DNA of 64,000 nucleotides. Source: Candidatus Entotheonellaceae bacterium. Lineage in GTDB: Bacteria > Tectomicrobia > Entotheonellia > Entotheonellales > Entotheonellaceae. The stretch covers positions 1,728,001-1,792,000 of the forward strand of contig OZ250173.1 of NCBI GenBank assembly GCA_965238075.1. The letters run 5' to 3'. Made by a program: the position numbers and the translations under genes. Shown piece after piece: positions 1 to 64,000 of the stretch; position 1 is the first letter of the stretch; each line of letters starts with the position of its first letter. Under the pieces are notes generated by a model. The model saw only the letters and a program-made list of their open reading frames with translations. It was not told the DNA's origin and made no database searches.

Positions 1-998
1 AACCGGTGCACGATACGCCGACGGTGACCGAATACATCCTGCGGCGCGCCGGCATCGCGTGCGGCACCCGACTCTACCCGGTGGGCGCCATAACCGCAGG
101 CTTGCAGGGCGAATCGCTGGCCGAAATCGGCGGCATGCACAGGGCCGGCATCGTGGCCCTATCGGATGCCCCCCAATCCGTCGGCAGTGCTCGCCTGATG
201 CGCCGCGCCATGGAATATGGCCGCATGTTCGACCTGCCGATCCTGTCGCATTGCGAGGATCGAGTACTCGCCGGCAACGGCGTCATGCACGAGGGCGTGG
301 CGTCCACCGTTCTGGGTCTGCCGGGGGTGCCGGCGGCAGCGGAAAGCATCATCGTGTACCGTGATATCCAATTGGCAACGCTGAGCGGCGCCCATCTGCA
401 CGTGCAGCACGCGAGCACGGCGGAAACGGTCAGGCTCCTGCGGTACGCCAAGGACCGGGGCTTGAACGTGACGGCGGAGACCTGTCCGCATTACCTGACG
501 CTGACCGATGAGGCCGTCAAGGGTTACGACACCAACAACAAGGTCAACCCACCGCTGCGCCCGTCGCCGGACGTCGAGGCAGTGCGGGCCGGGCTGCGGG
601 ACGGCACGATTGACGCCATCGCTTCCGACCACCTGCCGCAGCACGTGGCCGACAAGGAGCAGGATTACCTGGCGGCGGCGGCGGGCATGATCGGCCTGGA
701 AACCAGTGTCGGCCTGGCCCTGCGGCTGTACCATGACGGCCTGCTTTCCCTGCCGAAACTGGTTGCCGTCTACACGAGTCGCCCGGCCCACATTCTCGGC
801 CTGCCGCACGGCACGCTGCGAGTCGGTGAGCTGGCCGACATCACCCTGATCGATCCCGAGCACGAGGTCGAAGTTGACGCTGCCGCCTTGCACTCGCGCA
901 GCCAAAACACCCCGTTTCTGGGTTGGCGGTTGCGCGGTGCGGCGATGGCGACGATTGTCGAGGGGAGGATCATCTTTGAGCGCAAGCAGGGAGTGTGA
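1..998 (+). CDS. pyrC: Dihydroorotase (5' end outside window)
   Basis: SHCED, HVQH, ETCPHY, KVNPPLR and SDHxP motifs; directly upstream of carAB. Confidence 0.93.
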   Translation, partial: PVHDTPTVTEYILRRAGIACGTRLYPVGAITAGLQGESLAEIGGMHRAGIVALSDAPQSVGSARLMRRAMEYGRMFDLPILSHCEDRVLAGNGVMHEGVASTVLGLPGVPAAAESIIVYRDIQLATLSGAHLHVQHASTAETVRLLRYAKDRGLNVTAETCPHYLTLTDEAVKGYDTNNKVNPPLRPSPDVEAVRAGLRDGTIDAIASDHLPQHVADKEQDYLAAAAGMIGLETSVGLALRLYHDGLLSLPKLVAVYTSRPAHILGLPHGTLRVGELADITLIDPEHEVEVDAAALHSRSQNTPFLGWRLRGAAMATIVEGRIIFERKQGV

Positions 999-1004
999 AA
1001 CGCC

Positions 1005-2093
1005 ATGCGGGCCTTGTTAGTCTTGGCAGACGGAACGGTATTCGAGGGCAAGTCCTTCGGCGCGCCCGGAGAGGTTGCCGGAGAAGTGGTGTTCAACACC
1101 AGCATGACGGGCTACCAGGAAATCCTTACCGACCCGTCATACAAGGGGCAGATCGTCACCATGACGTATCCGCTCATCGGTAACTACGGCGTCAACCAGG
1201 AGGATTTCGAGTCGAGAAAGCCCTGGGCCGAGGGTCTGATTGTGAAGGAATGCAGCCCGGTGGTCAGCAACTGGCGCGCCCAGCAGAGCCTGCCCGACTT
1301 TATGCGCGAACACGACATCATTGGCATTGAGGGCATCGACACGCGCACGCTGACCCGCCGCTTGCGCGACCGCGGAGCCCAAGAGGGCATCATTTCGACC
1401 GTCGAGCTGGACCCTGACGTTTTGGTGGCGAGGGCGCGCGGCGTCCCGTCGATGAGCGGCCGGGATCTGGTAAAGGACGTCACTTGCGAAGCGCCATACG
1501 ACTGGACGGAAGACGCCCCAGCCTCTGCCACGCCGCTTGTCGTCGCCTACGACTACGGCATCAAGCACAACATCCTGCGCTACCTCACCCGCCGCGGCTG
1601 TCGTGTGCATGTGGTGCCGGCCAGCACCTCCGCCGATGCGGTGCTCGATCTGCAGCCGGACGGCGTTTTTCTGTCCAACGGCCCCGGCGACCCGGCAGCC
1701 CTGCCGGCGGCCATCGAACAGGTGCGACGGTTCATCGGCGTCAAACCGATCATGGGCATCTGCCTGGGCCATCAGATTCTCGCGCTCGCCAGCGGCGCCG
1801 AGACCGTTAAGCTGAAATTCGGACACCACGGCGGCAACCAACCGATCCGAGACCTGCACACCGAACGCGTCCTGATCACGGCGGAAAACCACGGTTTCGC
1901 CGTCGATCCGCGCACCCTGCCGGACGTCCTGGAAGTGACTCACATCAACCTGAACGACAACGTCGTCGAAGGCGTCAGGCACCGCGAGCTACCGGTTTTC
2001 TCGGTGCAGTTCCACCCGGAAGCGTCCCCTGGGCCGCACGACGCTGTTGACCTGTTTGAACCGTTTCTCACCAGTATGCGGCAAGGGAGTTGA
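1005..2093 (+). CDS. carA: Carbamoyl-phosphate synthase small subunit
   Basis: [39 protein letters not shown]. Confidence 0.98.
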
Positions 2094-2094
2094 A

Positions 2095-5418
<3,324 letters not shown>

Positions 5419-5429
5419 AAGGGGCCGCC

Positions 5430-6356
5430 GTGCCGAAGCCCGACTTGCGGGTGAACGTTGCCGGGTTGTGCCTGCAAAACCCTGTCATCGCGGCGTCGGG
5501 CACCTGTGGATACGGCGAAGAACTGCACCCCTTCGTTGACCTCGACCGCCTGGGCGGTGTGGTGGTGAAAGGCTTGTCGCTTGAACCGCGTCCCGGCAAT
5601 CCGGCGCCGCGGCTTGTCGAGACCACGGCCGGCATGCTCAACTCCGTCGGTCTCCAGAACGTCGGCATCGAGGCCTTCCTGCGCGACAAGCTGCCGCGTC
5701 TGCGGGGTTATCGCGCGAATATCGTGGTCAACTTCTTTGGTGATTCCCCGGACGAATACGCCGCGGTGGCGGCCCGTGCCAGTGAAGGGCAAGGCATTGC
5801 GGCTCTTGAAGCCAACATTTCCTGTCCCAACGTCCGGCACGGCGGCATGCTTTTCAGCAGTCATGCGCGTCTGACGGCAGAGGTCGTCGGAAAAATACGA
5901 CAAGCCACCCACCTGCCGCTGTGGGTCAAGCTCAGCCCGAATGTCACCGACATAACGGAAATCGCCCGCGCAGCCGAGGAGGCCGGCGCCGATGCGATCT
6001 CTCTGATCAATACAGTACTGGGCATGGCCATCGACCTGGAGGCGCGCCGGGCTGAGCTGCCACTCGGTTTCGGCGGTCTTTCGGGGCCGGCCATCAAGCC
6101 CATCGCGCTGCGCATGGTCTGGCAGGTATGCCAAGCGGTACGCATTCCTGTGGTTGGCATGGGCGGCATTATGAACGGCCGGGACGCGCTGGAATTTCTC
6201 CTGGCCGGCGCTGCGGCTTGCCAAGTGGGTACGGCAAGCTTCGCAGACCCCGCCGCCTGCCGAAAAATCGTATCCGAGATGGAAGACTATCTGCGGCGCC
6301 GCGGCATCGCCACGGCAGCCGAGCTTTGTGGCAAGCTGCAGACGCCAGCGGAGTAG
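5430..6356 (+). CDS. pyrD: Dihydroorotate dehydrogenase family 1B catalytic subunit
   Basis: NPVIAASG, MLNSVGLQN, NISCPN, KLSPNVTDI, GGLSGPAIKP; GTG start inferred. Confidence 0.95.
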   Translation: MPKPDLRVNVAGLCLQNPVIAASGTCGYGEELHPFVDLDRLGGVVVKGLSLEPRPGNPAPRLVETTAGMLNSVGLQNVGIEAFLRDKLPRLRGYRANIVVNFFGDSPDEYAAVAARASEGQGIAALEANISCPNVRHGGMLFSSHARLTAEVVGKIRQATHLPLWVKLSPNVTDITEIARAAEEAGADAISLINTVLGMAIDLEARRAELPLGFGGLSGPAIKPIALRMVWQVCQAVRIPVVGMGGIMNGRDALEFLLAGAAACQVGTASFADPAACRKIVSEMEDYLRRRGIATAAELCGKLQTPAE

Positions 6357-6502
6357 CAACCGGGACACGCGGCTTGCGCGTGCGGTTTCCTGGCAATGGC
6401 AATGCACATTTCAATCGTCTATAGTGCCTCGGTTATACTGATCCCCATCCTACCGAGTCCGCCCCGCTAGCGGCGTTGGGCGCCCACAAGAAAGTAGAAA
6501 AA

Positions 6503-7306
6503 ATGGTACCAGGACTGAGAGGAAACCCGAGCGGACAAAAGCGAGAAAAATCCGTTTTTCGCGAATACGCCGAATCGATCATTTTTGCCGTGGTTCTGGC
6601 TCTGATCCTGCGCCAGTTTGTCGTGCAGGCCTTCAAGATCCCCTCCGGTTCCATGGAGGACACCCTGCTCATCGGCGACCACATTCTGGTGAACAAATTT
6701 CTCTATCACCTCACCGACCCCAAACAATTCCACGTTATCGTCTTCCGATATCCTTGGGACGAGGAGCGCGACTTCATCAAGCGCATCATCGCGCTCCCCG
6801 GCGACAGGGTGGAAGTCCGAGACCGCCGGGTTTACGTGAACGGCGATGCGCTGGAGCAGGAATGGTACCTGCACGAGACGGCGTCCTTGGGGCACGAGAA
6901 CTTCGGACCGGTTGTCGTCCCGCGGGCGGGAGACACGGTTGAGATCCGGCAAGATCAGAATCTTTACCTCAACAGCGAACGTGTTCCTATTCCCTCCGGG
7001 ATGTTTTACCCACGCGACCATGGTCAGGCGATGGACGGTTTTCAGGTGTTCTACGGGCCGCTGTTCCCGCCCGGAACGACCCTGCGTCAGCCCGTCGGGC
7101 CGCTAGAGGTGGAGCACGATTACTACTTCACCCTAGGCGACAACCGCGGCAACAGCAGGGACAGCCGTTTCTGGGGCTTGGTGCGCAGCACGCGCATCAA
7201 GGGTAAAGCCTTCTTCATCTACTGGTCGTGGAACCGCGCCACCAGCTTTCCGGACTACATCCGTTGGGACAGGCTCGGCAAGTTGCTGCAACCGCCCTCG
7301 CTCTGA
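6503..7306 (+). CDS. lepB: Signal peptidase I
   Basis: One TM helix, IPSGSM (Ser), FIKR (Lys), GDNRGNSRDSRFWG; start approximate. Confidence 0.93.
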   Translation: MVPGLRGNPSGQKREKSVFREYAESIIFAVVLALILRQFVVQAFKIPSGSMEDTLLIGDHILVNKFLYHLTDPKQFHVIVFRYPWDEERDFIKRIIALPGDRVEVRDRRVYVNGDALEQEWYLHETASLGHENFGPVVVPRAGDTVEIRQDQNLYLNSERVPIPSGMFYPRDHGQAMDGFQVFYGPLFPPGTTLRQPVGPLEVEHDYYFTLGDNRGNSRDSRFWGLVRSTRIKGKAFFIYWSWNRATSFPDYIRWDRLGKLLQPPSL

Positions 7307-8130
7307 CAGGCGCCCCCATTCGACACCAATCGACGCAACGTCTCGCTGAGTTGGATAAATTGGGCAACAGGCAGTTCCTGCGCCCGTGCGTTGCTACCGA
7401 GGCCGAGGGCGGCGAAAGCCTGCGCGATAACGGCTTGACTGAGGGACGGATCGGGGAGGCTGAGGAGGTTGCCGCGCAGCAGCTTGCGGCGGTGGGCAAA
7501 GGCGTGCCGGACGACGCAGAAGAACAACTGCTCATCGTGGCTCTGCCACGGCAGTTCGGCGTAGGGCGTCAGGGTGATAACGGTTGAATCAACCGCGGGC
7601 ACGGGCGTGAAGGCGTGCGGTGAGACCTCGAAGCCGTGGTGCAAGGCGGCGTAATACTGGAAAAACACAGACGTGGCGCTGTACGCCGAGGAGTTGGGCT
7701 TGGCAAGCAGGCGAGCGGCGACTTCCTTTTGCAGCATGACGACGAGGCGGCTCAGCCGATGGCGGAAGCGAAAGAGTTGTGTCAGAATCGCCATCCCCGC
7801 TTGATACGGCAGATTGGCCACGACGACCAGGGGCTGCGGCAGTTGGTCGTAATCGTAAGCCCGCGCGTCAGCCTGGAGGATGTGAACGTGCGATGCAGCA
7901 GCGAACCGTTGCAGCATGGTCTGGGCGTAACGCGGATCGATCTCCAAGGCGTACAAAGCGGTCGCTTGGCGGGCCAGAGCGGTGGTGAGAATCCCCCGGC
8001 CCGGGCCGATTTCCAGCACGGTCTCGCCGGCCGCAAGGGCGGCAACGTGCATGATTTTTTCGACAACGAGCCGATCGCGCAAAAACACCTGCCCCAGGCG
8101 CTTGCGGCGATGCGAAATATGTCTTGCCAC
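7255..8130 (-). CDS. rsmA: 16S rRNA m6,2A1518/1519 dimethyltransferase
   Basis: LGQVFL, EIGPGRG, ANLPY, MLQKEVA, FTPVPAVDS, FAHRRK. Confidence 0.95.
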   Translation of the reverse strand: MARHISHRRKRLGQVFLRDRLVVEKIMHVAALAAGETVLEIGPGRGILTTALARQATALYALEIDPRYAQTMLQRFAAASHVHILQADARAYDYDQLPQPLVVVANLPYQAGMAILTQLFRFRHRLSRLVVMLQKEVAARLLAKPNSSAYSATSVFFQYYAALHHGFEVSPHAFTPVPAVDSTVITLTPYAELPWQSHDEQLFFCVVRHAFAHRRKLLRGNLLSLPDPSLSQAVIAQAFAALGLGSNARAQELPVAQFIQLSETLRRLVSNGGACQSEGGCSNLPSLSQRM

Positions 8131-8242
8131 GAGCCGTTTTCCCTTCCTTTTGTGGACCCGAAGCGATCCAAAAACCAGCGTTAACGGCAGTATAGCCGAT
8201 CCCGTGTAACCGACGCCCGACTCTGAGGCCGAAGGAACAGCC

Positions 8243-9460
8243 GTGAAAATCCATGAGTATCAGGCCAAGACGATCTTGCGAGAGCATGGTGTGCCCGTCC
8301 CGGCTGGGTCGTCGGCAGCTTCCGCAGCGCAGGCGAGACAAGTGGCCGAAACGCTTGGCGGCGAACGCTGGGTCGTCAAAGCGCAAATCCACGCCGGCGG
8401 GCGTGGCAAGGGCGGCGGTATCCGACGGGCCGCCAGCCTCGCGGAGGTGGAACAATACGCCGGGCAACTGCTGGGGAGCCGTCTGGTAACGCCGCAAACC
8501 GGTCCGCAAGGGCAGGAAGTGCGTCAGGTTCTCGTCGAGGAAGGCTGCGACATCGCCCAAGAGCTGTATTGCAGCCTGTTCATCGACCGCGCCGCCGGCC
8601 AGCCGGCCTTGATGCTCAGCCCCGCCGGGGGCATGGACATCGAAACGGTGGCGGCCGACCACCCGGAGAAAATCTTCCGTACCCACGTCGACGTACTGCT
8701 CGGCTTGGCCGACTTCCAGGTCCGTGGGCTGGTTGCCAATTTACCCGTCAATGCTGCGGCGCAACGCGCCTTGGCACCCCTGCTGCAGCAACTTTACGGC
8801 GTGTTCCGCGCCAAGGACTGCTCGCTGCTGGAGGTCAACCCGCTGATCCTGACGCCCGACGACCGCCCCGTCGTGCTCGATGCCAAGATGCAGTTCGACG
8901 ACAACGCCCTGTTCCGCCACGCCGACGTTGCGGCGCTGCGCGACCCCGCCGAGGAAGACCCGCTGGAAGTCGAGGCAGCCGCGTATGACCTGACGTACAT
9001 CAAACTCTCCGGCAACGTCGGCTGCATCGTCAACGGCGCCGGGTTGGCCATGGCTACGATGGACGTCATCAAGCTGGGCGGCGGCTCCCCGGCCAATTTT
9101 CTGGACGTCGGCGGCGCCGCTGATGCCGACAGGGTGGAAAACGCGTTTCGCATTCTGATGGCTGACCCGCACGTCAAGGCGGTGCTGATCAACGTCTTCG
9201 GCGGTATTCTGCGCTGCGACGTGTTCGCGGAAGGCGTGTTGCATGCGGTGTCCAAGGTAGCAGTCGAGGTTCCGGTGATTGTTCGCATTGCCGGCACGAA
9301 CGCCGAAGAAGGCCGGCGGTTATTCGCCGAATCGGGGCTGAATTTTCTGGTGGCGGACGACATGGCAGACGCTGCTGCCAAGGTGTCGCAAGTCATCCAT
9401 TCACCCCTCCCCAATCCCTCCCTCAAGGAAAGGGGCTTCATGGCGCAGGACGAAGCATGA
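8243..9460 (+). CDS. sucC: Succinyl-CoA synthetase beta subunit; C-terminus extended by a repeat
   Basis: [42 protein letters not shown]. Confidence 0.97.
9404..9435 (+). repeat. Family A element (A3) in the sucC 3' end
   Basis: CCCCTCCCCAA-TCCCTCCC-TCAAG-GAAAGGGG; encodes [11 protein letters not shown]. Confidence 0.8.
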
Positions 9461-10332
9461 GCATTCTGGTCGACGAAAACACCCGCCTGCTGGTGCAGGG
9501 CATGGGACGAGAAGGGCGGTTTCACGCCGAGCAGGCGGTGGACTACGGCACGCGCTACGTCGGCGGCGTGAATCCGGGCCGGGGCGGCGGCGCGGCCTTG
9601 GGGCGGCCGCTGTTCAACACGGTGGCCAGCGCCGTGGCCGACACCGGCGCCGACACCAGCATCATTTTCGTGCCCGCGCCGTTCGCGGCGGACGCCATCT
9701 GCGAGGCCATCGACGCCGGCATCGGCCTGATCGTCTGCATCACCGACGGTATTCCAGTGCTCGACATGGTCACCGTGCGACGCTACATGGCGGGCAAAGA
9801 CGCCACCCTGATCGGCCCCAATTGCCCGGGCGTCATTTCGCCGGGGAAGGCCAAGGTGGGCATCATGCCGGGACATATTCACCAACCCGGACGCGTCGGG
9901 GTGATCTCCCGCAGCGGCACGCTGACGTACGAGGCCGTGGCGCAACTCACGGCGCGCGGCATCGGCCAATCCACCTGCGTCGGCATTGGCGGCGACCCCA
10001 TCGGCGGTCTCAATTTCGTGCAGTGCTTGAGCCTGTTCGCGGCAGATGCGGACACCGACGTCATTGTTCTGATCGGAGAGATCGGCGGCTCAGCGGAGGA
10101 AGAAGCGGCCGCCTATATTGCGGAGCACGTCAGCAAGCCGGTGGTCGGATTTATCGCCGGACAGAGCGCGCCCGCGGGCCGGCGCATGGGGCACGCCGGG
10201 GCGATCGTCGACGGCGCCCGAGGCACCGCGGCCTCGAAAATTGCGGCTATGGAAGAAAACGGTCTCACGGTCGTCCGCAGCCCCGCCGGCATCGGCGCGG
10301 CAGTGGCGGACGTGTTGGACGGGAACACCTGA
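9457..10332 (+). CDS. sucD: Succinyl-CoA synthetase alpha subunit
   Basis: [29 protein letters not shown] (phospho-His); ATGA overlap with sucC. Confidence 0.97.
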
Positions 10333-10344
10333 AAGGGCAGAAAT

Positions 10345-10773
10345 TTGGAACGCACGCTAGCCATCATTAAACCGGACGCCGTGGGGCGCAACCTGGCCGG
10401 CAACATCATCGCACGCTTGCAAGGCGAGGGGTTCGTCGTGCTCGGGCTGAAAATGATCCGCCTCAGCCAGGACGACGCCAAGCGCTTTTACGCCGTACAC
10501 CGCGAGCGGCCGTTCTTCGACAGCCTGACCGCCTACATGGCGTCAGGGCCGATCATTCCGCTGCTGCTGCAACGCGATGAGGCCATCAAGACCTTGCGAG
10601 ACGTGATGGGCGCCACCGACCCGAGCCAAGCGGCGCCGGGCACCCTGCGGCAGGAATTCGGCGTTGACGTGGAGAAAAACTCCATCCACGGGTCCGATTC
10701 GCCCGCTTCGGCGGCGCAGGAAATCCCGTTCTTCTTCAGCCAACTGGCGTGTCACGAGGCAGAACCCCGCTGA
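10345..10773 (+). CDS. ndk: Nucleoside-diphosphate kinase
   Basis: ERTLAIIKPDAV, NSIHGSDS; TTG start. Confidence 0.97.
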   Translation: MERTLAIIKPDAVGRNLAGNIIARLQGEGFVVLGLKMIRLSQDDAKRFYAVHRERPFFDSLTAYMASGPIIPLLLQRDEAIKTLRDVMGATDPSQAAPGTLRQEFGVDVEKNSIHGSDSPASAAQEIPFFFSQLACHEAEPR

Positions 10774-11348
10774 CCTGCTGTTCCCACCTTGGTACGCGGG
10801 CGTCTCGCCAGCAAATCCCCTGACCTTCCTCACGCGGCCCCCTGCTTCATGCGCCGGGGAACCGGCGCCGTGGTCGGGACGCACTGTACACGACAAAAGT
10901 CATTAAGTAGTTGAAAGAATAGGTGTAACCTCCTATCGTGGAAGGTCTACCAAGCCTATCCACAACACCTGACGTGTCAGGAGATTACACCCATTAAGCA
11001 CTCTGCCAGACTCGCCGACCTGCTCCAATCCACCTTTGGCTTACACCGGGCTCGCGTCGCCTGTCTGGCCGCCCTTGTCATCGCCCTGTTCAGGGTCAAA
11101 ACCGTCAACCTCGCCCAACTCGCCACCGCCTTTCCGGGGACTGCCGAGATCGGCGCCTGCAACGCTTCTGCCAACACGTCCAACTCCAACCCGCGCGCGT
11201 GGTCACATTCGTGCTCGCTTTTCTACCCGACGCCCCCTACACCCTGACTCTCGATCGAACCCAGTGGATGCTTGGCAGGGTGCCCATCAACTTCCTCGTC
11301 CTGTCCGTCGTCCACGACGGCACCGCCTTCCCTCTTTTCTGGCGCGTC

Positions 11349-11372
11349 CCTGAATCAAGTTCAGGGCAGGCT
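11349..11372. repeat. Family B 24-bp element (B1), in frame in transposase
   Basis: CCTGAATCAAGTTCAGGGCAGGCT = PESSSGQA; removal restores WRVLAKRGNS. Confidence 0.88.
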
Positions 11373-11805
11373 CTGGCCAAAAGGGGCAACTCCAATACCC
11401 AGGAGCGCATCGAGTTGCTGGGTCAGTTCCTCACGGTGGTTGGGGGCGACAAGATTGACTGTCTGGTAGCTGACCGAGAGTTTATCGGCGCCACCTGGTT
11501 CGCCTGGCTCAGAGCCAACCACATCCCCTTGTGCATCCGAACACGACATGCGGGTCTCGCGGACAACCGGAGCCTTATCACCGGCGCGCAACTTTTTCAG
11601 AAGTCTTCCCCGTTCGACCTCGTGTTCCTTGATCGGCCCGCGTCTCGTTTGCGGCCACTGGCTTTGGGTAACCGGTCTGCGCTTGTCCTGTGGGGCTTAT
11701 TTGATCGTGGTGTCAAATCGTCCGGGTCATCGAGCCCTGGAGATGTATAAGCAGAGGTGGCAGATAGAGGTACTCTTCGAGGCGCTCAAATCAAGAGGCT
11801 TCAAC

Positions 11806-11829
11806 CCTGAATCGAGTTCAGGGCAGGCT
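11806..11829. repeat. Family B 24-bp element (B2), in frame in transposase
   Basis: CCTGAATCGAGTTCAGGGCAGGCT, 23/24 identical to B1; removal restores SRGFNFEETRL. Confidence 0.88.
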
Positions 11830-12054
11830 TTTGAGGAGACGCGCTTGAGAGATGCCAAGCGCTTGGAGACGTTATGTGGTGTGTTGGCGATAGCGTTTTG
11901 CTGGGCCTATCATGTAGGTGCTTGGTGGCATCGGCTCAAAGCGATCCCGCTCAAGACGCATCAGAGAGCCGCGAAAAGCCTGTTTCGCCATGGATTTGAC
12001 GGCATTCGCCAAGCCGTCCTTAATGTGACAGACAAGTGGGAGCAGTTTGAGCAG

Positions 12055-12077
12055 AGCCTGCCCCGACCCGATCCGGG
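12055..12077. repeat. Family B element (B3), 23 bp, opposite orientation, frameshifting
   Basis: AGCCTGCCCCGACCCGATCCGGG; removal gives EQFEQVLSLLWKVL...PT* ending just inside the right terminal repeat. Confidence 0.75.
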
Positions 12078-12219
12078 GTCCTCAGCCTGCTCTGGAAGGT
12101 GCTCACTTCGCCCAAAGCGCTTCTCCATCCACTCTACCCTACATAATTTTCGTGTACAGTGATCGCGACGTTCCCCTTCATCGTGTGGGAAAAGAAGGGC
12201 TGTCGTACTGGAGGAGGGG

Positions 12220-12615
12220 TCAGCCACTCAGCCCATCCAGCAGCCATTGCGGGAACCTCACCGGCCGTTGCTGGTCGTTGACACACATGTGCGTGGTAGT
12301 GCCGGAGGCCAGGAGTTGCTCCTGTCGGGTGACTTCGTAGGCATAGCACAGTTGGCGGGATTTCAGCTCCTGCACGCGGGTACGCACGGTGATTTCCTCA
12401 TCGTAACGCGCGGAAGCGGTCAGGCGGCACTGGAATTCGGTGACCGGGAAGTAATACCCGCGGCTTTCCAACTCGGTGTACGGCATGCCGACCGCCCGCA
12501 TGTATTCTGAACGGCCGCATTCAAACCACACCAGGTAATTGGCGTAGTAAACGATGCCCATCTGATCGGTCTCGGCGTACCGGGGGCGCAGGTGCAGGCT
12601 GACGATTCGTGACAT
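12220..12615 (-). CDS. Acyl-CoA thioesterase, YbgC/FadM hot-dog family
   Basis: RYAETDQMGIVYYANYLVWFECGR; ATG at 12615. Confidence 0.92.
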   Translation of the reverse strand: MSRIVSLHLRPRYAETDQMGIVYYANYLVWFECGRSEYMRAVGMPYTELESRGYYFPVTEFQCRLTASARYDEEITVRTRVQELKSRQLCYAYEVTRQEQLLASGTTTHMCVNDQQRPVRFPQWLLDGLSG

Positions 12616-12650
12616 GGGTTCGCTTTCCGCTCCGCAGGCGGCAGGGGTGG

Positions 12651-13793
12651 TTATTGGTCGTAGGTGATGCGGTAGATGACACCGGCGCGGTCGTCCGAAA
12701 CCAGCAGGGCGCCGTCGGGCATGACTAGCACGTCCACGGGGCGTCCCCACGCTTGCGCGCCGCGCAGCCAGCCGTCCACGAACACCTCGTACTCCTCAGC
12801 CTGGTCGCCCGCCAGTTTCACCCGCATGACGCGATAGCCGATCGGCGTGCTGCGATTCCAGGAGCCGTGCTGCGCCACGAAGATCTGATGCCGGTACGCC
12901 TCGGGAAACATGCTGCCTGTGTAAAACCGCATCCCCAACCCGGCGACGTGCGGGCCGAGGGCAACCACCGGCGACTCGAACTCCGAGCACGGCCGCTCGC
13001 TGCCGAATTTCGGGTCGGGAATTTTGCCCTCGTGGCAGTATGGAAAGCCGAAGTGCAGCCCGGGACGCGGGGCGTGGTTGAGTTCGTCCGAGGGGCGATT
13101 ATCGCCCAGCATGTCGCGGCCATTGTCGGTGAACCACAGCTCGTGGGTTTCCGGGTGCCAGTCGAATCCCACCGAGTTGCGCACCCCGCGGGCAAACGGT
13201 TCCAACCCGGTTCCGTCCGGGCGCATGCGGAGGATGGCGGCGTAGCGCGGGTCGTCGCTACGCTCGCACACGTTGCAGGGCGCGCCGACCGGTACATACA
13301 TCAGGCCGTCGGGGCCGAAGGCGATGAATTTCCAGCCGTGATGGCGGTCGTTGGGCAGGGTGTTGATAACCACTGAAGGCCGCGGCGGGCGGTCCAATCT
13401 GGCTTCGATGTCGTCGTAGCGGAGGATACGGCTCACCTCGGCCACGTACAGCGACCCGTCTCGGAAGGCAACACCGGTGGGCAGGTTCAACCCACGGGCA
13501 ATGGAGATGACGGTTTCGGCCTTGTGGTCGCCGTCGCGGTCCACAACGGCGTAAACTCGGCCCGCGCGGCGGCTGCCTACGAACACGACGCCGCTGGGGC
13601 TCAGGGCCATGGCGCGGGCGTTCGGGACGTCGTCGGCGTAGAGACTGATGGAAAACCCGGGCGGCAGGTTGAGAGTGTGCAGGGGCAGTTGCTTGGCCTC
13701 GACCGCCGTCGCGTATACGGCCACACAAAGGACGACAAGCACGCTGATATGGGCGCCAAGGCTGGGATGTGTTTTCCGTCGTAAAACTGACAT
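12651..13793 (-). CDS. Exported PQQ-dependent glucose/sorbosone dehydrogenase family beta-propeller protein
   Basis: Signal peptide; FGPDGLMYVPVGAPCNVC, GVRNSVGFDW, HGSWNRS, GRPVDV, LLVSDD. Confidence 0.88.
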   Translation of the reverse strand: MSVLRRKTHPSLGAHISVLVVLCVAVYATAVEAKQLPLHTLNLPPGFSISLYADDVPNARAMALSPSGVVFVGSRRAGRVYAVVDRDGDHKAETVISIARGLNLPTGVAFRDGSLYVAEVSRILRYDDIEARLDRPPRPSVVINTLPNDRHHGWKFIAFGPDGLMYVPVGAPCNVCERSDDPRYAAILRMRPDGTGLEPFARGVRNSVGFDWHPETHELWFTDNGRDMLGDNRPSDELNHAPRPGLHFGFPYCHEGKIPDPKFGSERPCSEFESPVVALGPHVAGLGMRFYTGSMFPEAYRHQIFVAQHGSWNRSTPIGYRVMRVKLAGDQAEEYEVFVDGWLRGAQAWGRPVDVLVMPDGALLVSDDRAGVIYRITYDQ

Positions 13794-13896
13794 GAAACCT
13801 CCGGAGCGCCGCGGCGCCGATTCGTCAAGATTGAGTCATCGAGGGTTGGAAACGATTGCAGTCCATGTTAGCGCGTTCGGTCAGCCGCTCGCAAAC

Positions 13897-15492
13897 TCAC
13901 GCCGGGCTTGCCTGTCTCCGGGGCCGGCTGGCCAGCCGCCGCACGACAATCCACGCCATGGGCAGACAGGCCAGGAGGAACGCCACGCCAATCATCAGAA
14001 AGCTGTCGCGGAAGCCCGCGGCAACGGCCTCCAGGTCCATCTGTTGCTTGATCGTCTTCAAGGCTCCCCAATCCGCGTTTCCATCCATGATTCCGGCTCG
14101 ATTCAGGTAGCGCTTCACGTCGTCCAGGGCCGTCGTATGGGTGGGCGCCATGGCGTCGTATTCGTGGTAGCTCACCAATTGGTGCGCAGCGCGCTGCCGT
14201 TCAAAGAACACGCTGGTCACGGTGACCCCGAGGCTGGCGCCGATGTTGCGCGTGACGCCCATCAAGCCCTGGCCCATGCGCACGTCCTCTGGCGGCAGCA
14301 TCTGAACGTTGAGTGCCGTCAGCGAGGTGATGGTCGAAAACATGCAGGTGCGATACAGAATGATGTAGCCGATCAACACGCCGGCGGTCGTCAGCGTCGT
14401 AACCGTGGCGAAACTCATGAACACGCCGGTGAGCACCACGAACCCGACCGTGGCCATGACGGCAGGCGAAATCATGTCGTTGAGACGGCCGCTGACCACG
14501 CCGCTCAGTCCCGATACGATCAGCGCCGGCACGATGATCAGGCCAGCCTGTAATGGCGTGAACCCCATCACCTGCTGCAGAAAGATCGGCACCATGAATT
14601 GGGCGCCGAAAAGGCCGATCATATTGAAGAATGCCGTGACGCAGACGTTTCGAAGCCCGGCGCGGCGAAACAGCCGCAGGTTCACGGCGGGGAAACGGGT
14701 GAACAGTTCCCACAGGATGAACAGGCTGCCGCCGGACGCAGCGCCAATGCCCAGGAGCACGATGGTGGACACGGCGGTGCTGCGGTCCCGCGCCAGGCTG
14801 ATCGCCAGCAGCAGCGGTACCAGAAAGCCGCCCAGGAACGTGAGACCCAGGTAGTCGACCGGCTCGCGGCGCCCATCGCGTTGCTGCGGGAGCATCAGCC
14901 AACCCAACAGCACCGACAGGACGCCGGTGGGCAGGCCCATGAAGAAGATCAGGCGCCACGAGACGTGCTCAAGGAAGTAACCGCCCAAGGTGAACGAAAT
15001 GATGTGTCCGGCCGACCAGCCGACGGTGCGCAGCCCCAGCGCCAAGCCCCGCTGCCGGGCCGGAAACGTCTGTACCAGAATGACCGCCGTCAAGCCCTCC
15101 ATCGGTCCCAGCGCGGTACCTTGCAGCAGTCGGAAGAAAACCAGCATGGGCAGATTGGTAGCCAAGCCGCAGCCGATCGATGAAATGACGAAACCCGCCA
15201 TGATGGTCACGAACAGATTGCGGTTCCCCATGACTGCGCCGAGCCAGCCCAGCATGGGGATCATCAGCGTGCGGGCGATGAGAAAGCCGGTGGTGACCCA
15301 TTGCGTGGTCGCCAAGTCCGTGCCAAACGCCGCCATCAGCCTGGGAATGGCCAGATTCACGCTGTTGCCGGCGAACGTCTGGGTTCCCCCTGCCACCAGG
15401 ACGATAGCGGCCACCAACCACTTGTAGCTCGGCGCTTCGGTATCCAGCGCCAATACGGTAGAGGCGCGCGCGCCTTCTACGGATCTTGCCAT
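13897..15492 (-). CDS. DHA2 (EmrB/QacA-like) MFS transporter
   Basis: About 14 hydrophobic segments; VNLAIP, QWVTTGF, FRLLQG, SWRLIFF, NLRLF. Confidence 0.9.
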   Translation of the reverse strand: MARSVEGARASTVLALDTEAPSYKWLVAAIVLVAGGTQTFAGNSVNLAIPRLMAAFGTDLATTQWVTTGFLIARTLMIPMLGWLGAVMGNRNLFVTIMAGFVISSIGCGLATNLPMLVFFRLLQGTALGPMEGLTAVILVQTFPARQRGLALGLRTVGWSAGHIISFTLGGYFLEHVSWRLIFFMGLPTGVLSVLLGWLMLPQQRDGRREPVDYLGLTFLGGFLVPLLLAISLARDRSTAVSTIVLLGIGAASGGSLFILWELFTRFPAVNLRLFRRAGLRNVCVTAFFNMIGLFGAQFMVPIFLQQVMGFTPLQAGLIIVPALIVSGLSGVVSGRLNDMISPAVMATVGFVVLTGVFMSFATVTTLTTAGVLIGYIILYRTCMFSTITSLTALNVQMLPPEDVRMGQGLMGVTRNIGASLGVTVTSVFFERQRAAHQLVSYHEYDAMAPTHTTALDDVKRYLNRAGIMDGNADWGALKTIKQQMDLEAVAAGFRDSFLMIGVAFLLACLPMAWIVVRRLASRPRRQASPA

Positions 15493-15689
15493 TTTCGATT
15501 CTCTTTCCGGCCCGGTTCTGACATCAAGATATGAAGCAGTGTAACCGAATCAGCGAGCCGAGCGTCGGTCTGAGGCCTCCGGTTTGTGCTATGGTAATGC
15601 TATTGGCGTTTTGAGGATATTGACGAGTTGCGGTTGCCCGCGCTGGACGATGACACCATCATTGGCGGTTTATGGGGAGAGAAAACGAA

Positions 15690-16895
15690 ATGGCCACGAC
15701 GCATCTTGACTATGCCAGTCTGTTCGCCAAAAACGCACCCGAAGGGGCAACATCTTGGGGTGGATTTCCGACCTACAACTTCGTCGGCGGCCATAACAAC
15801 CCCGAGACGATGCCCGTTGAAGACTTCGTCGAATCCTCCGCCCGCGTGTTGAGGCAGGAAGGCCAAAACCTGGCGACCTACAACATGGAAAGCGGCCCCC
15901 AAGGCTACACCGGGCTGCGCGGATTCCTCGTTGAGAAACTGGCCCACTATCGCGGCCTGCGGGCGCCCGATGAAAATATCCTGATCACATCGGGCTCCAA
16001 CCAGGGCATCGAGCTCATCAACGAAGTCCTGCTGGAACCCGGCGACACCGTGATCGCCGAGCTCTTCACGTATCAAGGCGTGGTGGGCCGGTGGCGCAAG
16101 CTGCAGGTGAACGTGGTCGGCATTCCGCTGGACGAAGACGGCATGCGCATGGACGCCTTGGCCTCAACGCTCGCTGATCTTCGCAGCAACGGCGTCAAGC
16201 CCAAATTCATCTACACCATTCCCACCCTGCAAAACCCCACCGGCACGGTGCTCAGCCTGGAACGACGACACGAGATGCTGCGGCTCAGCCGGGAGTACGG
16301 GGTGCCGATCTTCGAGGATGAATGCTACGCCGATCTGATCTGGGAAGGCGAATGGCCGCCGGCCATCTGCGGTCTGGACGACAGCCACCACGTCCTGCAC
16401 ATCGGCTCCTTCTCCAAATCCCTGTCGCCCGCCCTGCGCCTTGGCTACGTCGTGGCGCCGTGGCAGGTGCTGAGCCGCATGCTGGCTTGCAAGACGGACG
16501 GCGGAACCGGCGCGCTGGGGCAAATGGTGGTGGCGGACTTTTTCCAGAACCACTACGAGGAGCACATGGACAAGTTGCGGACAAGCCTGAAGGTTCGATT
16601 GCAGACGCTGGCCGACGCCCTCGTCGAGCACTTCGGCTCGTCCGTCGAATTCCAGGCGCCGCGCGGCGGCATGTTCCTGTGGGTCAAGTTTCCGCCGGAG
16701 GTAGACACCCTGAAGTTGGCAGGTCCGGCGCTGGAGGCCGGTATTGCATACAATCCCGGGCCTGAGTGGGCCGTGGAACCCGACGCGGCACGCAACTACC
16801 TGCGGCTGTGTTACGCCCTGCCGTCCGAGCAGCTCATCAGGGATGGGATTGCCAAGCTGGCGCAAGTCTTCCGGCGGGAGGCGGGCATCCCCTGA
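15690..16895 (+). CDS. PLP-dependent aminotransferase, class I/II (LysN/MocR-like)
   Basis: ITSGSNQG, YTIPTLQNPTG, EDECY, GSFSKSLSPALRLG. Confidence 0.9.
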   Translation: MATTHLDYASLFAKNAPEGATSWGGFPTYNFVGGHNNPETMPVEDFVESSARVLRQEGQNLATYNMESGPQGYTGLRGFLVEKLAHYRGLRAPDENILITSGSNQGIELINEVLLEPGDTVIAELFTYQGVVGRWRKLQVNVVGIPLDEDGMRMDALASTLADLRSNGVKPKFIYTIPTLQNPTGTVLSLERRHEMLRLSREYGVPIFEDECYADLIWEGEWPPAICGLDDSHHVLHIGSFSKSLSPALRLGYVVAPWQVLSRMLACKTDGGTGALGQMVVADFFQNHYEEHMDKLRTSLKVRLQTLADALVEHFGSSVEFQAPRGGMFLWVKFPPEVDTLKLAGPALEAGIAYNPGPEWAVEPDAARNYLRLCYALPSEQLIRDGIAKLAQVFRREAGIP

Positions 16896-16930
16896 CGGCG
16901 CCGGCGGCTTGCGCCGCGGGCCGTCCGACG

Positions 16931-17338
16931 CTATTCGTAGACCATCCATTCCAGTAGGTTGTCGTCCGGGTCGCGGGCATACAGGCTCAACGACGGCGCT
17001 TTGCCGCGACCGCGCCCACCCGAACGCGGCACCGGGCCTTCGATGATCGTGACGCCCGCTTCTTCCAACATGCGCTGGCAATCGGTCACGCTGCCTTCCC
17101 ACACGAAGCAAATGTCCGTGCAGCCGGGCACCGCCGTCGGCCCCCGCAGCCCGGCGGTAAACCCTTCGGGGTGCACGTTGATTTTCGACTCTCCCACCTG
17201 GAGCGAGAAAATCGGCATCGTGCCGGCCCGCCATTCCGCCTCATTGTTGATGGGAAAACCAAGGCCCTTGTAAAACGCGAGCAATGCCTCAGCGTCTGCT
17301 GTCGGCATGGCGATGTGATCGATTCCAACGGTTGCCAT
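16931..17338 (-). CDS. VOC/glyoxalase family protein
   Basis: GIDHIA, FYKGLGF, DICFVW, EGPVPRSG, SLYARDPDDNLLE. Confidence 0.88.
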   Translation of the reverse strand: MATVGIDHIAMPTADAEALLAFYKGLGFPINNEAEWRAGTMPIFSLQVGESKINVHPEGFTAGLRGPTAVPGCTDICFVWEGSVTDCQRMLEEAGVTIIEGPVPRSGGRGRGKAPSLSLYARDPDDNLLEWMVYE

Positions 17339-17380
17339 TGCAATCCCCCCTTTGCTGTGTCGCCTGATCGATTGCAGGCG

Positions 17381-20300
17381 TTACGTCAGAGCCGCCAAAG
17401 CCGTTTCCACGTTGTTCATCTGTTCCTTACACGTCGCCAGGCGGTCGCGCTCTTTCTGCACGACCTCCGGGCTCGCTTTGCTGAGAAACTGCTCGTTCGC
17501 CAGCTTGCGCTGCGAGCCGGCGATGCGACCGCGAAGCTGATCCCGCTGTTTGGTCAGACGGTCGCGCTCCTTTGTCATGTCAATCACACCCGGGACATAA
17601 ACCTCAACACCGCCCACCACGGCGGTGGCGGCATCCGGGGTGCGTTGGATGTCGGGCGAGATGTCGACGGCGTCAAGGCGCGCCATGTTCATGAGCAGGT
17701 CGGTCACACCCCGCAGTATTTCAGCGTCGGCTTCATTAGCCCGAATATGGGCGGAAATCCTAGCCTGCGGCGGAATCGTATATTTGCTGCGCAAGTCACG
17801 AATGCCGCGTACGACTTCCTGCAGAAACGCGATACGCGCCTCGACAGCGGCGTTCCGCCAAGCCACTTCTGAGGTGGGCCAGGGCGCATGGATCAACAGC
17901 GGCGTGGCCGCCAACGGCTCGTCGATGCCACGCTGCGGCGCTTGCTCGTTGAGGGCTTCCCAAAGACGCTCGGTCAGGTACGGCACAAACGGGTGAAAGA
18001 GACGCAAAACCTGATCGATGGTCATCGCCAAGACCTGCTGGGCAACACCGGCCTGAGCAGCGTCGCGCAAGCGCGGCTTGATGAATTCGAGATACCAATC
18101 GCACAACTCGCCCCAGAAGAAATCCCGCGCTGCCCATAACGCGGCTGCCGGATTATAGGACGATAGGTGGCCGTGCACGGTCTCGACCGCGCGAGAAAGC
18201 CGCGACAGGATCCAGCGATCCTCGGCAGCGAGATCATCGATCTGCAAGGGCTGAAAGGCCGCATCGGTCAGATTCATGAGAGCAAAGCGCACGGCGTTCA
18301 AGAGCTTGTTGCAAAAATTGCGTCCTGCCTCGAAGCGCTCGCTCACCAGCTTGGCCGCCGGCACCTCGGGCATGGTGCCGAGCACGTCAAACTCCTTGCC
18401 CGTTGCCGGACACAGATAGGTAAAAATGCTCTGCCCGTGCTGCGCCGTGGCCAGGTCGATGAAGTCGCCCGTATACGGCGAGATCGCTTGCACCGGCAGG
18501 CGGATATCCTGCATGCCGGTCTGCATGTCGCACAGCACATAGCGCATGGCGTCGGCGCCGTAGCGTTCAATGATGTCCACGGGGTCGATGCCGTTGCCCT
18601 TGGACTTGCTCATCCGCTCGCCCTTGCCGTCCAGGATATTGGCGTGGATGAACACGTCGGTGAACGGCACGTCGCCCATGTTGTAAAGGCCCATGATCAC
18701 CATGCGGGCCACCCACAGGGTGATGATGTCGCGCCCGGTGACAAGGCATGAGCCGGGGTAGTAATAGGACAGGGTGTCGGGAAAGCCGTTCTGGCTTCGC
18801 ATGGGTGGCTGGCCGGCGTTGACCTCAGCGGTTTCCGGGTCGGGCCACCCGAGGGTGCTTTGCGGCCACAGACCGCTGGAAAACCAGGTATCGAGCACGT
18901 CCGGGTCCTGCGTCAGCCCCTGATCGGCGCATATCTGGACCAACGCCGTCTCAGCTTCGAGGTCTCGCAGGCAAGCCATGACTTCCACTTCGCTGCCCGC
19001 GGCGAAGGATTCGGGTAGGCCGCGTGCGTCGTCGGAAGTTTGCAGCACGACGTTCGCCCCGTTGGCATCGACTAGGCGCAAGCACAGGTCGCCCCGCTCG
19101 AGATGCGGCGTGAGGGCGCTCAAAACATCCTGCAGAGCGCTGCCCGTGAACGTGCCGGTCCACACCGGAATGCGATGCCCCCACCAAAGCTGGCGGCTGA
19201 TACACCAATCCCGCTTTTCGCCCAGCCATTGCAGATAGGTGTTGCCGTAGCGCACCGGGTCGGGGTGGAAGCTGACGTTGCGGCCGGTCGGCGAACGCCA
19301 GTCGCCCCCCGTTCGGGCCGGGGGCAGGCTCTGCGCCGCATCCATCGCCGCCTGCGCCAAGCCCGGCGCCGCAAAGGCGTTCGGCGTGCCGCGCCCACAG
19401 ACGATACCGCCGTCAACATCCCCCATTTTGACAAACCACTGTCTGGAGAGATAGGGCTCGATAGGTGTCTTGGAGCGGTCCGAGTGGCCGATCTCGATGT
19501 CGCGCGCCTCCCTGGCTTCTAGCAGATCGCGCGCCTGCAAATCCGCCGTCACGCGCTCGCGGGCCACGAAGCGGTCCAGCCCTCCGTAGGGCCCGGCATT
19601 GGCGTTCAGTGTGCCGTCTTCATTGAGGATATTGATGCGGTCGATCTCGTCCTGATGCCGCGTCCATACGTCATAGTCGTTCGGGTCGTGCGCCGGGGTG
19701 ATCTTCACGCAGCCGCTGCCGAGTTCGGGCTTGACCCACTCGTCGCAAATCAGCGGTATGGGACGGTCCAGCAGGGGCAGGCGCGCTTGGCGACCCTCCC
19801 GAGCCATACGAACCAGGGCGAGCAGCGTGGGCAGATGGCTCGCCTGCCGCTCTTCGAGTCGGGCCACCTCCTCCGCCAGAGCGGCTTGCTCGCGCGGCGG
19901 CGCCTGTTCCAGACGGCGCTGCGTCTCGGCGATGCGGGCCGCGAGAACGCCCGCCGGATCGGGATGACAGGCCACCGCGGTGTCGCCGAGCATGGTTTCC
20001 GGGCGCGTCGTGGCTACCACCACGTGGGTCGGCTCGCCCGGCTGCGGGTCCACGATCGGATACCGTAGATAGTAGAAATGGCCTTGCACGGCCTCGTAGA
20101 CGATCTCGTCATCGGCGACGGCCGTTTGCAGTTGACAGTCCCAATTGACCAGCCGATGACCGCGGAAAATCAGGCCGTCGCGGAACATCGCAAAGAACGT
20201 CCAGCGCACGGCATGCGCGCACACCGGGTCCATGGTGAAGCGCTGGCGGTCCCAGTCGCACGAGCAGCCCATGCTTTGCTGCTGTTGGACGATGCGTTTC

Positions 20301-20677
20301 TGGTACTGGTCTTTCCAATCCCAAATGCGTTTTTCCAGCCCGGCGCGCCCCACGTCGTGGCGCGTCTTGCCCTCCAGTTCCAGGAGACGTTTCTCCACGA
20401 CAGCCTGGGTTGCGATGCCAGCGTGATCGGTGCCGGGCATCCACAGCGTGTTGTCGCCCATCATGCGGTGCCAGCGAGTCAGCAGATCCTGCATGACGTT
20501 GTCCATGGCATGACCCATGTGCAGGGCGCCGGTGACGTTGGGCAACGGCATCATGATGACGTAAGGATTCGCGTTGTCATCCGGGAACGCTGCAAACGCC
20601 TTAGCATTCTGCCAGCGGTCGAAGATACGCTTTTCGATCTCGGCGGGCTCGTATTGCTTGGGTAGCTCACTGGGCAT
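17381..20677 (-). CDS. valS: Valine--tRNA ligase, long form with several insertions
   Basis: PNVTGALHMGH, GTDHAGIATQ, ATTRPET, DWCISRQLWWGHRIP, DVLDTWFSS, RMSKS, C-terminal coiled coil; ATG at 20677. Confidence 0.97.
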   Translation of the reverse strand: MPSELPKQYEPAEIEKRIFDRWQNAKAFAAFPDDNANPYVIMMPLPNVTGALHMGHAMDNVMQDLLTRWHRMMGDNTLWMPGTDHAGIATQAVVEKRLLELEGKTRHDVGRAGLEKRIWDWKDQYQKRIVQQQQSMGCSCDWDRQRFTMDPVCAHAVRWTFFAMFRDGLIFRGHRLVNWDCQLQTAVADDEIVYEAVQGHFYYLRYPIVDPQPGEPTHVVVATTRPETMLGDTAVACHPDPAGVLAARIAETQRRLEQAPPREQAALAEEVARLEERQASHLPTLLALVRMAREGRQARLPLLDRPIPLICDEWVKPELGSGCVKITPAHDPNDYDVWTRHQDEIDRINILNEDGTLNANAGPYGGLDRFVARERVTADLQARDLLEAREARDIEIGHSDRSKTPIEPYLSRQWFVKMGDVDGGIVCGRGTPNAFAAPGLAQAAMDAAQSLPPARTGGDWRSPTGRNVSFHPDPVRYGNTYLQWLGEKRDWCISRQLWWGHRIPVWTGTFTGSALQDVLSALTPHLERGDLCLRLVDANGANVVLQTSDDARGLPESFAAGSEVEVMACLRDLEAETALVQICADQGLTQDPDVLDTWFSSGLWPQSTLGWPDPETAEVNAGQPPMRSQNGFPDTLSYYYPGSCLVTGRDIITLWVARMVIMGLYNMGDVPFTDVFIHANILDGKGERMSKSKGNGIDPVDIIERYGADAMRYVLCDMQTGMQDIRLPVQAISPYTGDFIDLATAQHGQSIFTYLCPATGKEFDVLGTMPEVPAAKLVSERFEAGRNFCNKLLNAVRFALMNLTDAAFQPLQIDDLAAEDRWILSRLSRAVETVHGHLSSYNPAAALWAARDFFWGELCDWYLEFIKPRLRDAAQAGVAQQVLAMTIDQVLRLFHPFVPYLTERLWEALNEQAPQRGIDEPLAATPLLIHAPWPTSEVAWRNAAVEARIAFLQEVVRGIRDLRSKYTIPPQARISAHIRANEADAEILRGVTDLLMNMARLDAVDISPDIQRTPDAATAVVGGVEVYVPGVIDMTKERDRLTKQRDQLRGRIAGSQRKLANEQFLSKASPEVVQKERDRLATCKEQMNNVETALAALT
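19307..19330. repeat. Family B 24-bp element (B4), in frame in valS
   Basis: Minus strand AGCCTGCCCCCGGCCCGAACGGGG = SLPPARTG, preceded by CAG and followed by G as in B1 and B3. Confidence 0.78.
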
Positions 20678-20699
20678 GGAACCGCCTTCCTTGAGGTTG

Positions 20700-20828
20700 G
20701 AAACCGTAGTGGAGCTTGGCTTGATCACCCGCTGGCGGTCGCCGGCGAGTCCTGTCGGGGCTGGAAAGCCGGGGTATTCTAGCCCTGCCGAAACGAGCAC
20801 GCAACTCACCGGAGCCTCCCGGGACGGC
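20700..20828 (-). other. Candidate structured RNA in the valS leader
   Basis: Minus strand CCGGUGAGUU pairs with GACUCGCCGG, enclosing GGGCUAGAA/UUCCAGCCC; no family recognised. Confidence 0.35.
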
Positions 20829-20979
20829 GTTAATGGCGCCTTTGCCAGCGGCTTGCAGTGGAAATATGAATATGCAACACTTGTCGCTTAGTTTTACATT
20901 TTGATCAGTACACAACCCCTTCGATTATAGGCGCTTTGGCGTCGAATCGCTGTGGGGTGTGATTTCGCCGAACGTCGAA

Positions 20980-21054
20980 GGTGGGCGTAGCTCAGCTTGG
21001 TAGAGCACTGGATTGTGGCTCCAGTGGTCGTGGGTTCAAATCCCATCGCTCACC
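20980..21054 (+). tRNA. tRNA-His(GUG)
   Basis: G-1, acceptor GTGGGCG/CGCTCAC, CTGGA-TTGTGGC-TCCAG arm, GGTTCAAATCC; CCA not encoded. Confidence 0.95.
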
Positions 21055-21157
21055 TTCAACCAGCGTACTTTGCTCCTCAAGGCGTGCCGCGAAGGCGTAT
21101 TGGCGGGGTCGGGTCGCATTGCGGGATGCGGTGCCCAGCGAGTCGGAAACAAGAACT

Positions 21158-21230
21158 GGGCCGCTAGCTCAATTGGTAGAGCAACGGACTCTTAATCCGT
21201 CGGTTGAAGGTTCGATTCCTTCGCGGCTCA
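21158..21230 (+). tRNA. tRNA-Lys(CUU)
   Basis: GGGCCGC/GCGGCTC acceptor, ACGGA-CTCTTAA-TCCGT, GGTTCGATTCC. Confidence 0.96.
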
Positions 21231-21235
21231 TTATC

Positions 21236-21319
21236 GGCTGCCTGGTGAAATTGGTAGACACGCTGGCCTTAGGAGCCAGTACCCTCACAGGTGTCCGAGT
21301 TCGAGTCTCGGGGCAGCCA
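21236..21319 (+). tRNA. tRNA-Leu(UAG)
   Basis: GGCTGCC/GGCAGCC acceptor, CTGGC-CTTAGGA-GCCAG, long variable arm, T arm CCGAG-TTCGAGT-CTCGG. Confidence 0.93.
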
Positions 21320-21371
21320 TTCCAAGACACCCGCGCAGAGAGGGCAAGCGCGTCATTGGGAATAGCCAGCG

Positions 21372-22706
21372 ATGAAAGTTGAAGTCGAGCAAACAAACCC
21401 TTGCGAACGGCGTTTAACGATCGAAATGCCGGTGGAGCGGGTGCAACGGGAGATGAACGCGATCTACGGGGGCCTTCAGAAGCGTGTCAAAGTCCCAGGA
21501 TTTCGGCAGGGCAAGGTCCCCCGATCCATATTGGAAAACCACTATCACCACAGCGTGGAACAGGAAATCCTGCAGAAGCTGATTCCCGAAGCGCTTTCCG
21601 AGGCCATGACGCAAGAAAACTTGCAGGCGGTTAGCGAGCCGCAGATCGACCATGTCGACTTGGCCAAAGATCGCCCCTTCCAGTTCGTGGCAACCACGCA
21701 AATTATCCCCGAAATTGTGCTGTCCGATTACAGTTCCTGGACCTTCACCCGGCACGTCCCGCCCGTTACGGATGAGCAACTCGAACAAGCGATGCAGCAG
21801 TTGCGCGAGCGCCATGCGGAGTTGCGCACGGTGAGCGGACGGGCTGTGCACGAGCACGACTTTGTCATTGCTGACTATCAGGGCACTTTTGAGGGCACTG
21901 ACATTCCCGCCATACACGGCACCAATGCGACGCTGGAAGTAGGCGCCGGGCAGGTGCTGCCGGAGATCGAGCAAGGGGTTGTCGGGATGATGGAAGGCGA
22001 AGAAAAGAACATCCCGATTACGCTTCCTGAAGACTACCGCGACGCCGCCTTGGCGGGCAGAATCATTGAAATTCGCCTCACGGCGGTTGAGCTCAAAGAG
22101 AAAGTCTTGCCGAACCTGGATGACGAATTTGCGCGTGCCTACGAAGACGCCGACTCGTTGGACTTCTTGCGAGAGCGTCTGCGGTCCGATGTCGAAGCCG
22201 CCATCGGCGAGCGCGCCGACGCCGAGGTGCGGGCGGACATTCTCAAACGGTTGGTGGACGAGAACACGTTTGAAGTGCCGGAGGTTCTCGTGCATGACCA
22301 GATGCGCCGTGCCTATCTGCAAGGAATACGCGCCGTGAAGGGCGGCCAATTGGACGAGGCCGATTTCAACGTAGACGTGGCGGCTATGGATGAAACGTTT
22401 AGCACGCAGGCGCGCGAGATGGTGCGCGGGCAGTTGATTTTGCGGCATATTGGTGCCCAGGCTGGCATAACTGTCACACCGGAAGAAGTGGATGCCGAGA
22501 TTGCCAGATTGGCAAACCGCATGGCACAAAATCCAGAGGCCCTGAAGCAGACGCTGCAGCGTAATGGCACTCTGGTCGGTATCGAAAATGGTCTGCAGGA
22601 CGACAAAATCTTCGCGTCCATCCTGGCCGATGTGCAGGTGTCCGACAGCGCCGCCGAACGGGCAACCACGACGGAAACGTCAGCGGTGTCGCCGTCCGAG
22701 GCCTAG
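21372..22706 (+). CDS. tig: Trigger factor
   Basis: [10 protein letters not shown] ribosome-binding motif; tRNA-Leu-tig-clpP-clpX synteny. Confidence 0.95.
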
Positions 22707-22749
22707 CCGACGCGGGAACGGCGCAAATGGAGGAGGCAAAGGAAGTAAC

Positions 22750-23388
22750 ATGGCGTTGATACCAATGGTAGTCGAACAGACCAATCGCGGCGAGCGAGCG
22801 TATGACATTTACTCGCGGCTTCTCAAGGATCGCATCATTTTCATTGGCTCACCGATTAGTGATGCAATCGCGAATCTCATCATTGCGCAGTTGCTCTTTC
22901 TGGAAGCAGATGATCCCGACCAAGACATCGCCTTTTACATCAACAGCCCCGGGGGTTCGGTCACGGCGGGTTTGGCAATCTACGATACCATGCAATACAT
23001 CCGCCCCGATGTATCCACCATTTGCATCGGCATGGCGGCGAGTGCTGCAGCCCTGCTGCTAACGGCCGGATGCACCGGCAAGCGGTATGCCCTGCCGCAT
23101 TCGACCGTCATGATTCACCAGCCCATGGGAGGCATGCAGGGTCAGGCCACCGACATTGAGATCCATGCCCGCGAAATTCTCCGTGTCCGCAGTGTGCTCA
23201 ACGACATTCTGGTACGCCATACGGGACAGCCGCAGAGCAAGATTGAAGAGGATACCGACAGGGATCGCTTTATGACGCCGGACGAGGCGCGGACCTATGG
23301 GCTCATTGACGAAGTGATCGTAGCGCGCAACGGCAAGGCGGTAGCGCTGCCCGATGGGGCGGCGGATAATTCGGACTCGGAGTCCTAG
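22750..23388 (+). CDS. clpP: Clp protease proteolytic subunit
   Basis: [39 protein letters not shown] after GGAAG. Confidence 0.97.
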
Positions 23389-23428
23389 AGGTCGGTTGCA
23401 CGATATTCCATGACATTGGAGGGCACTG

Positions 23429-24667
23429 ATGTCACGCAAAAACCCGCAGGGTGACAAGCTGCGGTGCTCGTTTTGTGGCAAGAACGAGGACGAGGTGAGG
23501 CGGCTCATCGCTGGCCCGACCGTGTATATCTGCGACGAATGCATTGATCTCTGCAACGACATCATTCTCGAAGAAGGGGCAAACGAAAAGGCCGCGATTA
23601 TGCAGCGCTTGCTGACCCCCAAGGAGATCAACCAGCGGCTCGACGAATACATCATCGGCCAGGTGCATGCCAAGAAAGTGCTTTCGGTGGCGGTGTACAA
23701 CCACTACAAGCGCATCGAGGCGAACGCGAGTTCGGATGACATTGAGTTGCAGAAAAGCAACGTGCTGCTCATCGGCCCGACCGGTTCCGGCAAGACGTTG
23801 TTGGCGCAAACGCTGGCCCGCATTCTGGATGTGCCGTTCACCATTGCGGATGCCACCACGTTGACCGAAGCGGGCTACGTGGGGGAAGACGTCGAGAACA
23901 TTATCCTGCGCTTGTTGCAGGCAGCCGATTACGACGTGGAGCGCGCCGAGCGGGGCATTATCTATATAGACGAGATCGACAAGATCAGCCGCAAGGCTGA
24001 AAACCCCTCCATCACGCGTGATGTCTCCGGCGAGGGCGTGCAACAGGCCCTGTTGAAGATCATTGAAGGCACCGTAGCCAGCGTGCCCCCGCAGGGTGGC
24101 CGCAAACACCCGCATCAGGAATTTCTGCAGGTCGATACCACGAATATCCTTTTTGTCTGCGGCGGCGCGTTTCACGGGCTGGAGAAGATCATTGAGCAGC
24201 GCATGAGCAAACGCACCATGGGGTTTGAAGCCCAGCTTTACTCCAGGAATGACGAACCGCTGGGTGAAATCCTGTCGCGCGTGCAGCCCGAGGACCTACT
24301 CAAGAATGGTCTCATCCCGGAATTCGTGGGCCGCCTACCCATCGTGGCGACGCTTGAGGAACTCACCGAGGACGACTTCGTGTGTATCCTCACGACCCCT
24401 AAGAACGCTCTTGTCCGGCAATATCAGAAGTGTTTCGATTTTGAAAAGGTGGCCCTCACGTTTACCGACGACGCGCTCCGGGCTATCGCCCAAGAGGCGT
24501 TGCACCGCAAGACCGGCGCCCGCGGACTGCGGTCGATCCTGGAAGAAGTGATGCTCGATACGATGTATGAACTGCCTTCCCGACACGACATTCAGGAGTG
24601 CACGATCACCCGCGACGTGGTCACGAAACGCCAGCAGCCGGCGCTATTTTTCAAGCAAGCCAGCTAG
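23429..24667 (+). CDS. clpX: Clp protease ATP-binding subunit
   Basis: CSFC..CDEC zinc finger, [28 protein letters not shown]. Confidence 0.98.
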
Positions 24668-24699
24668 CTTGCAACCCTTTGCGGGCGCCATGTTTTCGC

Positions 24700-24728
24700 T
24701 TGACAAGCGTTTTTTCCAACGGTACTCT
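24700..24728 (+). promoter_or_regulatory. Sigma70-type promoter for tRNA-Val/infC
   Basis: TTGACA-N17-TACTCT, 18 bp upstream of tRNA-Val. Confidence 0.7.
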
Positions 24729-24746
24729 CAGCTCCGTTTTTTTCAT

Positions 24747-24818
24747 AGGCACGTAGCTCAGGGGGAGAGCGCTTGCTTGACGCGCAAGAGGTCGGCGGTT
24801 CAAGACCGCCCGTGCCTA
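24747..24818 (+). tRNA. tRNA-Val(GAC)
   Basis: AGGCACG/CGTGCCT acceptor, CTTGC-TTGACGC-GCAAG, GGCGG-TTCAAGA-CCGCC. Confidence 0.93.
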
Positions 24819-24954
24819 TTCCGAACCATACGGTTTCCAAACAGTGCGCATCGCAAAGAGGGTGAAGATGCGTTTGAAGGGGTCGCGGGCTGGCTAGGCA
24901 GGTGTGCAGAGGCACCTTCTCAATTATGTACTTTGGTCTTAGGAGTAGGTCACT

Positions 24955-25467
24955 ATATCTAAGCAGCAACGTATTAATAGGATGATTCGGGTTCCGGAGG
25001 TTCGCGTCATCGGTCAGGAAGGTGCCCAATTGGGTATCATATTGACGTCGGACGCTTTGCAGATGGCTGAAGAGCAAGGCTTGGATCTGGTCGAAGTCGC
25101 CCCGAACGAAAAGCCGCCTGTCTGCCGAATCATGGATTACGGCAAGTACAAATACCAGCAAAGTAAACGCCTCCAGCAGGCCAAGAAAAAGCAAAAGGTC
25201 ATTCTTGTAAAAGAAATCAAGTTGCGGCCGAAGACTGAAGAGCATGACTATAACTTCAAAAGCCAACACGTACGGCGTTTTCTTCAGGACGGGCACAAGG
25301 CGAAAGTCACCATCGTTTTTCGGGGCCGCGAGATGGCCCATACCGAGTTGGGCCGGCGCATACTGGACCGCATGGCCGGAGAATTGGAAGACGTAAGCAC
25401 CATCGAGCAAACACCCAAGCAGGAAGGCCGCAGTCTGGCGATGGTTCTGAGCCCGCGGTCGTCCTGA
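24955..25467 (+). CDS. infC: Translation initiation factor IF-3, probable ATA start
   Basis: DLVEVAP, VCRIMDYGKYKY, KEIKLRP, FRGRE; in-frame ATA at 24955 restores the conserved RIN..I N-terminus and follows AGGAGTAGGT. Confidence 0.95.
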   Translation: MSKQQRINRMIRVPEVRVIGQEGAQLGIILTSDALQMAEEQGLDLVEVAPNEKPPVCRIMDYGKYKYQQSKRLQQAKKKQKVILVKEIKLRPKTEEHDYNFKSQHVRRFLQDGHKAKVTIVFRGREMAHTELGRRILDRMAGELEDVSTIEQTPKQEGRSLAMVLSPRSS

Positions 25468-25499
25468 GTTCTTAATGGTGTTTTTTGAGGGATGAGTTA

Positions 25500-25694
25500 A
25501 TGCCAAAGATGAAGAGTAATCGAAGCGCCAGAAAACGCTTCTCTTTCACCTCGCAGGGTAATATACGACGCGCTCACGCCTTTAAGCGGCACAAACTGGC
25601 CATAAAGACGCGCAAACGCAAACGTGGCCTGCGTCAATCCACCCTGGTATCCGCTGCCGACAGCCGGCGTATGAAACGCCTCCTTCTCGTTTGA
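25500..25694 (+). CDS. rpmI: 50S ribosomal protein L35
   Basis: MPKMKSNRSARKRF; infC-rpmI-rplT order. Confidence 0.95.
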   Translation: MPKMKSNRSARKRFSFTSQGNIRRAHAFKRHKLAIKTRKRKRGLRQSTLVSAADSRRMKRLLLV

Positions 25695-25728
25695 GTTTCC
25701 TTCACCGTCACAAGACAGGAAAAGAATC

Positions 25729-26085
25729 ATGCCACGAGCAACGAGTGGTTCAGTCACGCATCGGCGCCATAAGCGTATGTTGCAACACGCAAAGGGCAAC
25801 CGGGGCGGTCGTGGTAATTTGTACCGGCGAGCTCGCGAGACAGTCGAACGCGGTTGGAAGTTTGCGTATCGTGACCGCAAGGCCCGCAAGAGAGATTTTC
25901 GCCGGTTGTGGATTATCCGTATCAATGCCGCAGCACGCATGCACGGGTTGACCTACAGCAGGTTCATGTCAGGTCTCAAGCTGGCCAATGTCGATCTCGA
26001 CCGCCGGGTATTGGCATCAGTGGCCATGCACGAGCCTGAAGCGTTTGCCGAAGTGGCGGCGCTTGCCAAAAAACACCTGTCCTGA
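25729..26085 (+). CDS. rplT: 50S ribosomal protein L20
   Basis: AYRDRKARKRDFRRLWIIRINAAAR. Confidence 0.97.
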   Translation: MPRATSGSVTHRRHKRMLQHAKGNRGGRGNLYRRARETVERGWKFAYRDRKARKRDFRRLWIIRINAAARMHGLTYSRFMSGLKLANVDLDRRVLASVAMHEPEAFAEVAALAKKHLS

Positions 26086-26104
26086 GGGACAAAGGCTTGC
26101 CGAA

Positions 26105-26126
26105 TCACAAAGCGCCGGCTTTGTGA
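26105..26126. other. Perfect 9-bp hairpin after rplT (no U-tract)
   Basis: TCACAAAGC-GCCG-GCTTTGTGA. Confidence 0.5.
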
Positions 26127-26142
26127 CGCTTGAGGCCCCTGG

Positions 26143-26463
26143 ATGGACGTGAACCAATTCATCATACTTGAAGCTCAGGTTGAGCGATTGCTTCTGTCCC
26201 ATGACCGTTTGAAGCGGGATAACAAGCAATTGCAGTCCGAGATCGGGCAATTGCAATCCGAGATCGGGCAATTGCAGTCCGACGTGTCAGTCCGGGAGAA
26301 GCGAATCACCGGTCTGCAAAACGCACGGGAAAGGTTCACGCAATTGCGTGCGATTGTGCAGGATCTGCAACAGGAGCGGTTCGTCGTACATAAGAAGCTT
26401 CAGGAGTTGTTGCAGATTGTTGAGCAGCTTGAAAATTCCCCTCAGAGGCGTGAAACAGGCTAG
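26143..26463 (+). CDS. ZapB-like coiled-coil protein
   Basis: LEAQVERLL..LKRDN..ERFVVHKKLQELL pattern; immediately upstream of zapA. Confidence 0.7.
   Translation: MDVNQFIILEAQVERLLLSHDRLKRDNKQLQSEIGQLQSEIGQLQSDVSVREKRITGLQNARERFTQLRAIVQDLQQERFVVHKKLQELLQIVEQLENSPQRRETG
26227..26282 (+). repeat. 21-bp tandem repeat (about 2.7 copies) encoding QLQSEIG heptads
   Basis: CAATTGCA(G/A)TCCGAGATCGGG x2 plus CAATTGCAGTCCGA. Confidence 0.9.
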
Positions 26464-26489
26464 GATTCGGGCAAACGAAGGGGCTCAGT

Positions 26490-26780
26490 GTGGTAGAGGA
26501 CGTTGAGGTCGAGATATTCGGACAGACGTTCCGGCTTTCTGCCGGGGCAGCGGAATCCGACTACATGCAACGGTTGGCAGCGCACGTCGATGAGAGAATC
26601 CGCGCCATCGCTGACGTAAGTCCGTCCGTATCTTTCAATCGTTTGGCCATCTTGGCTGCCCTCAACATTGCCGATGATCTCTTCAAACTCCAAGATGACT
26701 TAGACCATGCCTCGCAACTCATGGACGCGAAGACCGACAGGCTCATCGCAGCGATCAAACAACAACTGACAACGAACTAA
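26490..26780 (+). CDS. zapA: Cell division protein ZapA
   Basis: VEIFGQTF, LAAHVDERI, LAILAALNIADDL. Confidence 0.92.
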   Translation: MVEDVEVEIFGQTFRLSAGAAESDYMQRLAAHVDERIRAIADVSPSVSFNRLAILAALNIADDLFKLQDDLDHASQLMDAKTDRLIAAIKQQLTTN

Positions 26781-26904
26781 ACCCTGGCCCCCATCAGCCA
26801 CTGACCGCTCTTGATCTTCCATGAACGGTCCGACCCCCGTTTAGATAAATCCCCGCCCCGCCCGTATTCAACCTTTGTAATCAGCCAAGGCATCAACACA
26901 AACC

Positions 26905-27480
26905 ATGCTCACCAAAGCACAGTTGCGTGAATCGTGTCTGGCTCGACGAGCGGCCCTGACGACGGCGAAACGCCGCCAAATGAGCGCCGCAATCGCCAAG
27001 CATGTTTGCGCCATGCCGGCTTTTCAGGACAGCCAGACGGTCATGCTTTACATGGCGTTGCCGCAGGAAGCGCAGACCGCGGCAATCCTCGCGGAAAGCC
27101 GCTATCAAGGAAAGCGGGTAACGGTCCCCGTCGTAAAGCCGTGCGGACTCGTTGCCGCGGAACTGCCGACGGGCCAACTCCAATTTCAGCCGGGCCCCTT
27201 TGACATTCCCGAACCTGCCGTCAGCACGGCGATCATACCCCCCGAAGATATCAACTGCGTCATGGTCCCTGGCATCGCTTTTGACCGCCGCGGCGCGCGA
27301 TTGGGATTCGGAAAAGGCTATTACGACCGCTTCTTGTGCCAACTCCCCGCCACGACGCATGTGTGCGGCTTGGCCTTCTCGGTGCAGATTGTCCAACATG
27401 TGCCCGACCTGCCGCACGACGTCCGCATGCAGTCGCTGGTGACCGACCAGGGCGTGCTGCTTTGCGAAGACACCCGCTAA
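26905..27480 (+). CDS. 5-formyltetrahydrofolate cyclo-ligase
   Basis: KAQLR, IPEP, VPGIAFDRRGARLGFGKGYYDRFL, PHDV. Confidence 0.95.
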   Translation: MLTKAQLRESCLARRAALTTAKRRQMSAAIAKHVCAMPAFQDSQTVMLYMALPQEAQTAAILAESRYQGKRVTVPVVKPCGLVAAELPTGQLQFQPGPFDIPEPAVSTAIIPPEDINCVMVPGIAFDRRGARLGFGKGYYDRFLCQLPATTHVCGLAFSVQIVQHVPDLPHDVRMQSLVTDQGVLLCEDTR

Positions 27481-28481
27481 GCCGGACGCGCCGCCACCGC
27501 TCCGCTCAAGGTCTGCTGCAAATGGACCAGCAGGCGCTCAAAGACAAGCTGGGGATTGACGTTCATGGCGAGGTAATGGCGAAGCTGCTCAATGAGGTCA
27601 CGCGTATCGAGCAGCCATTCATGCGTCAACGGGCGTGACAGCTCATTCAATTCCGCACGCATGTCCTGGTTATAAAGTGGTGCCGCCGGGGCGACTTTAA
27701 GCACCACCATGTCCCGGCATAGAAGCTCAAGCCATCGCAACAACTCTTCGCACTGTTCCCGTCTGCCGGCAAACTGTCTCGCCTTGCTGAAAAGACTGGG
27801 ATCCTTGGCGCCCAACGCATCGGACAGCAGGGTATACGCCGCCTGTCGTTTGGCGAGTATCTGCGCGGGCTCTGTTTCCGCAAACGCACCCAGACTGCCT
27901 TCCACCAGCGAAGCGGCAGCCCTAGCGGTCTCAGCGTCCACCCCTCGCTGCGAAAGAATGCTTGCAATGTGTTGCGGCGCAAGGGGCTGAAAGGGCAGGA
28001 GTTGACAGCGCGAAATAATGGTCAGCGGCAGCGCCTCCTTCCTGCCAGCCAACAGCAGTAGCAGCGCATTACCGGGCGGCTCCTCCAGCGTCTTCAAAAG
28101 AGCGTGGGCCGCCGGGAGCGTCAGCAACTCACAACCGTCGATGATAATCGTGGTGCGCTGGCTTTCGTACGGCTTATAGCTGAGGCGATTCTGGATCATG
28201 CGAACGGCTTCGATCCTGATCGAGGCGCCCTCCGGCTCGATCAGCAGCACATCGGGATGGTTCCGGCTGGCGATCTTGCGGCACGTTGTGCAGGCGTCGC
28301 AGGCATCGGCGGTGGCAGCGGTGCAATACAGCGCCTTGGTGAATTGCAAGGCCGAGAGTTTCTTGCCCGTGCCGTTGGGTCCATAGAACAGATAGGCATG
28401 CGATAAACGGTCACTTTTCAGCGCTTTTCGCAACCGCGCGACGGCCCGTTCCTGTCCCAAAATACCTTCAAAACTCACCAC
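27477..28481 (-). CDS. holB: DNA polymerase III delta' subunit
   Basis: HAYLFYGPNGTGK, CxxC zinc motif, NHPD, LLKTLEEPP, TIISRCQ. Confidence 0.93.
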   Translation of the reverse strand: MVSFEGILGQERAVARLRKALKSDRLSHAYLFYGPNGTGKKLSALQFTKALYCTAATADACDACTTCRKIASRNHPDVLLIEPEGASIRIEAVRMIQNRLSYKPYESQRTTIIIDGCELLTLPAAHALLKTLEEPPGNALLLLLAGRKEALPLTIISRCQLLPFQPLAPQHIASILSQRGVDAETARAAASLVEGSLGAFAETEPAQILAKRQAAYTLLSDALGAKDPSLFSKARQFAGRREQCEELLRWLELLCRDMVVLKVAPAAPLYNQDMRAELNELSRPLTHEWLLDTRDLIEQLRHYLAMNVNPQLVFERLLVHLQQTLSGAVAARPA

Positions 28482-28627
28482 CGCTCCTTGTGCTATATAG
28501 TCGAAATATCCCTAACGTATCACGGCGAACCGGCTTCTGCCATCCCGACGCGCGGTGCTCCGCAGGTAAGGATTACGCCACGCAAACCGCCCCAAGATGA
28601 CCGTTAGGAAATTGTTCATCACCGTCC

Positions 28628-28682
28628 TTGCGGTTGAAACGTTGATGGGTATAATGGCGCATTCTTCGCCCTTGAATTCATC
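28628..28682 (+). promoter_or_regulatory. Probable hrcA promoter with a degenerate CIRCE-like site
   Basis: TTGCGG-N16-TATAAT followed by GGCGCATTC-N9-GAATTCATC. Confidence 0.4.
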
Positions 28683-28701
28683 GTGGCAGGAAGGTGTACG
28701 C

Positions 28702-29757
28702 ATGCCTCAGACGCCAGAACTCGAAGTCTTGGATGGACGCACGCAAAGCATTTTGACGGCCATCGTGCATTGTTTCATTCAGAACGCCGAGCCCATCGGT
28801 TCTCGGACGATATCGAAACGCTTCGATTTCGGCCTGAGCCCGGCAACCATCCGCAACGTGATGTCCGACCTCGAGGACCTCGGATTCCTGGAGCAACCGC
28901 ACACCTCCGCAGGACGCATGCCCACCGACAAAGGCTATCGATTCTACGTCAATCACCTAAGCGACCTCGATGTTCTCAGCAGCGAGGATTCCGCTCGTAT
29001 CTCGCAGCGCTATACGCTTTATCGCGGCGAAGTCGACGAGGTGATGGCGGAAACCTCCCGCCTGCTCTCGGAGGTCACGCAGTACGCCGGGGTGGTCCTT
29101 CGCACCTTCACCACCACGATTTTCAAACGCATCGAGTTTGTCAAAGTACGCGACCATCAGGTCATGGCGATTTTCGTCATGGAATCCGGGATGATCCAGA
29201 ACAAGCTGATTATGCTCGACGACGAGTTGAGTCAAGACGACCTACATCGCATCTCCAATTATCTCAATTATGAATTTGCCAACCAGCCGCTGCGTGAGAT
29301 TCGCCGCCAAGTGCTCGAACGCATGCAGGAGGACAAAGCACAATACGACAGCCTCGTCCAGCAGGCGATGCACGTGGGCGAAAAGACGTTTGCCGACACC
29401 GTGGAAAGCGAGAGCGACATTTATCTGGGCGGCACAGTCAACATTCTGGATCAGCCCGAATTCGCCTCGAATGTCGATCAGATGAAGGACCTCTTCGCGG
29501 CGTTTGAAGAAAAGAATCGGTTGATCAGCGTGCTCGACAAGTGTCTTGAGGAAACCGGCGTGAATGTCGTTATAGGCTCGGAAACCCCCTTCAAGGATAT
29601 TCACAAGTGCAGCTTCGTAACCCACACCTACACCTATGCCGACCGCACGATCGGCGTCCTCGGTGTACTCGGTCCAAAACGCATGGCCTATCCGCACGTC
29701 ATGGCCGTCGTTGATTACACCGCACAGCTCGTCAGCAAAATCCTCACCCAGGGTTAG
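28702..29757 (+). CDS. hrcA: Heat-inducible transcription repressor
   Basis: EPIGSRT, SPATIRNVMSDLE, QPHTSAGRMPTDKGYRFYV, GVLGPKRM. Confidence 0.96.
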   Translation: MPQTPELEVLDGRTQSILTAIVHCFIQNAEPIGSRTISKRFDFGLSPATIRNVMSDLEDLGFLEQPHTSAGRMPTDKGYRFYVNHLSDLDVLSSEDSARISQRYTLYRGEVDEVMAETSRLLSEVTQYAGVVLRTFTTTIFKRIEFVKVRDHQVMAIFVMESGMIQNKLIMLDDELSQDDLHRISNYLNYEFANQPLREIRRQVLERMQEDKAQYDSLVQQAMHVGEKTFADTVESESDIYLGGTVNILDQPEFASNVDQMKDLFAAFEEKNRLISVLDKCLEETGVNVVIGSETPFKDIHKCSFVTHTYTYADRTIGVLGVLGPKRMAYPHVMAVVDYTAQLVSKILTQG

Positions 29758-29835
29758 CGGTCCTGACCTCTGATGTCCCCACCTTAGCTCCGGCGTCTCC
29801 CTGAAATCCTCCAACTATTGAAACCGGTGGCCTGG

Positions 29836-30771
29836 ATGCAATGGTGGAACGTTTACGTGCAAACGCCGGCGCATACAAGCGATGCGGTTAGCGCCTACCT
29901 CGATCGCCTGGGTTCGGCAGCGGTTATCATCCATGAGCACGCCAGACTGTCGGCCTGCCGGGAACCCTGCGTGGACAACACGCTTTACATTCGGGGCTCG
30001 ACCGTCCTGCAAGCGGCCTTCGCGGGGCATGAAGAACTCTTGACACGGCTTGCCGTCTTGCAACGATTCATGGCCACCGGCGCCGGGTCCGAAGCGATCC
30101 TGCCTTGGGCCTTATACTGCTGCAAACTGAGTGACCAACGATATCTGACCCAATGGCAGGACTTCTTTCATCCTTTCTGGGTGGATGATCGCTTGCTCAT
30201 TCGTCCTTCCTGGGACACCTCACCCATGGCGCGCGACAAGGCATGCCTGACCATTGATCCGGGTTTGGCCTTCGGAACCGGCACGCACCCAACCACCCGC
30301 ATGTGCCTGGACATGCTGGCCGACTACGCCCCGCAATACCAAGGCGGTGATCTTCTTGACGCGGGCTGTGGCTCGGGTATCCTGTCGCTGGCTGCTCTGC
30401 GGCTCGGCTTGCGCACCGCAGTCGGCGTGGACGTGGACCCCCAAGCGGTTGTCGTAGCGATCGACAATGCCGCGACGAATGACCTGCAGAAACAGGTGCA
30501 ATTCATTTCCGGCTGGTGCGACGCTGCCACCGGGCCATTCGACATGATTGTAGCGAATATCTTTCTCGGGCCGTTGGTCGAGATGATGCAAACCCTGCGT
30601 CGTCGTCTGAGGCCGGGAGGCACCCTGATCGCATCTGGAATTATCGCTCCCCAGGAAGCCACGTTGACGGCGTCGCTCAAGACAGCCGGACTGGGTGTTT
30701 GCTCCCGGATGCTGACAGACGGCTGGATTGCCTTGGCTGCCCAATCTGTCCGGGATGCGTCGGCAAAGTGA
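29836..30771 (+). CDS. prmA: Ribosomal protein L11 methyltransferase
   Basis: IDPGLAFGTGTHPTT, DAGCGSGIL, VANI; start uncertain (29818 TTG or 29836 ATG). Confidence 0.93.
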   Translation: MQWWNVYVQTPAHTSDAVSAYLDRLGSAAVIIHEHARLSACREPCVDNTLYIRGSTVLQAAFAGHEELLTRLAVLQRFMATGAGSEAILPWALYCCKLSDQRYLTQWQDFFHPFWVDDRLLIRPSWDTSPMARDKACLTIDPGLAFGTGTHPTTRMCLDMLADYAPQYQGGDLLDAGCGSGILSLAALRLGLRTAVGVDVDPQAVVVAIDNAATNDLQKQVQFISGWCDAATGPFDMIVANIFLGPLVEMMQTLRRRLRPGGTLIASGIIAPQEATLTASLKTAGLGVCSRMLTDGWIALAAQSVRDASAK

Positions 30772-30784
30772 GCTCAAGAATCGT

Positions 30785-31528
30785 ATGCACCGCGCGTATG
30801 TAGCCCCGGGAATCCTTGACGAATCCGTCATCTCGCTACCGCGCGATACAGCCCACTACGTCGCCCGCGTGCTGCGGTTAAGGGTGGGCGACCAGATCGG
30901 CCTGTTCGATGGCAATGGCCGGGAATGTGTCGTTCGTCTGACACATGTATCGGCCGGTCTTGTTCAAGGCGAGCGGGTGACCCTGCTGGCGTCGTCGCCG
31001 TCCTGCAGCAGGGTTGTCGTGCTAGGGCAGGGACTTCCTCAGGGCGCCAGGATGGACTGGATCGTCGAGAAATGTTCCGAGTTGGGATTGTCTACGCTGG
31101 TGCCTCTCCACACCGAGCTGTCGGTGGTGCGGAGCGTTGGCCAGCGCATGACTGAGAAAATGGCCCGTTGGCAGCGCATTGCGGCGGCAGCGGCCGGCCA
31201 GTGCGGACGCCGAACGTTGCTCGAACTCGGTACCCCGTCGTCATTGGCCGATTTTTGCGCCCGCTACGACGCGGCACCCGTTAAGATCATTTGTTGGGAA
31301 CAGGAAAAATCACGCGGCATCCGGCAGGTGTTAGAGACCAGAGATGATCGCTACCCCATTGCCGTTCTCGTGGGACCGGAAAGCGGGTTCACCGAAGACG
31401 AAGTCGCCGTGGCCGAGGCGCACGGTTTCGTGCCGGTGAGCCTGGGACCGCGGCGCCTGCGCACCGAAACCGCGGCTGTCGCCGTGACCGGCATCATCCG
31501 CTACAGCCGCGGCGAACTCGATCCCTGA
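30785..31528 (+). CDS. rsmE: 16S rRNA m3U1498 methyltransferase
   Basis: HYVARVLRL, EKCSELG, VGPESGF, SLGPRRLRTETA. Confidence 0.94.
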   Translation: MHRAYVAPGILDESVISLPRDTAHYVARVLRLRVGDQIGLFDGNGRECVVRLTHVSAGLVQGERVTLLASSPSCSRVVVLGQGLPQGARMDWIVEKCSELGLSTLVPLHTELSVVRSVGQRMTEKMARWQRIAAAAAGQCGRRTLLELGTPSSLADFCARYDAAPVKIICWEQEKSRGIRQVLETRDDRYPIAVLVGPESGFTEDEVAVAEAHGFVPVSLGPRRLRTETAAVAVTGIIRYSRGELDP

Positions 31529-31538
31529 GGAAGACGGA

Positions 31539-33110
31539 ATGAATAAAATCAAGCGCGCCCTCGTCAGCGTGTCGGACAAGGAGGGCATTGTTCCCTTTGT
31601 GGAGCAGTTGCGGCACTACGACATCGAAATCCTGTCCACCGGCGGCACCGCTACCGCCTTGCGGGATCGCGGCATTCCGGTCGTGTCTGTGGAGGACGTT
31701 ACCGGCATGCCGGAGATGCTCGGCGGCCGGGTCAAGACCCTGCACCCCCGCCTGCACGGCGGGATTCTCGCCCAACGCGACAGACCCGATCAAATGGCTG
31801 ACGCCGTCTCACACGACTTGCCCCTCATCGATCTGGTTGTCGTCAACCTCTACCCCTTCGAGACCATGACGGGAAACGGCGATCTCTCCCTGGACGAAGC
31901 GCTCTCCTACATTGACATCGGCGGCGTGGCGATGCTGCGAGCCGCCGCCAAGAATTTCGCGGACGTGGCGGTGGTGTGCCAACCGCACCAGTACGATGAG
32001 GTATTGACGGATCTGCGGCAAAACGACGGTGCCACCAGCCTCCCCCTACGCCAACGATTGGCCCTGGAGACGTTTCAGCGCACAGCCGCCTACGATGCCG
32101 CCATCGGCACCTATCTACACGCTGCCGGCCATGAGCAAGCCGACGCGACCTCCTTCGCCCAGCAGGAAACCCTGGTTCTGCGTCGGGAACGCGCCCTGCG
32201 CTACGGGGAAAATCCGCATCAGGGTGCGGCGTTGTACGCATCCGTGCCGGCCGTACGCCCGAACCTGATACAGGCTCAACAACTGCACGGCAAGGAACTG
32301 TCGTTCAACAATCTCGCGGACGCCGATGCTGCGCTGGCGGCCGTGCAGGAATTCGAAGAGCTGGCGGTGGTCATCCTGAAGCACCAGACGCCGTGCGGCA
32401 TTGCCGTAGCGCCCACGGCCGCCGAGGCGTACGAGCGAGCCTATGCCACCGACCCGGACTCCGCCTCGGGCGGCGTCATCAGCTGCAATCGGGAAGTGGA
32501 CGCCGCCATGGCCGAGGCAATCGGAGACCGGTTCCTGGAAGTCCTGCTGGCCCCTTCGTTCCACCCGGAGGCCTTGGCGTTGTTGACCCGGAGGCGAAAC
32601 CGCATCCTGCTAGCCTGGGGTATGGACGCCGATACAGCGAGCAACCAAAGGCCCCGGCGCCAGTGGCGCAGCATCGCCGGCGGCGCACTGGTGCAGGACG
32701 TTGACCAAGCCCTCCTGACCCCCGAAGATCTGCGCATCGTCACGGAACGTCAACCCACCCCGGCGCAAATGCAAGCAATTCTGTTTGCCTGGAAGGTCGT
32801 CAAGCACGTCAAATCCAACGCCGTCGTTCTGGTGCGCGACACGCAGACGGTCGGCATCGGCTCCGGGCAGATGAGCCGCGCGGACGCCAGTCGCATGGCC
32901 CTGATGAAGACCCGCAGCAACACGAAAGGGTGTGTGGCGGCGTCGGACGCCTTTTTCCCCTTCCGCGACGGTGTGGACCTCATCGCCGAGGCGGGGGTCG
33001 AGGCCGTCATCCAGCCGGGCGGCTCCGTGCGGGACAAGGAAACCATCGCCGCGGCCAACGAGCACGGCATCGTCATGGCGTTCTCCGGCGTGCGGGCGTT
33101 CAGACACTAA
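31539..33110 (+). CDS. purH: Bifunctional AICAR transformylase/IMP cyclohydrolase
   Basis: [36 protein letters not shown]. Confidence 0.97.
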
Positions 33111-33134
33111 CCCAGCGAAGCGAGGCATGTCACC

Positions 33135-34421
33135 GTGAAGGTCCTTGTGGTAGGCAGCGGCGGCCGCGAGCACGCCCTGACGTGGAAGCTGGCCCAGAGC
33201 CCCCACTTAGACGCCCTCTACTGCGCCCCCGGAAACCCCGGCACCCGCACCCTGGCCCGTAACGTCGCCATCGCGGCCGACGACGTCGCAGCACTGCGGC
33301 GCTTCGCCCGGGAAGAACAGATCGACTTGACCGTCGTCGGCCCGGAAGCCCCGCTGGCCTTGGGGATCACCGACGCTTTCGAGGCCGAGGGTCTGCGGGT
33401 ATCCGGCCCCACGCAAGCCGCCGCCCAGCTCGAATCCAGCAAGATATTCGCCAAGCAGTTCATGCTGGAAGTCGGTGTTCCCACCGCCGATGCGGTCACC
33501 TTTGACAACCTCGCCGCCGCCGAATCCCACATCCGCCACCACGCCGGGCCGCTGGTCGTCAAGGCCGACGGCTTGGCCGCGGGGAAGGGCGTCACCGTCT
33601 GTCAGAACCAGGCCGAGGCGCTCCAGGCCGTACGGCAGACCATGCAGGAACGGATATTCGGCGACGCTGGCCGCCGCGTCGTTTTGGAAGAGTTCCTGGA
33701 TGGCGAGGAGGCTTCGTTTCACGTCCTGGTGGACGGGCAGAACGTCGTGCCGCTGGCCACCTCGCAGGATCACAAACGCGCGTACGACGGCGATCAAGGC
33801 CCCAATACCGGCGGCATGGGCGCTTACGCTCCCGCGCCCGTTATCAGCGAGGCCCTGCAGCAGCGGGTTCTCAGCGACATCGTCATGCCGACGGTCGGCG
33901 GCATGGCGGCGCGCAGCATGCCGTACCGCGGCGTTCTTTACGTCGGCTTAATGATTGTGGAAGACCGCCCTTACGTTATAGAATTCAACGCACGCTTTGG
34001 CGATCCCGAGACACAAGCCCTGCTCATGCTGCTCGACGATGACCTCCTGCCGCTGCTTGACGGTGCGGCACGCGGGCAACTGGGCGACGCGCGGGTGCAA
34101 TCCGTGCCCGCCGCCGCCGTGTGCGTCGTCATGGCAGCGGAGGGCTATCCGGGTGCGTATTCCCGCGGCATGCCGATCACCGGCATCGAAGCCGCCGCGG
34201 ATCAGCCGAATGCGTGGGTCTTTCATGCCGGCACGGACGAGCGGGCCGGGCACCTGGTAACCAACGGTGGCCGCGTGCTCGGCGTCACCGCGCGGGCGGG
34301 CGGCATTGCCGAGGCGATTGCCGAGGCGTACCGGGCGGTCGAATGCATTCAGTGGCCGGGCAGACAGTTCCGGCGTGACATAGGGCGGCGGGCGCTGCAG
34401 CACGTTGCATCCGCCAAGTGA
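33135..34421 (+). CDS. purD: Phosphoribosylamine--glycine ligase
   Basis: GSGGREHAL, KADGLAAGKGV, QDHKR, GPNTGGMG, EFNARFGDPE. Confidence 0.97.
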   Translation: MKVLVVGSGGREHALTWKLAQSPHLDALYCAPGNPGTRTLARNVAIAADDVAALRRFAREEQIDLTVVGPEAPLALGITDAFEAEGLRVSGPTQAAAQLESSKIFAKQFMLEVGVPTADAVTFDNLAAAESHIRHHAGPLVVKADGLAAGKGVTVCQNQAEALQAVRQTMQERIFGDAGRRVVLEEFLDGEEASFHVLVDGQNVVPLATSQDHKRAYDGDQGPNTGGMGAYAPAPVISEALQQRVLSDIVMPTVGGMAARSMPYRGVLYVGLMIVEDRPYVIEFNARFGDPETQALLMLLDDDLLPLLDGAARGQLGDARVQSVPAAAVCVVMAAEGYPGAYSRGMPITGIEAAADQPNAWVFHAGTDERAGHLVTNGGRVLGVTARAGGIAEAIAEAYRAVECIQWPGRQFRRDIGRRALQHVASAK

Positions 34422-34814
<393 letters not shown>

Positions 34815-34882
34815 ATCTTCCAGGGATGAGTCGTTCCGTGTAAGGGCATGCCGTCTGAGCCTCGGGCACCGTTCTGACGTGG

Positions 34883-36025
34883 ATGAGCATGAGAAAATCC
34901 CGATTACGACTCTGCATATTCCTGCTCTTATCCGTGGTTGTCCACGCTCACCTGCCGTTGCTGTGGCGTTTCCTGCCATCGCATAATCCGCCGTCGGCTC
35001 CCGTGGCTGTCCGCTTTGTGGAGATGCCTACGCCTGCCGCTGCGCCCGAGCCTGTCCAAACGCCGCCCGAACAATCGAACCCGCAACCGACCCCGGAAAA
35101 ACGGCCCGAACCCGCTTCCGTACCGCCCCGGCAGGGCGGTCTGGTCGTCGATCTCCCCGAGCCGGTACGCCAGGAGCGGTCCGCTGAAGCGCGGATTGTG
35201 TCGCGCTACGACAGCACGGCGCAGGACGTCGGGCCCGGAGAGGGCGGTACGAAAAGACCCTCGGGACCAAATCCCCCCGACATGCCGCCGGAGCTAAACC
35301 TCCCAGAGCGCTACAGCGTGCAGGGCGCCACCCGGCCCCGTGACCTACCGGCGCCATCACAGCCGCCTGCGCCCCCCACTACCGTTGCACGGTTGGTGCC
35401 GCCGACTTCCCGGCAACCCGTCATGCCCAAGTCCGTGGAAACCCCCAAACCGACTTCCGAGCAGCCGCGTCCTTTGATCGTGAAGCCAATGCTGCAAGAT
35501 CCTCGCTACCAGATGACCCTTCAGGAAGAGCTTGAGATGCTGCGGCGTCAGCAGGAGGCCGCAGGCATGACGGAGCAGGACGTGCAGCGGGCTATCGGCG
35601 AGCACCTGGCACTTCTGGACGAGCACCGCCGTCTGTCCGGTTTCGACGCACCGGGCGTTTACGAGGCGGGCCCGGAGCAACCCGGCGAAGGCGGGGACAC
35701 CCCCGGCGAGGGCGGCAAGTTCCGCTCCATCGCGTCGTTCGGCCTCAAGCATGTGTCGTACCTGCTCGTCATGCAGCGCCAGATCGAGCTGATGTTCAGC
35801 ATCCCGTACCTGGTCCCGGACCGCCCTGTCGGCGTGCCGATCGTCGGCTTCACCGTGCAGCGCAGCGGCGAGTTGAGCGAGAGCATCCTGCTGCGCTCAT
35901 CGGGCTACACGGAGATCGACCAGGCACTGCTCAAAGCGGTGCGGGGTGCGGCGCCCTATCGCCCGTTTCCCGATCACCTGATCGACCCGGCTATCAGCAT
36001 ACGGGTTTTCGCACGCGCGTCTTGA
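34883..36025 (+). CDS. TonB/TolA-like energy-transducer family protein
   Basis: N-terminal TM with SxxxH (SVVVH), long Pro-rich linker, C-terminal LRSSGYTEIDQALLKAVRGAAPY. Confidence 0.75.
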   Translation: MSMRKSRLRLCIFLLLSVVVHAHLPLLWRFLPSHNPPSAPVAVRFVEMPTPAAAPEPVQTPPEQSNPQPTPEKRPEPASVPPRQGGLVVDLPEPVRQERSAEARIVSRYDSTAQDVGPGEGGTKRPSGPNPPDMPPELNLPERYSVQGATRPRDLPAPSQPPAPPTTVARLVPPTSRQPVMPKSVETPKPTSEQPRPLIVKPMLQDPRYQMTLQEELEMLRRQQEAAGMTEQDVQRAIGEHLALLDEHRRLSGFDAPGVYEAGPEQPGEGGDTPGEGGKFRSIASFGLKHVSYLLVMQRQIELMFSIPYLVPDRPVGVPIVGFTVQRSGELSESILLRSSGYTEIDQALLKAVRGAAPYRPFPDHLIDPAISIRVFARAS

Positions 36026-36042
36026 CGGGGGGGACGGAAATT

Positions 36043-37563
36043 ATGACAGAACGATACATTCTGGCCCTCGATCAGGGCACCAGCAGTTCGCGCGCCCTGC
36101 TGTTCGACCGCAGCGGTGGCGTCCTGCATCAGGCGCAACAAGCTCTCGCGTCGCACTTTCCGCAGCCGGGTTGGGTTGAACAGGACCCGACCGCGCTGTG
36201 GCAATCGCAACTTGGCGCGGCGCGGCAGGTGCTGCAAGAGGCCAGCGTGTCCACCGCTCAAATCGCTGCCCTCGGACTCACCAATCAGCGCGAAACCACC
36301 CTCATCTGGGACCGCCGCAGCGGCGAGCCGATAGCCCCCGCCATCGTCTGGCAATGCCGCCGCACCGCGCCGCTCGTCGAGGCGCTGCGTGCACAGGGCT
36401 ACGAGGCGGACATCCGGCAGCGCACCGGCTTGGTGCTGGACGCCTATTTCTCCGCCACCAAGGTTCGTTGGCTGCTCGACCACGCGCCCGGAGCGCGCCG
36501 GCTCGCCAGGCAAGGGCAGTTGGCATTCGGAACCGTCGATGCCTGGCTGCTCTACCAGCTGAGCGGCGGCCGGCTGCACTACACCGACGCTTCCAATGCC
36601 TCCCGAACGATGCTATACAACATCCACACCTGCGAGTGGGACGACGACATTCTGCGCGCCCTGGACATCCCGGCGAGCCTGCTGCCCGAGGTGCGGGATT
36701 CCAGCGGCGATTTCGGCGCTACCACCGCGACCTGTTTCGACGGCGCCGCGGTGCCCATCGGCGGCGTCATCGGCGATCAGCAAGGCGCCCTCTTCGGGCA
36801 GGCGTGCTTCGCTCCCGGCATGGTCAAGAACACCTACGGAACCGGCTCGTTCGTACTGATGCACAACGGCGACCGCCCCGGACCCGTCCATGAGGGCCTG
36901 CTGACGACCATCGCTTGGCGTATCGGCGGGCGCACCAGTTACGCCCTGGAGGGCAGCATCTTCATGACAGGCGCCACGATGCAATGGCTGCGGGACGAGC
37001 TGCAGATCATCGACAGCGCGGCAGAGAGCGAAACCCTGGCCGCCAGCGTGCCGGACACCGGCGGCGTCTATCTCGTGCCGGCCTTCACCGGCCTGGGGGC
37101 GCCGCACTGGGACATGTACGCGCGCGGTCTTCTGGTCGGCCTGACGCGCGGCACGAAGAAAGCGCATGTCGTCCGCGCCGCCCTGGAGGCCATGGCGTAC
37201 CAAACGCGCGACGTCATCGACTGCATGGCGGCTGCCGTGAGCGTGTCTACTTTGCGCGTTGATGGCGGCGCGGCGGTGAACGATCTGGCCATGCAGTTTC
37301 AGAGCGACGTCCTGCAGATTCCCGTGCAGCGCCCGCGAATGGTTGAAACCACCGCCTGGGGCGCCGCCTGCCTGGCTGGTCTGGCCGTCGGGTATTGGCG
37401 GGACCAGGACGAATTGACGGCGTGCTGGCACGCAGAGCGCGAATTCACACCCCGCATGCCTGCGGCCCGCAGCGAAGCGTTGTACGGCGGCTGGCAGGAG
37501 GCCGTGCGTCGCGCCGGTGGTTGGACAACGGCGATCCCCGGCAAAGCGGACCAGGAGGCATGA
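36043..37563 (+). CDS. glpK: Glycerol kinase
   Basis: LDQGTSSSR, TNQRETT, YFSATK, TDASNASRT, GDQQ, KNTYGTG, YALEG. Confidence 0.97.
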   Translation: MTERYILALDQGTSSSRALLFDRSGGVLHQAQQALASHFPQPGWVEQDPTALWQSQLGAARQVLQEASVSTAQIAALGLTNQRETTLIWDRRSGEPIAPAIVWQCRRTAPLVEALRAQGYEADIRQRTGLVLDAYFSATKVRWLLDHAPGARRLARQGQLAFGTVDAWLLYQLSGGRLHYTDASNASRTMLYNIHTCEWDDDILRALDIPASLLPEVRDSSGDFGATTATCFDGAAVPIGGVIGDQQGALFGQACFAPGMVKNTYGTGSFVLMHNGDRPGPVHEGLLTTIAWRIGGRTSYALEGSIFMTGATMQWLRDELQIIDSAAESETLAASVPDTGGVYLVPAFTGLGAPHWDMYARGLLVGLTRGTKKAHVVRAALEAMAYQTRDVIDCMAAAVSVSTLRVDGGAAVNDLAMQFQSDVLQIPVQRPRMVETTAWGAACLAGLAVGYWRDQDELTACWHAEREFTPRMPAARSEALYGGWQEAVRRAGGWTTAIPGKADQEA

Positions 37564-37564
37564 C

Positions 37565-38593
37565 GTGAAACAGCGGGTTAAGCAGAAACGCGTGGCGGTG
37601 ATCGGCGCCGGTTCCTGGGGCACGGCGCTGGCCAATCACCTCGCCGAGCGCAGCCACCCGGTAACGCTGTGGGCACGCGATGAGCAACTGGCCCGCCGTC
37701 TGGAAAGCGAGCGGGAAAACGCCCCGTATCTGCCCGGCGTCGCGCTGCCGCCGCGCGTCACACCGACTAGCAATGTCAAGACAGCCGCCCACGGGGCCGA
37801 TGTTTTCATCTCCGCGCTGCCGTCACACGCGGTGCGTACTGTCTGGCGGCTGATGGCGCCACTATTGCCCGAGGCCACCACGCTGGTAAGCGCCACCAAG
37901 GGCATCGAGGCCGGCTCGCTGCTCACCATGTCGCAGGTCTTGCAGGACACGCTGCCTGCCGACAAGTCCATTGCCGTGGCCGTGTTGTCCGGCCCGTCCT
38001 TCGCTCACGAAGTCAGCAACAAGGCGCCCACCGCCGTGGTGGCCGCCGCCCACGACCGCCGCTTGGCCGAAGCGGTGCAGCGAATGTTCAGCACGTCGGC
38101 GTTTCGGGTCTACGCCAGCACCGACGTGGTTGGCGTCGAGCTCGGCGGCGCCCTGAAGAACGTCATGGCGCTGGCAGCCGGCGTGTGCGACGGACTGAAG
38201 CTCGGCGCCAACACCCGCGCCGCCCTCATCACCCGCAGCCTGGCCGAGATGACGCAACTCGGTGTCGCCATGGGCGCCCGCGCGCAGACCTTTGCCGGTC
38301 TCTCCGGCCTCGGCGATCTGGTCCTGACCTGTACCGGCCGGCGCAGCCGCAACTACAGCGTTGGCGTGCAGCTTGGAGAGGGCAGAAAACTGCCCGCCAT
38401 TCTATCGGACATGCGAATGGTAGCGGAAGGGGTGACCACCGCCGGCTGCGTGGTGGCGCTGGCCGCTCGCCATGGCGTGGAAATGCCGATCGCGGAGAAG
38501 GTCAACGTCCTCCTGCAAGGACACATCTCACCCCACGAGGCGGTGATGGAACTGATGACGCGCACCCTGAAGCACGAGGAACCGATGCCGTGA
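37565..38593 (+). CDS. gpsA: NAD(P)H-dependent glycerol-3-phosphate dehydrogenase
   Basis: GAGSWGTALA, TKGIE, LSGPSFA, GGALKNV, GLGDLVLTC, SRN. Confidence 0.97.
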   Translation: MKQRVKQKRVAVIGAGSWGTALANHLAERSHPVTLWARDEQLARRLESERENAPYLPGVALPPRVTPTSNVKTAAHGADVFISALPSHAVRTVWRLMAPLLPEATTLVSATKGIEAGSLLTMSQVLQDTLPADKSIAVAVLSGPSFAHEVSNKAPTAVVAAAHDRRLAEAVQRMFSTSAFRVYASTDVVGVELGGALKNVMALAAGVCDGLKLGANTRAALITRSLAEMTQLGVAMGARAQTFAGLSGLGDLVLTCTGRRSRNYSVGVQLGEGRKLPAILSDMRMVAEGVTTAGCVVALAARHGVEMPIAEKVNVLLQGHISPHEAVMELMTRTLKHEEPMP

Positions 38594-39363
38594 ACCGCGA
38601 ACAACTGGCCGATCTACTGCACCGCATCGCCGCTGGAAGCACCACGCCCGAAGAGGGGCTTACCCAGCTGCGCTTCCTGCCATACGAGGACTTGGGGTTT
38701 GCGCACGTCGACCACCACCGCAGCCTGCGGCAGGGCATCCCGGAGGTCATCTATGGGGCCGGCAAAACCGTGGACCAGATCACGGCCATCGCCGAGCGCA
38801 TCCTCAATCAGAACAGCGATCTGCTCGCCACCCGAGTGTCCCCGGAGGCCGCCGAAGCCCTCCTCGCTCTGGATTCGCGCGCCGAATATAACACCATCGC
38901 GCGCACCATGGTGGTACGGCACGAACCCGGCAAGGCGACGGAGGGGATGGTTCTGGTCGCCGCCGCCGGCACGTCCGATCTGCCCGTCGCCGAGGAAGCT
39001 GCGGTCACTGCTCGCGCTTTGGGAAGCACCGTGCAGACGGCGTATGACGTGGGCGTGGCGGGACTGCATCGCCTCTTGGCAAAGCGGGATCTGCTGGTGT
39101 CGGCCAGGGTGATCGTGGTTGTCGCGGGCATGGAGGGCGCGTTGCCCAGCGTGGTGGGCGGCCTGGTAGACAAGCCCGTCATCGCCGTGCCTACCAGCGT
39201 CGGGTACGGCGCACATTTTCAGGGGTTGGCGCCGCTGCTGGCCATGCTCAACAGCTGCGCGTCCGGGGTGGCCGTGGTGAACATCGACAACGGCTTTGGG
39301 GCCGGTTACATGGCCCACACGATCAATCTGATCGGGGAAAGGCCGCCGCACGACGCCGCGTGA
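38590..39363 (+). CDS. larB: Nickel-pincer cofactor biosynthesis protein LarB
   Basis: DHHRSLRQGIPEVI, AGTSDLPVAEEA, DVGVAGLHRL, AGMEGALPS, VNIDNGFGA; GTGA overlap with gpsA. Confidence 0.93.
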   Translation: MNREQLADLLHRIAAGSTTPEEGLTQLRFLPYEDLGFAHVDHHRSLRQGIPEVIYGAGKTVDQITAIAERILNQNSDLLATRVSPEAAEALLALDSRAEYNTIARTMVVRHEPGKATEGMVLVAAAGTSDLPVAEEAAVTARALGSTVQTAYDVGVAGLHRLLAKRDLLVSARVIVVVAGMEGALPSVVGGLVDKPVIAVPTSVGYGAHFQGLAPLLAMLNSCASGVAVVNIDNGFGAGYMAHTINLIGERPPHDAA

Positions 39364-39371
39364 GGGCAAGC

Positions 39372-40523
39372 ATGCGTATCGCTCATGTACACGGTCACGA
39401 CGGCGTCAACGCCCCCTTGCTGCTGGGCGCGTGCCTGGACGCCGGTGCCTCACTCGCAGCTATCGAGTCGGGGTGGCAGTCGCTGGGGCTGCCCGTGGCG
39501 CAATTATTTGCGGCGCGGGTGACCTTCCCGCATGGCGCTGCCACTCGGATCGATTTCACGCCCGACCAGACCGCCGATTTCCTTCACCAGCAATCCATGG
39601 CGGCCTTGCTCGCCCGCATCGACGGCAGCGGGCTTGTCGACAAGGCCAAGCAGCGTCTGTCGAATCTGCTGAGCCGATACGCCGCCGCCGTTGACCGCGT
39701 GTACGGGAACGAAGCAACCGTGCGCTCCGAGCACCTGCCTGAAATCGTCTATCTCGGCAGTGGCGTGATCCTGGCGCTGGAAGAACTGGACGTCGATGAA
39801 GTCGTTGCGGCGCCCCTGCCGCTCGGCGGCCAATGGGAGGGGGCGCCCCTGCACCCGCTGACCGCCGAACTCTGCCGGGGCGCATCCGTTCAGGGTCAGC
39901 AACAACCCGGGAAGCCGACAACCGTCGGCGGTGCCGCCATCCTCACCGCCATCAGCAGCCGTTATGGGCCGTTGCCTGCCATGACTCTCGCGGCCACCGG
40001 CTACGGGGCGCAGGACAACGCCTCGGAGGCCCCACAGCTACAAATTATGCTGGGCGACCGGGAAGGACAGGGAGACGCCGAATGGATCGCCATCATTGAG
40101 ACCCATATCGACGACATGAACCCGGAGTTTTATGAGGCCGTCTTCGAGTGCCTCTTTGCCCACGGCGCCCTGGACGTTACGCTGACGCCGCTGTTCATGA
40201 AGAAAAACCGGCCCGCCAACAAGCTGACGGTCTTGTCGCCCCTCCCGCGCGTCAACGACCTCTCGCATCTCATTTTGCAGCACACGTCGAGCTTTGGCGT
40301 ACGGGTGCACGAAGCGTGGCGCCACAAGCTGGAGCGTTTTCACCGTCAGGTCGACACCCGATACGGCCCTATCGCCGTAAAGTGCGGCACCCTGGACGGC
40401 CGTATCGTGCAAGCGGCGCCGGAATACGACGCCTGCAAGCGCGCGGCGCGGGAGTACGGCGTTCCGGTACGCCTGGTGTATGCCGAAGCGGCCCGTTTGG
40501 CGGCGTCCTGGCTGACCCTCTGA
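39372..40523 (+). CDS. larC: LarC-family nickel insertion protein with divergent N-terminal half
   Basis: C-terminal ETHIDDMNPE, GALDV, MKKNRP, PEYDAC; follows larB. Confidence 0.8.
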   Translation: MRIAHVHGHDGVNAPLLLGACLDAGASLAAIESGWQSLGLPVAQLFAARVTFPHGAATRIDFTPDQTADFLHQQSMAALLARIDGSGLVDKAKQRLSNLLSRYAAAVDRVYGNEATVRSEHLPEIVYLGSGVILALEELDVDEVVAAPLPLGGQWEGAPLHPLTAELCRGASVQGQQQPGKPTTVGGAAILTAISSRYGPLPAMTLAATGYGAQDNASEAPQLQIMLGDREGQGDAEWIAIIETHIDDMNPEFYEAVFECLFAHGALDVTLTPLFMKKNRPANKLTVLSPLPRVNDLSHLILQHTSSFGVRVHEAWRHKLERFHRQVDTRYGPIAVKCGTLDGRIVQAAPEYDACKRAAREYGVPVRLVYAEAARLAASWLTL

Positions 40524-40645
40524 AGGACCTCCAGCTTGAGACGGGCGTTAGCCGTCGCGGCGCCGAACGGTTTGCAGCACCGGCCGAAACGCACTATGCT
40601 GACAACATTCCATCCCACAAAATCACGCCACATTGGAGAACACAC

Positions 40646-41353
40646 ATGGAGCGCGATATCGTTGCCGTGTTCGGCGCCCACCCTGATGACCTGGATTGGG
40701 CCGCCGGCGGCACCGCAGCCGTCTGGGCGAAGCAAGGCAAGGAAGTGTATTACGTACTGACCACCAGCGGCGAGAGCGGCGAGGATCACATCGGCAAACG
40801 GAAGTTGCCACGGGCGGAAATGGCCGACATCCGCGAAGCCGAACAGCGCATCGCCGCCGGCGTTCTGGGCATCAAGGAGGTCGTTTTCCTCGGCCGCCGC
40901 GACGGACGGCTGGAGCCCAACCTGCAACTGCGCGACTGCCTCGTCAACGTGCTGCGGCGCCTGAGGCCGGACATCGTCATCAGTCTGGAGCCGACCCAAG
41001 GGGCATTCGACAACTTCTACCTGTACCACCCCGACCACCGCGCCACCGCCATCGCCCTGTACGACGCCATCTACCCCGCCGCCGGTACCGCCACCTACGT
41101 TCCCGAGCCCGATGCCGGACTGCCGCCGCACCGGGTGCGCGAGGTCTATTTCAGCGGCGCCGCCAACCCCGACACATACGTGGACATCACGGACGCCATT
41201 GACCTCAAGGTGCAGGCGCTGACCAGCCACCGCAGCCAGATCACCGACCCCGAGCGGATCGCCGGCTTCGTGCGCGAGTGGGCCGCCAAACACGGCGCCG
41301 AAGCCGGCAGCGCCTACGCCGAGGCGTTTCGCCGCCTCGAGGTGCCGCAGTGA
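40646..41353 (+). CDS. PIG-L/LmbE family deacetylase
   Basis: AHPDD, TSGE, REAEQ, HPDH, HRSQ. Confidence 0.9.
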   Translation: MERDIVAVFGAHPDDLDWAAGGTAAVWAKQGKEVYYVLTTSGESGEDHIGKRKLPRAEMADIREAEQRIAAGVLGIKEVVFLGRRDGRLEPNLQLRDCLVNVLRRLRPDIVISLEPTQGAFDNFYLYHPDHRATAIALYDAIYPAAGTATYVPEPDAGLPPHRVREVYFSGAANPDTYVDITDAIDLKVQALTSHRSQITDPERIAGFVREWAAKHGAEAGSAYAEAFRRLEVPQ

Positions 41354-41389
41354 GGCGCGCGGGCCGTCGTTGGCGGGGTGATCGGGTGC

Positions 41390-41449
41390 GTCAGTTGTCA
41401 GTTTGTTGGTTTTCACTCTTCACTAACCACTAACCACTGGCCACTGACA
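41390..41449. repeat. Inverted heptamer array (family C)
   Basis: GTCAGTT x2 ... CACTAAC CACTAAC CACTGGC CACTGAC, abutting the ATG at 41450. Confidence 0.75.
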
Positions 41450-43060
41450 ATGGACATCCTGCAGTCGCGTATCGACACGGACAGCCACGAGTTCAAGCGC
41501 AACATGGCGCACAATCTGGAGCAGGCCGAGCGTCTGCGGGAGGCGCTTCGCCGGGTGCGTGAAGGCGGTGGGGAGCGGGCAGTCACCCTGCATCGGCAGC
41601 GCGGCAAGTGGCTGGTACGCGAGCGCATTGAGGCCCTGCTCGACCCCGGCGCCCCGTTTCTGGAACTCTCCCCCCTGGCCGCCCACGACGTGTACGACCG
41701 CGCCGCCCCCGGCGCCGGCATTGTCACAGGCCTCGGCACCGTACACGGTGCCGAGGTGATGATCATCGCCAACGACGCCACCGTGAAGGGCGGTACCTAC
41801 TTTCCCCTCACCGTCAAGAAGCACCTGCGGGCGCAAGAGGTGGCGCGCGACAACCGCCTGCCGTGCATCTATCTCGTCGACTCCGGCGGCGCCTTCCTGC
41901 CCCTGCAGGCCGAGGTGTTTCCCGACCGCGAGCACTTCGGGCGCATCTTTTACAACCAAGCCACCATGTCGGCTGCCGGCATCCCGCAGATCGCCGTTGT
42001 CATGGGCTCCTGCACGGCGGGCGGCGCCTACGTGCCCGCCATGTCCGACGAGACGGTCATCGTGCGCAACCAAGGCACGATATTCCTCGCCGGGCCGCCG
42101 CTGGTGAAGGCGTCGACCGGCGAGGACGTCAGCGCCGAGGAACTTGGCGGCGGCCTGATGCACGCCAGCCGCTCCGGGGTCACCGATCACCTGGCCGACG
42201 ACGACGCGCACGCCCTGGAAATCTGCCGCAGCATCGTCGAGAACCTCAACGACACCCGCCGTCCGGTATGCAGCGTCGAACCGCCCGAGGAGCCGCTCTA
42301 CGACCCGCGCGAGTGCTATGGCATCCTGCCGCCGACGCCGCGCCAGCCCTACGACGTGCGAGAAATCATCACCCGCCTAGTAGACGGCTCGCGCTTTCAC
42401 GAGTTCAAGCCGCTGTACGGTACCACCCTGGTGTGCGGCTTTGCCCGCCTGGAGGGCTATCCGGTCGGCATCCTGGCCAACAACGGCGTGCTGTTTTCCG
42501 ACTCGTCCCTCAAGGGTACGCACTTCATCGAGTTGTGCGACCAGCGGGGAATTCCGCTCCTGTTCCTGCAAAACATCGCCGGATTCATGGTGGGGGTGCA
42601 GGCCGAAAGCGCCGGCATCGCCAAGGACGGCGCCAAGATGGTCATGGCCGTGGCCAACACCCAGGTGCCGCGCTTCACCCTGATCATCGGCGGCTCGTTC
42701 GGGGCCGGCAACTATGGCATGTGCGGACGCGCCTACAGCCCGAGGCTGCTGTTCTCGTGGCCGAGCGCGCGTATCTCCGTGATGGGCGGCGAGCAGGCGG
42801 CGGGCGTGCTGCTGACGGTGAAGCAGGAGCAATTGCGCAAGCGCGGCGAACCCGAGCTCGACGCGGCGGCGCAGGCGGCCTTCAAGCAGCCCATCCTCGA
42901 CACCTACGAGCACGAGGGCTCGCCCTACTACGCCACCGCGCGGCTGTGGGACGACGGCATTCTCGACCCGCTGGAAACCCGCCGCGTGCTGGGCCTGTCG
43001 ATCGCCATGGCCATGAAGCAGCCCATCGAGTCCCCGCGCTACGGTATCTTCCGCATGTGA
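41450..43060 (+). CDS. Methylcrotonyl-CoA carboxylase-type carboxyltransferase (beta) subunit
   Basis: [57 protein letters not shown]. Confidence 0.93.
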
Positions 43061-43071
43061 GGCAACGGCCT

Positions 43072-44589
43072 ATGCAAAAGCTGCTGATTGCCAATCGAGG
43101 CGAGATCGCGGTCCGCATCATGCGCGCGGCGCACGAACTCGGCCTGCGCACCGTGGCGGTCTACTCGACGGCGGACCGCGAGGCGCCGCATACCCAGCTG
43201 GCGGACGAGGCGTTTCACCTCGGCCCGTCGGAGCCGGCGCAGAGCTACCTGGATGCTTCTCGATTGCTCGAAGCAGCGCGGGCTTGCGGCGCCGATGCGC
43301 TGCATCCGGGATACGGCTTCTTGTCCGAGAATGCGGCATTTGCCGAGGCGTGCGAGCAAGCTGGTCTGATTTTCGTTGGGCCCAGAGCCGCGGCCATCCG
43401 CGGCATGGGCTCGAAAATCGTTTCCAAACAGATCGCCGAGCGCGCCGGGGTGCCGATCATTCCCAGTTTCCAGGCACCCGACGCGGCCACACTTGCACTC
43501 GAAGCGCCGCAAGCGGCGGAACGGCTCGGTTATCCGGTGTTGGTAAAGGCGGCGGCAGGCGGCGGCGGCAAGGGCATGCGCATCGTCGAGCACGCCGCGG
43601 AGTTGCCAGCGGCACTCGAGGCCGGGGCGCGCGAGGCGCAACAGGCGTTTGGCGACGCCACGCTGCTGCTCGAAACGTACATCGACCGCCCGCGGCACGT
43701 GGAGGTGCAGGTGCTCGGCGACCACTTCGGCAACCGGGTCCATCTGTTCGAGCGCGAGTGCTCGATCCAGCGGCGGCACCAGAAAATCGTCGAAGAGACG
43801 CCCTCACCGGCAGTGGACGCCGATTTGCGACAGCGCATGACGGACGCCGCGCTGCGTCTCGCCGACGCCGTGGATTACACCAGCGTCGGCACGGTCGAGT
43901 TCCTGCTGTCGCCGGACGGCTCCTTCTATTTCCTCGAAATGAACACCCGGCTGCAGGTCGAGCACGCCATCACCGAGCAGATCAGCGGCATCGACCTCGT
44001 GCACCAGCAGTTGCGCATCGCCGTCGGCGAACCCCTGGCATTTACCCAAGCACAATTGACGCAGCGCGGCCACGCCATCGAGTGCCGACTGTACGCCGAG
44101 AACCCCGCCAACGGCTTCCTGCCCGCCACCGGCCGCGTCCGCGTCCTGCGCGAGCCGCACGGGCCGGGATGCCGCATCGACAGCGGCCTGTCGCTGCAGC
44201 AGGAAATCACCCCGTACTACGATCCCATTCTGGCGAAGCTCATCACCCACGGCGCGACGCGAGAGGAGGCGCGGCTGCGCATGCGCGCCCTGCTGCGCGA
44301 TTATGTGATCCTCGGCCTGACGACCAACCGCGAGTTTCTGCTCGACGTAATCGAGTCAGAGGCGTTCGCCGCCGGGGATACCAGCACGGCGTTCATTGAA
44401 GATCATTTTGCCAACTGGCAACCCGCCGCGTCCGTGCCGGCGGACGTTCTGGCATTGGCCGCGCTCGGTGACCTATTACAGCGCGAAAGCGGGGCGGCCA
44501 TGCCCATTGCCGGATTCGCGGACGCCGACCAAGTCGCCTCCAACCCGTGGACGCGCCACGATGGCTGGCGAGTGGGAGCCCTGCGGTGA
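43072..44589 (+). CDS. Biotin carboxylase subunit without biotinyl domain
   Basis: LIANRGEIA, HPGYGFLSEN, GGGGKGMR, RECSIQRRHQK, EMNTRLQVEH. Confidence 0.94.
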   Translation: MQKLLIANRGEIAVRIMRAAHELGLRTVAVYSTADREAPHTQLADEAFHLGPSEPAQSYLDASRLLEAARACGADALHPGYGFLSENAAFAEACEQAGLIFVGPRAAAIRGMGSKIVSKQIAERAGVPIIPSFQAPDAATLALEAPQAAERLGYPVLVKAAAGGGGKGMRIVEHAAELPAALEAGAREAQQAFGDATLLLETYIDRPRHVEVQVLGDHFGNRVHLFERECSIQRRHQKIVEETPSPAVDADLRQRMTDAALRLADAVDYTSVGTVEFLLSPDGSFYFLEMNTRLQVEHAITEQISGIDLVHQQLRIAVGEPLAFTQAQLTQRGHAIECRLYAENPANGFLPATGRVRVLREPHGPGCRIDSGLSLQQEITPYYDPILAKLITHGATREEARLRMRALLRDYVILGLTTNREFLLDVIESEAFAAGDTSTAFIEDHFANWQPAASVPADVLALAALGDLLQRESGAAMPIAGFADADQVASNPWTRHDGWRVGALR

Positions 44590-45053
44590 GGTATACCTAC
44601 CGCATCCCCGGCGAGGACGAGGCCGTTGAGGTCGATGTCACGCCGCTGGACGACCCCGAGGCCGGCTACCGAGTCACGGTGCGGGATCGCGTTTTCGACC
44701 TGCCGGCCAGAGGCCTGCGCCGCGCCGCGTTTCTCAGGCAGGCCGACGAAATCACCGTTCAGGTCGACGGGCGCGAGTATCGCCTGTACGACGGCAGGCA
44801 GCGCCGGCGCACGTCCACGAGTGCGCCGGGCGACCTGCACGCCCCCATGGCCGGGCGCATTATCCGTGTGCTGGCCAAGGCGGGCGACAGCGTGCAGGCC
44901 GGGGACACCCTGCTCATTCTGGAGGCGATGAAGATGGAGCAGCAGATCACCGCGCCTCACGACGGCACGGTGGTCAGCCTGCTATGTGAGGAAGGCGACC
45001 AGGTAGCCGCAGGCCAGGAGCTTGTGGTGTTGCAAGAAACCGGCAAAACATGA
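44586..45053 (+). CDS. Biotin carboxyl carrier protein with N-terminal extension
   Basis: APMAG...LEAMKME; GTGA overlap with upstream stop, GGGAG SD. Confidence 0.9.
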   Translation: MRYTYRIPGEDEAVEVDVTPLDDPEAGYRVTVRDRVFDLPARGLRRAAFLRQADEITVQVDGREYRLYDGRQRRRTSTSAPGDLHAPMAGRIIRVLAKAGDSVQAGDTLLILEAMKMEQQITAPHDGTVVSLLCEEGDQVAAGQELVVLQETGKT

Positions 45054-45085
45054 ACCCCTGATCAACGGAGTCAAGGAGATCAATC

Positions 45086-45880
45086 ATGCCCAAGGCACAC
45101 GTGAACGGCATCGACATGTACTACGAATACCAGGGCAGCGGCCTGCCGGTGCTCTTTTCCCACAGCTTCACCAGCGATTGCACCATGTGGAGCCTGCAGG
45201 CGCCGGTGTTCAGCAAGCGCTACCAGTTCATCACCTACGACATCCGGGGCATGGGCCGCACCGACAGCCCGGCGGGTCCGTATTCGCTGGATCAGCACAC
45301 TGAGGACCTGTATCAATTGGTGCGGTATCTGGGGCTCAGCGAGTTCGTGCTCGGCGGGCTGTCCATTGGCGGCATGATTACCGTGCACTTCGCCCTGGCA
45401 CATCAGGAATTGCTGAAGGGCGCCATCATCGCGGACAGCGCAGCGGCGCGCCCGGACACGCCGCTGCTCACCAATCCCGACGACATGATCGACCTGGCGC
45501 AACGCGTCGGCATGGCCGGGCTGGCGGATCACATGATCGACAACAAGCTGCTGGCGCCGCACCTGCAGGATAACCCCTACGCCATCAAGGAATACCGCGA
45601 CCGCATGGCGCAGAACAACGTCATCGGCTACTGTGGCGGCCTGCGGGCGTTGTCGCGCATGCGAGACCGCACCGGTGAACTCGGTCAGATCACGGTGCCG
45701 ACGCTGATCATCGTCGGCGACATGGACGAGCCGTTCGTCGAGCCGTCGAAGCTGATGCACAGCCGCATCGCCGGGTCGCGGCTGGTCATCATTCCCGGCG
45801 CCGGCCACTTGGCGAACATCGAACAGCCGGCCGCCTTCACCGATGCAGTCATGTCGTTTCTGGACGGCCTGCCGGCTTGA
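45086..45880 (+). CDS. Alpha/beta hydrolase (enol-lactonase-like)
   Basis: YDIRGMG, GLSIGG nucleophile elbow, VGDMD, AGHLANIE. Confidence 0.9.
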   Translation: MPKAHVNGIDMYYEYQGSGLPVLFSHSFTSDCTMWSLQAPVFSKRYQFITYDIRGMGRTDSPAGPYSLDQHTEDLYQLVRYLGLSEFVLGGLSIGGMITVHFALAHQELLKGAIIADSAAARPDTPLLTNPDDMIDLAQRVGMAGLADHMIDNKLLAPHLQDNPYAIKEYRDRMAQNNVIGYCGGLRALSRMRDRTGELGQITVPTLIIVGDMDEPFVEPSKLMHSRIAGSRLVIIPGAGHLANIEQPAAFTDAVMSFLDGLPA

Positions 45881-45940
45881 CCCCCCAACCGGTTTTCGTG
45901 GAGCATGCTGCAACCCGAAACCCGAAGGAGGAAGCGCATC

Positions 45941-46270
45941 ATGGCTGATGAATTTGTTCGCAAGGAGCACTTCGACGAGCACGTCCTGCGGATGGACGAA
46001 CGTTTTCTCAGCCTCGAAAAGCGCATGGAACAGGGATTTGCCCACGCCGAAAAGGCGCGGGAGCAGAACTTTGTTCACGTCCACCAGCGCTTCGATGATT
46101 TGAATCGGCGCTTCGACGACCTGGAAAAGCGCATGGCGGAGGGGTTTTCCGAGCTCCGCGCGGACATGCGCCAGATACGCAATTGGCTGGTGTGGCTTTT
46201 TGGTCTGGTGGTCTTTGGCTTTATCGGTTCAATCGTGCTGATCTTGTTCAGGGATCTGATTCTCAAGTAG
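45941..46270 (+). CDS. Small coiled-coil protein with C-terminal TM anchor
   Basis: AAGGAGG SD; RFDDLN/RFDDLE repeats; hydrophobic C-terminus. Confidence 0.75.
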   Translation: MADEFVRKEHFDEHVLRMDERFLSLEKRMEQGFAHAEKAREQNFVHVHQRFDDLNRRFDDLEKRMAEGFSELRADMRQIRNWLVWLFGLVVFGFIGSIVLILFRDLILK

Positions 46271-46304
46271 CTCGTCACGGCTGACTCGTAACTAAGGAAT
46301 TCTC

Positions 46305-47369
46305 ATGTTAGAGGTCCTCAGGCCGCCCGCGGCGCTGTTCGATTCGCCCTTCATGCGGGCCTGCCGGCGCGAGCCGACCCCGTACACGCCGGTATGGCTG
46401 ATGCGCCAAGCCGGGCGGTACATGGAATCGTACCGGCAGATACGCGCGCGGGTGTCGTTCCTGGAACTGTGCAAAACGCCGGATCTGGCGGCCGAGGTGA
46501 CGGTGGACGCCGTCGAGCGCCTGGGCGTCGACGCGGCGATTATCTTTGCCGATATCCTGCTGATTCTCGAACCAATGGGCATGCAGCTCGAATTCAGCCC
46601 CGGCGATGGGCCGGTACTGCACAACCCCCTGCGAACCGCGGCTGACGTCGAACGGCTGCGGGAGGTAGACGCCGCCGAATCGCTGTCCTTCGTGATGCAG
46701 GCGGTCCGTGCCGCACGCACCGCGCTGACACCGAACGTGCCGCTGATCGGTTTCGCCGGAGCGCCCTTTACGCTGGCCTCCTACATGATCGAGGGCGGCT
46801 CGTCGCGTCAATACACGCGCACCAAGCAATTCATGTACACGCAGCCGCAAGCGTGGCACGCCCTCATGGCGCTGCTGAGCCGCAACGTGGGGCGTTATCT
46901 CAACGCCCAGGCAGCAGCCGGTGCGCAGGTTGTGCAGCTGTTCGACAGCTGGGTCGGCAACCTGTCGCCGGCAGACTACCGCGCCTTCGTGTTGCCGCAT
47001 TCGCGCGAGGTAATCGCCGCCGTCACCCCCGGCGTGCCGGTGCTTCACTTCGGCACCGGCACAAACGCGCTGCTGGAGTTGATGCGCGAGGCCGGTGGCG
47101 ATGTAATCGGGGTCGATTTCCGGGTCGAACTGGATGACGCCTGGCGGCGGTTGGGGGACGTCGGCATTCAGGGCAACCTCGACCCCGCCGTGCTGATGGC
47201 GGGGCGCCCGTACATCCGCCAGCGGGTGTTGGGGATACTGCGGCAGGCGGGAAGACGCGCCGGCCACATCTTCAACCTGGGGCACGGCATCCTGCCGACA
47301 ACGCCGGTAGACAACGTTCGCACCCTAGTCGATGACGTCCACGAGTTGAGCACACGGGGGCCGTCATGA
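46305..47369 (+). CDS. hemE: Uroporphyrinogen decarboxylase
   Basis: PVWLMRQAGRY, AAIIFADIL, GFAGAPFTLASY, QGNLDP, IFNLGHG. Confidence 0.97.
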   Translation: MLEVLRPPAALFDSPFMRACRREPTPYTPVWLMRQAGRYMESYRQIRARVSFLELCKTPDLAAEVTVDAVERLGVDAAIIFADILLILEPMGMQLEFSPGDGPVLHNPLRTAADVERLREVDAAESLSFVMQAVRAARTALTPNVPLIGFAGAPFTLASYMIEGGSSRQYTRTKQFMYTQPQAWHALMALLSRNVGRYLNAQAAAGAQVVQLFDSWVGNLSPADYRAFVLPHSREVIAAVTPGVPVLHFGTGTNALLELMREAGGDVIGVDFRVELDDAWRRLGDVGIQGNLDPAVLMAGRPYIRQRVLGILRQAGRRAGHIFNLGHGILPTTPVDNVRTLVDDVHELSTRGPS

Positions 47370-48330
47370 CGGACTCAGCCATCGACGGCGTGCTGCTGAT
47401 CGGATTTGGCGGCCCGACACCCGGCTGCTGCCAGCGCTACGAGCCGTGCCCCGGACGCGAGGCGGCCTGTTTTGTGCGCGCAGTTGTCGGCGAGCGACCG
47501 GGCGCGCAGGCGAGAATTGACGAGGTGGCGGCGCACTACGACGTGTTCGGGGGCTATTCGCCGTTCAACGCCCTGACGTTGCAACAGGCCGAAAGCGTGT
47601 CTGCCGCTCTGCGGGCACAGGGCCATACGGTGCCGGCACACGTCGGCATGCGCTTCTGGCCGCCATACGTCGACACGGTGCTGGCTGAGATGGCCGAACT
47701 GGGCTGCCGTCACTTGCTGGGGGTCATTCTTCGCCCTTCCAGTGCGCCGCCAGTTGGGAGCACTACCAGCAATCGGTGGCGGATGGGGTCGCGGCCCTCG
47801 GCGAGCGCGGCCCGCAGATGACGTATCTTGCGCCCTGGCAAACCCAGGCGGGCTTTGTCGAGGCCATTGCCGACGGCATCGAGCAGGCCGTCGCGCCGCT
47901 CGGCGGGGCGCTCGGAAGCGAGGCGGCGCTCATCTACACGGCGCACGCCATCCCCGAGCCGATGGCGGACCGGGCGCCGTACACGCGCCAGTTCCGTGAA
48001 GCGGCGGACGCGGTGACGAAACGCCTGGGCCGTCGGGAGCACCGGATCGCCTACCAGAGCCAGGTGACGGGCACGCCGATCCCGTGGCTGCAACCGGACG
48101 TCAATAACGTCATCCATCAGGTGCAAAAGGATGGTTTTCGTGACGCGATCGTCGCGCCCGTCGGCTTCCTGTGCGACCACATGGAGGTGCTGTACGACCT
48201 CGACGTGCAGGCGAAGGAGACCGCCGAGGCGTGCGGGCTGGGTTATGTGCGCTCCGGAACCGTAGGCAACCACCCGGCGTTCGTGGCGATGCTCAGCGAT
48301 CTGATCGGCGCACATCTGTCGTCGGTGTGA
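47366..48330 (+). pseudogene. hemH: Ferrochelatase with a single 1-nt frameshift near 47730 (true lesion or sequence error)
   Basis: 5' frame VLLIGFGGP, HY..FGGYSP, GMRFWPPY; 3' frame SPFQCAASWEHY, TAHAIP, YQS, PWLQPD, GFLCDHMEVLYDLD. Confidence 0.85.
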
Positions 48331-48339
48331 GGTGGGAGT

Positions 48340-49821
48340 ATGGAACAGGCGATGAACCGCAAGCGGGCGGTGGTCATCGGCGGCGGCATCACGGGTCTGA
48401 CCGCCTGTTATCGTCTCACGCAACAGGCGCAGGCCGGCGATCTGCCGCTTGACGTCGTATTGCTGGAGGCCAGTGACCGGCTCGGCGGCGTCATCGCCAC
48501 CCGTCATGAAGACGGCCTGCTGCTGGAAGAGGGGCCGGACTGCTTTCTCACCACCAAGCCCTGGGGCATCGAGTTGTGCGACGAACTCGGTCTGAACGCC
48601 GAACTCATCGGCACCACCACCGAACATCGCCAGAGCTTTGTCGTGCGGCGCGGCAAACTCGTGCCGGTGCCGCAGGGATTCTACCTGATGGCGCCGGGCT
48701 CCCTGTGGCCGTTCGTCACCACCCCCGCCTTCAGTTGGCCCGGCAAGCTGCGCATGGCCATGGACCTCATGCTGCCGCGCCGCGGCGCCTCGGAAGACGA
48801 CGAATCCCTCGCCGACTTCGTAACCCGCCGCCTGGGCCGGGAGGCCCTGGATCGCATGGCCCAGCCCATGGTCGGCGGCATTTACACCACTGATCCGCGC
48901 CACCTCAGCATGCAGGCCACGATGCCGCAATTCCTGGACATGGAGCAGCGCCACCGTAGCTTGATCCTCGCGCTGCGACACCGTCAGGCCAGCGCGCAAC
49001 AGTCGGGGGTCAGCGGCGCCCGCTACGGCCTGTTCGCGTCGTTCCGGCACGGCATGCAAACGCTGGTGGACGCCCTCGCCGATCGCCTGCCGGCCGGCAC
49101 CGTGCACTTACAAACCTCCGTCCGTAGCATCCGACACAATCCCGAAAGCCAACGCTGGACCGTTTCCCCGCAAGACGGCCCCGACCTCGAAGCCGACGCC
49201 CTCTGCCTGGCACTCACGGCGCCTCAGGCCGCTCACCTGTTGGCGGATGTTGATCCCGAATTGGCCGCCGGACTGCACGACATCCCCTACGCGTCGTCAG
49301 CCGTTGTCGCGCTGGCATGTAATCGCGCCGACATCGCCCACCCCCTGAACGGCATGGGATTCGTCGTACCGGCGGTCGAGCGTCGCAACCTGATCGCCTG
49401 CTCGTTCAGCAGCATCAAGTTCGCTGGCCGAGCGCCGGACGGCAAGGTGCTCCTGCGCGCCTTTGTCGGCGGCGCCTTACAACAGGAACAAGCCCTTTGG
49501 CCCGACGCAAAGCTCCAAAATGCCGTGTATCAGGACCTGCGACAATTGCTGGGTCTCACCGGCAAGCCGGCGTTTTGCCACGTGAGCCGCCATTCGAGCG
49601 CTATGCCGCAGTACCACGTCGGACATCTTGAACGCATCAAGCACGTCGAAGCAGCAGCCCAACGCTGGCCCGGCCTGGCTCTGGCCGGCAACGCCTACCA
49701 CGGCGTCGGCGTGCCCGACTGCATCCGCAGCGGCGACGAGGCGGCACATGGTATATTGTCAAACCTGTTTTACGAGGTCGCGGGTGACAATTGTCTTCAA
49801 AGGAGGGCGGTCCCTTGTTGA
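48340..49821 (+). CDS. hemY: HemY-type coproporphyrinogen/protoporphyrinogen oxidase
   Basis: IGGGITGL FAD motif, EEGPDCF, DESLADFV.RRLG, MPQYHVGH, GVGVPDCI. Confidence 0.94.
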   Translation: MEQAMNRKRAVVIGGGITGLTACYRLTQQAQAGDLPLDVVLLEASDRLGGVIATRHEDGLLLEEGPDCFLTTKPWGIELCDELGLNAELIGTTTEHRQSFVVRRGKLVPVPQGFYLMAPGSLWPFVTTPAFSWPGKLRMAMDLMLPRRGASEDDESLADFVTRRLGREALDRMAQPMVGGIYTTDPRHLSMQATMPQFLDMEQRHRSLILALRHRQASAQQSGVSGARYGLFASFRHGMQTLVDALADRLPAGTVHLQTSVRSIRHNPESQRWTVSPQDGPDLEADALCLALTAPQAAHLLADVDPELAAGLHDIPYASSAVVALACNRADIAHPLNGMGFVVPAVERRNLIACSFSSIKFAGRAPDGKVLLRAFVGGALQQEQALWPDAKLQNAVYQDLRQLLGLTGKPAFCHVSRHSSAMPQYHVGHLERIKHVEAAAQRWPGLALAGNAYHGVGVPDCIRSGDEAAHGILSNLFYEVAGDNCLQRRAVPC

Positions 49822-50699
49822 GAATCCACAGAATGCTCTGCGGGTTATTGGCGTCACTGACCGCGCTGCTGGCATTGGCTGGTTGCGGGGGTACAGGAAC
49901 CGGACTTCACAACAGCGCCAAGGTTTTCACGCCCGTATCAGAGATGAACAGGTCGGACTGGGGTGATCCGGCAGAACTCGAGAGAACCTGGCAAGCCGCT
50001 CGGGTCAGGATACCTAAACCGGGCGGCGGCTACATCAGAACCACGGTGAAAGAACTGAACAGCGTCTCTTATGCCATCGCCGGTGCGTGGCCGACGGTAA
50101 TTTACCTGCATGGCTGTACGGGCGTGTGGAGCGGCACCTACGCCAGAATCGATTTTCTCGCCAGAAACGGCTATGCCGTCATCGCTCCCGTCAGTTTCGC
50201 GCGGGAAAAATATCCCAAATCGTGTAACCCCGAGAGACACCAGGCTGGATTTTATCGGTCCACCTTGCTGATGCGGCAGAATGACGCCGGATATGCCATT
50301 GCCAAAGCCAAGGCATTTCCGTGGGTAGACGACGACAACGTCTTCCTCATGGGACTCAGCCAAGGCGGTCTAACCACGGCGACGTTCTTCTCGACAAGTC
50401 CGGCAAAGGCGGTTCGAGCACGTATCGTGGAAGGCTGGACCTGTCGCGCCGGTTGGGTTGAATACAAGGGCATAAACGCACCCGACAGCGAGCCGGTTCT
50501 GACGCTCGTTGGAAGTAAGGATCCCTGGTACCAGAACGTCTGGACAAAGGGCGATTGCACAGAATCCATCAATCCGTCGAATGGTAGCAGGTCGGTGGTC
50601 TATTCCACCGGGTATCTCAGTACCCGGCATGCACTTCTGGAGTACAAAGAAGTCCGGGAAACCGTTCTCGAGTTCTTAGAGCAACATCGGAACCACTGA
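49815..50699 (+). CDS. Predicted lipoprotein, dienelactone-hydrolase-like
   Basis: Lipobox LAGC; YLHGCTG, GLSQGG, DPW, late His; AGGAGG SD before TTG. Confidence 0.75.
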   Translation: MLRIHRMLCGLLASLTALLALAGCGGTGTGLHNSAKVFTPVSEMNRSDWGDPAELERTWQAARVRIPKPGGGYIRTTVKELNSVSYAIAGAWPTVIYLHGCTGVWSGTYARIDFLARNGYAVIAPVSFAREKYPKSCNPERHQAGFYRSTLLMRQNDAGYAIAKAKAFPWVDDDNVFLMGLSQGGLTTATFFSTSPAKAVRARIVEGWTCRAGWVEYKGINAPDSEPVLTLVGSKDPWYQNVWTKGDCTESINPSNGSRSVVYSTGYLSTRHALLEYKEVRETVLEFLEQHRNH

Positions 50700-50848
50700 A
50701 TTCAGCCCTCGCCCTGACGGGTATACCTCAGTGCCAATCCTGAATTGACTTTCGCCCCCTGGCGCCCTACGCTCGCCTCGCCAGCAATGCTTGGCAATAA
50801 CCTCCATATTCCTGGCATGACCAACCGACGATGACGTGGGAGAACGCG

Positions 50849-52270
50849 ATGGACGCAACGGAGCTTTGTTTTACGCCGGCCACCGAGCTGGCGGCGGCGA
50901 TTCGGCAACGGCAGCTTTCGCCGGTGGAAATCATGGACGCGGTGCTGGCACGCATCGAGGCGGTGAATCCCCACATCAACGCCTACCTGGCGGTAGACGG
51001 GGAGCGGGCGTGCGACGCGGCGAAGGCGGCGGCGGCCGGCGTCATGCGAGGCGAGGCGGCAGGCTCTTTGTACGGCCTGCCCGTGTCCATCAAGGACCTG
51101 GAGCTGGTCGCCGGCCTGCGCTGCACGTTCGGCTCCAAGTTCTTCGCTGACAACATCGCGGACAGCGACGGCCTGGTAACCGAGCGCGCCAAGGCTGCCG
51201 GCGGCATCGTGATCGGCAAGACGAACACGTCGCACTACGGGCACAAGGACATGTGCGACAACCTGCTGGGTCCGCCATGCCGCAACCCGTGGAAGCTGGA
51301 CCGCACCTCGGGCGCCTCAAGCGGCGGCGCCGCGGCGGCAGTGGCGGCGGGACTGGGACCTCTGGCGCACGGCTCAGACGGCGCCGGCTCCATCCGCATT
51401 CCCGCCGCGTTGTGCGGCGTTTTTGGCCACAAGCCGTCCTTCGGTCGGGTGCCCTACTGGCCCAATCCCGACATCTGGGCGGCCCGCTCGCACAACGGTC
51501 CGATCACCCGCACGGTCGCCGACGCGGCCCTCTTTCTCGGCGCTCTCGCCGGCCCCGACCCGCGCGACCCCACCACCATCGACAACCCGCCCGAGGATTA
51601 CGCCGCCGCGGTGGCGCAGCCGCTCGAAGCCCTGCGCGGACTGCGCGTCGCCTGGAGCGTTGATCTGGGCTACGCCGCGGTTGACCCGGAAGTGCGGCGC
51701 CTGACCACGGCGGCGGCTGAGCGTTTCAGCGACTTCGGCTGCGAGGTTGAGGCCGTCAATCCCGGCTGGGACGACCAGCGTGAGGCTGCGGCCATGGCGT
51801 GGAATGTTTCCTACGCGTCGCGCAACGCCGAGCGCTACGCCCAGCGGCCCGAGTGGTTCGAGCCCAGCCTGGTGGAGATGATCGAGGCCGGGCAGCGGGT
51901 TTCCGCTGTAGAACTCGGCTTGGCGCAGTTGGCACGCACCGAGTACTACCACCAGGTGCGGCGCCTGTTCGATACCTACGACCTGCTGCTCACCCCGCAG
52001 ATGCCGTTGGCGGCGTGGTCGGTCGAGCACGGTCCCAGCCACATCGACGACACCCCGACGCCGTCGATGTTCGACCGGCTGCCGTTCACCTTTCCGTTCA
52101 ACCTGACGGGACAGCCCGCCGCCAGCGTGCCGTGCGGATTCACCTCCGAGGGGTTGCCGGCGGCGCTGCAAATCGTCGGCCGCTGGCACGCCGATACGCT
52201 GGTCCTGCAGGCTGCGGCGGCGTGCGAGCAGGCGGCACCGTGGGCGCATCTGAGACCGCCCGAACTCTAA
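50849..52270 (+). CDS. Amidase signature family protein
   Basis: PVSIKD, GKTN, GASSGG, GSDGAGSIRIPA. Confidence 0.93.
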   Translation: MDATELCFTPATELAAAIRQRQLSPVEIMDAVLARIEAVNPHINAYLAVDGERACDAAKAAAAGVMRGEAAGSLYGLPVSIKDLELVAGLRCTFGSKFFADNIADSDGLVTERAKAAGGIVIGKTNTSHYGHKDMCDNLLGPPCRNPWKLDRTSGASSGGAAAAVAAGLGPLAHGSDGAGSIRIPAALCGVFGHKPSFGRVPYWPNPDIWAARSHNGPITRTVADAALFLGALAGPDPRDPTTIDNPPEDYAAAVAQPLEALRGLRVAWSVDLGYAAVDPEVRRLTTAAAERFSDFGCEVEAVNPGWDDQREAAAMAWNVSYASRNAERYAQRPEWFEPSLVEMIEAGQRVSAVELGLAQLARTEYYHQVRRLFDTYDLLLTPQMPLAAWSVEHGPSHIDDTPTPSMFDRLPFTFPFNLTGQPAASVPCGFTSEGLPAALQIVGRWHADTLVLQAAAACEQAAPWAHLRPPEL

Positions 52271-52447
52271 CGCCGGGCATGCGTCGCAGCCCCTGCCGAA
52301 GCGGCACATTCAGGGCTTGCAACCGCCAATCGGTTCATGCTATTGATAGCGAATTCACCTGCAAATGGATTCGGTTAACGCAACCGTGAGGATTGGTGCG
52401 CAGCCATAGGATTGGCCCGCCACCCAAAGGCATGGGAGAGGTACACA

Positions 52448-53560
52448 ATGGAAGTGCAAGAAGGTCTTGAAGGGGTCGTAGCGTTTGCCTCGGGACTGAG
52501 TTCGATCGTTGGGGCGACGCTGACCTATCGCGGCTACGTGATTGAAGATCTGGCGGAGCACTCGACCTTTGAAGAAGTGGTGTACCTGTTATGGCACGGG
52601 CAGTTGCCGAGCCAGGCCGAACTCGACCAACTGATCCATGACCTCCGCAGCCAGTACGCGCTTCCGGAACCCGTGCTCGACGTCATGCACCGCCTGCCGA
52701 CCGACGTTCATCCCATGGAGTACGTGCGCACCGTTACCTCCGTCATGGCCCTCTACGATCCCGACCGACACGACAATTCACACGACGCCAACGTCCGCAA
52801 GGCCACCCGCATGGTGGCGCGAATGCCCGCCCTGGTGGCGGGGTTCGACTGTATCCGTAACGGCAAGGAACCCCTGGCGCCGAAGCCGGACGTCAATATC
52901 GCCACCAATTTCCTCTACATGCTGCAAGGACAGGACCCCGACCCGGAGTTTGCGCAATTCTTCGACACCGCCCTGATTCTCCACGCCGACCACGAAATCA
53001 ACGCCTCGACGTTCGCCGCTCGCGTCACCGTAGCAACCATTTCGGACATCTATTCGGGCGTGGTGTCGGCCATCGGCGCCCTCAAGGGTCCGCTGCACGG
53101 CGGCGCCAACGAGCAGGTGATGGTCACCCTCAAAGCCATCGGCAGCATGGACAACGTCAAGCCCTACCTGATGAAGGCGCTGGCCAACAAGGATCGCATC
53201 ATGGGGTTCGGCCACCGCGTCTACAAGGAAGGCGACCCGCGCGCCAAAATCCTCGGGCCGATGTCCAAGCGCATGGGCGAGAAGACCGGACAGCCGCAGT
53301 GGTACGAAATGTCCGTGCAGGTCCATGAGCTTATGGAGCGCGAGAAGGGCCTGATCCCGAACGTCGATTTCTACTCCGCCTCGACCTACCACAACATGGG
53401 TATTCCTACCGACATCTTCACGCCGGTCTTCGTGATCAGCCGCGTGGCCGGCTGGACCGCACACATCATCGAACAGCTGGACCGCAACCGCCTGATCCGC
53501 CCGCGCGCCAAGTACGTCGGGCCCGTCGACCTGAAGTGGGTGCCGCCCGCTCAGCGTTAG
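52448..53560 (+). CDS. Citrate (or 2-methylcitrate) synthase, short type
   Basis: LTYRGY, LHADHE, GPLHGGANE, GFGHRVY, PNVDFY, LIRPR. Confidence 0.95.
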   Translation: MEVQEGLEGVVAFASGLSSIVGATLTYRGYVIEDLAEHSTFEEVVYLLWHGQLPSQAELDQLIHDLRSQYALPEPVLDVMHRLPTDVHPMEYVRTVTSVMALYDPDRHDNSHDANVRKATRMVARMPALVAGFDCIRNGKEPLAPKPDVNIATNFLYMLQGQDPDPEFAQFFDTALILHADHEINASTFAARVTVATISDIYSGVVSAIGALKGPLHGGANEQVMVTLKAIGSMDNVKPYLMKALANKDRIMGFGHRVYKEGDPRAKILGPMSKRMGEKTGQPQWYEMSVQVHELMEREKGLIPNVDFYSASTYHNMGIPTDIFTPVFVISRVAGWTAHIIEQLDRNRLIRPRAKYVGPVDLKWVPPAQR

Positions 53561-53670
53561 GATGAAGGCTCAACGAAGTGCGGGGCTGGACGGGTCGTGT
53601 TGCTCAAAGCGATGACGCTGTGAAGTGGCCAATAAACTTGTCGTTAAGCGTCACAGCCAGAGAGGAAGTG

Positions 53671-53934
53671 ATGATGAACGTAAAGGAATTTGAAGACGCC
53701 GTGTGGGCCACGGAAGGAATTCGTATTGTGATTCGTGCAGGTGCGAATGGTGCGTTCGAGAATTACAAGTACGAACGTGCTGCGCCAGATAGTTGGAGCA
53801 TCAGTAGGCTACTGGAGAAACGTATCCAACAACATGCAAGCGACCTAGAGGTCATTGTTATTCAGGGCAACGGTGAGCAGCCCCGTGGCAATGTTGTCCT
53901 TCGAACACTTCGAGCGTCATATCGCAGCCAGTAG
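53671..53934 (+). CDS. Hypothetical 87-aa protein, lower GC, cassette-like context
   Basis: AGAGGAAG SD; A/T-ending codons unlike neighbours; flanked by GTTAAGCG and CGCTTAAC. Confidence 0.7.
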   Translation: MMNVKEFEDAVWATEGIRIVIRAGANGAFENYKYERAAPDSWSISRLLEKRIQQHASDLEVIVIQGNGEQPRGNVVLRTLRASYRSQ

Positions 53935-53984
53935 TACCGCTTAACAAACCCAAATGTGCCGAAATCGCCCGATCAGCGCTGACG

Positions 53985-54686
53985 CTATGAACACCCGTCA
54001 ATAATCACCGTGAACTCCCCGCGCACCGACCGCTCCTGCCAGCTTTCCAACAGGCTGGCAGCCGTCCCGCGCATAACCTCTTCGTAGTGCTTGGTAAGTT
54101 CCCGTGCCACCACGACGCGCCGCTCGGCGCCGAAATGTTCCACGAGTTCGCGTAACAGCTTGACGAAGCGATGCGGGGATTCGTAGAGCACCACGGTGCG
54201 AAGCTCCTCCCGCAGCGCTTCCAGACGCTGCCGCCGCCGACCGCTCTTCACGGGCAGAAATCCTTCGAACACAAAGCGATTCATGGGCAGGCCGGAGACC
54301 GACAGGGCTGCGATGGCCGCGCTGGGTCCGGGTATGGGCACGACGGGGATGTCGTGCGGTAGCAGGACCTGCAGGAGATGATACGCCGGGTCGGCGATGC
54401 CCGGCGTGCCGGCGTCGGTGACCAGGGCAATACGCCGCCCCTCTTGCAGCAGGCCAAGCAGTCGTTGCGCCTGGGGCACCTTGTTGTGGTCGTGGTAGCT
54501 CAGCAGCGGGCGGGAGATATCGAAATGGGTCAGCAGCTTGCGCGTGTGCCGGGTATCCTCGGCGGCAATCAGGTCTACGCTACCGAGGACGCGCAGGGCG
54601 CGCAGGGTGATGTCGTCGAGATTGCCGATCGGCGTGGCGACGATGTAGAGCATGCCGCGGTCGTCTACCGGTGCCATCTCCGACAC
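53985..54686 (-). CDS. rsmI: 16S rRNA C1402 2'-O-methyltransferase
   Basis: LYIVATPIGNLDDIT, AAEDTRHT, DAGTPGIADP, YESPHR, ARELTK. Confidence 0.96.
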   Translation of the reverse strand: MSEMAPVDDRGMLYIVATPIGNLDDITLRALRVLGSVDLIAAEDTRHTRKLLTHFDISRPLLSYHDHNKVPQAQRLLGLLQEGRRIALVTDAGTPGIADPAYHLLQVLLPHDIPVVPIPGPSAAIAALSVSGLPMNRFVFEGFLPVKSGRRRQRLEALREELRTVVLYESPHRFVKLLRELVEHFGAERRVVVARELTKHYEEVMRGTAASLLESWQERSVRGEFTVIIDGCS

Positions 54687-54689
54687 GAC

Positions 54690-55433
54690 TCACCGCCCCT
54701 CGGCGAGCGCGCGGCCCTGAAAGATGGCCTGCATCTCGGCGCTGTAGACGTTCGGCGCTTGGTAGACGACCAGTGGCGGCAGCACCTCCAGGGCGTCTCG
54801 ACCGCCGCGCAGGGCTTCAACAAGGGCCATCGTCGCAGGGCCTTGATCGTTTGGGTGGACGAAACGCAGGCGGCAAGGATTCAGGCCGGCTGCTTCCAGA
54901 CGGCTGCACAACTCGGCAAGGCGGGATGGATGGTAGACCAGCAGCAGGCGGCTACGCCGCGCCAGCAGATGCCGCGCAGCCTGCACAACCTGGCACAGCG
55001 TCACCGCGACCTCATGGCGCGCAATGGCCTTTTCGGATTGCGGGTTGAGACGCCCGTGACCCACGGCGTGATACGGCGGATTGCACACCACGGTTCCGAA
55101 GCTTGCGGACGCAAAACATGCAGCGGCATCGCGGATATCGCCCTGTACGATGCTGACTTGTTGGGCCAGAGCGTTGTGCGCCACATTCCGTTGCGCCGCG
55201 GCCGCCAGGCCAGCTTGCAGTTCCAGCGCGACGATAGGAGATCCCGGAAAACGCCGCGCCAGCAGAAAGGCAACGATGCCGCAGCCAGTGCCGAGGTCGA
55301 TGATGGGTCCGGTGGTTATGGAAGGAACAAAATCGGCGAGCAGGAAGGCGTCGAGCGAGAAGCGGTAACCGTTCGGGTTTTGGTGCAAGGTGAGACGCCA
55401 GGCCCCAGGGGCATCCGACGCCTCGTCTCGCAA
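54690..55433 (-). CDS. tRNA1(Val) A37 N6-methyltransferase-like
   Basis: QNPNGYRFSLDAFLL, DLGTGCG, CNPPY, IARHE; TTG start inferred after the atpC stop. Confidence 0.85.
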   Translation of the reverse strand: MRDEASDAPGAWRLTLHQNPNGYRFSLDAFLLADFVPSITTGPIIDLGTGCGIVAFLLARRFPGSPIVALELQAGLAAAAQRNVAHNALAQQVSIVQGDIRDAAACFASASFGTVVCNPPYHAVGHGRLNPQSEKAIARHEVAVTLCQVVQAARHLLARRSRLLLVYHPSRLAELCSRLEAAGLNPCRLRFVHPNDQGPATMALVEALRGGRDALEVLPPLVVYQAPNVYSAEMQAIFQGRALAEGR

Positions 55434-55437
55434 CCCC

Positions 55438-55842
55438 TCAGCCTCGCCGCGCGCTGACCTGAAGGCGGACGAGGGCCCGCTGCAGCGCGGCGCTGGCGCG
55501 GTCGAAGTCAACGACCTGCGCGTCGCCGCTACGCAGCCGTTCCAAGGCGCGGTCGCGCGCTGAACCGGCGCGCTCCGGGTCGATTTCGGCCATGTCTTCC
55601 GCGACCTCGGCGAGCACGGTCACCTTGTCGTCGCTGACCTCCATGTAGCCCCGGAAGACGGTCAGGTAACGCTGCTGACCGTCCTTGCGAAGCATGAGCT
55701 CGCCCTGTCCCAGGTTGGTGAGGAAGGCGACGTGGCCGGGAAGAATGCCAAGATAGCCCTCCGTCCCGGGCAGATTCAGTTCATCCACCTCGTCCTGCAG
55801 GAGCAGGCGGTTCGGGGTAAGAATTTCCACGGACAACGGCAC
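55438..55842 (-). CDS. atpC: F1 ATP synthase epsilon subunit
   Basis: VEILTP, LPGTEGYLGILPGH, ALQRALVRL. Confidence 0.95.
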   Translation of the reverse strand: MPLSVEILTPNRLLLQDEVDELNLPGTEGYLGILPGHVAFLTNLGQGELMLRKDGQQRYLTVFRGYMEVSDDKVTVLAEVAEDMAEIDPERAGSARDRALERLRSGDAQVVDFDRASAALQRALVRLQVSARRG

Positions 55843-55844
55843 CG

Positions 55845-57347
<1,503 letters not shown>

Positions 57348-57351
57348 TTTT

Positions 57352-58278
57352 TTACAGGGCGTCCGCGCCGCTGACGACCTCGATCAGTTCCTTGGTAATG
57401 GCAGCCTGCCGCGCCCGGTTGAAGGTCAGGGTGAGGCTGGCGATCATCTCCGATGCGTTTTCCGTCGCCGAATCCATGGCCGTCATGCGGGCGCCGTGCT
57501 CGCCGGCGAAGGACTCCAGCAGCACCTGGAAGAGCTGGACGTCGACCTCCCGGCGCAGCAGGCTGTCCAGCACCGCCTCGGCGGACGGCTCGTAGATGAA
57601 ATCAAACGGCTCGGCGGGCTCGGCGTCCGTCGTGGTGTGGCCGCTCATGGGCAGGAGTTGCAAGGTGGTAACCACCTGATGCACGGCGGAGCCGAACCGG
57701 TTGTACAGAACCAGGACGCTCTTGTACCCGGCGGCCGTCTCCGAGGCTTCGTCCGCATAGCCGTAGTCGTCGTCTTCGGCGTCGTCCTGCGTGCCCTCGT
57801 AGGCGGCCAGAATCGTTGCCGCCAGTTCCACGGCTTGCTCGTATGCCACCTGGCGGGTGAACAGGTCCATATAAGACGCCTGCATCTCGTAGCGACGATA
57901 GGTGAGAAAATCCCGCCCCTTGCGCCCGATCGTAATGATATTGACGTTCTCATTGCCGCCCAGTTCACCCAGCACCTCGACGGCAGCGCGCTGCACATTG
58001 CCGTTGAATCCGCCGCACAGGCCGCGGTCCGACGTCACCAGCACCAGCAGGGTTTTGCCGCTGTCGCGGGGCGCCAGAAGGGGATGTATGTCGGGCCGCA
58101 CGCGGGCGTCGAGGTGCTCGAGCACCTGCCGCAGGCGCTGCGAATAGGGCCGCGCCGCCAGCACGCGGTCCTGGGCGCGCTGCAGCTTGGCGGCGGAGAC
58201 CATTTTCATGGCGTTGGTGATCTGCTGGGTGTTCTTGACGCTGGTAATACGCCGGCGGATGTCGCGCAAACTTGGCAT
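57352..58278 (-). CDS. atpG: F1 ATP synthase gamma subunit
   Basis: QITNAMKMVSAAKL, SDRGLCGGFN, ARMTAMDSAT, RQAAITKEL. Confidence 0.97.
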   Translation of the reverse strand: MPSLRDIRRRITSVKNTQQITNAMKMVSAAKLQRAQDRVLAARPYSQRLRQVLEHLDARVRPDIHPLLAPRDSGKTLLVLVTSDRGLCGGFNGNVQRAAVEVLGELGGNENVNIITIGRKGRDFLTYRRYEMQASYMDLFTRQVAYEQAVELAATILAAYEGTQDDAEDDDYGYADEASETAAGYKSVLVLYNRFGSAVHQVVTTLQLLPMSGHTTTDAEPAEPFDFIYEPSAEAVLDSLLRREVDVQLFQVLLESFAGEHGARMTAMDSATENASEMIASLTLTFNRARQAAITKELIEVVSGADAL

Positions 58279-58280
58279 GA

Positions 58281-59843
58281 CTAGGCCGTTCCCACCTGAG
58301 CGGTTTGCAACGCCTTGTAAGCTTCGAGAGCCTCGCGCAGCGCCGTCTGCGTCGCCTCGGTAATTTCCCCGGTCTCCGCAATGCTGCGCGGGATGTCAGG
58401 GTGGCGCGTTTCAACGTTCTGCAGGAAGTCGCGTGTGAAGTCCTGGCAGGAATCGGTCGGCTGGTCGTCCAGAAAACCGTTGACGGCTGCGAAGATGGTG
58501 ATCACTTGCTGCTCGAAGCGCAGCGGTTCGTACTGGCCCTGCTTGAGGATTTCGACCATGCGTTCGCCACGCGACAACTGCGCCTGGGTGGCGGTGTCGA
58601 GCTCGCTGCCGAATTGCGCGAAGGCCGCCATTTCCCGATACTGCGCCAGGTCGAGCCGCAGCCGCCCGGCCACCTGCTTCATGGCCCGCGTTTGCGCCGC
58701 GCCGCCGACGCGCGACACGGACAGGCCGACGTTGATCGCCGGGCGCACGCCGGAATAAAACAGGTCGGATTCGAGATAAATCTGGCCGTCCGTGATGGAG
58801 ATGACGTTGGTAGGAATGTAAGCCGACACGTCACCGGCCTGGGTTTCGATGATCGGCAGCGCCGTCAGGGAGCCGCCGCCGTGGTCGTCGCTGAGCTTGG
58901 CGGCGCGTTCCAGCAGGCGGGAGTGCAGGTAGAACACGTCGCCGGGGTAGGCTTCGCGTCCGGGCGGGCGGCGCAGCAGCAAGGAGAGCTGTCGGTAGGC
59001 CGCGGCTTGCTTGGAGAGATCGTCGTAGATGCACAGCGCATGGCCGCCCTTGTCGCGGAAATACTCGCCCATGGCGCAACCGGCGTAGGGCGCTACGTAC
59101 TGCAGAGGCGCCGGATCACTGGCCGTGGCCGCCACCACGATGGAGTAACGCATGGCACCGTGTTCTTCCAGCACGCGCACGACCTGCGCCACCGTCGAGC
59201 GCTTCTGGCCGATAGCGACGTAGATGCAGACGACGCCGGGATGCCCCGGCTTCCACGCCGGCTCCCCCTCCCACGCCGCCTTCTGGCTGATCATGGCGTC
59301 GATGGCCACCGCGGTCTTGCCGGTCTGGCGGTCGCCGATGATGAGTTCGCGCTGCCCGCGTCCGATCGGCACCATGGAATCGATGGCCTTGAGGCCGGTT
59401 TGCAGCGGCTGGTTCACCGGATGGCGGTCGATCACGCCCGGCGCGATGCGCTCGATGGGGCTGCTGTCCTTCGTGTCGATCGGCCCCTTGCCGTCGATGG
59501 GCTGCCCCAGCGAATTGACGACGCGCCCAATCATCGCCTCGCCCACCGGCACTTCCATGATGCGGCCGGTGCGGCGTACCTCGTCGCCCTCCTTGATGTC
59601 CGTGTCGGCGCCCAGCAACACCGCGCCGACGTTGTCTTCTTCAAGGTTGAGGGCCATGCCGTATATGTCGTGCGGGAAGAGCAACAACTCGCCGGCCATG
59701 CACTTGTCGAGGCCGTAAATGCGGGCGATGCCGTCGCCGACGGTAATCACCGAGCCCGTTTCGGCGAGCTCGACCTCGCCGACGTAGCCCTCGATCTGGC
59801 GTTTGATGATTTCACTGATTTCTGCTGCGTTAATATCCGCCAC
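58281..59843 (-). CDS. atpA: F1 ATP synthase alpha subunit
   Basis: [43 protein letters not shown]. Confidence 0.98.
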
Positions 59844-59849
59844 GATGCC

Positions 59850-60392
59850 TCATCCTCCTATCAGTTCCTTGCGCAACTGGGTGAGCTGGCCTCGCAGGCT
59901 GCCATCCAGAACGACATTATTGACACGCACCACCAAGCCGCCGAGGAGGCGCGGGTCCACGTGCGCTTCCAGAATCACGTTCTTGTGCGTCATGTCCGCG
60001 ATTTTATGCGTCACGGCCTCGCGTTGCTCCGCCGCAAGCTCGATGGCCGTGGTCACCTGCGCCACCACACGTTGCAATTCCTCGTTGGCCAGCCGCTCGT
60101 AGTGCTCACAGATTACGTCGAATTGGTTCAACCGTTTTTTTTCGAGAAGAAGCAGGAGGAAATTCCGCAGCAGGGGAGACGGCTGCGTGCGGTCAAGAAC
60201 GGCCGTCAGGAGACCGGCTTTGTCATCTGCGTCAATGCCAGGGTTGTTCAGAATCAGTTGCAGGTCGGCGTTTGAGCGCAGGAGACTGAGGTGCTGCTGC
60301 AATTGCTCGGCGATGTCGGCAACCTGATCATCGCGCTTGGCCAACTCCACCAAGGCTTTCGCATATCTCCGCGCCGCGGCCCTGCCTTTCAA
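59850..60392 (-). CDS. atpH: ATP synthase delta subunit
   Basis: ARRYAKAL, NFLLLLLEKKR, VDPRLLGG..V.....DGS; TTG start at 60392. Confidence 0.93.
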   Translation of the reverse strand: MKGRAAARRYAKALVELAKRDDQVADIAEQLQQHLSLLRSNADLQLILNNPGIDADDKAGLLTAVLDRTQPSPLLRNFLLLLLEKKRLNQFDVICEHYERLANEELQRVVAQVTTAIELAAEQREAVTHKIADMTHKNVILEAHVDPRLLGGLVVRVNNVVLDGSLRGQLTQLRKELIGG

Positions 60393-60396
60393 GAAA

Positions 60397-60430
60397 CTCC
60401 CTCCCCTGACCCCTCCCAAGAGGAGGGGAA
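60397..60430. repeat. Family A element (A4) overlapping the atpH ribosome-binding region
   Basis: CTCCCTCCCC-TGA-CCCCTCC-CAAGA-GGAGGGG; perfect 7-bp stem. Confidence 0.75.
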
Positions 60431-60728
60431 AATTCCCAAGTTTGTGGCGTGCACTCTGTATACCGGTGATGCCCGAGCAACTCGTGTCTATGGACGCAAC
60501 GGTTGACGGCCTTGGTTCCCGTCTCGCCCTATCTCCAAAAAGTTGTTCCCCGCACCTGTCTACCAGCGCATTACCAGTCATCAAGGTTCAGGGAAATGGG
60601 CAAGAAAAACGGAGGATACGTTCAAATTTCCTGAAGTCGGGGCATCAAACTACCATATTTTCAGTGCCGCGGCAAGACGATCTGGCGCATGCAACACGCG
60701 CGTTGTTACAGGTTGTTCAGACCTTCTG

Positions 60729-61724
60729 CTAAGCCAATTCGTAGATGGAAGTGAGCTTCGGCTCGTCGCCGTCGACCACCCTGGCGCGGGCGGTGTCAAC
60801 GAGGTGCAACAGGTGGGCGTGCACCGAATTGGCCGCCGGGTACCACAGGCGCTTGTCGTAGCCGACGTACATGTCGGGCACGATGTCGGCGATGCGCCGC
60901 GCGCCGCCTCGCAGGTGGGCGATGATCTGCTGCTCGCGCTCCTCGCGGTGCGCGATGCACGCCCGCACGTAGCGGTCCGGCTCGGTGATGGCGGGTCCGT
61001 GCGTCGGCCAGTAGCGCTCGGCTCGGCGGGGCAGCAGTTTGCGCAGCGAGGCCAGGTAGTTCTGCATGGAGCCGTCGGGCGGCGACACCACGCTGGTGGC
61101 CCAGCCCATCACGTGGTCGCCAGAGAACAGGCAGTTTTCCTCCTGCAGGTGATAGCACAGGTGATTGGAGCAGTGGCCCGGGGTGTGCACCGCGGTCATC
61201 GTCCAGTTGCCGCCGCGCACCACGTCGCCGTCGCCGAGACACTCGTCGGGCCGGAAGTCGAGGTCGGGGCCCTCGCGTTTCAGTTCTGCCGGCAAATCGT
61301 CCCATTCCTTGTCGAAACGGCTCTTTTCTTCCGCCGTGAAGTAGGCCGAGAAATCCACCCGGTCGTTCGGATCGTAAGCTCGCACCGCGCCGTGCGGCCC
61401 GAAGCCGTAAGAGCGGGCGCCGGTCAACTCCTGCAGGCGGGCGGTCAGGGACGAATGATCGCTGTGCGTGTGGGTGATCAGGACGTGCGTCACCGTCTCG
61501 CCGGGGCCCAGCGCCGCCAGCACGTCGTCGACGTGCGAGGACAGCGGCGGCCCGGGATCAATCACCGCTACCCCGCCCGTGCCCACGATGTAGGTACCCG
61601 TACCCTTATAGGTGAACGGCGTCGGATTGCGGCAAACGACCCGGCGGATCAGCGGCGTCATCCGTATGACGGCGCCGTAGTCAAACGCGCCCATGTCACG
61701 GTAATGCTCAATTTGCACGGCCAT
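60729..61724 (-). CDS. MBL-fold metallo-hydrolase (LACTB2-like)
   Basis: THTHSDH, TPGHCSNH, FSGDHVM, PTHG, AHLLHL. Confidence 0.92.
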   Translation of the reverse strand: MAVQIEHYRDMGAFDYGAVIRMTPLIRRVVCRNPTPFTYKGTGTYIVGTGGVAVIDPGPPLSSHVDDVLAALGPGETVTHVLITHTHSDHSSLTARLQELTGARSYGFGPHGAVRAYDPNDRVDFSAYFTAEEKSRFDKEWDDLPAELKREGPDLDFRPDECLGDGDVVRGGNWTMTAVHTPGHCSNHLCYHLQEENCLFSGDHVMGWATSVVSPPDGSMQNYLASLRKLLPRRAERYWPTHGPAITEPDRYVRACIAHREEREQQIIAHLRGGARRIADIVPDMYVGYDKRLWYPAANSVHAHLLHLVDTARARVVDGDEPKLTSIYELA

Positions 61725-61892
61725 ATCGCTCCTTTTCTGCGCTGCGGGCGCTCATCCTAAGGGCCGCCTTCCGCCGCTGTCAAGAACGCCGCCGGGTTTG
61801 CCAATGCCTGTGACTTGTCATCTAATAAAGCGCGTCGGCTCCGTGCAGCGTAACCACCGAACACCTTCCTTTCTCACAAAGCGAGGCACTCC

Positions 61893-63107
<1,215 letters not shown>

Positions 63108-63148
63108 GAGCATTCCCGTGTCGGATTGATTCGGGTCTCATTTGAGAT

Positions 63149-63176
63149 TTCCCCCTCCCTTTCGGGGAGAAAGGAG
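63149..63176. repeat. Degenerate family A-like hairpin, or terminator
   Basis: TTCCCCCTCCC-TTTCG-GGGAGAAAGGAG. Confidence 0.4.
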
Positions 63177-63247
63177 TCGTATCATCCGAGATTGCTCCAG
63201 AAAGGTTGGATGCAGACGGGAAATGTTTCCGCCTGAAAGGCATGGCG

Positions 63248-63832
63248 ATGAAACATCTAGCGGGTTTCAGGAACTATCTCAACACGGCCTACGAGCAATC
63301 CGTGTTCGAGCGAGCGCTTGCCGTGCAGGACCTGTGGGCATGCCACCTGCACACCCGTCGCATGGCGCGGCTGCGGGTGACGGCCAACCTGACCCACGAC
63401 TTGCAGGTGGACGTCGAGGGCGAGGGCCCGGAAGACCTGCCTAAGCTGCATGTCAAGCTCCTGTACCCAGCCGCCCAAGCCGCCGCGGTGGCGCCCCTCA
63501 TCAAGTTCGACCCGCGCGTCCGGGCGCAGGGGCTCAAACCATTTCTGTCGCCGGCAGCCCGCCATCACGTGAAGAACAAATCACTGTTCGTGCTGATGAA
63601 GGACCGCGACGTGGTGGTCTTCACCCTTCTGGAAGGCGAGGTCGCGAGGGGTATCATCGGCGATTTCAGCCGCTACGACATCACCGTCAACCTCAAGGGC
63701 GGCCTGCCCGTGGTGCTGTTGCGGCACAGTATCTACGACCTGCGCAACAAGCGGGGGCGCTGCTATCTGAAATCCTCCCAGGACACCCACCGTGACTGGC
63801 AGAAGAGCGAGTACTTCGTACCGCTCCACTGA
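63248..63832 (+). CDS. Hypothetical protein with an Hfq/Sm-like C-terminal domain, possibly two Sm domains
   Basis: VVFTLLEGEVARGIIGDFSRYDI...LLRHSI parallels Hfq [23 protein letters not shown]...VYKHAI; by-eye alignment only. Confidence 0.6.
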   Translation: MKHLAGFRNYLNTAYEQSVFERALAVQDLWACHLHTRRMARLRVTANLTHDLQVDVEGEGPEDLPKLHVKLLYPAAQAAAVAPLIKFDPRVRAQGLKPFLSPAARHHVKNKSLFVLMKDRDVVVFTLLEGEVARGIIGDFSRYDITVNLKGGLPVVLLRHSIYDLRNKRGRCYLKSSQDTHRDWQKSEYFVPLH

Positions 63833-63845
63833 CAGTTTCCATCCT

Positions 63846-64000
63846 TCAGGAATCCTTGCTTGCCAGTAGCACGAAGAGGCGGCTGTCGCGCCGCACCGGG
63901 GTGCCCATCCAATCGCCGCAGGCCGCGGTGAGGGTGAGGCCGGCGGCGGCGAGCATGTGTTTGAGCTCGGCGAGCGAATAGGCTTGGCCGCTCAACCCAA
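63846..64000 (-). CDS. 3' end of a probable class I SAM-dependent methyltransferase (partial)
   Basis: My translation: ...AYSLAELKHMLAAAGLTLTAACGDWMGTPVRRDSRLFVLLASKDS*. Confidence 0.6.
   Translation of the reverse strand, partial: GLSGQAYSLAELKHMLAAAGLTLTAACGDWMGTPVRRDSRLFVLLASKDS

What the first reader, a model, noticed from the sequence alone, without database searches (positions are those of the whole stretch)
11349..19330. A 24-bp hairpin+CAGGCT mini-element that inserts into ORFs and adds 8 amino acids (family B)
Seen: four copies at 11349-11372, 11806-11829, 12055-12077 (reverse orientation) and 19307-19330 (in valS). In common orientation each is a 6-7 bp stem beginning CCC, a TCRRG loop (TCAAG, TCGAG, TCGGG, TCGGG) and an invariant CAGGCT tail. 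Three of four are followed by CTG, all are preceded by C, and there is no target duplication. Stem sequences differ but stay paired. Removing B1 and B2 restores IS4 transposase motifs (WRVLAKRGNS, SRGFNFEETRL). Three copies are exactly 24 bp (PESSSGQA, or SLPPARTG in ValS); the 23-bp copy frameshifts a dead gene. Known analogues: Rickettsia palindromic elements in ORFs and REP elements mobilised by HUH enzymes. Inference: a non-autonomous, codon-length mobile unit, shorter than those analogues, mobilised in trans by an enzyme not in this window.
Basis: partly seen in the sequence, partly recalled or inferred. Interest (0 to 1): 0.85.

Follow-up and report, generated by a model that had tools for sequence, protein, structure and literature searches.

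The report
24-base mobile hairpin repeat (REP-like)
A 24-base DNA hairpin with a fixed CAGGCT tail has copied itself cleanly into dozens of places in this sponge-associated bacterium, including working genes where it adds eight amino acids; it is a new family of the known small palindromic repeats, found across many bacterial groups, and what moves it is unknown.

Summary
The window has 3 matches to the CCC-N13-GGGCAGGCT pattern against 0.01 expected.

The unit is a real mobile insertion of exactly 24 nt with no target duplication:
- valS in 5 of 5 close relatives has an exact 24-nt gap.
- Two diverged IS paralogs are empty at the B1 and B2 sites.
- Nine sites filled in relatives are empty here.
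- One ORF shows a 0/24/48/72-nt series across the genus.

The preferred target is GAC^CTG. The genome holds about 34 strict copies. Only 8 lie in ORFs; most are nested in other small repeats.

It belongs to a known kind: REPs are 20-40 bp, and single REPs inside genes, including tRNA synthetase genes, were described in 2013 (PMC3733652).

What is new:
- It has neither the GTAG nor the CGTC tag.
- The same 25-mer, with compensatory stem variants, occurs across many bacterial groups and in viral contigs.
- It shows no link to Y1/RAYT genes. Two single-contig genomes with 23 and 52 pattern matches have none.

The mobilising enzyme remains unknown.

The parts
11349..11372 (+). Copy B1. Its stem is CCCTGAA/TTCAGGG and its loop is TCAAG. 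It lies in frame in an IS4-like relic and reads PESSSGQA.
   Evidence: Searches show the sequence. A paralog at genome position 1899653 has an exact 24-nt gap at this site.
11806..11829 (+). Copy B2. It has the same rare stem variant as B1, lies 457 nt downstream of it, and has the loop TCGAG.
   Evidence: Searches show the sequence. A paralog at genome position 1702723 has an exact 24-nt gap at this site.
12055..12077 (-). Copy B3. It is a 23-nt decayed copy with one base missing from the 3' arm, and its loop is TCGGG.
   Evidence: nhmmer E = 0.36. No paralog covers this site, so no empty site is available.
19307..19330 (+). Copy B4, inside valS (the gene is on the minus strand). It adds SLPPARTG to the protein.
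   Evidence: Searches show the sequence and translation. Five of 5 closest relatives have an exact 24-nt gap. The insert lies in a variable linker of ValS. Contigs from 4 runs bridge it without a gap.
10879..12161 (+). IS4-like insertion-sequence relic. It is frameshifted and hosts B1, B2 and B3.
   Evidence: Diverged paralogs at 78-80% identity cover this range. The DDE_Tnp_1 match is weak, E = 0.0016.
17381..20677 (-). valS, the valyl-tRNA synthetase gene that hosts B4.
   Evidence: One search gives the translation. One search finds relatives up to 96% identical. One search matches solved ValRS 1GAX. The start codon at 20677 is my reading.

Best explanation
Family B is a non-autonomous, REP-like mobile DNA hairpin.

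The unit is 24 nt: CCC-NNNN, a TCAAG-type loop, NNNN-GGG-G, and the fixed tail CAGGCT. It enters DNA after a C at sites of the form G-H-C^Y-T-G (typically GAC^CTG). It duplicates nothing and deletes nothing.

Shown:
- insertion is base-exact and recurrent;
- it has continued since the species of this genus split;
- copies cluster locally;
- the stem is kept paired through compensatory changes;
- 5 of the 6 reading frames of the consensus are open, so an insertion always keeps the frame and rarely brings a stop codon.

Inferred:
- The unit moves as a folded single strand. A hairpin-specific nuclease or strand-transferase encoded elsewhere cuts it at C|CCC and GCT|Y and pastes it in. The chemistry is most likely of the HUH kind, as in IS200/IS605 and RAYT.
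- That enzyme is not a Pfam Y1_Tnp protein encoded next to the repeats.
- Many copies multiply passively, because B has landed inside other mobile mini-repeats (CGTC-tagged REP dimers, GTGG-type REPs, G/C-tract repeats, and other copies of B) and travels with them.
For: Mobility:
- valS is empty in 5 of 5 closest relatives.
- The B1 and B2 sites are empty in paralogs.
- Of 26 loci from other genomes, 15 align across the site in G000. Eleven of those 15 (9 distinct sites) are empty here, with gaps of 24 nt (one of 22) or 48/49 nt for nested doubles. Four are filled in both genomes.
- One ORF with a PIG-L domain carries 0 nt (G005), 24 nt (G001, G002), 48 nt (G000, G004) and 72 nt (G003) at the same point.

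Target: in 31 distinct contexts the base after the insertion is C or T in 31, the next is T in 27, and G stands three bases before the insertion point in 23. The same bias appears in 104 contexts from other bacteria and viral contigs.

Structure: among 36 distinct variants, 92.9% of cells pair, and 0 of 500 shuffles reach that figure. Four of the 7 pairs show changes on both sides.

Local spread: there are 8 pairs of copies within 5 kb against 1.7 expected, p = 0.0014. B1 and B2 share a rare stem variant.

Hitch-hiking: B recurs at three fixed points of the CGTC REP dimers and in the loop of other B copies. In G031 it sits in the loop of a GTGG-type REP with the same flanks at all 15 sites in the 7 G031 regions read.

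The hairpin-cleaving HUH chemistry is taken from PMC8266576 (passages read): TnpA-REP cleaves single-stranded REPs 5' or 3' of the hairpin.
Against: - No enzyme was identified.
- No Y1_Tnp match was found in G005 (1 contig, 23 pattern matches) or in G032 (a record titled as a chromosome, 52 matches).
- None of 22 Y1 loci has a B copy within about 1.5 kb.
- The window genome's own Y1 gene is flanked by different hairpins and has no ortholog in the genus.
- IS110 and reverse transcriptase are each missing from one B-rich genome.
- Copy orientation does not mirror the two replichores, as it would for IS608-type lagging-strand targeting. My tally is about 13+/7- on one side and 11+/6- on the other, and the origin and terminus are only roughly placed.
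- The insertion point is unpaired in predicted single-strand folds at 6 of 8 natural empty sites, against a base rate of 0.40-0.45. That is not significant.
- No strain with an empty valS was seen in contigs of 4 runs.
Confidence: 0.55

Rival explanations
1. B is an ordinary REP mobilised by a RAYT or another IS200-like Y1 HUH transposase, as proposed for GTAG REPs and REPINs.
For: - It is hairpin-shaped, makes no target duplication, and has a fixed unpaired tag next to the stem. In reverse orientation it reads AGCCTG plus hairpin, which places the tag where GTAG sits in REPs.
- Y1_Tnp matches exist in 5 of the 6 genus genomes and in 4 of 5 other B-carrying genomes.
- RAYTs cut single-stranded REPs on either side of the hairpin (PMC8266576, passages read).
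Against: - G005 and G032 have no Y1_Tnp match yet hold 23 and 52 pattern matches.
- None of 22 Y1 loci is flanked by B.
- The genus has no conserved Y1 ortholog. The matches are a 261-aa gene in G000, a canonical IS200-type match in G003, and domains at 38-41% identity inside open frames of 1224-1242 codons in G001, G002 and G004.
- The G000 gene is bracketed by GCAGACA/TGTCTGC hairpins, not by B.
Confidence: 0.15
2. No dedicated enzyme exists. B is copied into new sites when a stalled nascent strand switches template to a B copy and back, using the few bases of microhomology at GAC and CTG. Gene conversion then spreads it among dispersed repeats.
For: - The apparent target (GAC^CTG) equals the usual flanks of existing copies.
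- Many copies sit at the same point of repeated hosts, where conversion would suffice.
- No transposase family tracks the element.
Against: - Three bases of homology on each side are very few.
- It does not explain why this particular 25-mer, with its TCAAG loop and CAGGCT tail, is kept nearly letter for letter across many bacterial groups.
- It does not explain why the stem keeps pairing through compensatory change.
- Insertions occur in single-copy genes with no further homology.
Confidence: 0.12
3. B is mainly a functional motif, such as a protein-binding or RNA-processing hairpin (for example a tRNA T-arm mimic), kept by selection. Its spread is secondary.
For: - The sequence is strongly conserved across bacterial groups.
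- One subfamily has a 6-bp stem and a TTCAAGC loop that resembles a tRNA T-loop (the resemblance is recalled, not tested).
Against: - Copies occur in both orientations, inside genes, inside dead IS copies and inside each other.
- No Rfam family matches at E up to 10.
- No tRNA of this genome has a similar 3' end; the best has 7 mismatches in 24.
- Old copies decay: the pilin copy has diverged in relatives.
Confidence: 0.05
4. The 24-nt pieces are ancestral and the empty sites are precise deletions, so nothing has been inserted.
For: Presence or absence alone cannot give direction at any single site.
Against: - The same 24-nt sequence lies at unrelated loci.
- valS is empty in 5 of 5 relatives, and the 5 more distant valS loci also aligned, although their printed alignments were cut off.
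- The nested 0/24/48/72 series needs additions.
- Only 1-2 nt of flanking repeat is available to drive a deletion.
Confidence: 0.02

Closest known systems
Tagged REPs (GTAG and CGTC superfamilies), including intragenic REPs: Di Nocera, De Gregorio and Rocco 2013, PMC3733652 (abstract and sections 6, 15 and 17 read)
   Same: - It is a 20-40 bp dispersed palindromic unit with an unpaired conserved tag at one end.
- There are tens of copies per genome, mostly between genes.
- Single units are found in frame inside genes, among them tRNA synthetase genes.
- Like the CGTC class, it has no dedicated transposase gene.
- It shares the CTTGA/TCAAG loop with this genome's CGTC REPs.
   Different: - It has neither the GTAG nor the CGTC tag. 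Instead it has a 6-nt CAGGCT tail 3' of a 7-bp stem.
- It has a sharply defined 24-nt insertion unit with base-exact empty sites and a defined target. I did not see this described for REPs in the sections I read.
REPIN-RAYT systems (Bertels and Rainey 2011, PMC3116915, search listing only; TnpA-REP biochemistry, PMC8266576, passages read)
   Same: - They are non-autonomous hairpin repeats thought to move as single strands.
- They make no target duplication.
- Inverted doublets occur; here they arise by nesting.
   Different: - There the replicating unit is a doublet and the RAYT gene is flanked by the repeats.
- Here single 24-nt units insert, and no Y1 gene is flanked by them.
- Two B-rich genomes have no Y1_Tnp match at all.
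Rickettsia palindromic elements (RPE), as cited in PMC3733652; details beyond that are recalled
   Same: They are palindromic repeats inserted in frame into working genes, adding a peptide segment.
   Different: - RPEs of the RPE-1 type are several times longer (recalled).
- They are confined to one lineage, whereas B is 24 nt and occurs across many bacterial groups.
IS200/IS605 insertion sequences and their miniature derivatives (mechanism as summarised in PMC8266576, passages read)
   Same: - Insertion occurs next to a short specific target sequence without duplication.
- The ends are recognised as hairpins.
   Different: - Those elements have two different hairpin ends and guide sequences 5' of each hairpin.
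- B is one hairpin that starts at the first base of the unit.
- B shows no replichore-mirrored orientation.
Mobile GC clusters and hairpin elements of mitochondrial genomes (PMC4478555, PMC2800124, PMC7813641; search listing only)
   Same: They are very short GC-rich hairpins that spread within a genome, sometimes into coding sequence, and their mobiliser is unknown.
   Different: They occur in organelles, have unrelated sequences, and I did not read those papers.

Membership tests
REP (repetitive extragenic palindromes, broad sense) | A short (20-40 bp) unit that forms a stem-loop, present as many dispersed copies. | tested here: met
   The unit is 24-25 nt. There are 34 strict copies in G000. 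Its 7-bp stem is supported by covariation.
REP (repetitive extragenic palindromes, broad sense) | Copies lie mostly between genes. | tested here: met
   Only 8 of 34 strict copies lie in ORFs supported by Pfam matches or codon-position GC. No gene annotation was available, so the count rests on my ORF reading.
GTAG- or CGTC-tagged REP superfamilies (PMC3733652) | An unpaired GTAG or CGTC tetranucleotide at one end of the stem. | tested here: not met
   In the alignment of 36 variants the unit starts with the stem (CCC...) and ends with CAGGCT.
REPtron / REPIN-RAYT system | A Y1 (RAYT) gene flanked by the repeats and inherited with them. | tested here: not met
   None of 22 Y1 loci is flanked by B. 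G005 and G032 have no Y1_Tnp match. The genus has no conserved Y1 ortholog.
REPIN | The replicating unit is an inverted doublet of REPs. | tested here: not met
   Single 24-nt units insert on their own. Doublets arise when a second unit enters the loop of the first.
MITE (DDE-transposase derived) | Terminal inverted repeats together with a target-site duplication. | tested here: not met
   The gaps are exactly 24 nt and the flanks show no duplication.
IS200/IS605-type single-strand transposition | Insertion 3' of a fixed short target, without duplication. | tested here: met
   The target is G-H-C^Y-T-G in 31 contexts and again in 104 contexts.
IS200/IS605-type single-strand transposition | Strand bias tied to the direction of replication. 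| tested here: inconclusive
   No mirrored orientation was seen. The sample is small, many copies are nested in other repeats, and the origin and terminus are only roughly placed.
IS200/IS605-type single-strand transposition | Cleavage and strand transfer by a Y1 HUH enzyme. | not testable with these tools
   This needs biochemistry.
Rickettsia palindromic elements | In-frame insertion in working genes. | tested here: met
   valS, a MmeI-like gene, a PIG-L-domain ORF and a pilin-like gene. The length and lineage of RPEs do not fit (recalled).

The most novel reading that the evidence does not exclude
B is the smallest self-contained transposable unit yet defined in bacteria: 24 nt, one hairpin plus a 6-nt tail. 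It is kept nearly letter for letter across many bacterial groups and in viral contigs. It moves without any RAYT or IS200-type Y1 transposase. The mobiliser would then be either an unrecognised, widely spread single-strand DNA strand-transferase or a universal host enzyme. Because its filled and empty sites are base-exact, it would make the old question of how REP-type repeats move directly testable.
Probability: 0.3. Interest if true: 0.8.

Novelty: new variant of a known kind. Interest (0 to 1): 0.62.

Why it matters
How REP-type repeats spread has been argued since the 1980s. The evidence has been mostly indirect, because their borders and empty sites are seldom clean. This family gives:
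- a fixed 24-nt unit;
- a defined target;
- stepwise 24/48/72-nt insertions in one gene across sister species;
- occurrence in cultured, harmless isolates whose record titles name Luteimonas, Pseudoxanthomonas and Dyella.

Trap assays and oligonucleotide biochemistry are therefore feasible.

It also shows that essential genes such as valS tolerate such inserts. For annotation, it shows that 8-residue indels between close species can be mobile DNA rather than slippage. If no Y1 enzyme is involved, an unknown hairpin-handling activity is waiting to be found.

Tried and rejected
1. tRNA origin. The unit can be read as 5+7+5+7 nt, like a T-arm plus a 3' acceptor strand. None of the 49 tRNAs found by ARAGORN has a similar 3' end; the best has 7 mismatches in 24. 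Rejected.

2. Known RNA family. There were 0 Rfam matches at E up to 10 on window 11300-12120.

   - It is present in 23 of 31 genomes: in 7 of 7 with B (the G002 match is weak, E = 8.5e-4) and in 16 of 24 without B. It does not discriminate.
   - Only 2 of 18 DUF559 loci have a B copy within 1.5 kb. In both, B is nested in the G/C-tract repeats that bracket the gene.

4. Other candidate families, each searched in five B-rich genomes.
   - Y2_Tnp: 0 of 5, but the control rang nowhere, so this is uninformative.
   - IS110: 4 of 5, missing in G032.
   - Reverse transcriptase: 4 of 5, missing in G035, and the G000 copy has 2 stop codons.

5. Genes bracketed by inverted B pairs in G031, G032 and G035. 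The pairs turned out to be B carried inside other repeats, flanking ordinary intergenic positions. Their ORFs were not sent to Pfam.

6. Insertion into loops of single-strand folds: 6 of 8 natural empty sites against a base rate of 0.40-0.45. Not significant.

7. Replichore-linked orientation: none seen.

8. Strains with an empty valS. Contigs of 4 runs from 4 studies all bridge the insert without a gap, and no joint was reported. Contigs drop rare variants, so this shows only that the filled form is the common one. One of the four is an RNA library, whose contig also keeps the insert; DNA carry-over cannot be excluded.

9. Literature by sequence string: 0 papers hold any of six B strings. Sequences printed only in figures or supplements would be missed.

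10. Earlier notes of this scan, searched by sequence: nothing found.
Full report
**The observation**

Each has a 6-7 bp stem that begins CCC, a loop of the TCAAG type, and the tail CAGGCT. Each follows a C.

B1, B2 and B4 are 24 nt. B3, on the other strand, has lost one base of its 3' arm. The pattern CCC-N13-GGGCAGGCT occurs 3 times in the window, against 0.01 expected from 100 shuffles.

B1 and B2 read PESSSGQA in the frames of the two ORF pieces of an insertion-sequence relic. B4 reads SLPPARTG in ValS.

**Copies in the genome**

The window lies in a single 3.35-Mb contig of 62% G+C. Its closest named relatives carry Candidatus Entotheonella or Tectimicrobiota labels.

A strict scan required CCC...GGG, at most one stem mismatch and at most one tail mismatch. 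It finds 36 places. Two of them lack the loop type and look like chance, which leaves 34. A profile search adds decayed and tail-less copies, for roughly 45-50 in all.

The consensus is CCCCGGA-TCAAG-TCCGGGG-CAGGCT. Its first C belongs to the target.

By my reading of flanks, ORFs and Pfam hits, 8 of the 34 lie in ORFs:
- valS;
- a MmeI-like restriction-modification gene;
- an 894-codon ORF with a PIG-L domain;
- a pilin-like gene;
- two DDE_5 transposase N-termini;
- two in the IS4-like relic.

The rest lie between genes, mostly inside other small repeats. About 13 are in CGTC-tagged REP dimers at three fixed points. About 8 are in the loop of another B copy. Two are in a GGGGTGAGGGG/CCCTCTCCC repeat.

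**It is an insertion**

- valS in the 5 closest relatives (90-96% protein identity) has an exact 24-nt gap. The empty site reads GTCGCC^CTGCGCC.
- Two diverged paralogs of the IS relic are empty, with 24-nt gaps, at the B1 and B2 sites. No paralog covers B3.
- In the other direction, 26 loci holding B in other genomes were compared with G000. Fifteen align across the site. Eleven of these (9 distinct sites) are empty here, with gaps of 24 nt (one of 22), or 48/49 nt where two units are nested. Four are filled in both genomes. The other 11 loci gave no spanning alignment.
- In the PIG-L ORF the same point carries nothing in G005, one unit in G001 and G002, a second unit in the loop of the first in G000 and G004, and a third unit in G003.
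- The MmeI copy is shared with G003 and absent from a G001 paralog. The pilin copy is shared by all five relatives and has begun to decay.

No flanking duplication is seen anywhere.

**Target and structure**

In 31 distinct contexts from the genus, the site is G (23 of 31)-H-C^Y (31 of 31)-T (27 of 31)-G (18 of 31), typically GAC^CTG. The same bias holds in 104 distinct contexts from other bacteria and viral contigs. The motif is not rare: about 9,000 sites per strand.

The stem is real. In 36 distinct variants, collected without asking for pairing at the three free stem positions, 92.9% of cells pair and 0 of 500 shuffles reach that. Four of the 7 pairs change on both sides.

Copies cluster, with 8 pairs within 5 kb against 1.7 expected. 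B1 and B2 share a rare stem variant.

Five of the six frames of the consensus are open. The sixth holds TGA (my reading of the sequence). The valS copy lies in that sixth frame but has the loop TCGGG, as does B3 7 kb away, so it reads CGA.

The ValS insert lies in a 53-residue stretch that does not align to the 17 residues at this place in the solved Thermus enzyme. Contigs of four runs from four studies, one of them an RNA library, all carry the insert.

**Distribution**

Within the taxonomic family of G000, the consensus with up to 2 mismatches is found in 5 of 5 other genomes of the genus (7-21 matches each). It is found in 0 of 8 genomes of five other genera. The reversed control gives 0 everywhere. 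The CGTC REP of this genome has the same distribution.

The element is nevertheless not confined to the genus. In 98 of 126 matches the three free stem pairs are perfect, where chance would give about 1 in 64.

The 80 record titles I could see name:
- Dehalococcoidia and other Chloroflexota;
- Alpha-, Beta- and Gammaproteobacteria, including cultured Luteimonas, Pseudoxanthomonas and Dyella;
- Thermodesulfobacteriota;
- Thermodesulfovibrionales;
- Bacteroidota;
- Brocadiaceae;
- Binatia.

Five of these genomes, searched whole, hold 3 to 63 pattern matches. Each has its own prevailing stem variant. A further 43 stretches lie in IMG/VR viral contigs.

In G031 the unit sits in the loop of a GTGG-type REP, and the composite has multiplied. 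Copy number is therefore partly hitch-hiking.

**What moves it**

Nothing I tested tracks it.
- The one Y1_Tnp gene of G000 is bracketed by other hairpins and has no ortholog in the genus.
- G005 and G032 have no Y1_Tnp match despite 23 and 52 pattern matches.
- None of 22 Y1 loci has B nearby.
- DUF559, IS110 and reverse transcriptase do not discriminate, and the Y2 search was uninformative.
- Orientation is not mirrored across the replichores.

I therefore commit to a trans-acting, hairpin-specific cut-and-join enzyme working on single strands as the most likely mechanism. I hold the RAYT version at 0.15 and an enzyme-free template-switch model at 0.12.

**Comparison with what is known**

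REPs are 20-40 bp. They fall largely into GTAG- and CGTC-tagged superfamilies. They occur as single units inside genes, including tRNA synthetase genes. In the CGTC class they lack a dedicated transposase (PMC3733652; abstract and sections 6, 15 and 17 read). RAYTs cut single-stranded REPs at C|T beside the hairpin (PMC8266576, passages read).

B is thus a new family, or variant, of a known kind. It is not a new kind, and it is not shorter than REPs.

Earlier notes of this scan describe REP-like hairpins in frame in essential genes of other genomes. None shares this sequence.

I found no paper text holding the B strings. Figures and supplements were not searched, so an earlier description under another name cannot be excluded.

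Noticed in passing
Genome-wide, outside the window. Examples are G000:C1:156865-156990 and 1803955-1804090.: There is a family of about 40-58 CGTC-tagged REP head-to-head dimers. The left unit reads CGTC-ATTCCGGG-CTTGA-CCCGGAAT-CCAG and the right unit CTGGACTCCGG-CTTTCG-CCGGAGTGACG. It is found in 5 of 5 other genomes of the genus and 0 of 8 genomes of other genera of the family. It shares its loop with B.
   Followed up: partly
Genome-wide in G000.: A classical GTAG REP (GTAGGTCGGATTAGC...TAATCCGAC) is present; its 12-mers each occur about 50 times. No Y1 gene flanked by it was found.
   Followed up: no
L295 (G000:C1:2666258-2669581), L291 (G005) and L292 (G032).: The DUF559 genes of three genomes from two distant lineages are bracketed by G/C-tract hairpin repeats (CCCTTCCCCC...GGGGGAAGG with a GATGGGGG-type arm). 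B is nested in these repeats in 2 of the 3.
   Followed up: partly
L147, L148, L149 and L153-L156 (G001, G002, G004).: Y1_Tnp-like domains, 38-41% identical to the G000 gene, lie inside open frames of 1224-1242 codons. They could be fusions or read-through of neighbouring genes.
   Followed up: no
G032:C1:1154120-1154150 and 1238919-1238950; G031:C8:8116-8146.: Some copies have the tail on both sides (AGCCTG-hairpin-CAGGCT), which gives a perfect 31-nt palindrome.
   Followed up: no
G000, whole contig.: The cumulative GC skew does not close (net +12,833). Its minimum is broad, at 1.54-1.9 Mb. Origin and terminus are therefore only roughly placed.
   Followed up: no
G000:C1:789569-789587, 1299780-1299798 and 2651326-2651344.: Three copies of the B hairpin without the CAGGCT tail replace the loop and one arm of the right CGTC-REP unit (tggactccgg-CCCCGGATCAAGTCCGGGG-taacg). 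This may be a link between the two families.
   Followed up: no
G000:C1:1050803 and 1051815.: Two identical B copies (loop TTGAG) lie in a tandemly duplicated segment of about 1 kb with the same 70-nt left flank.
   Followed up: no
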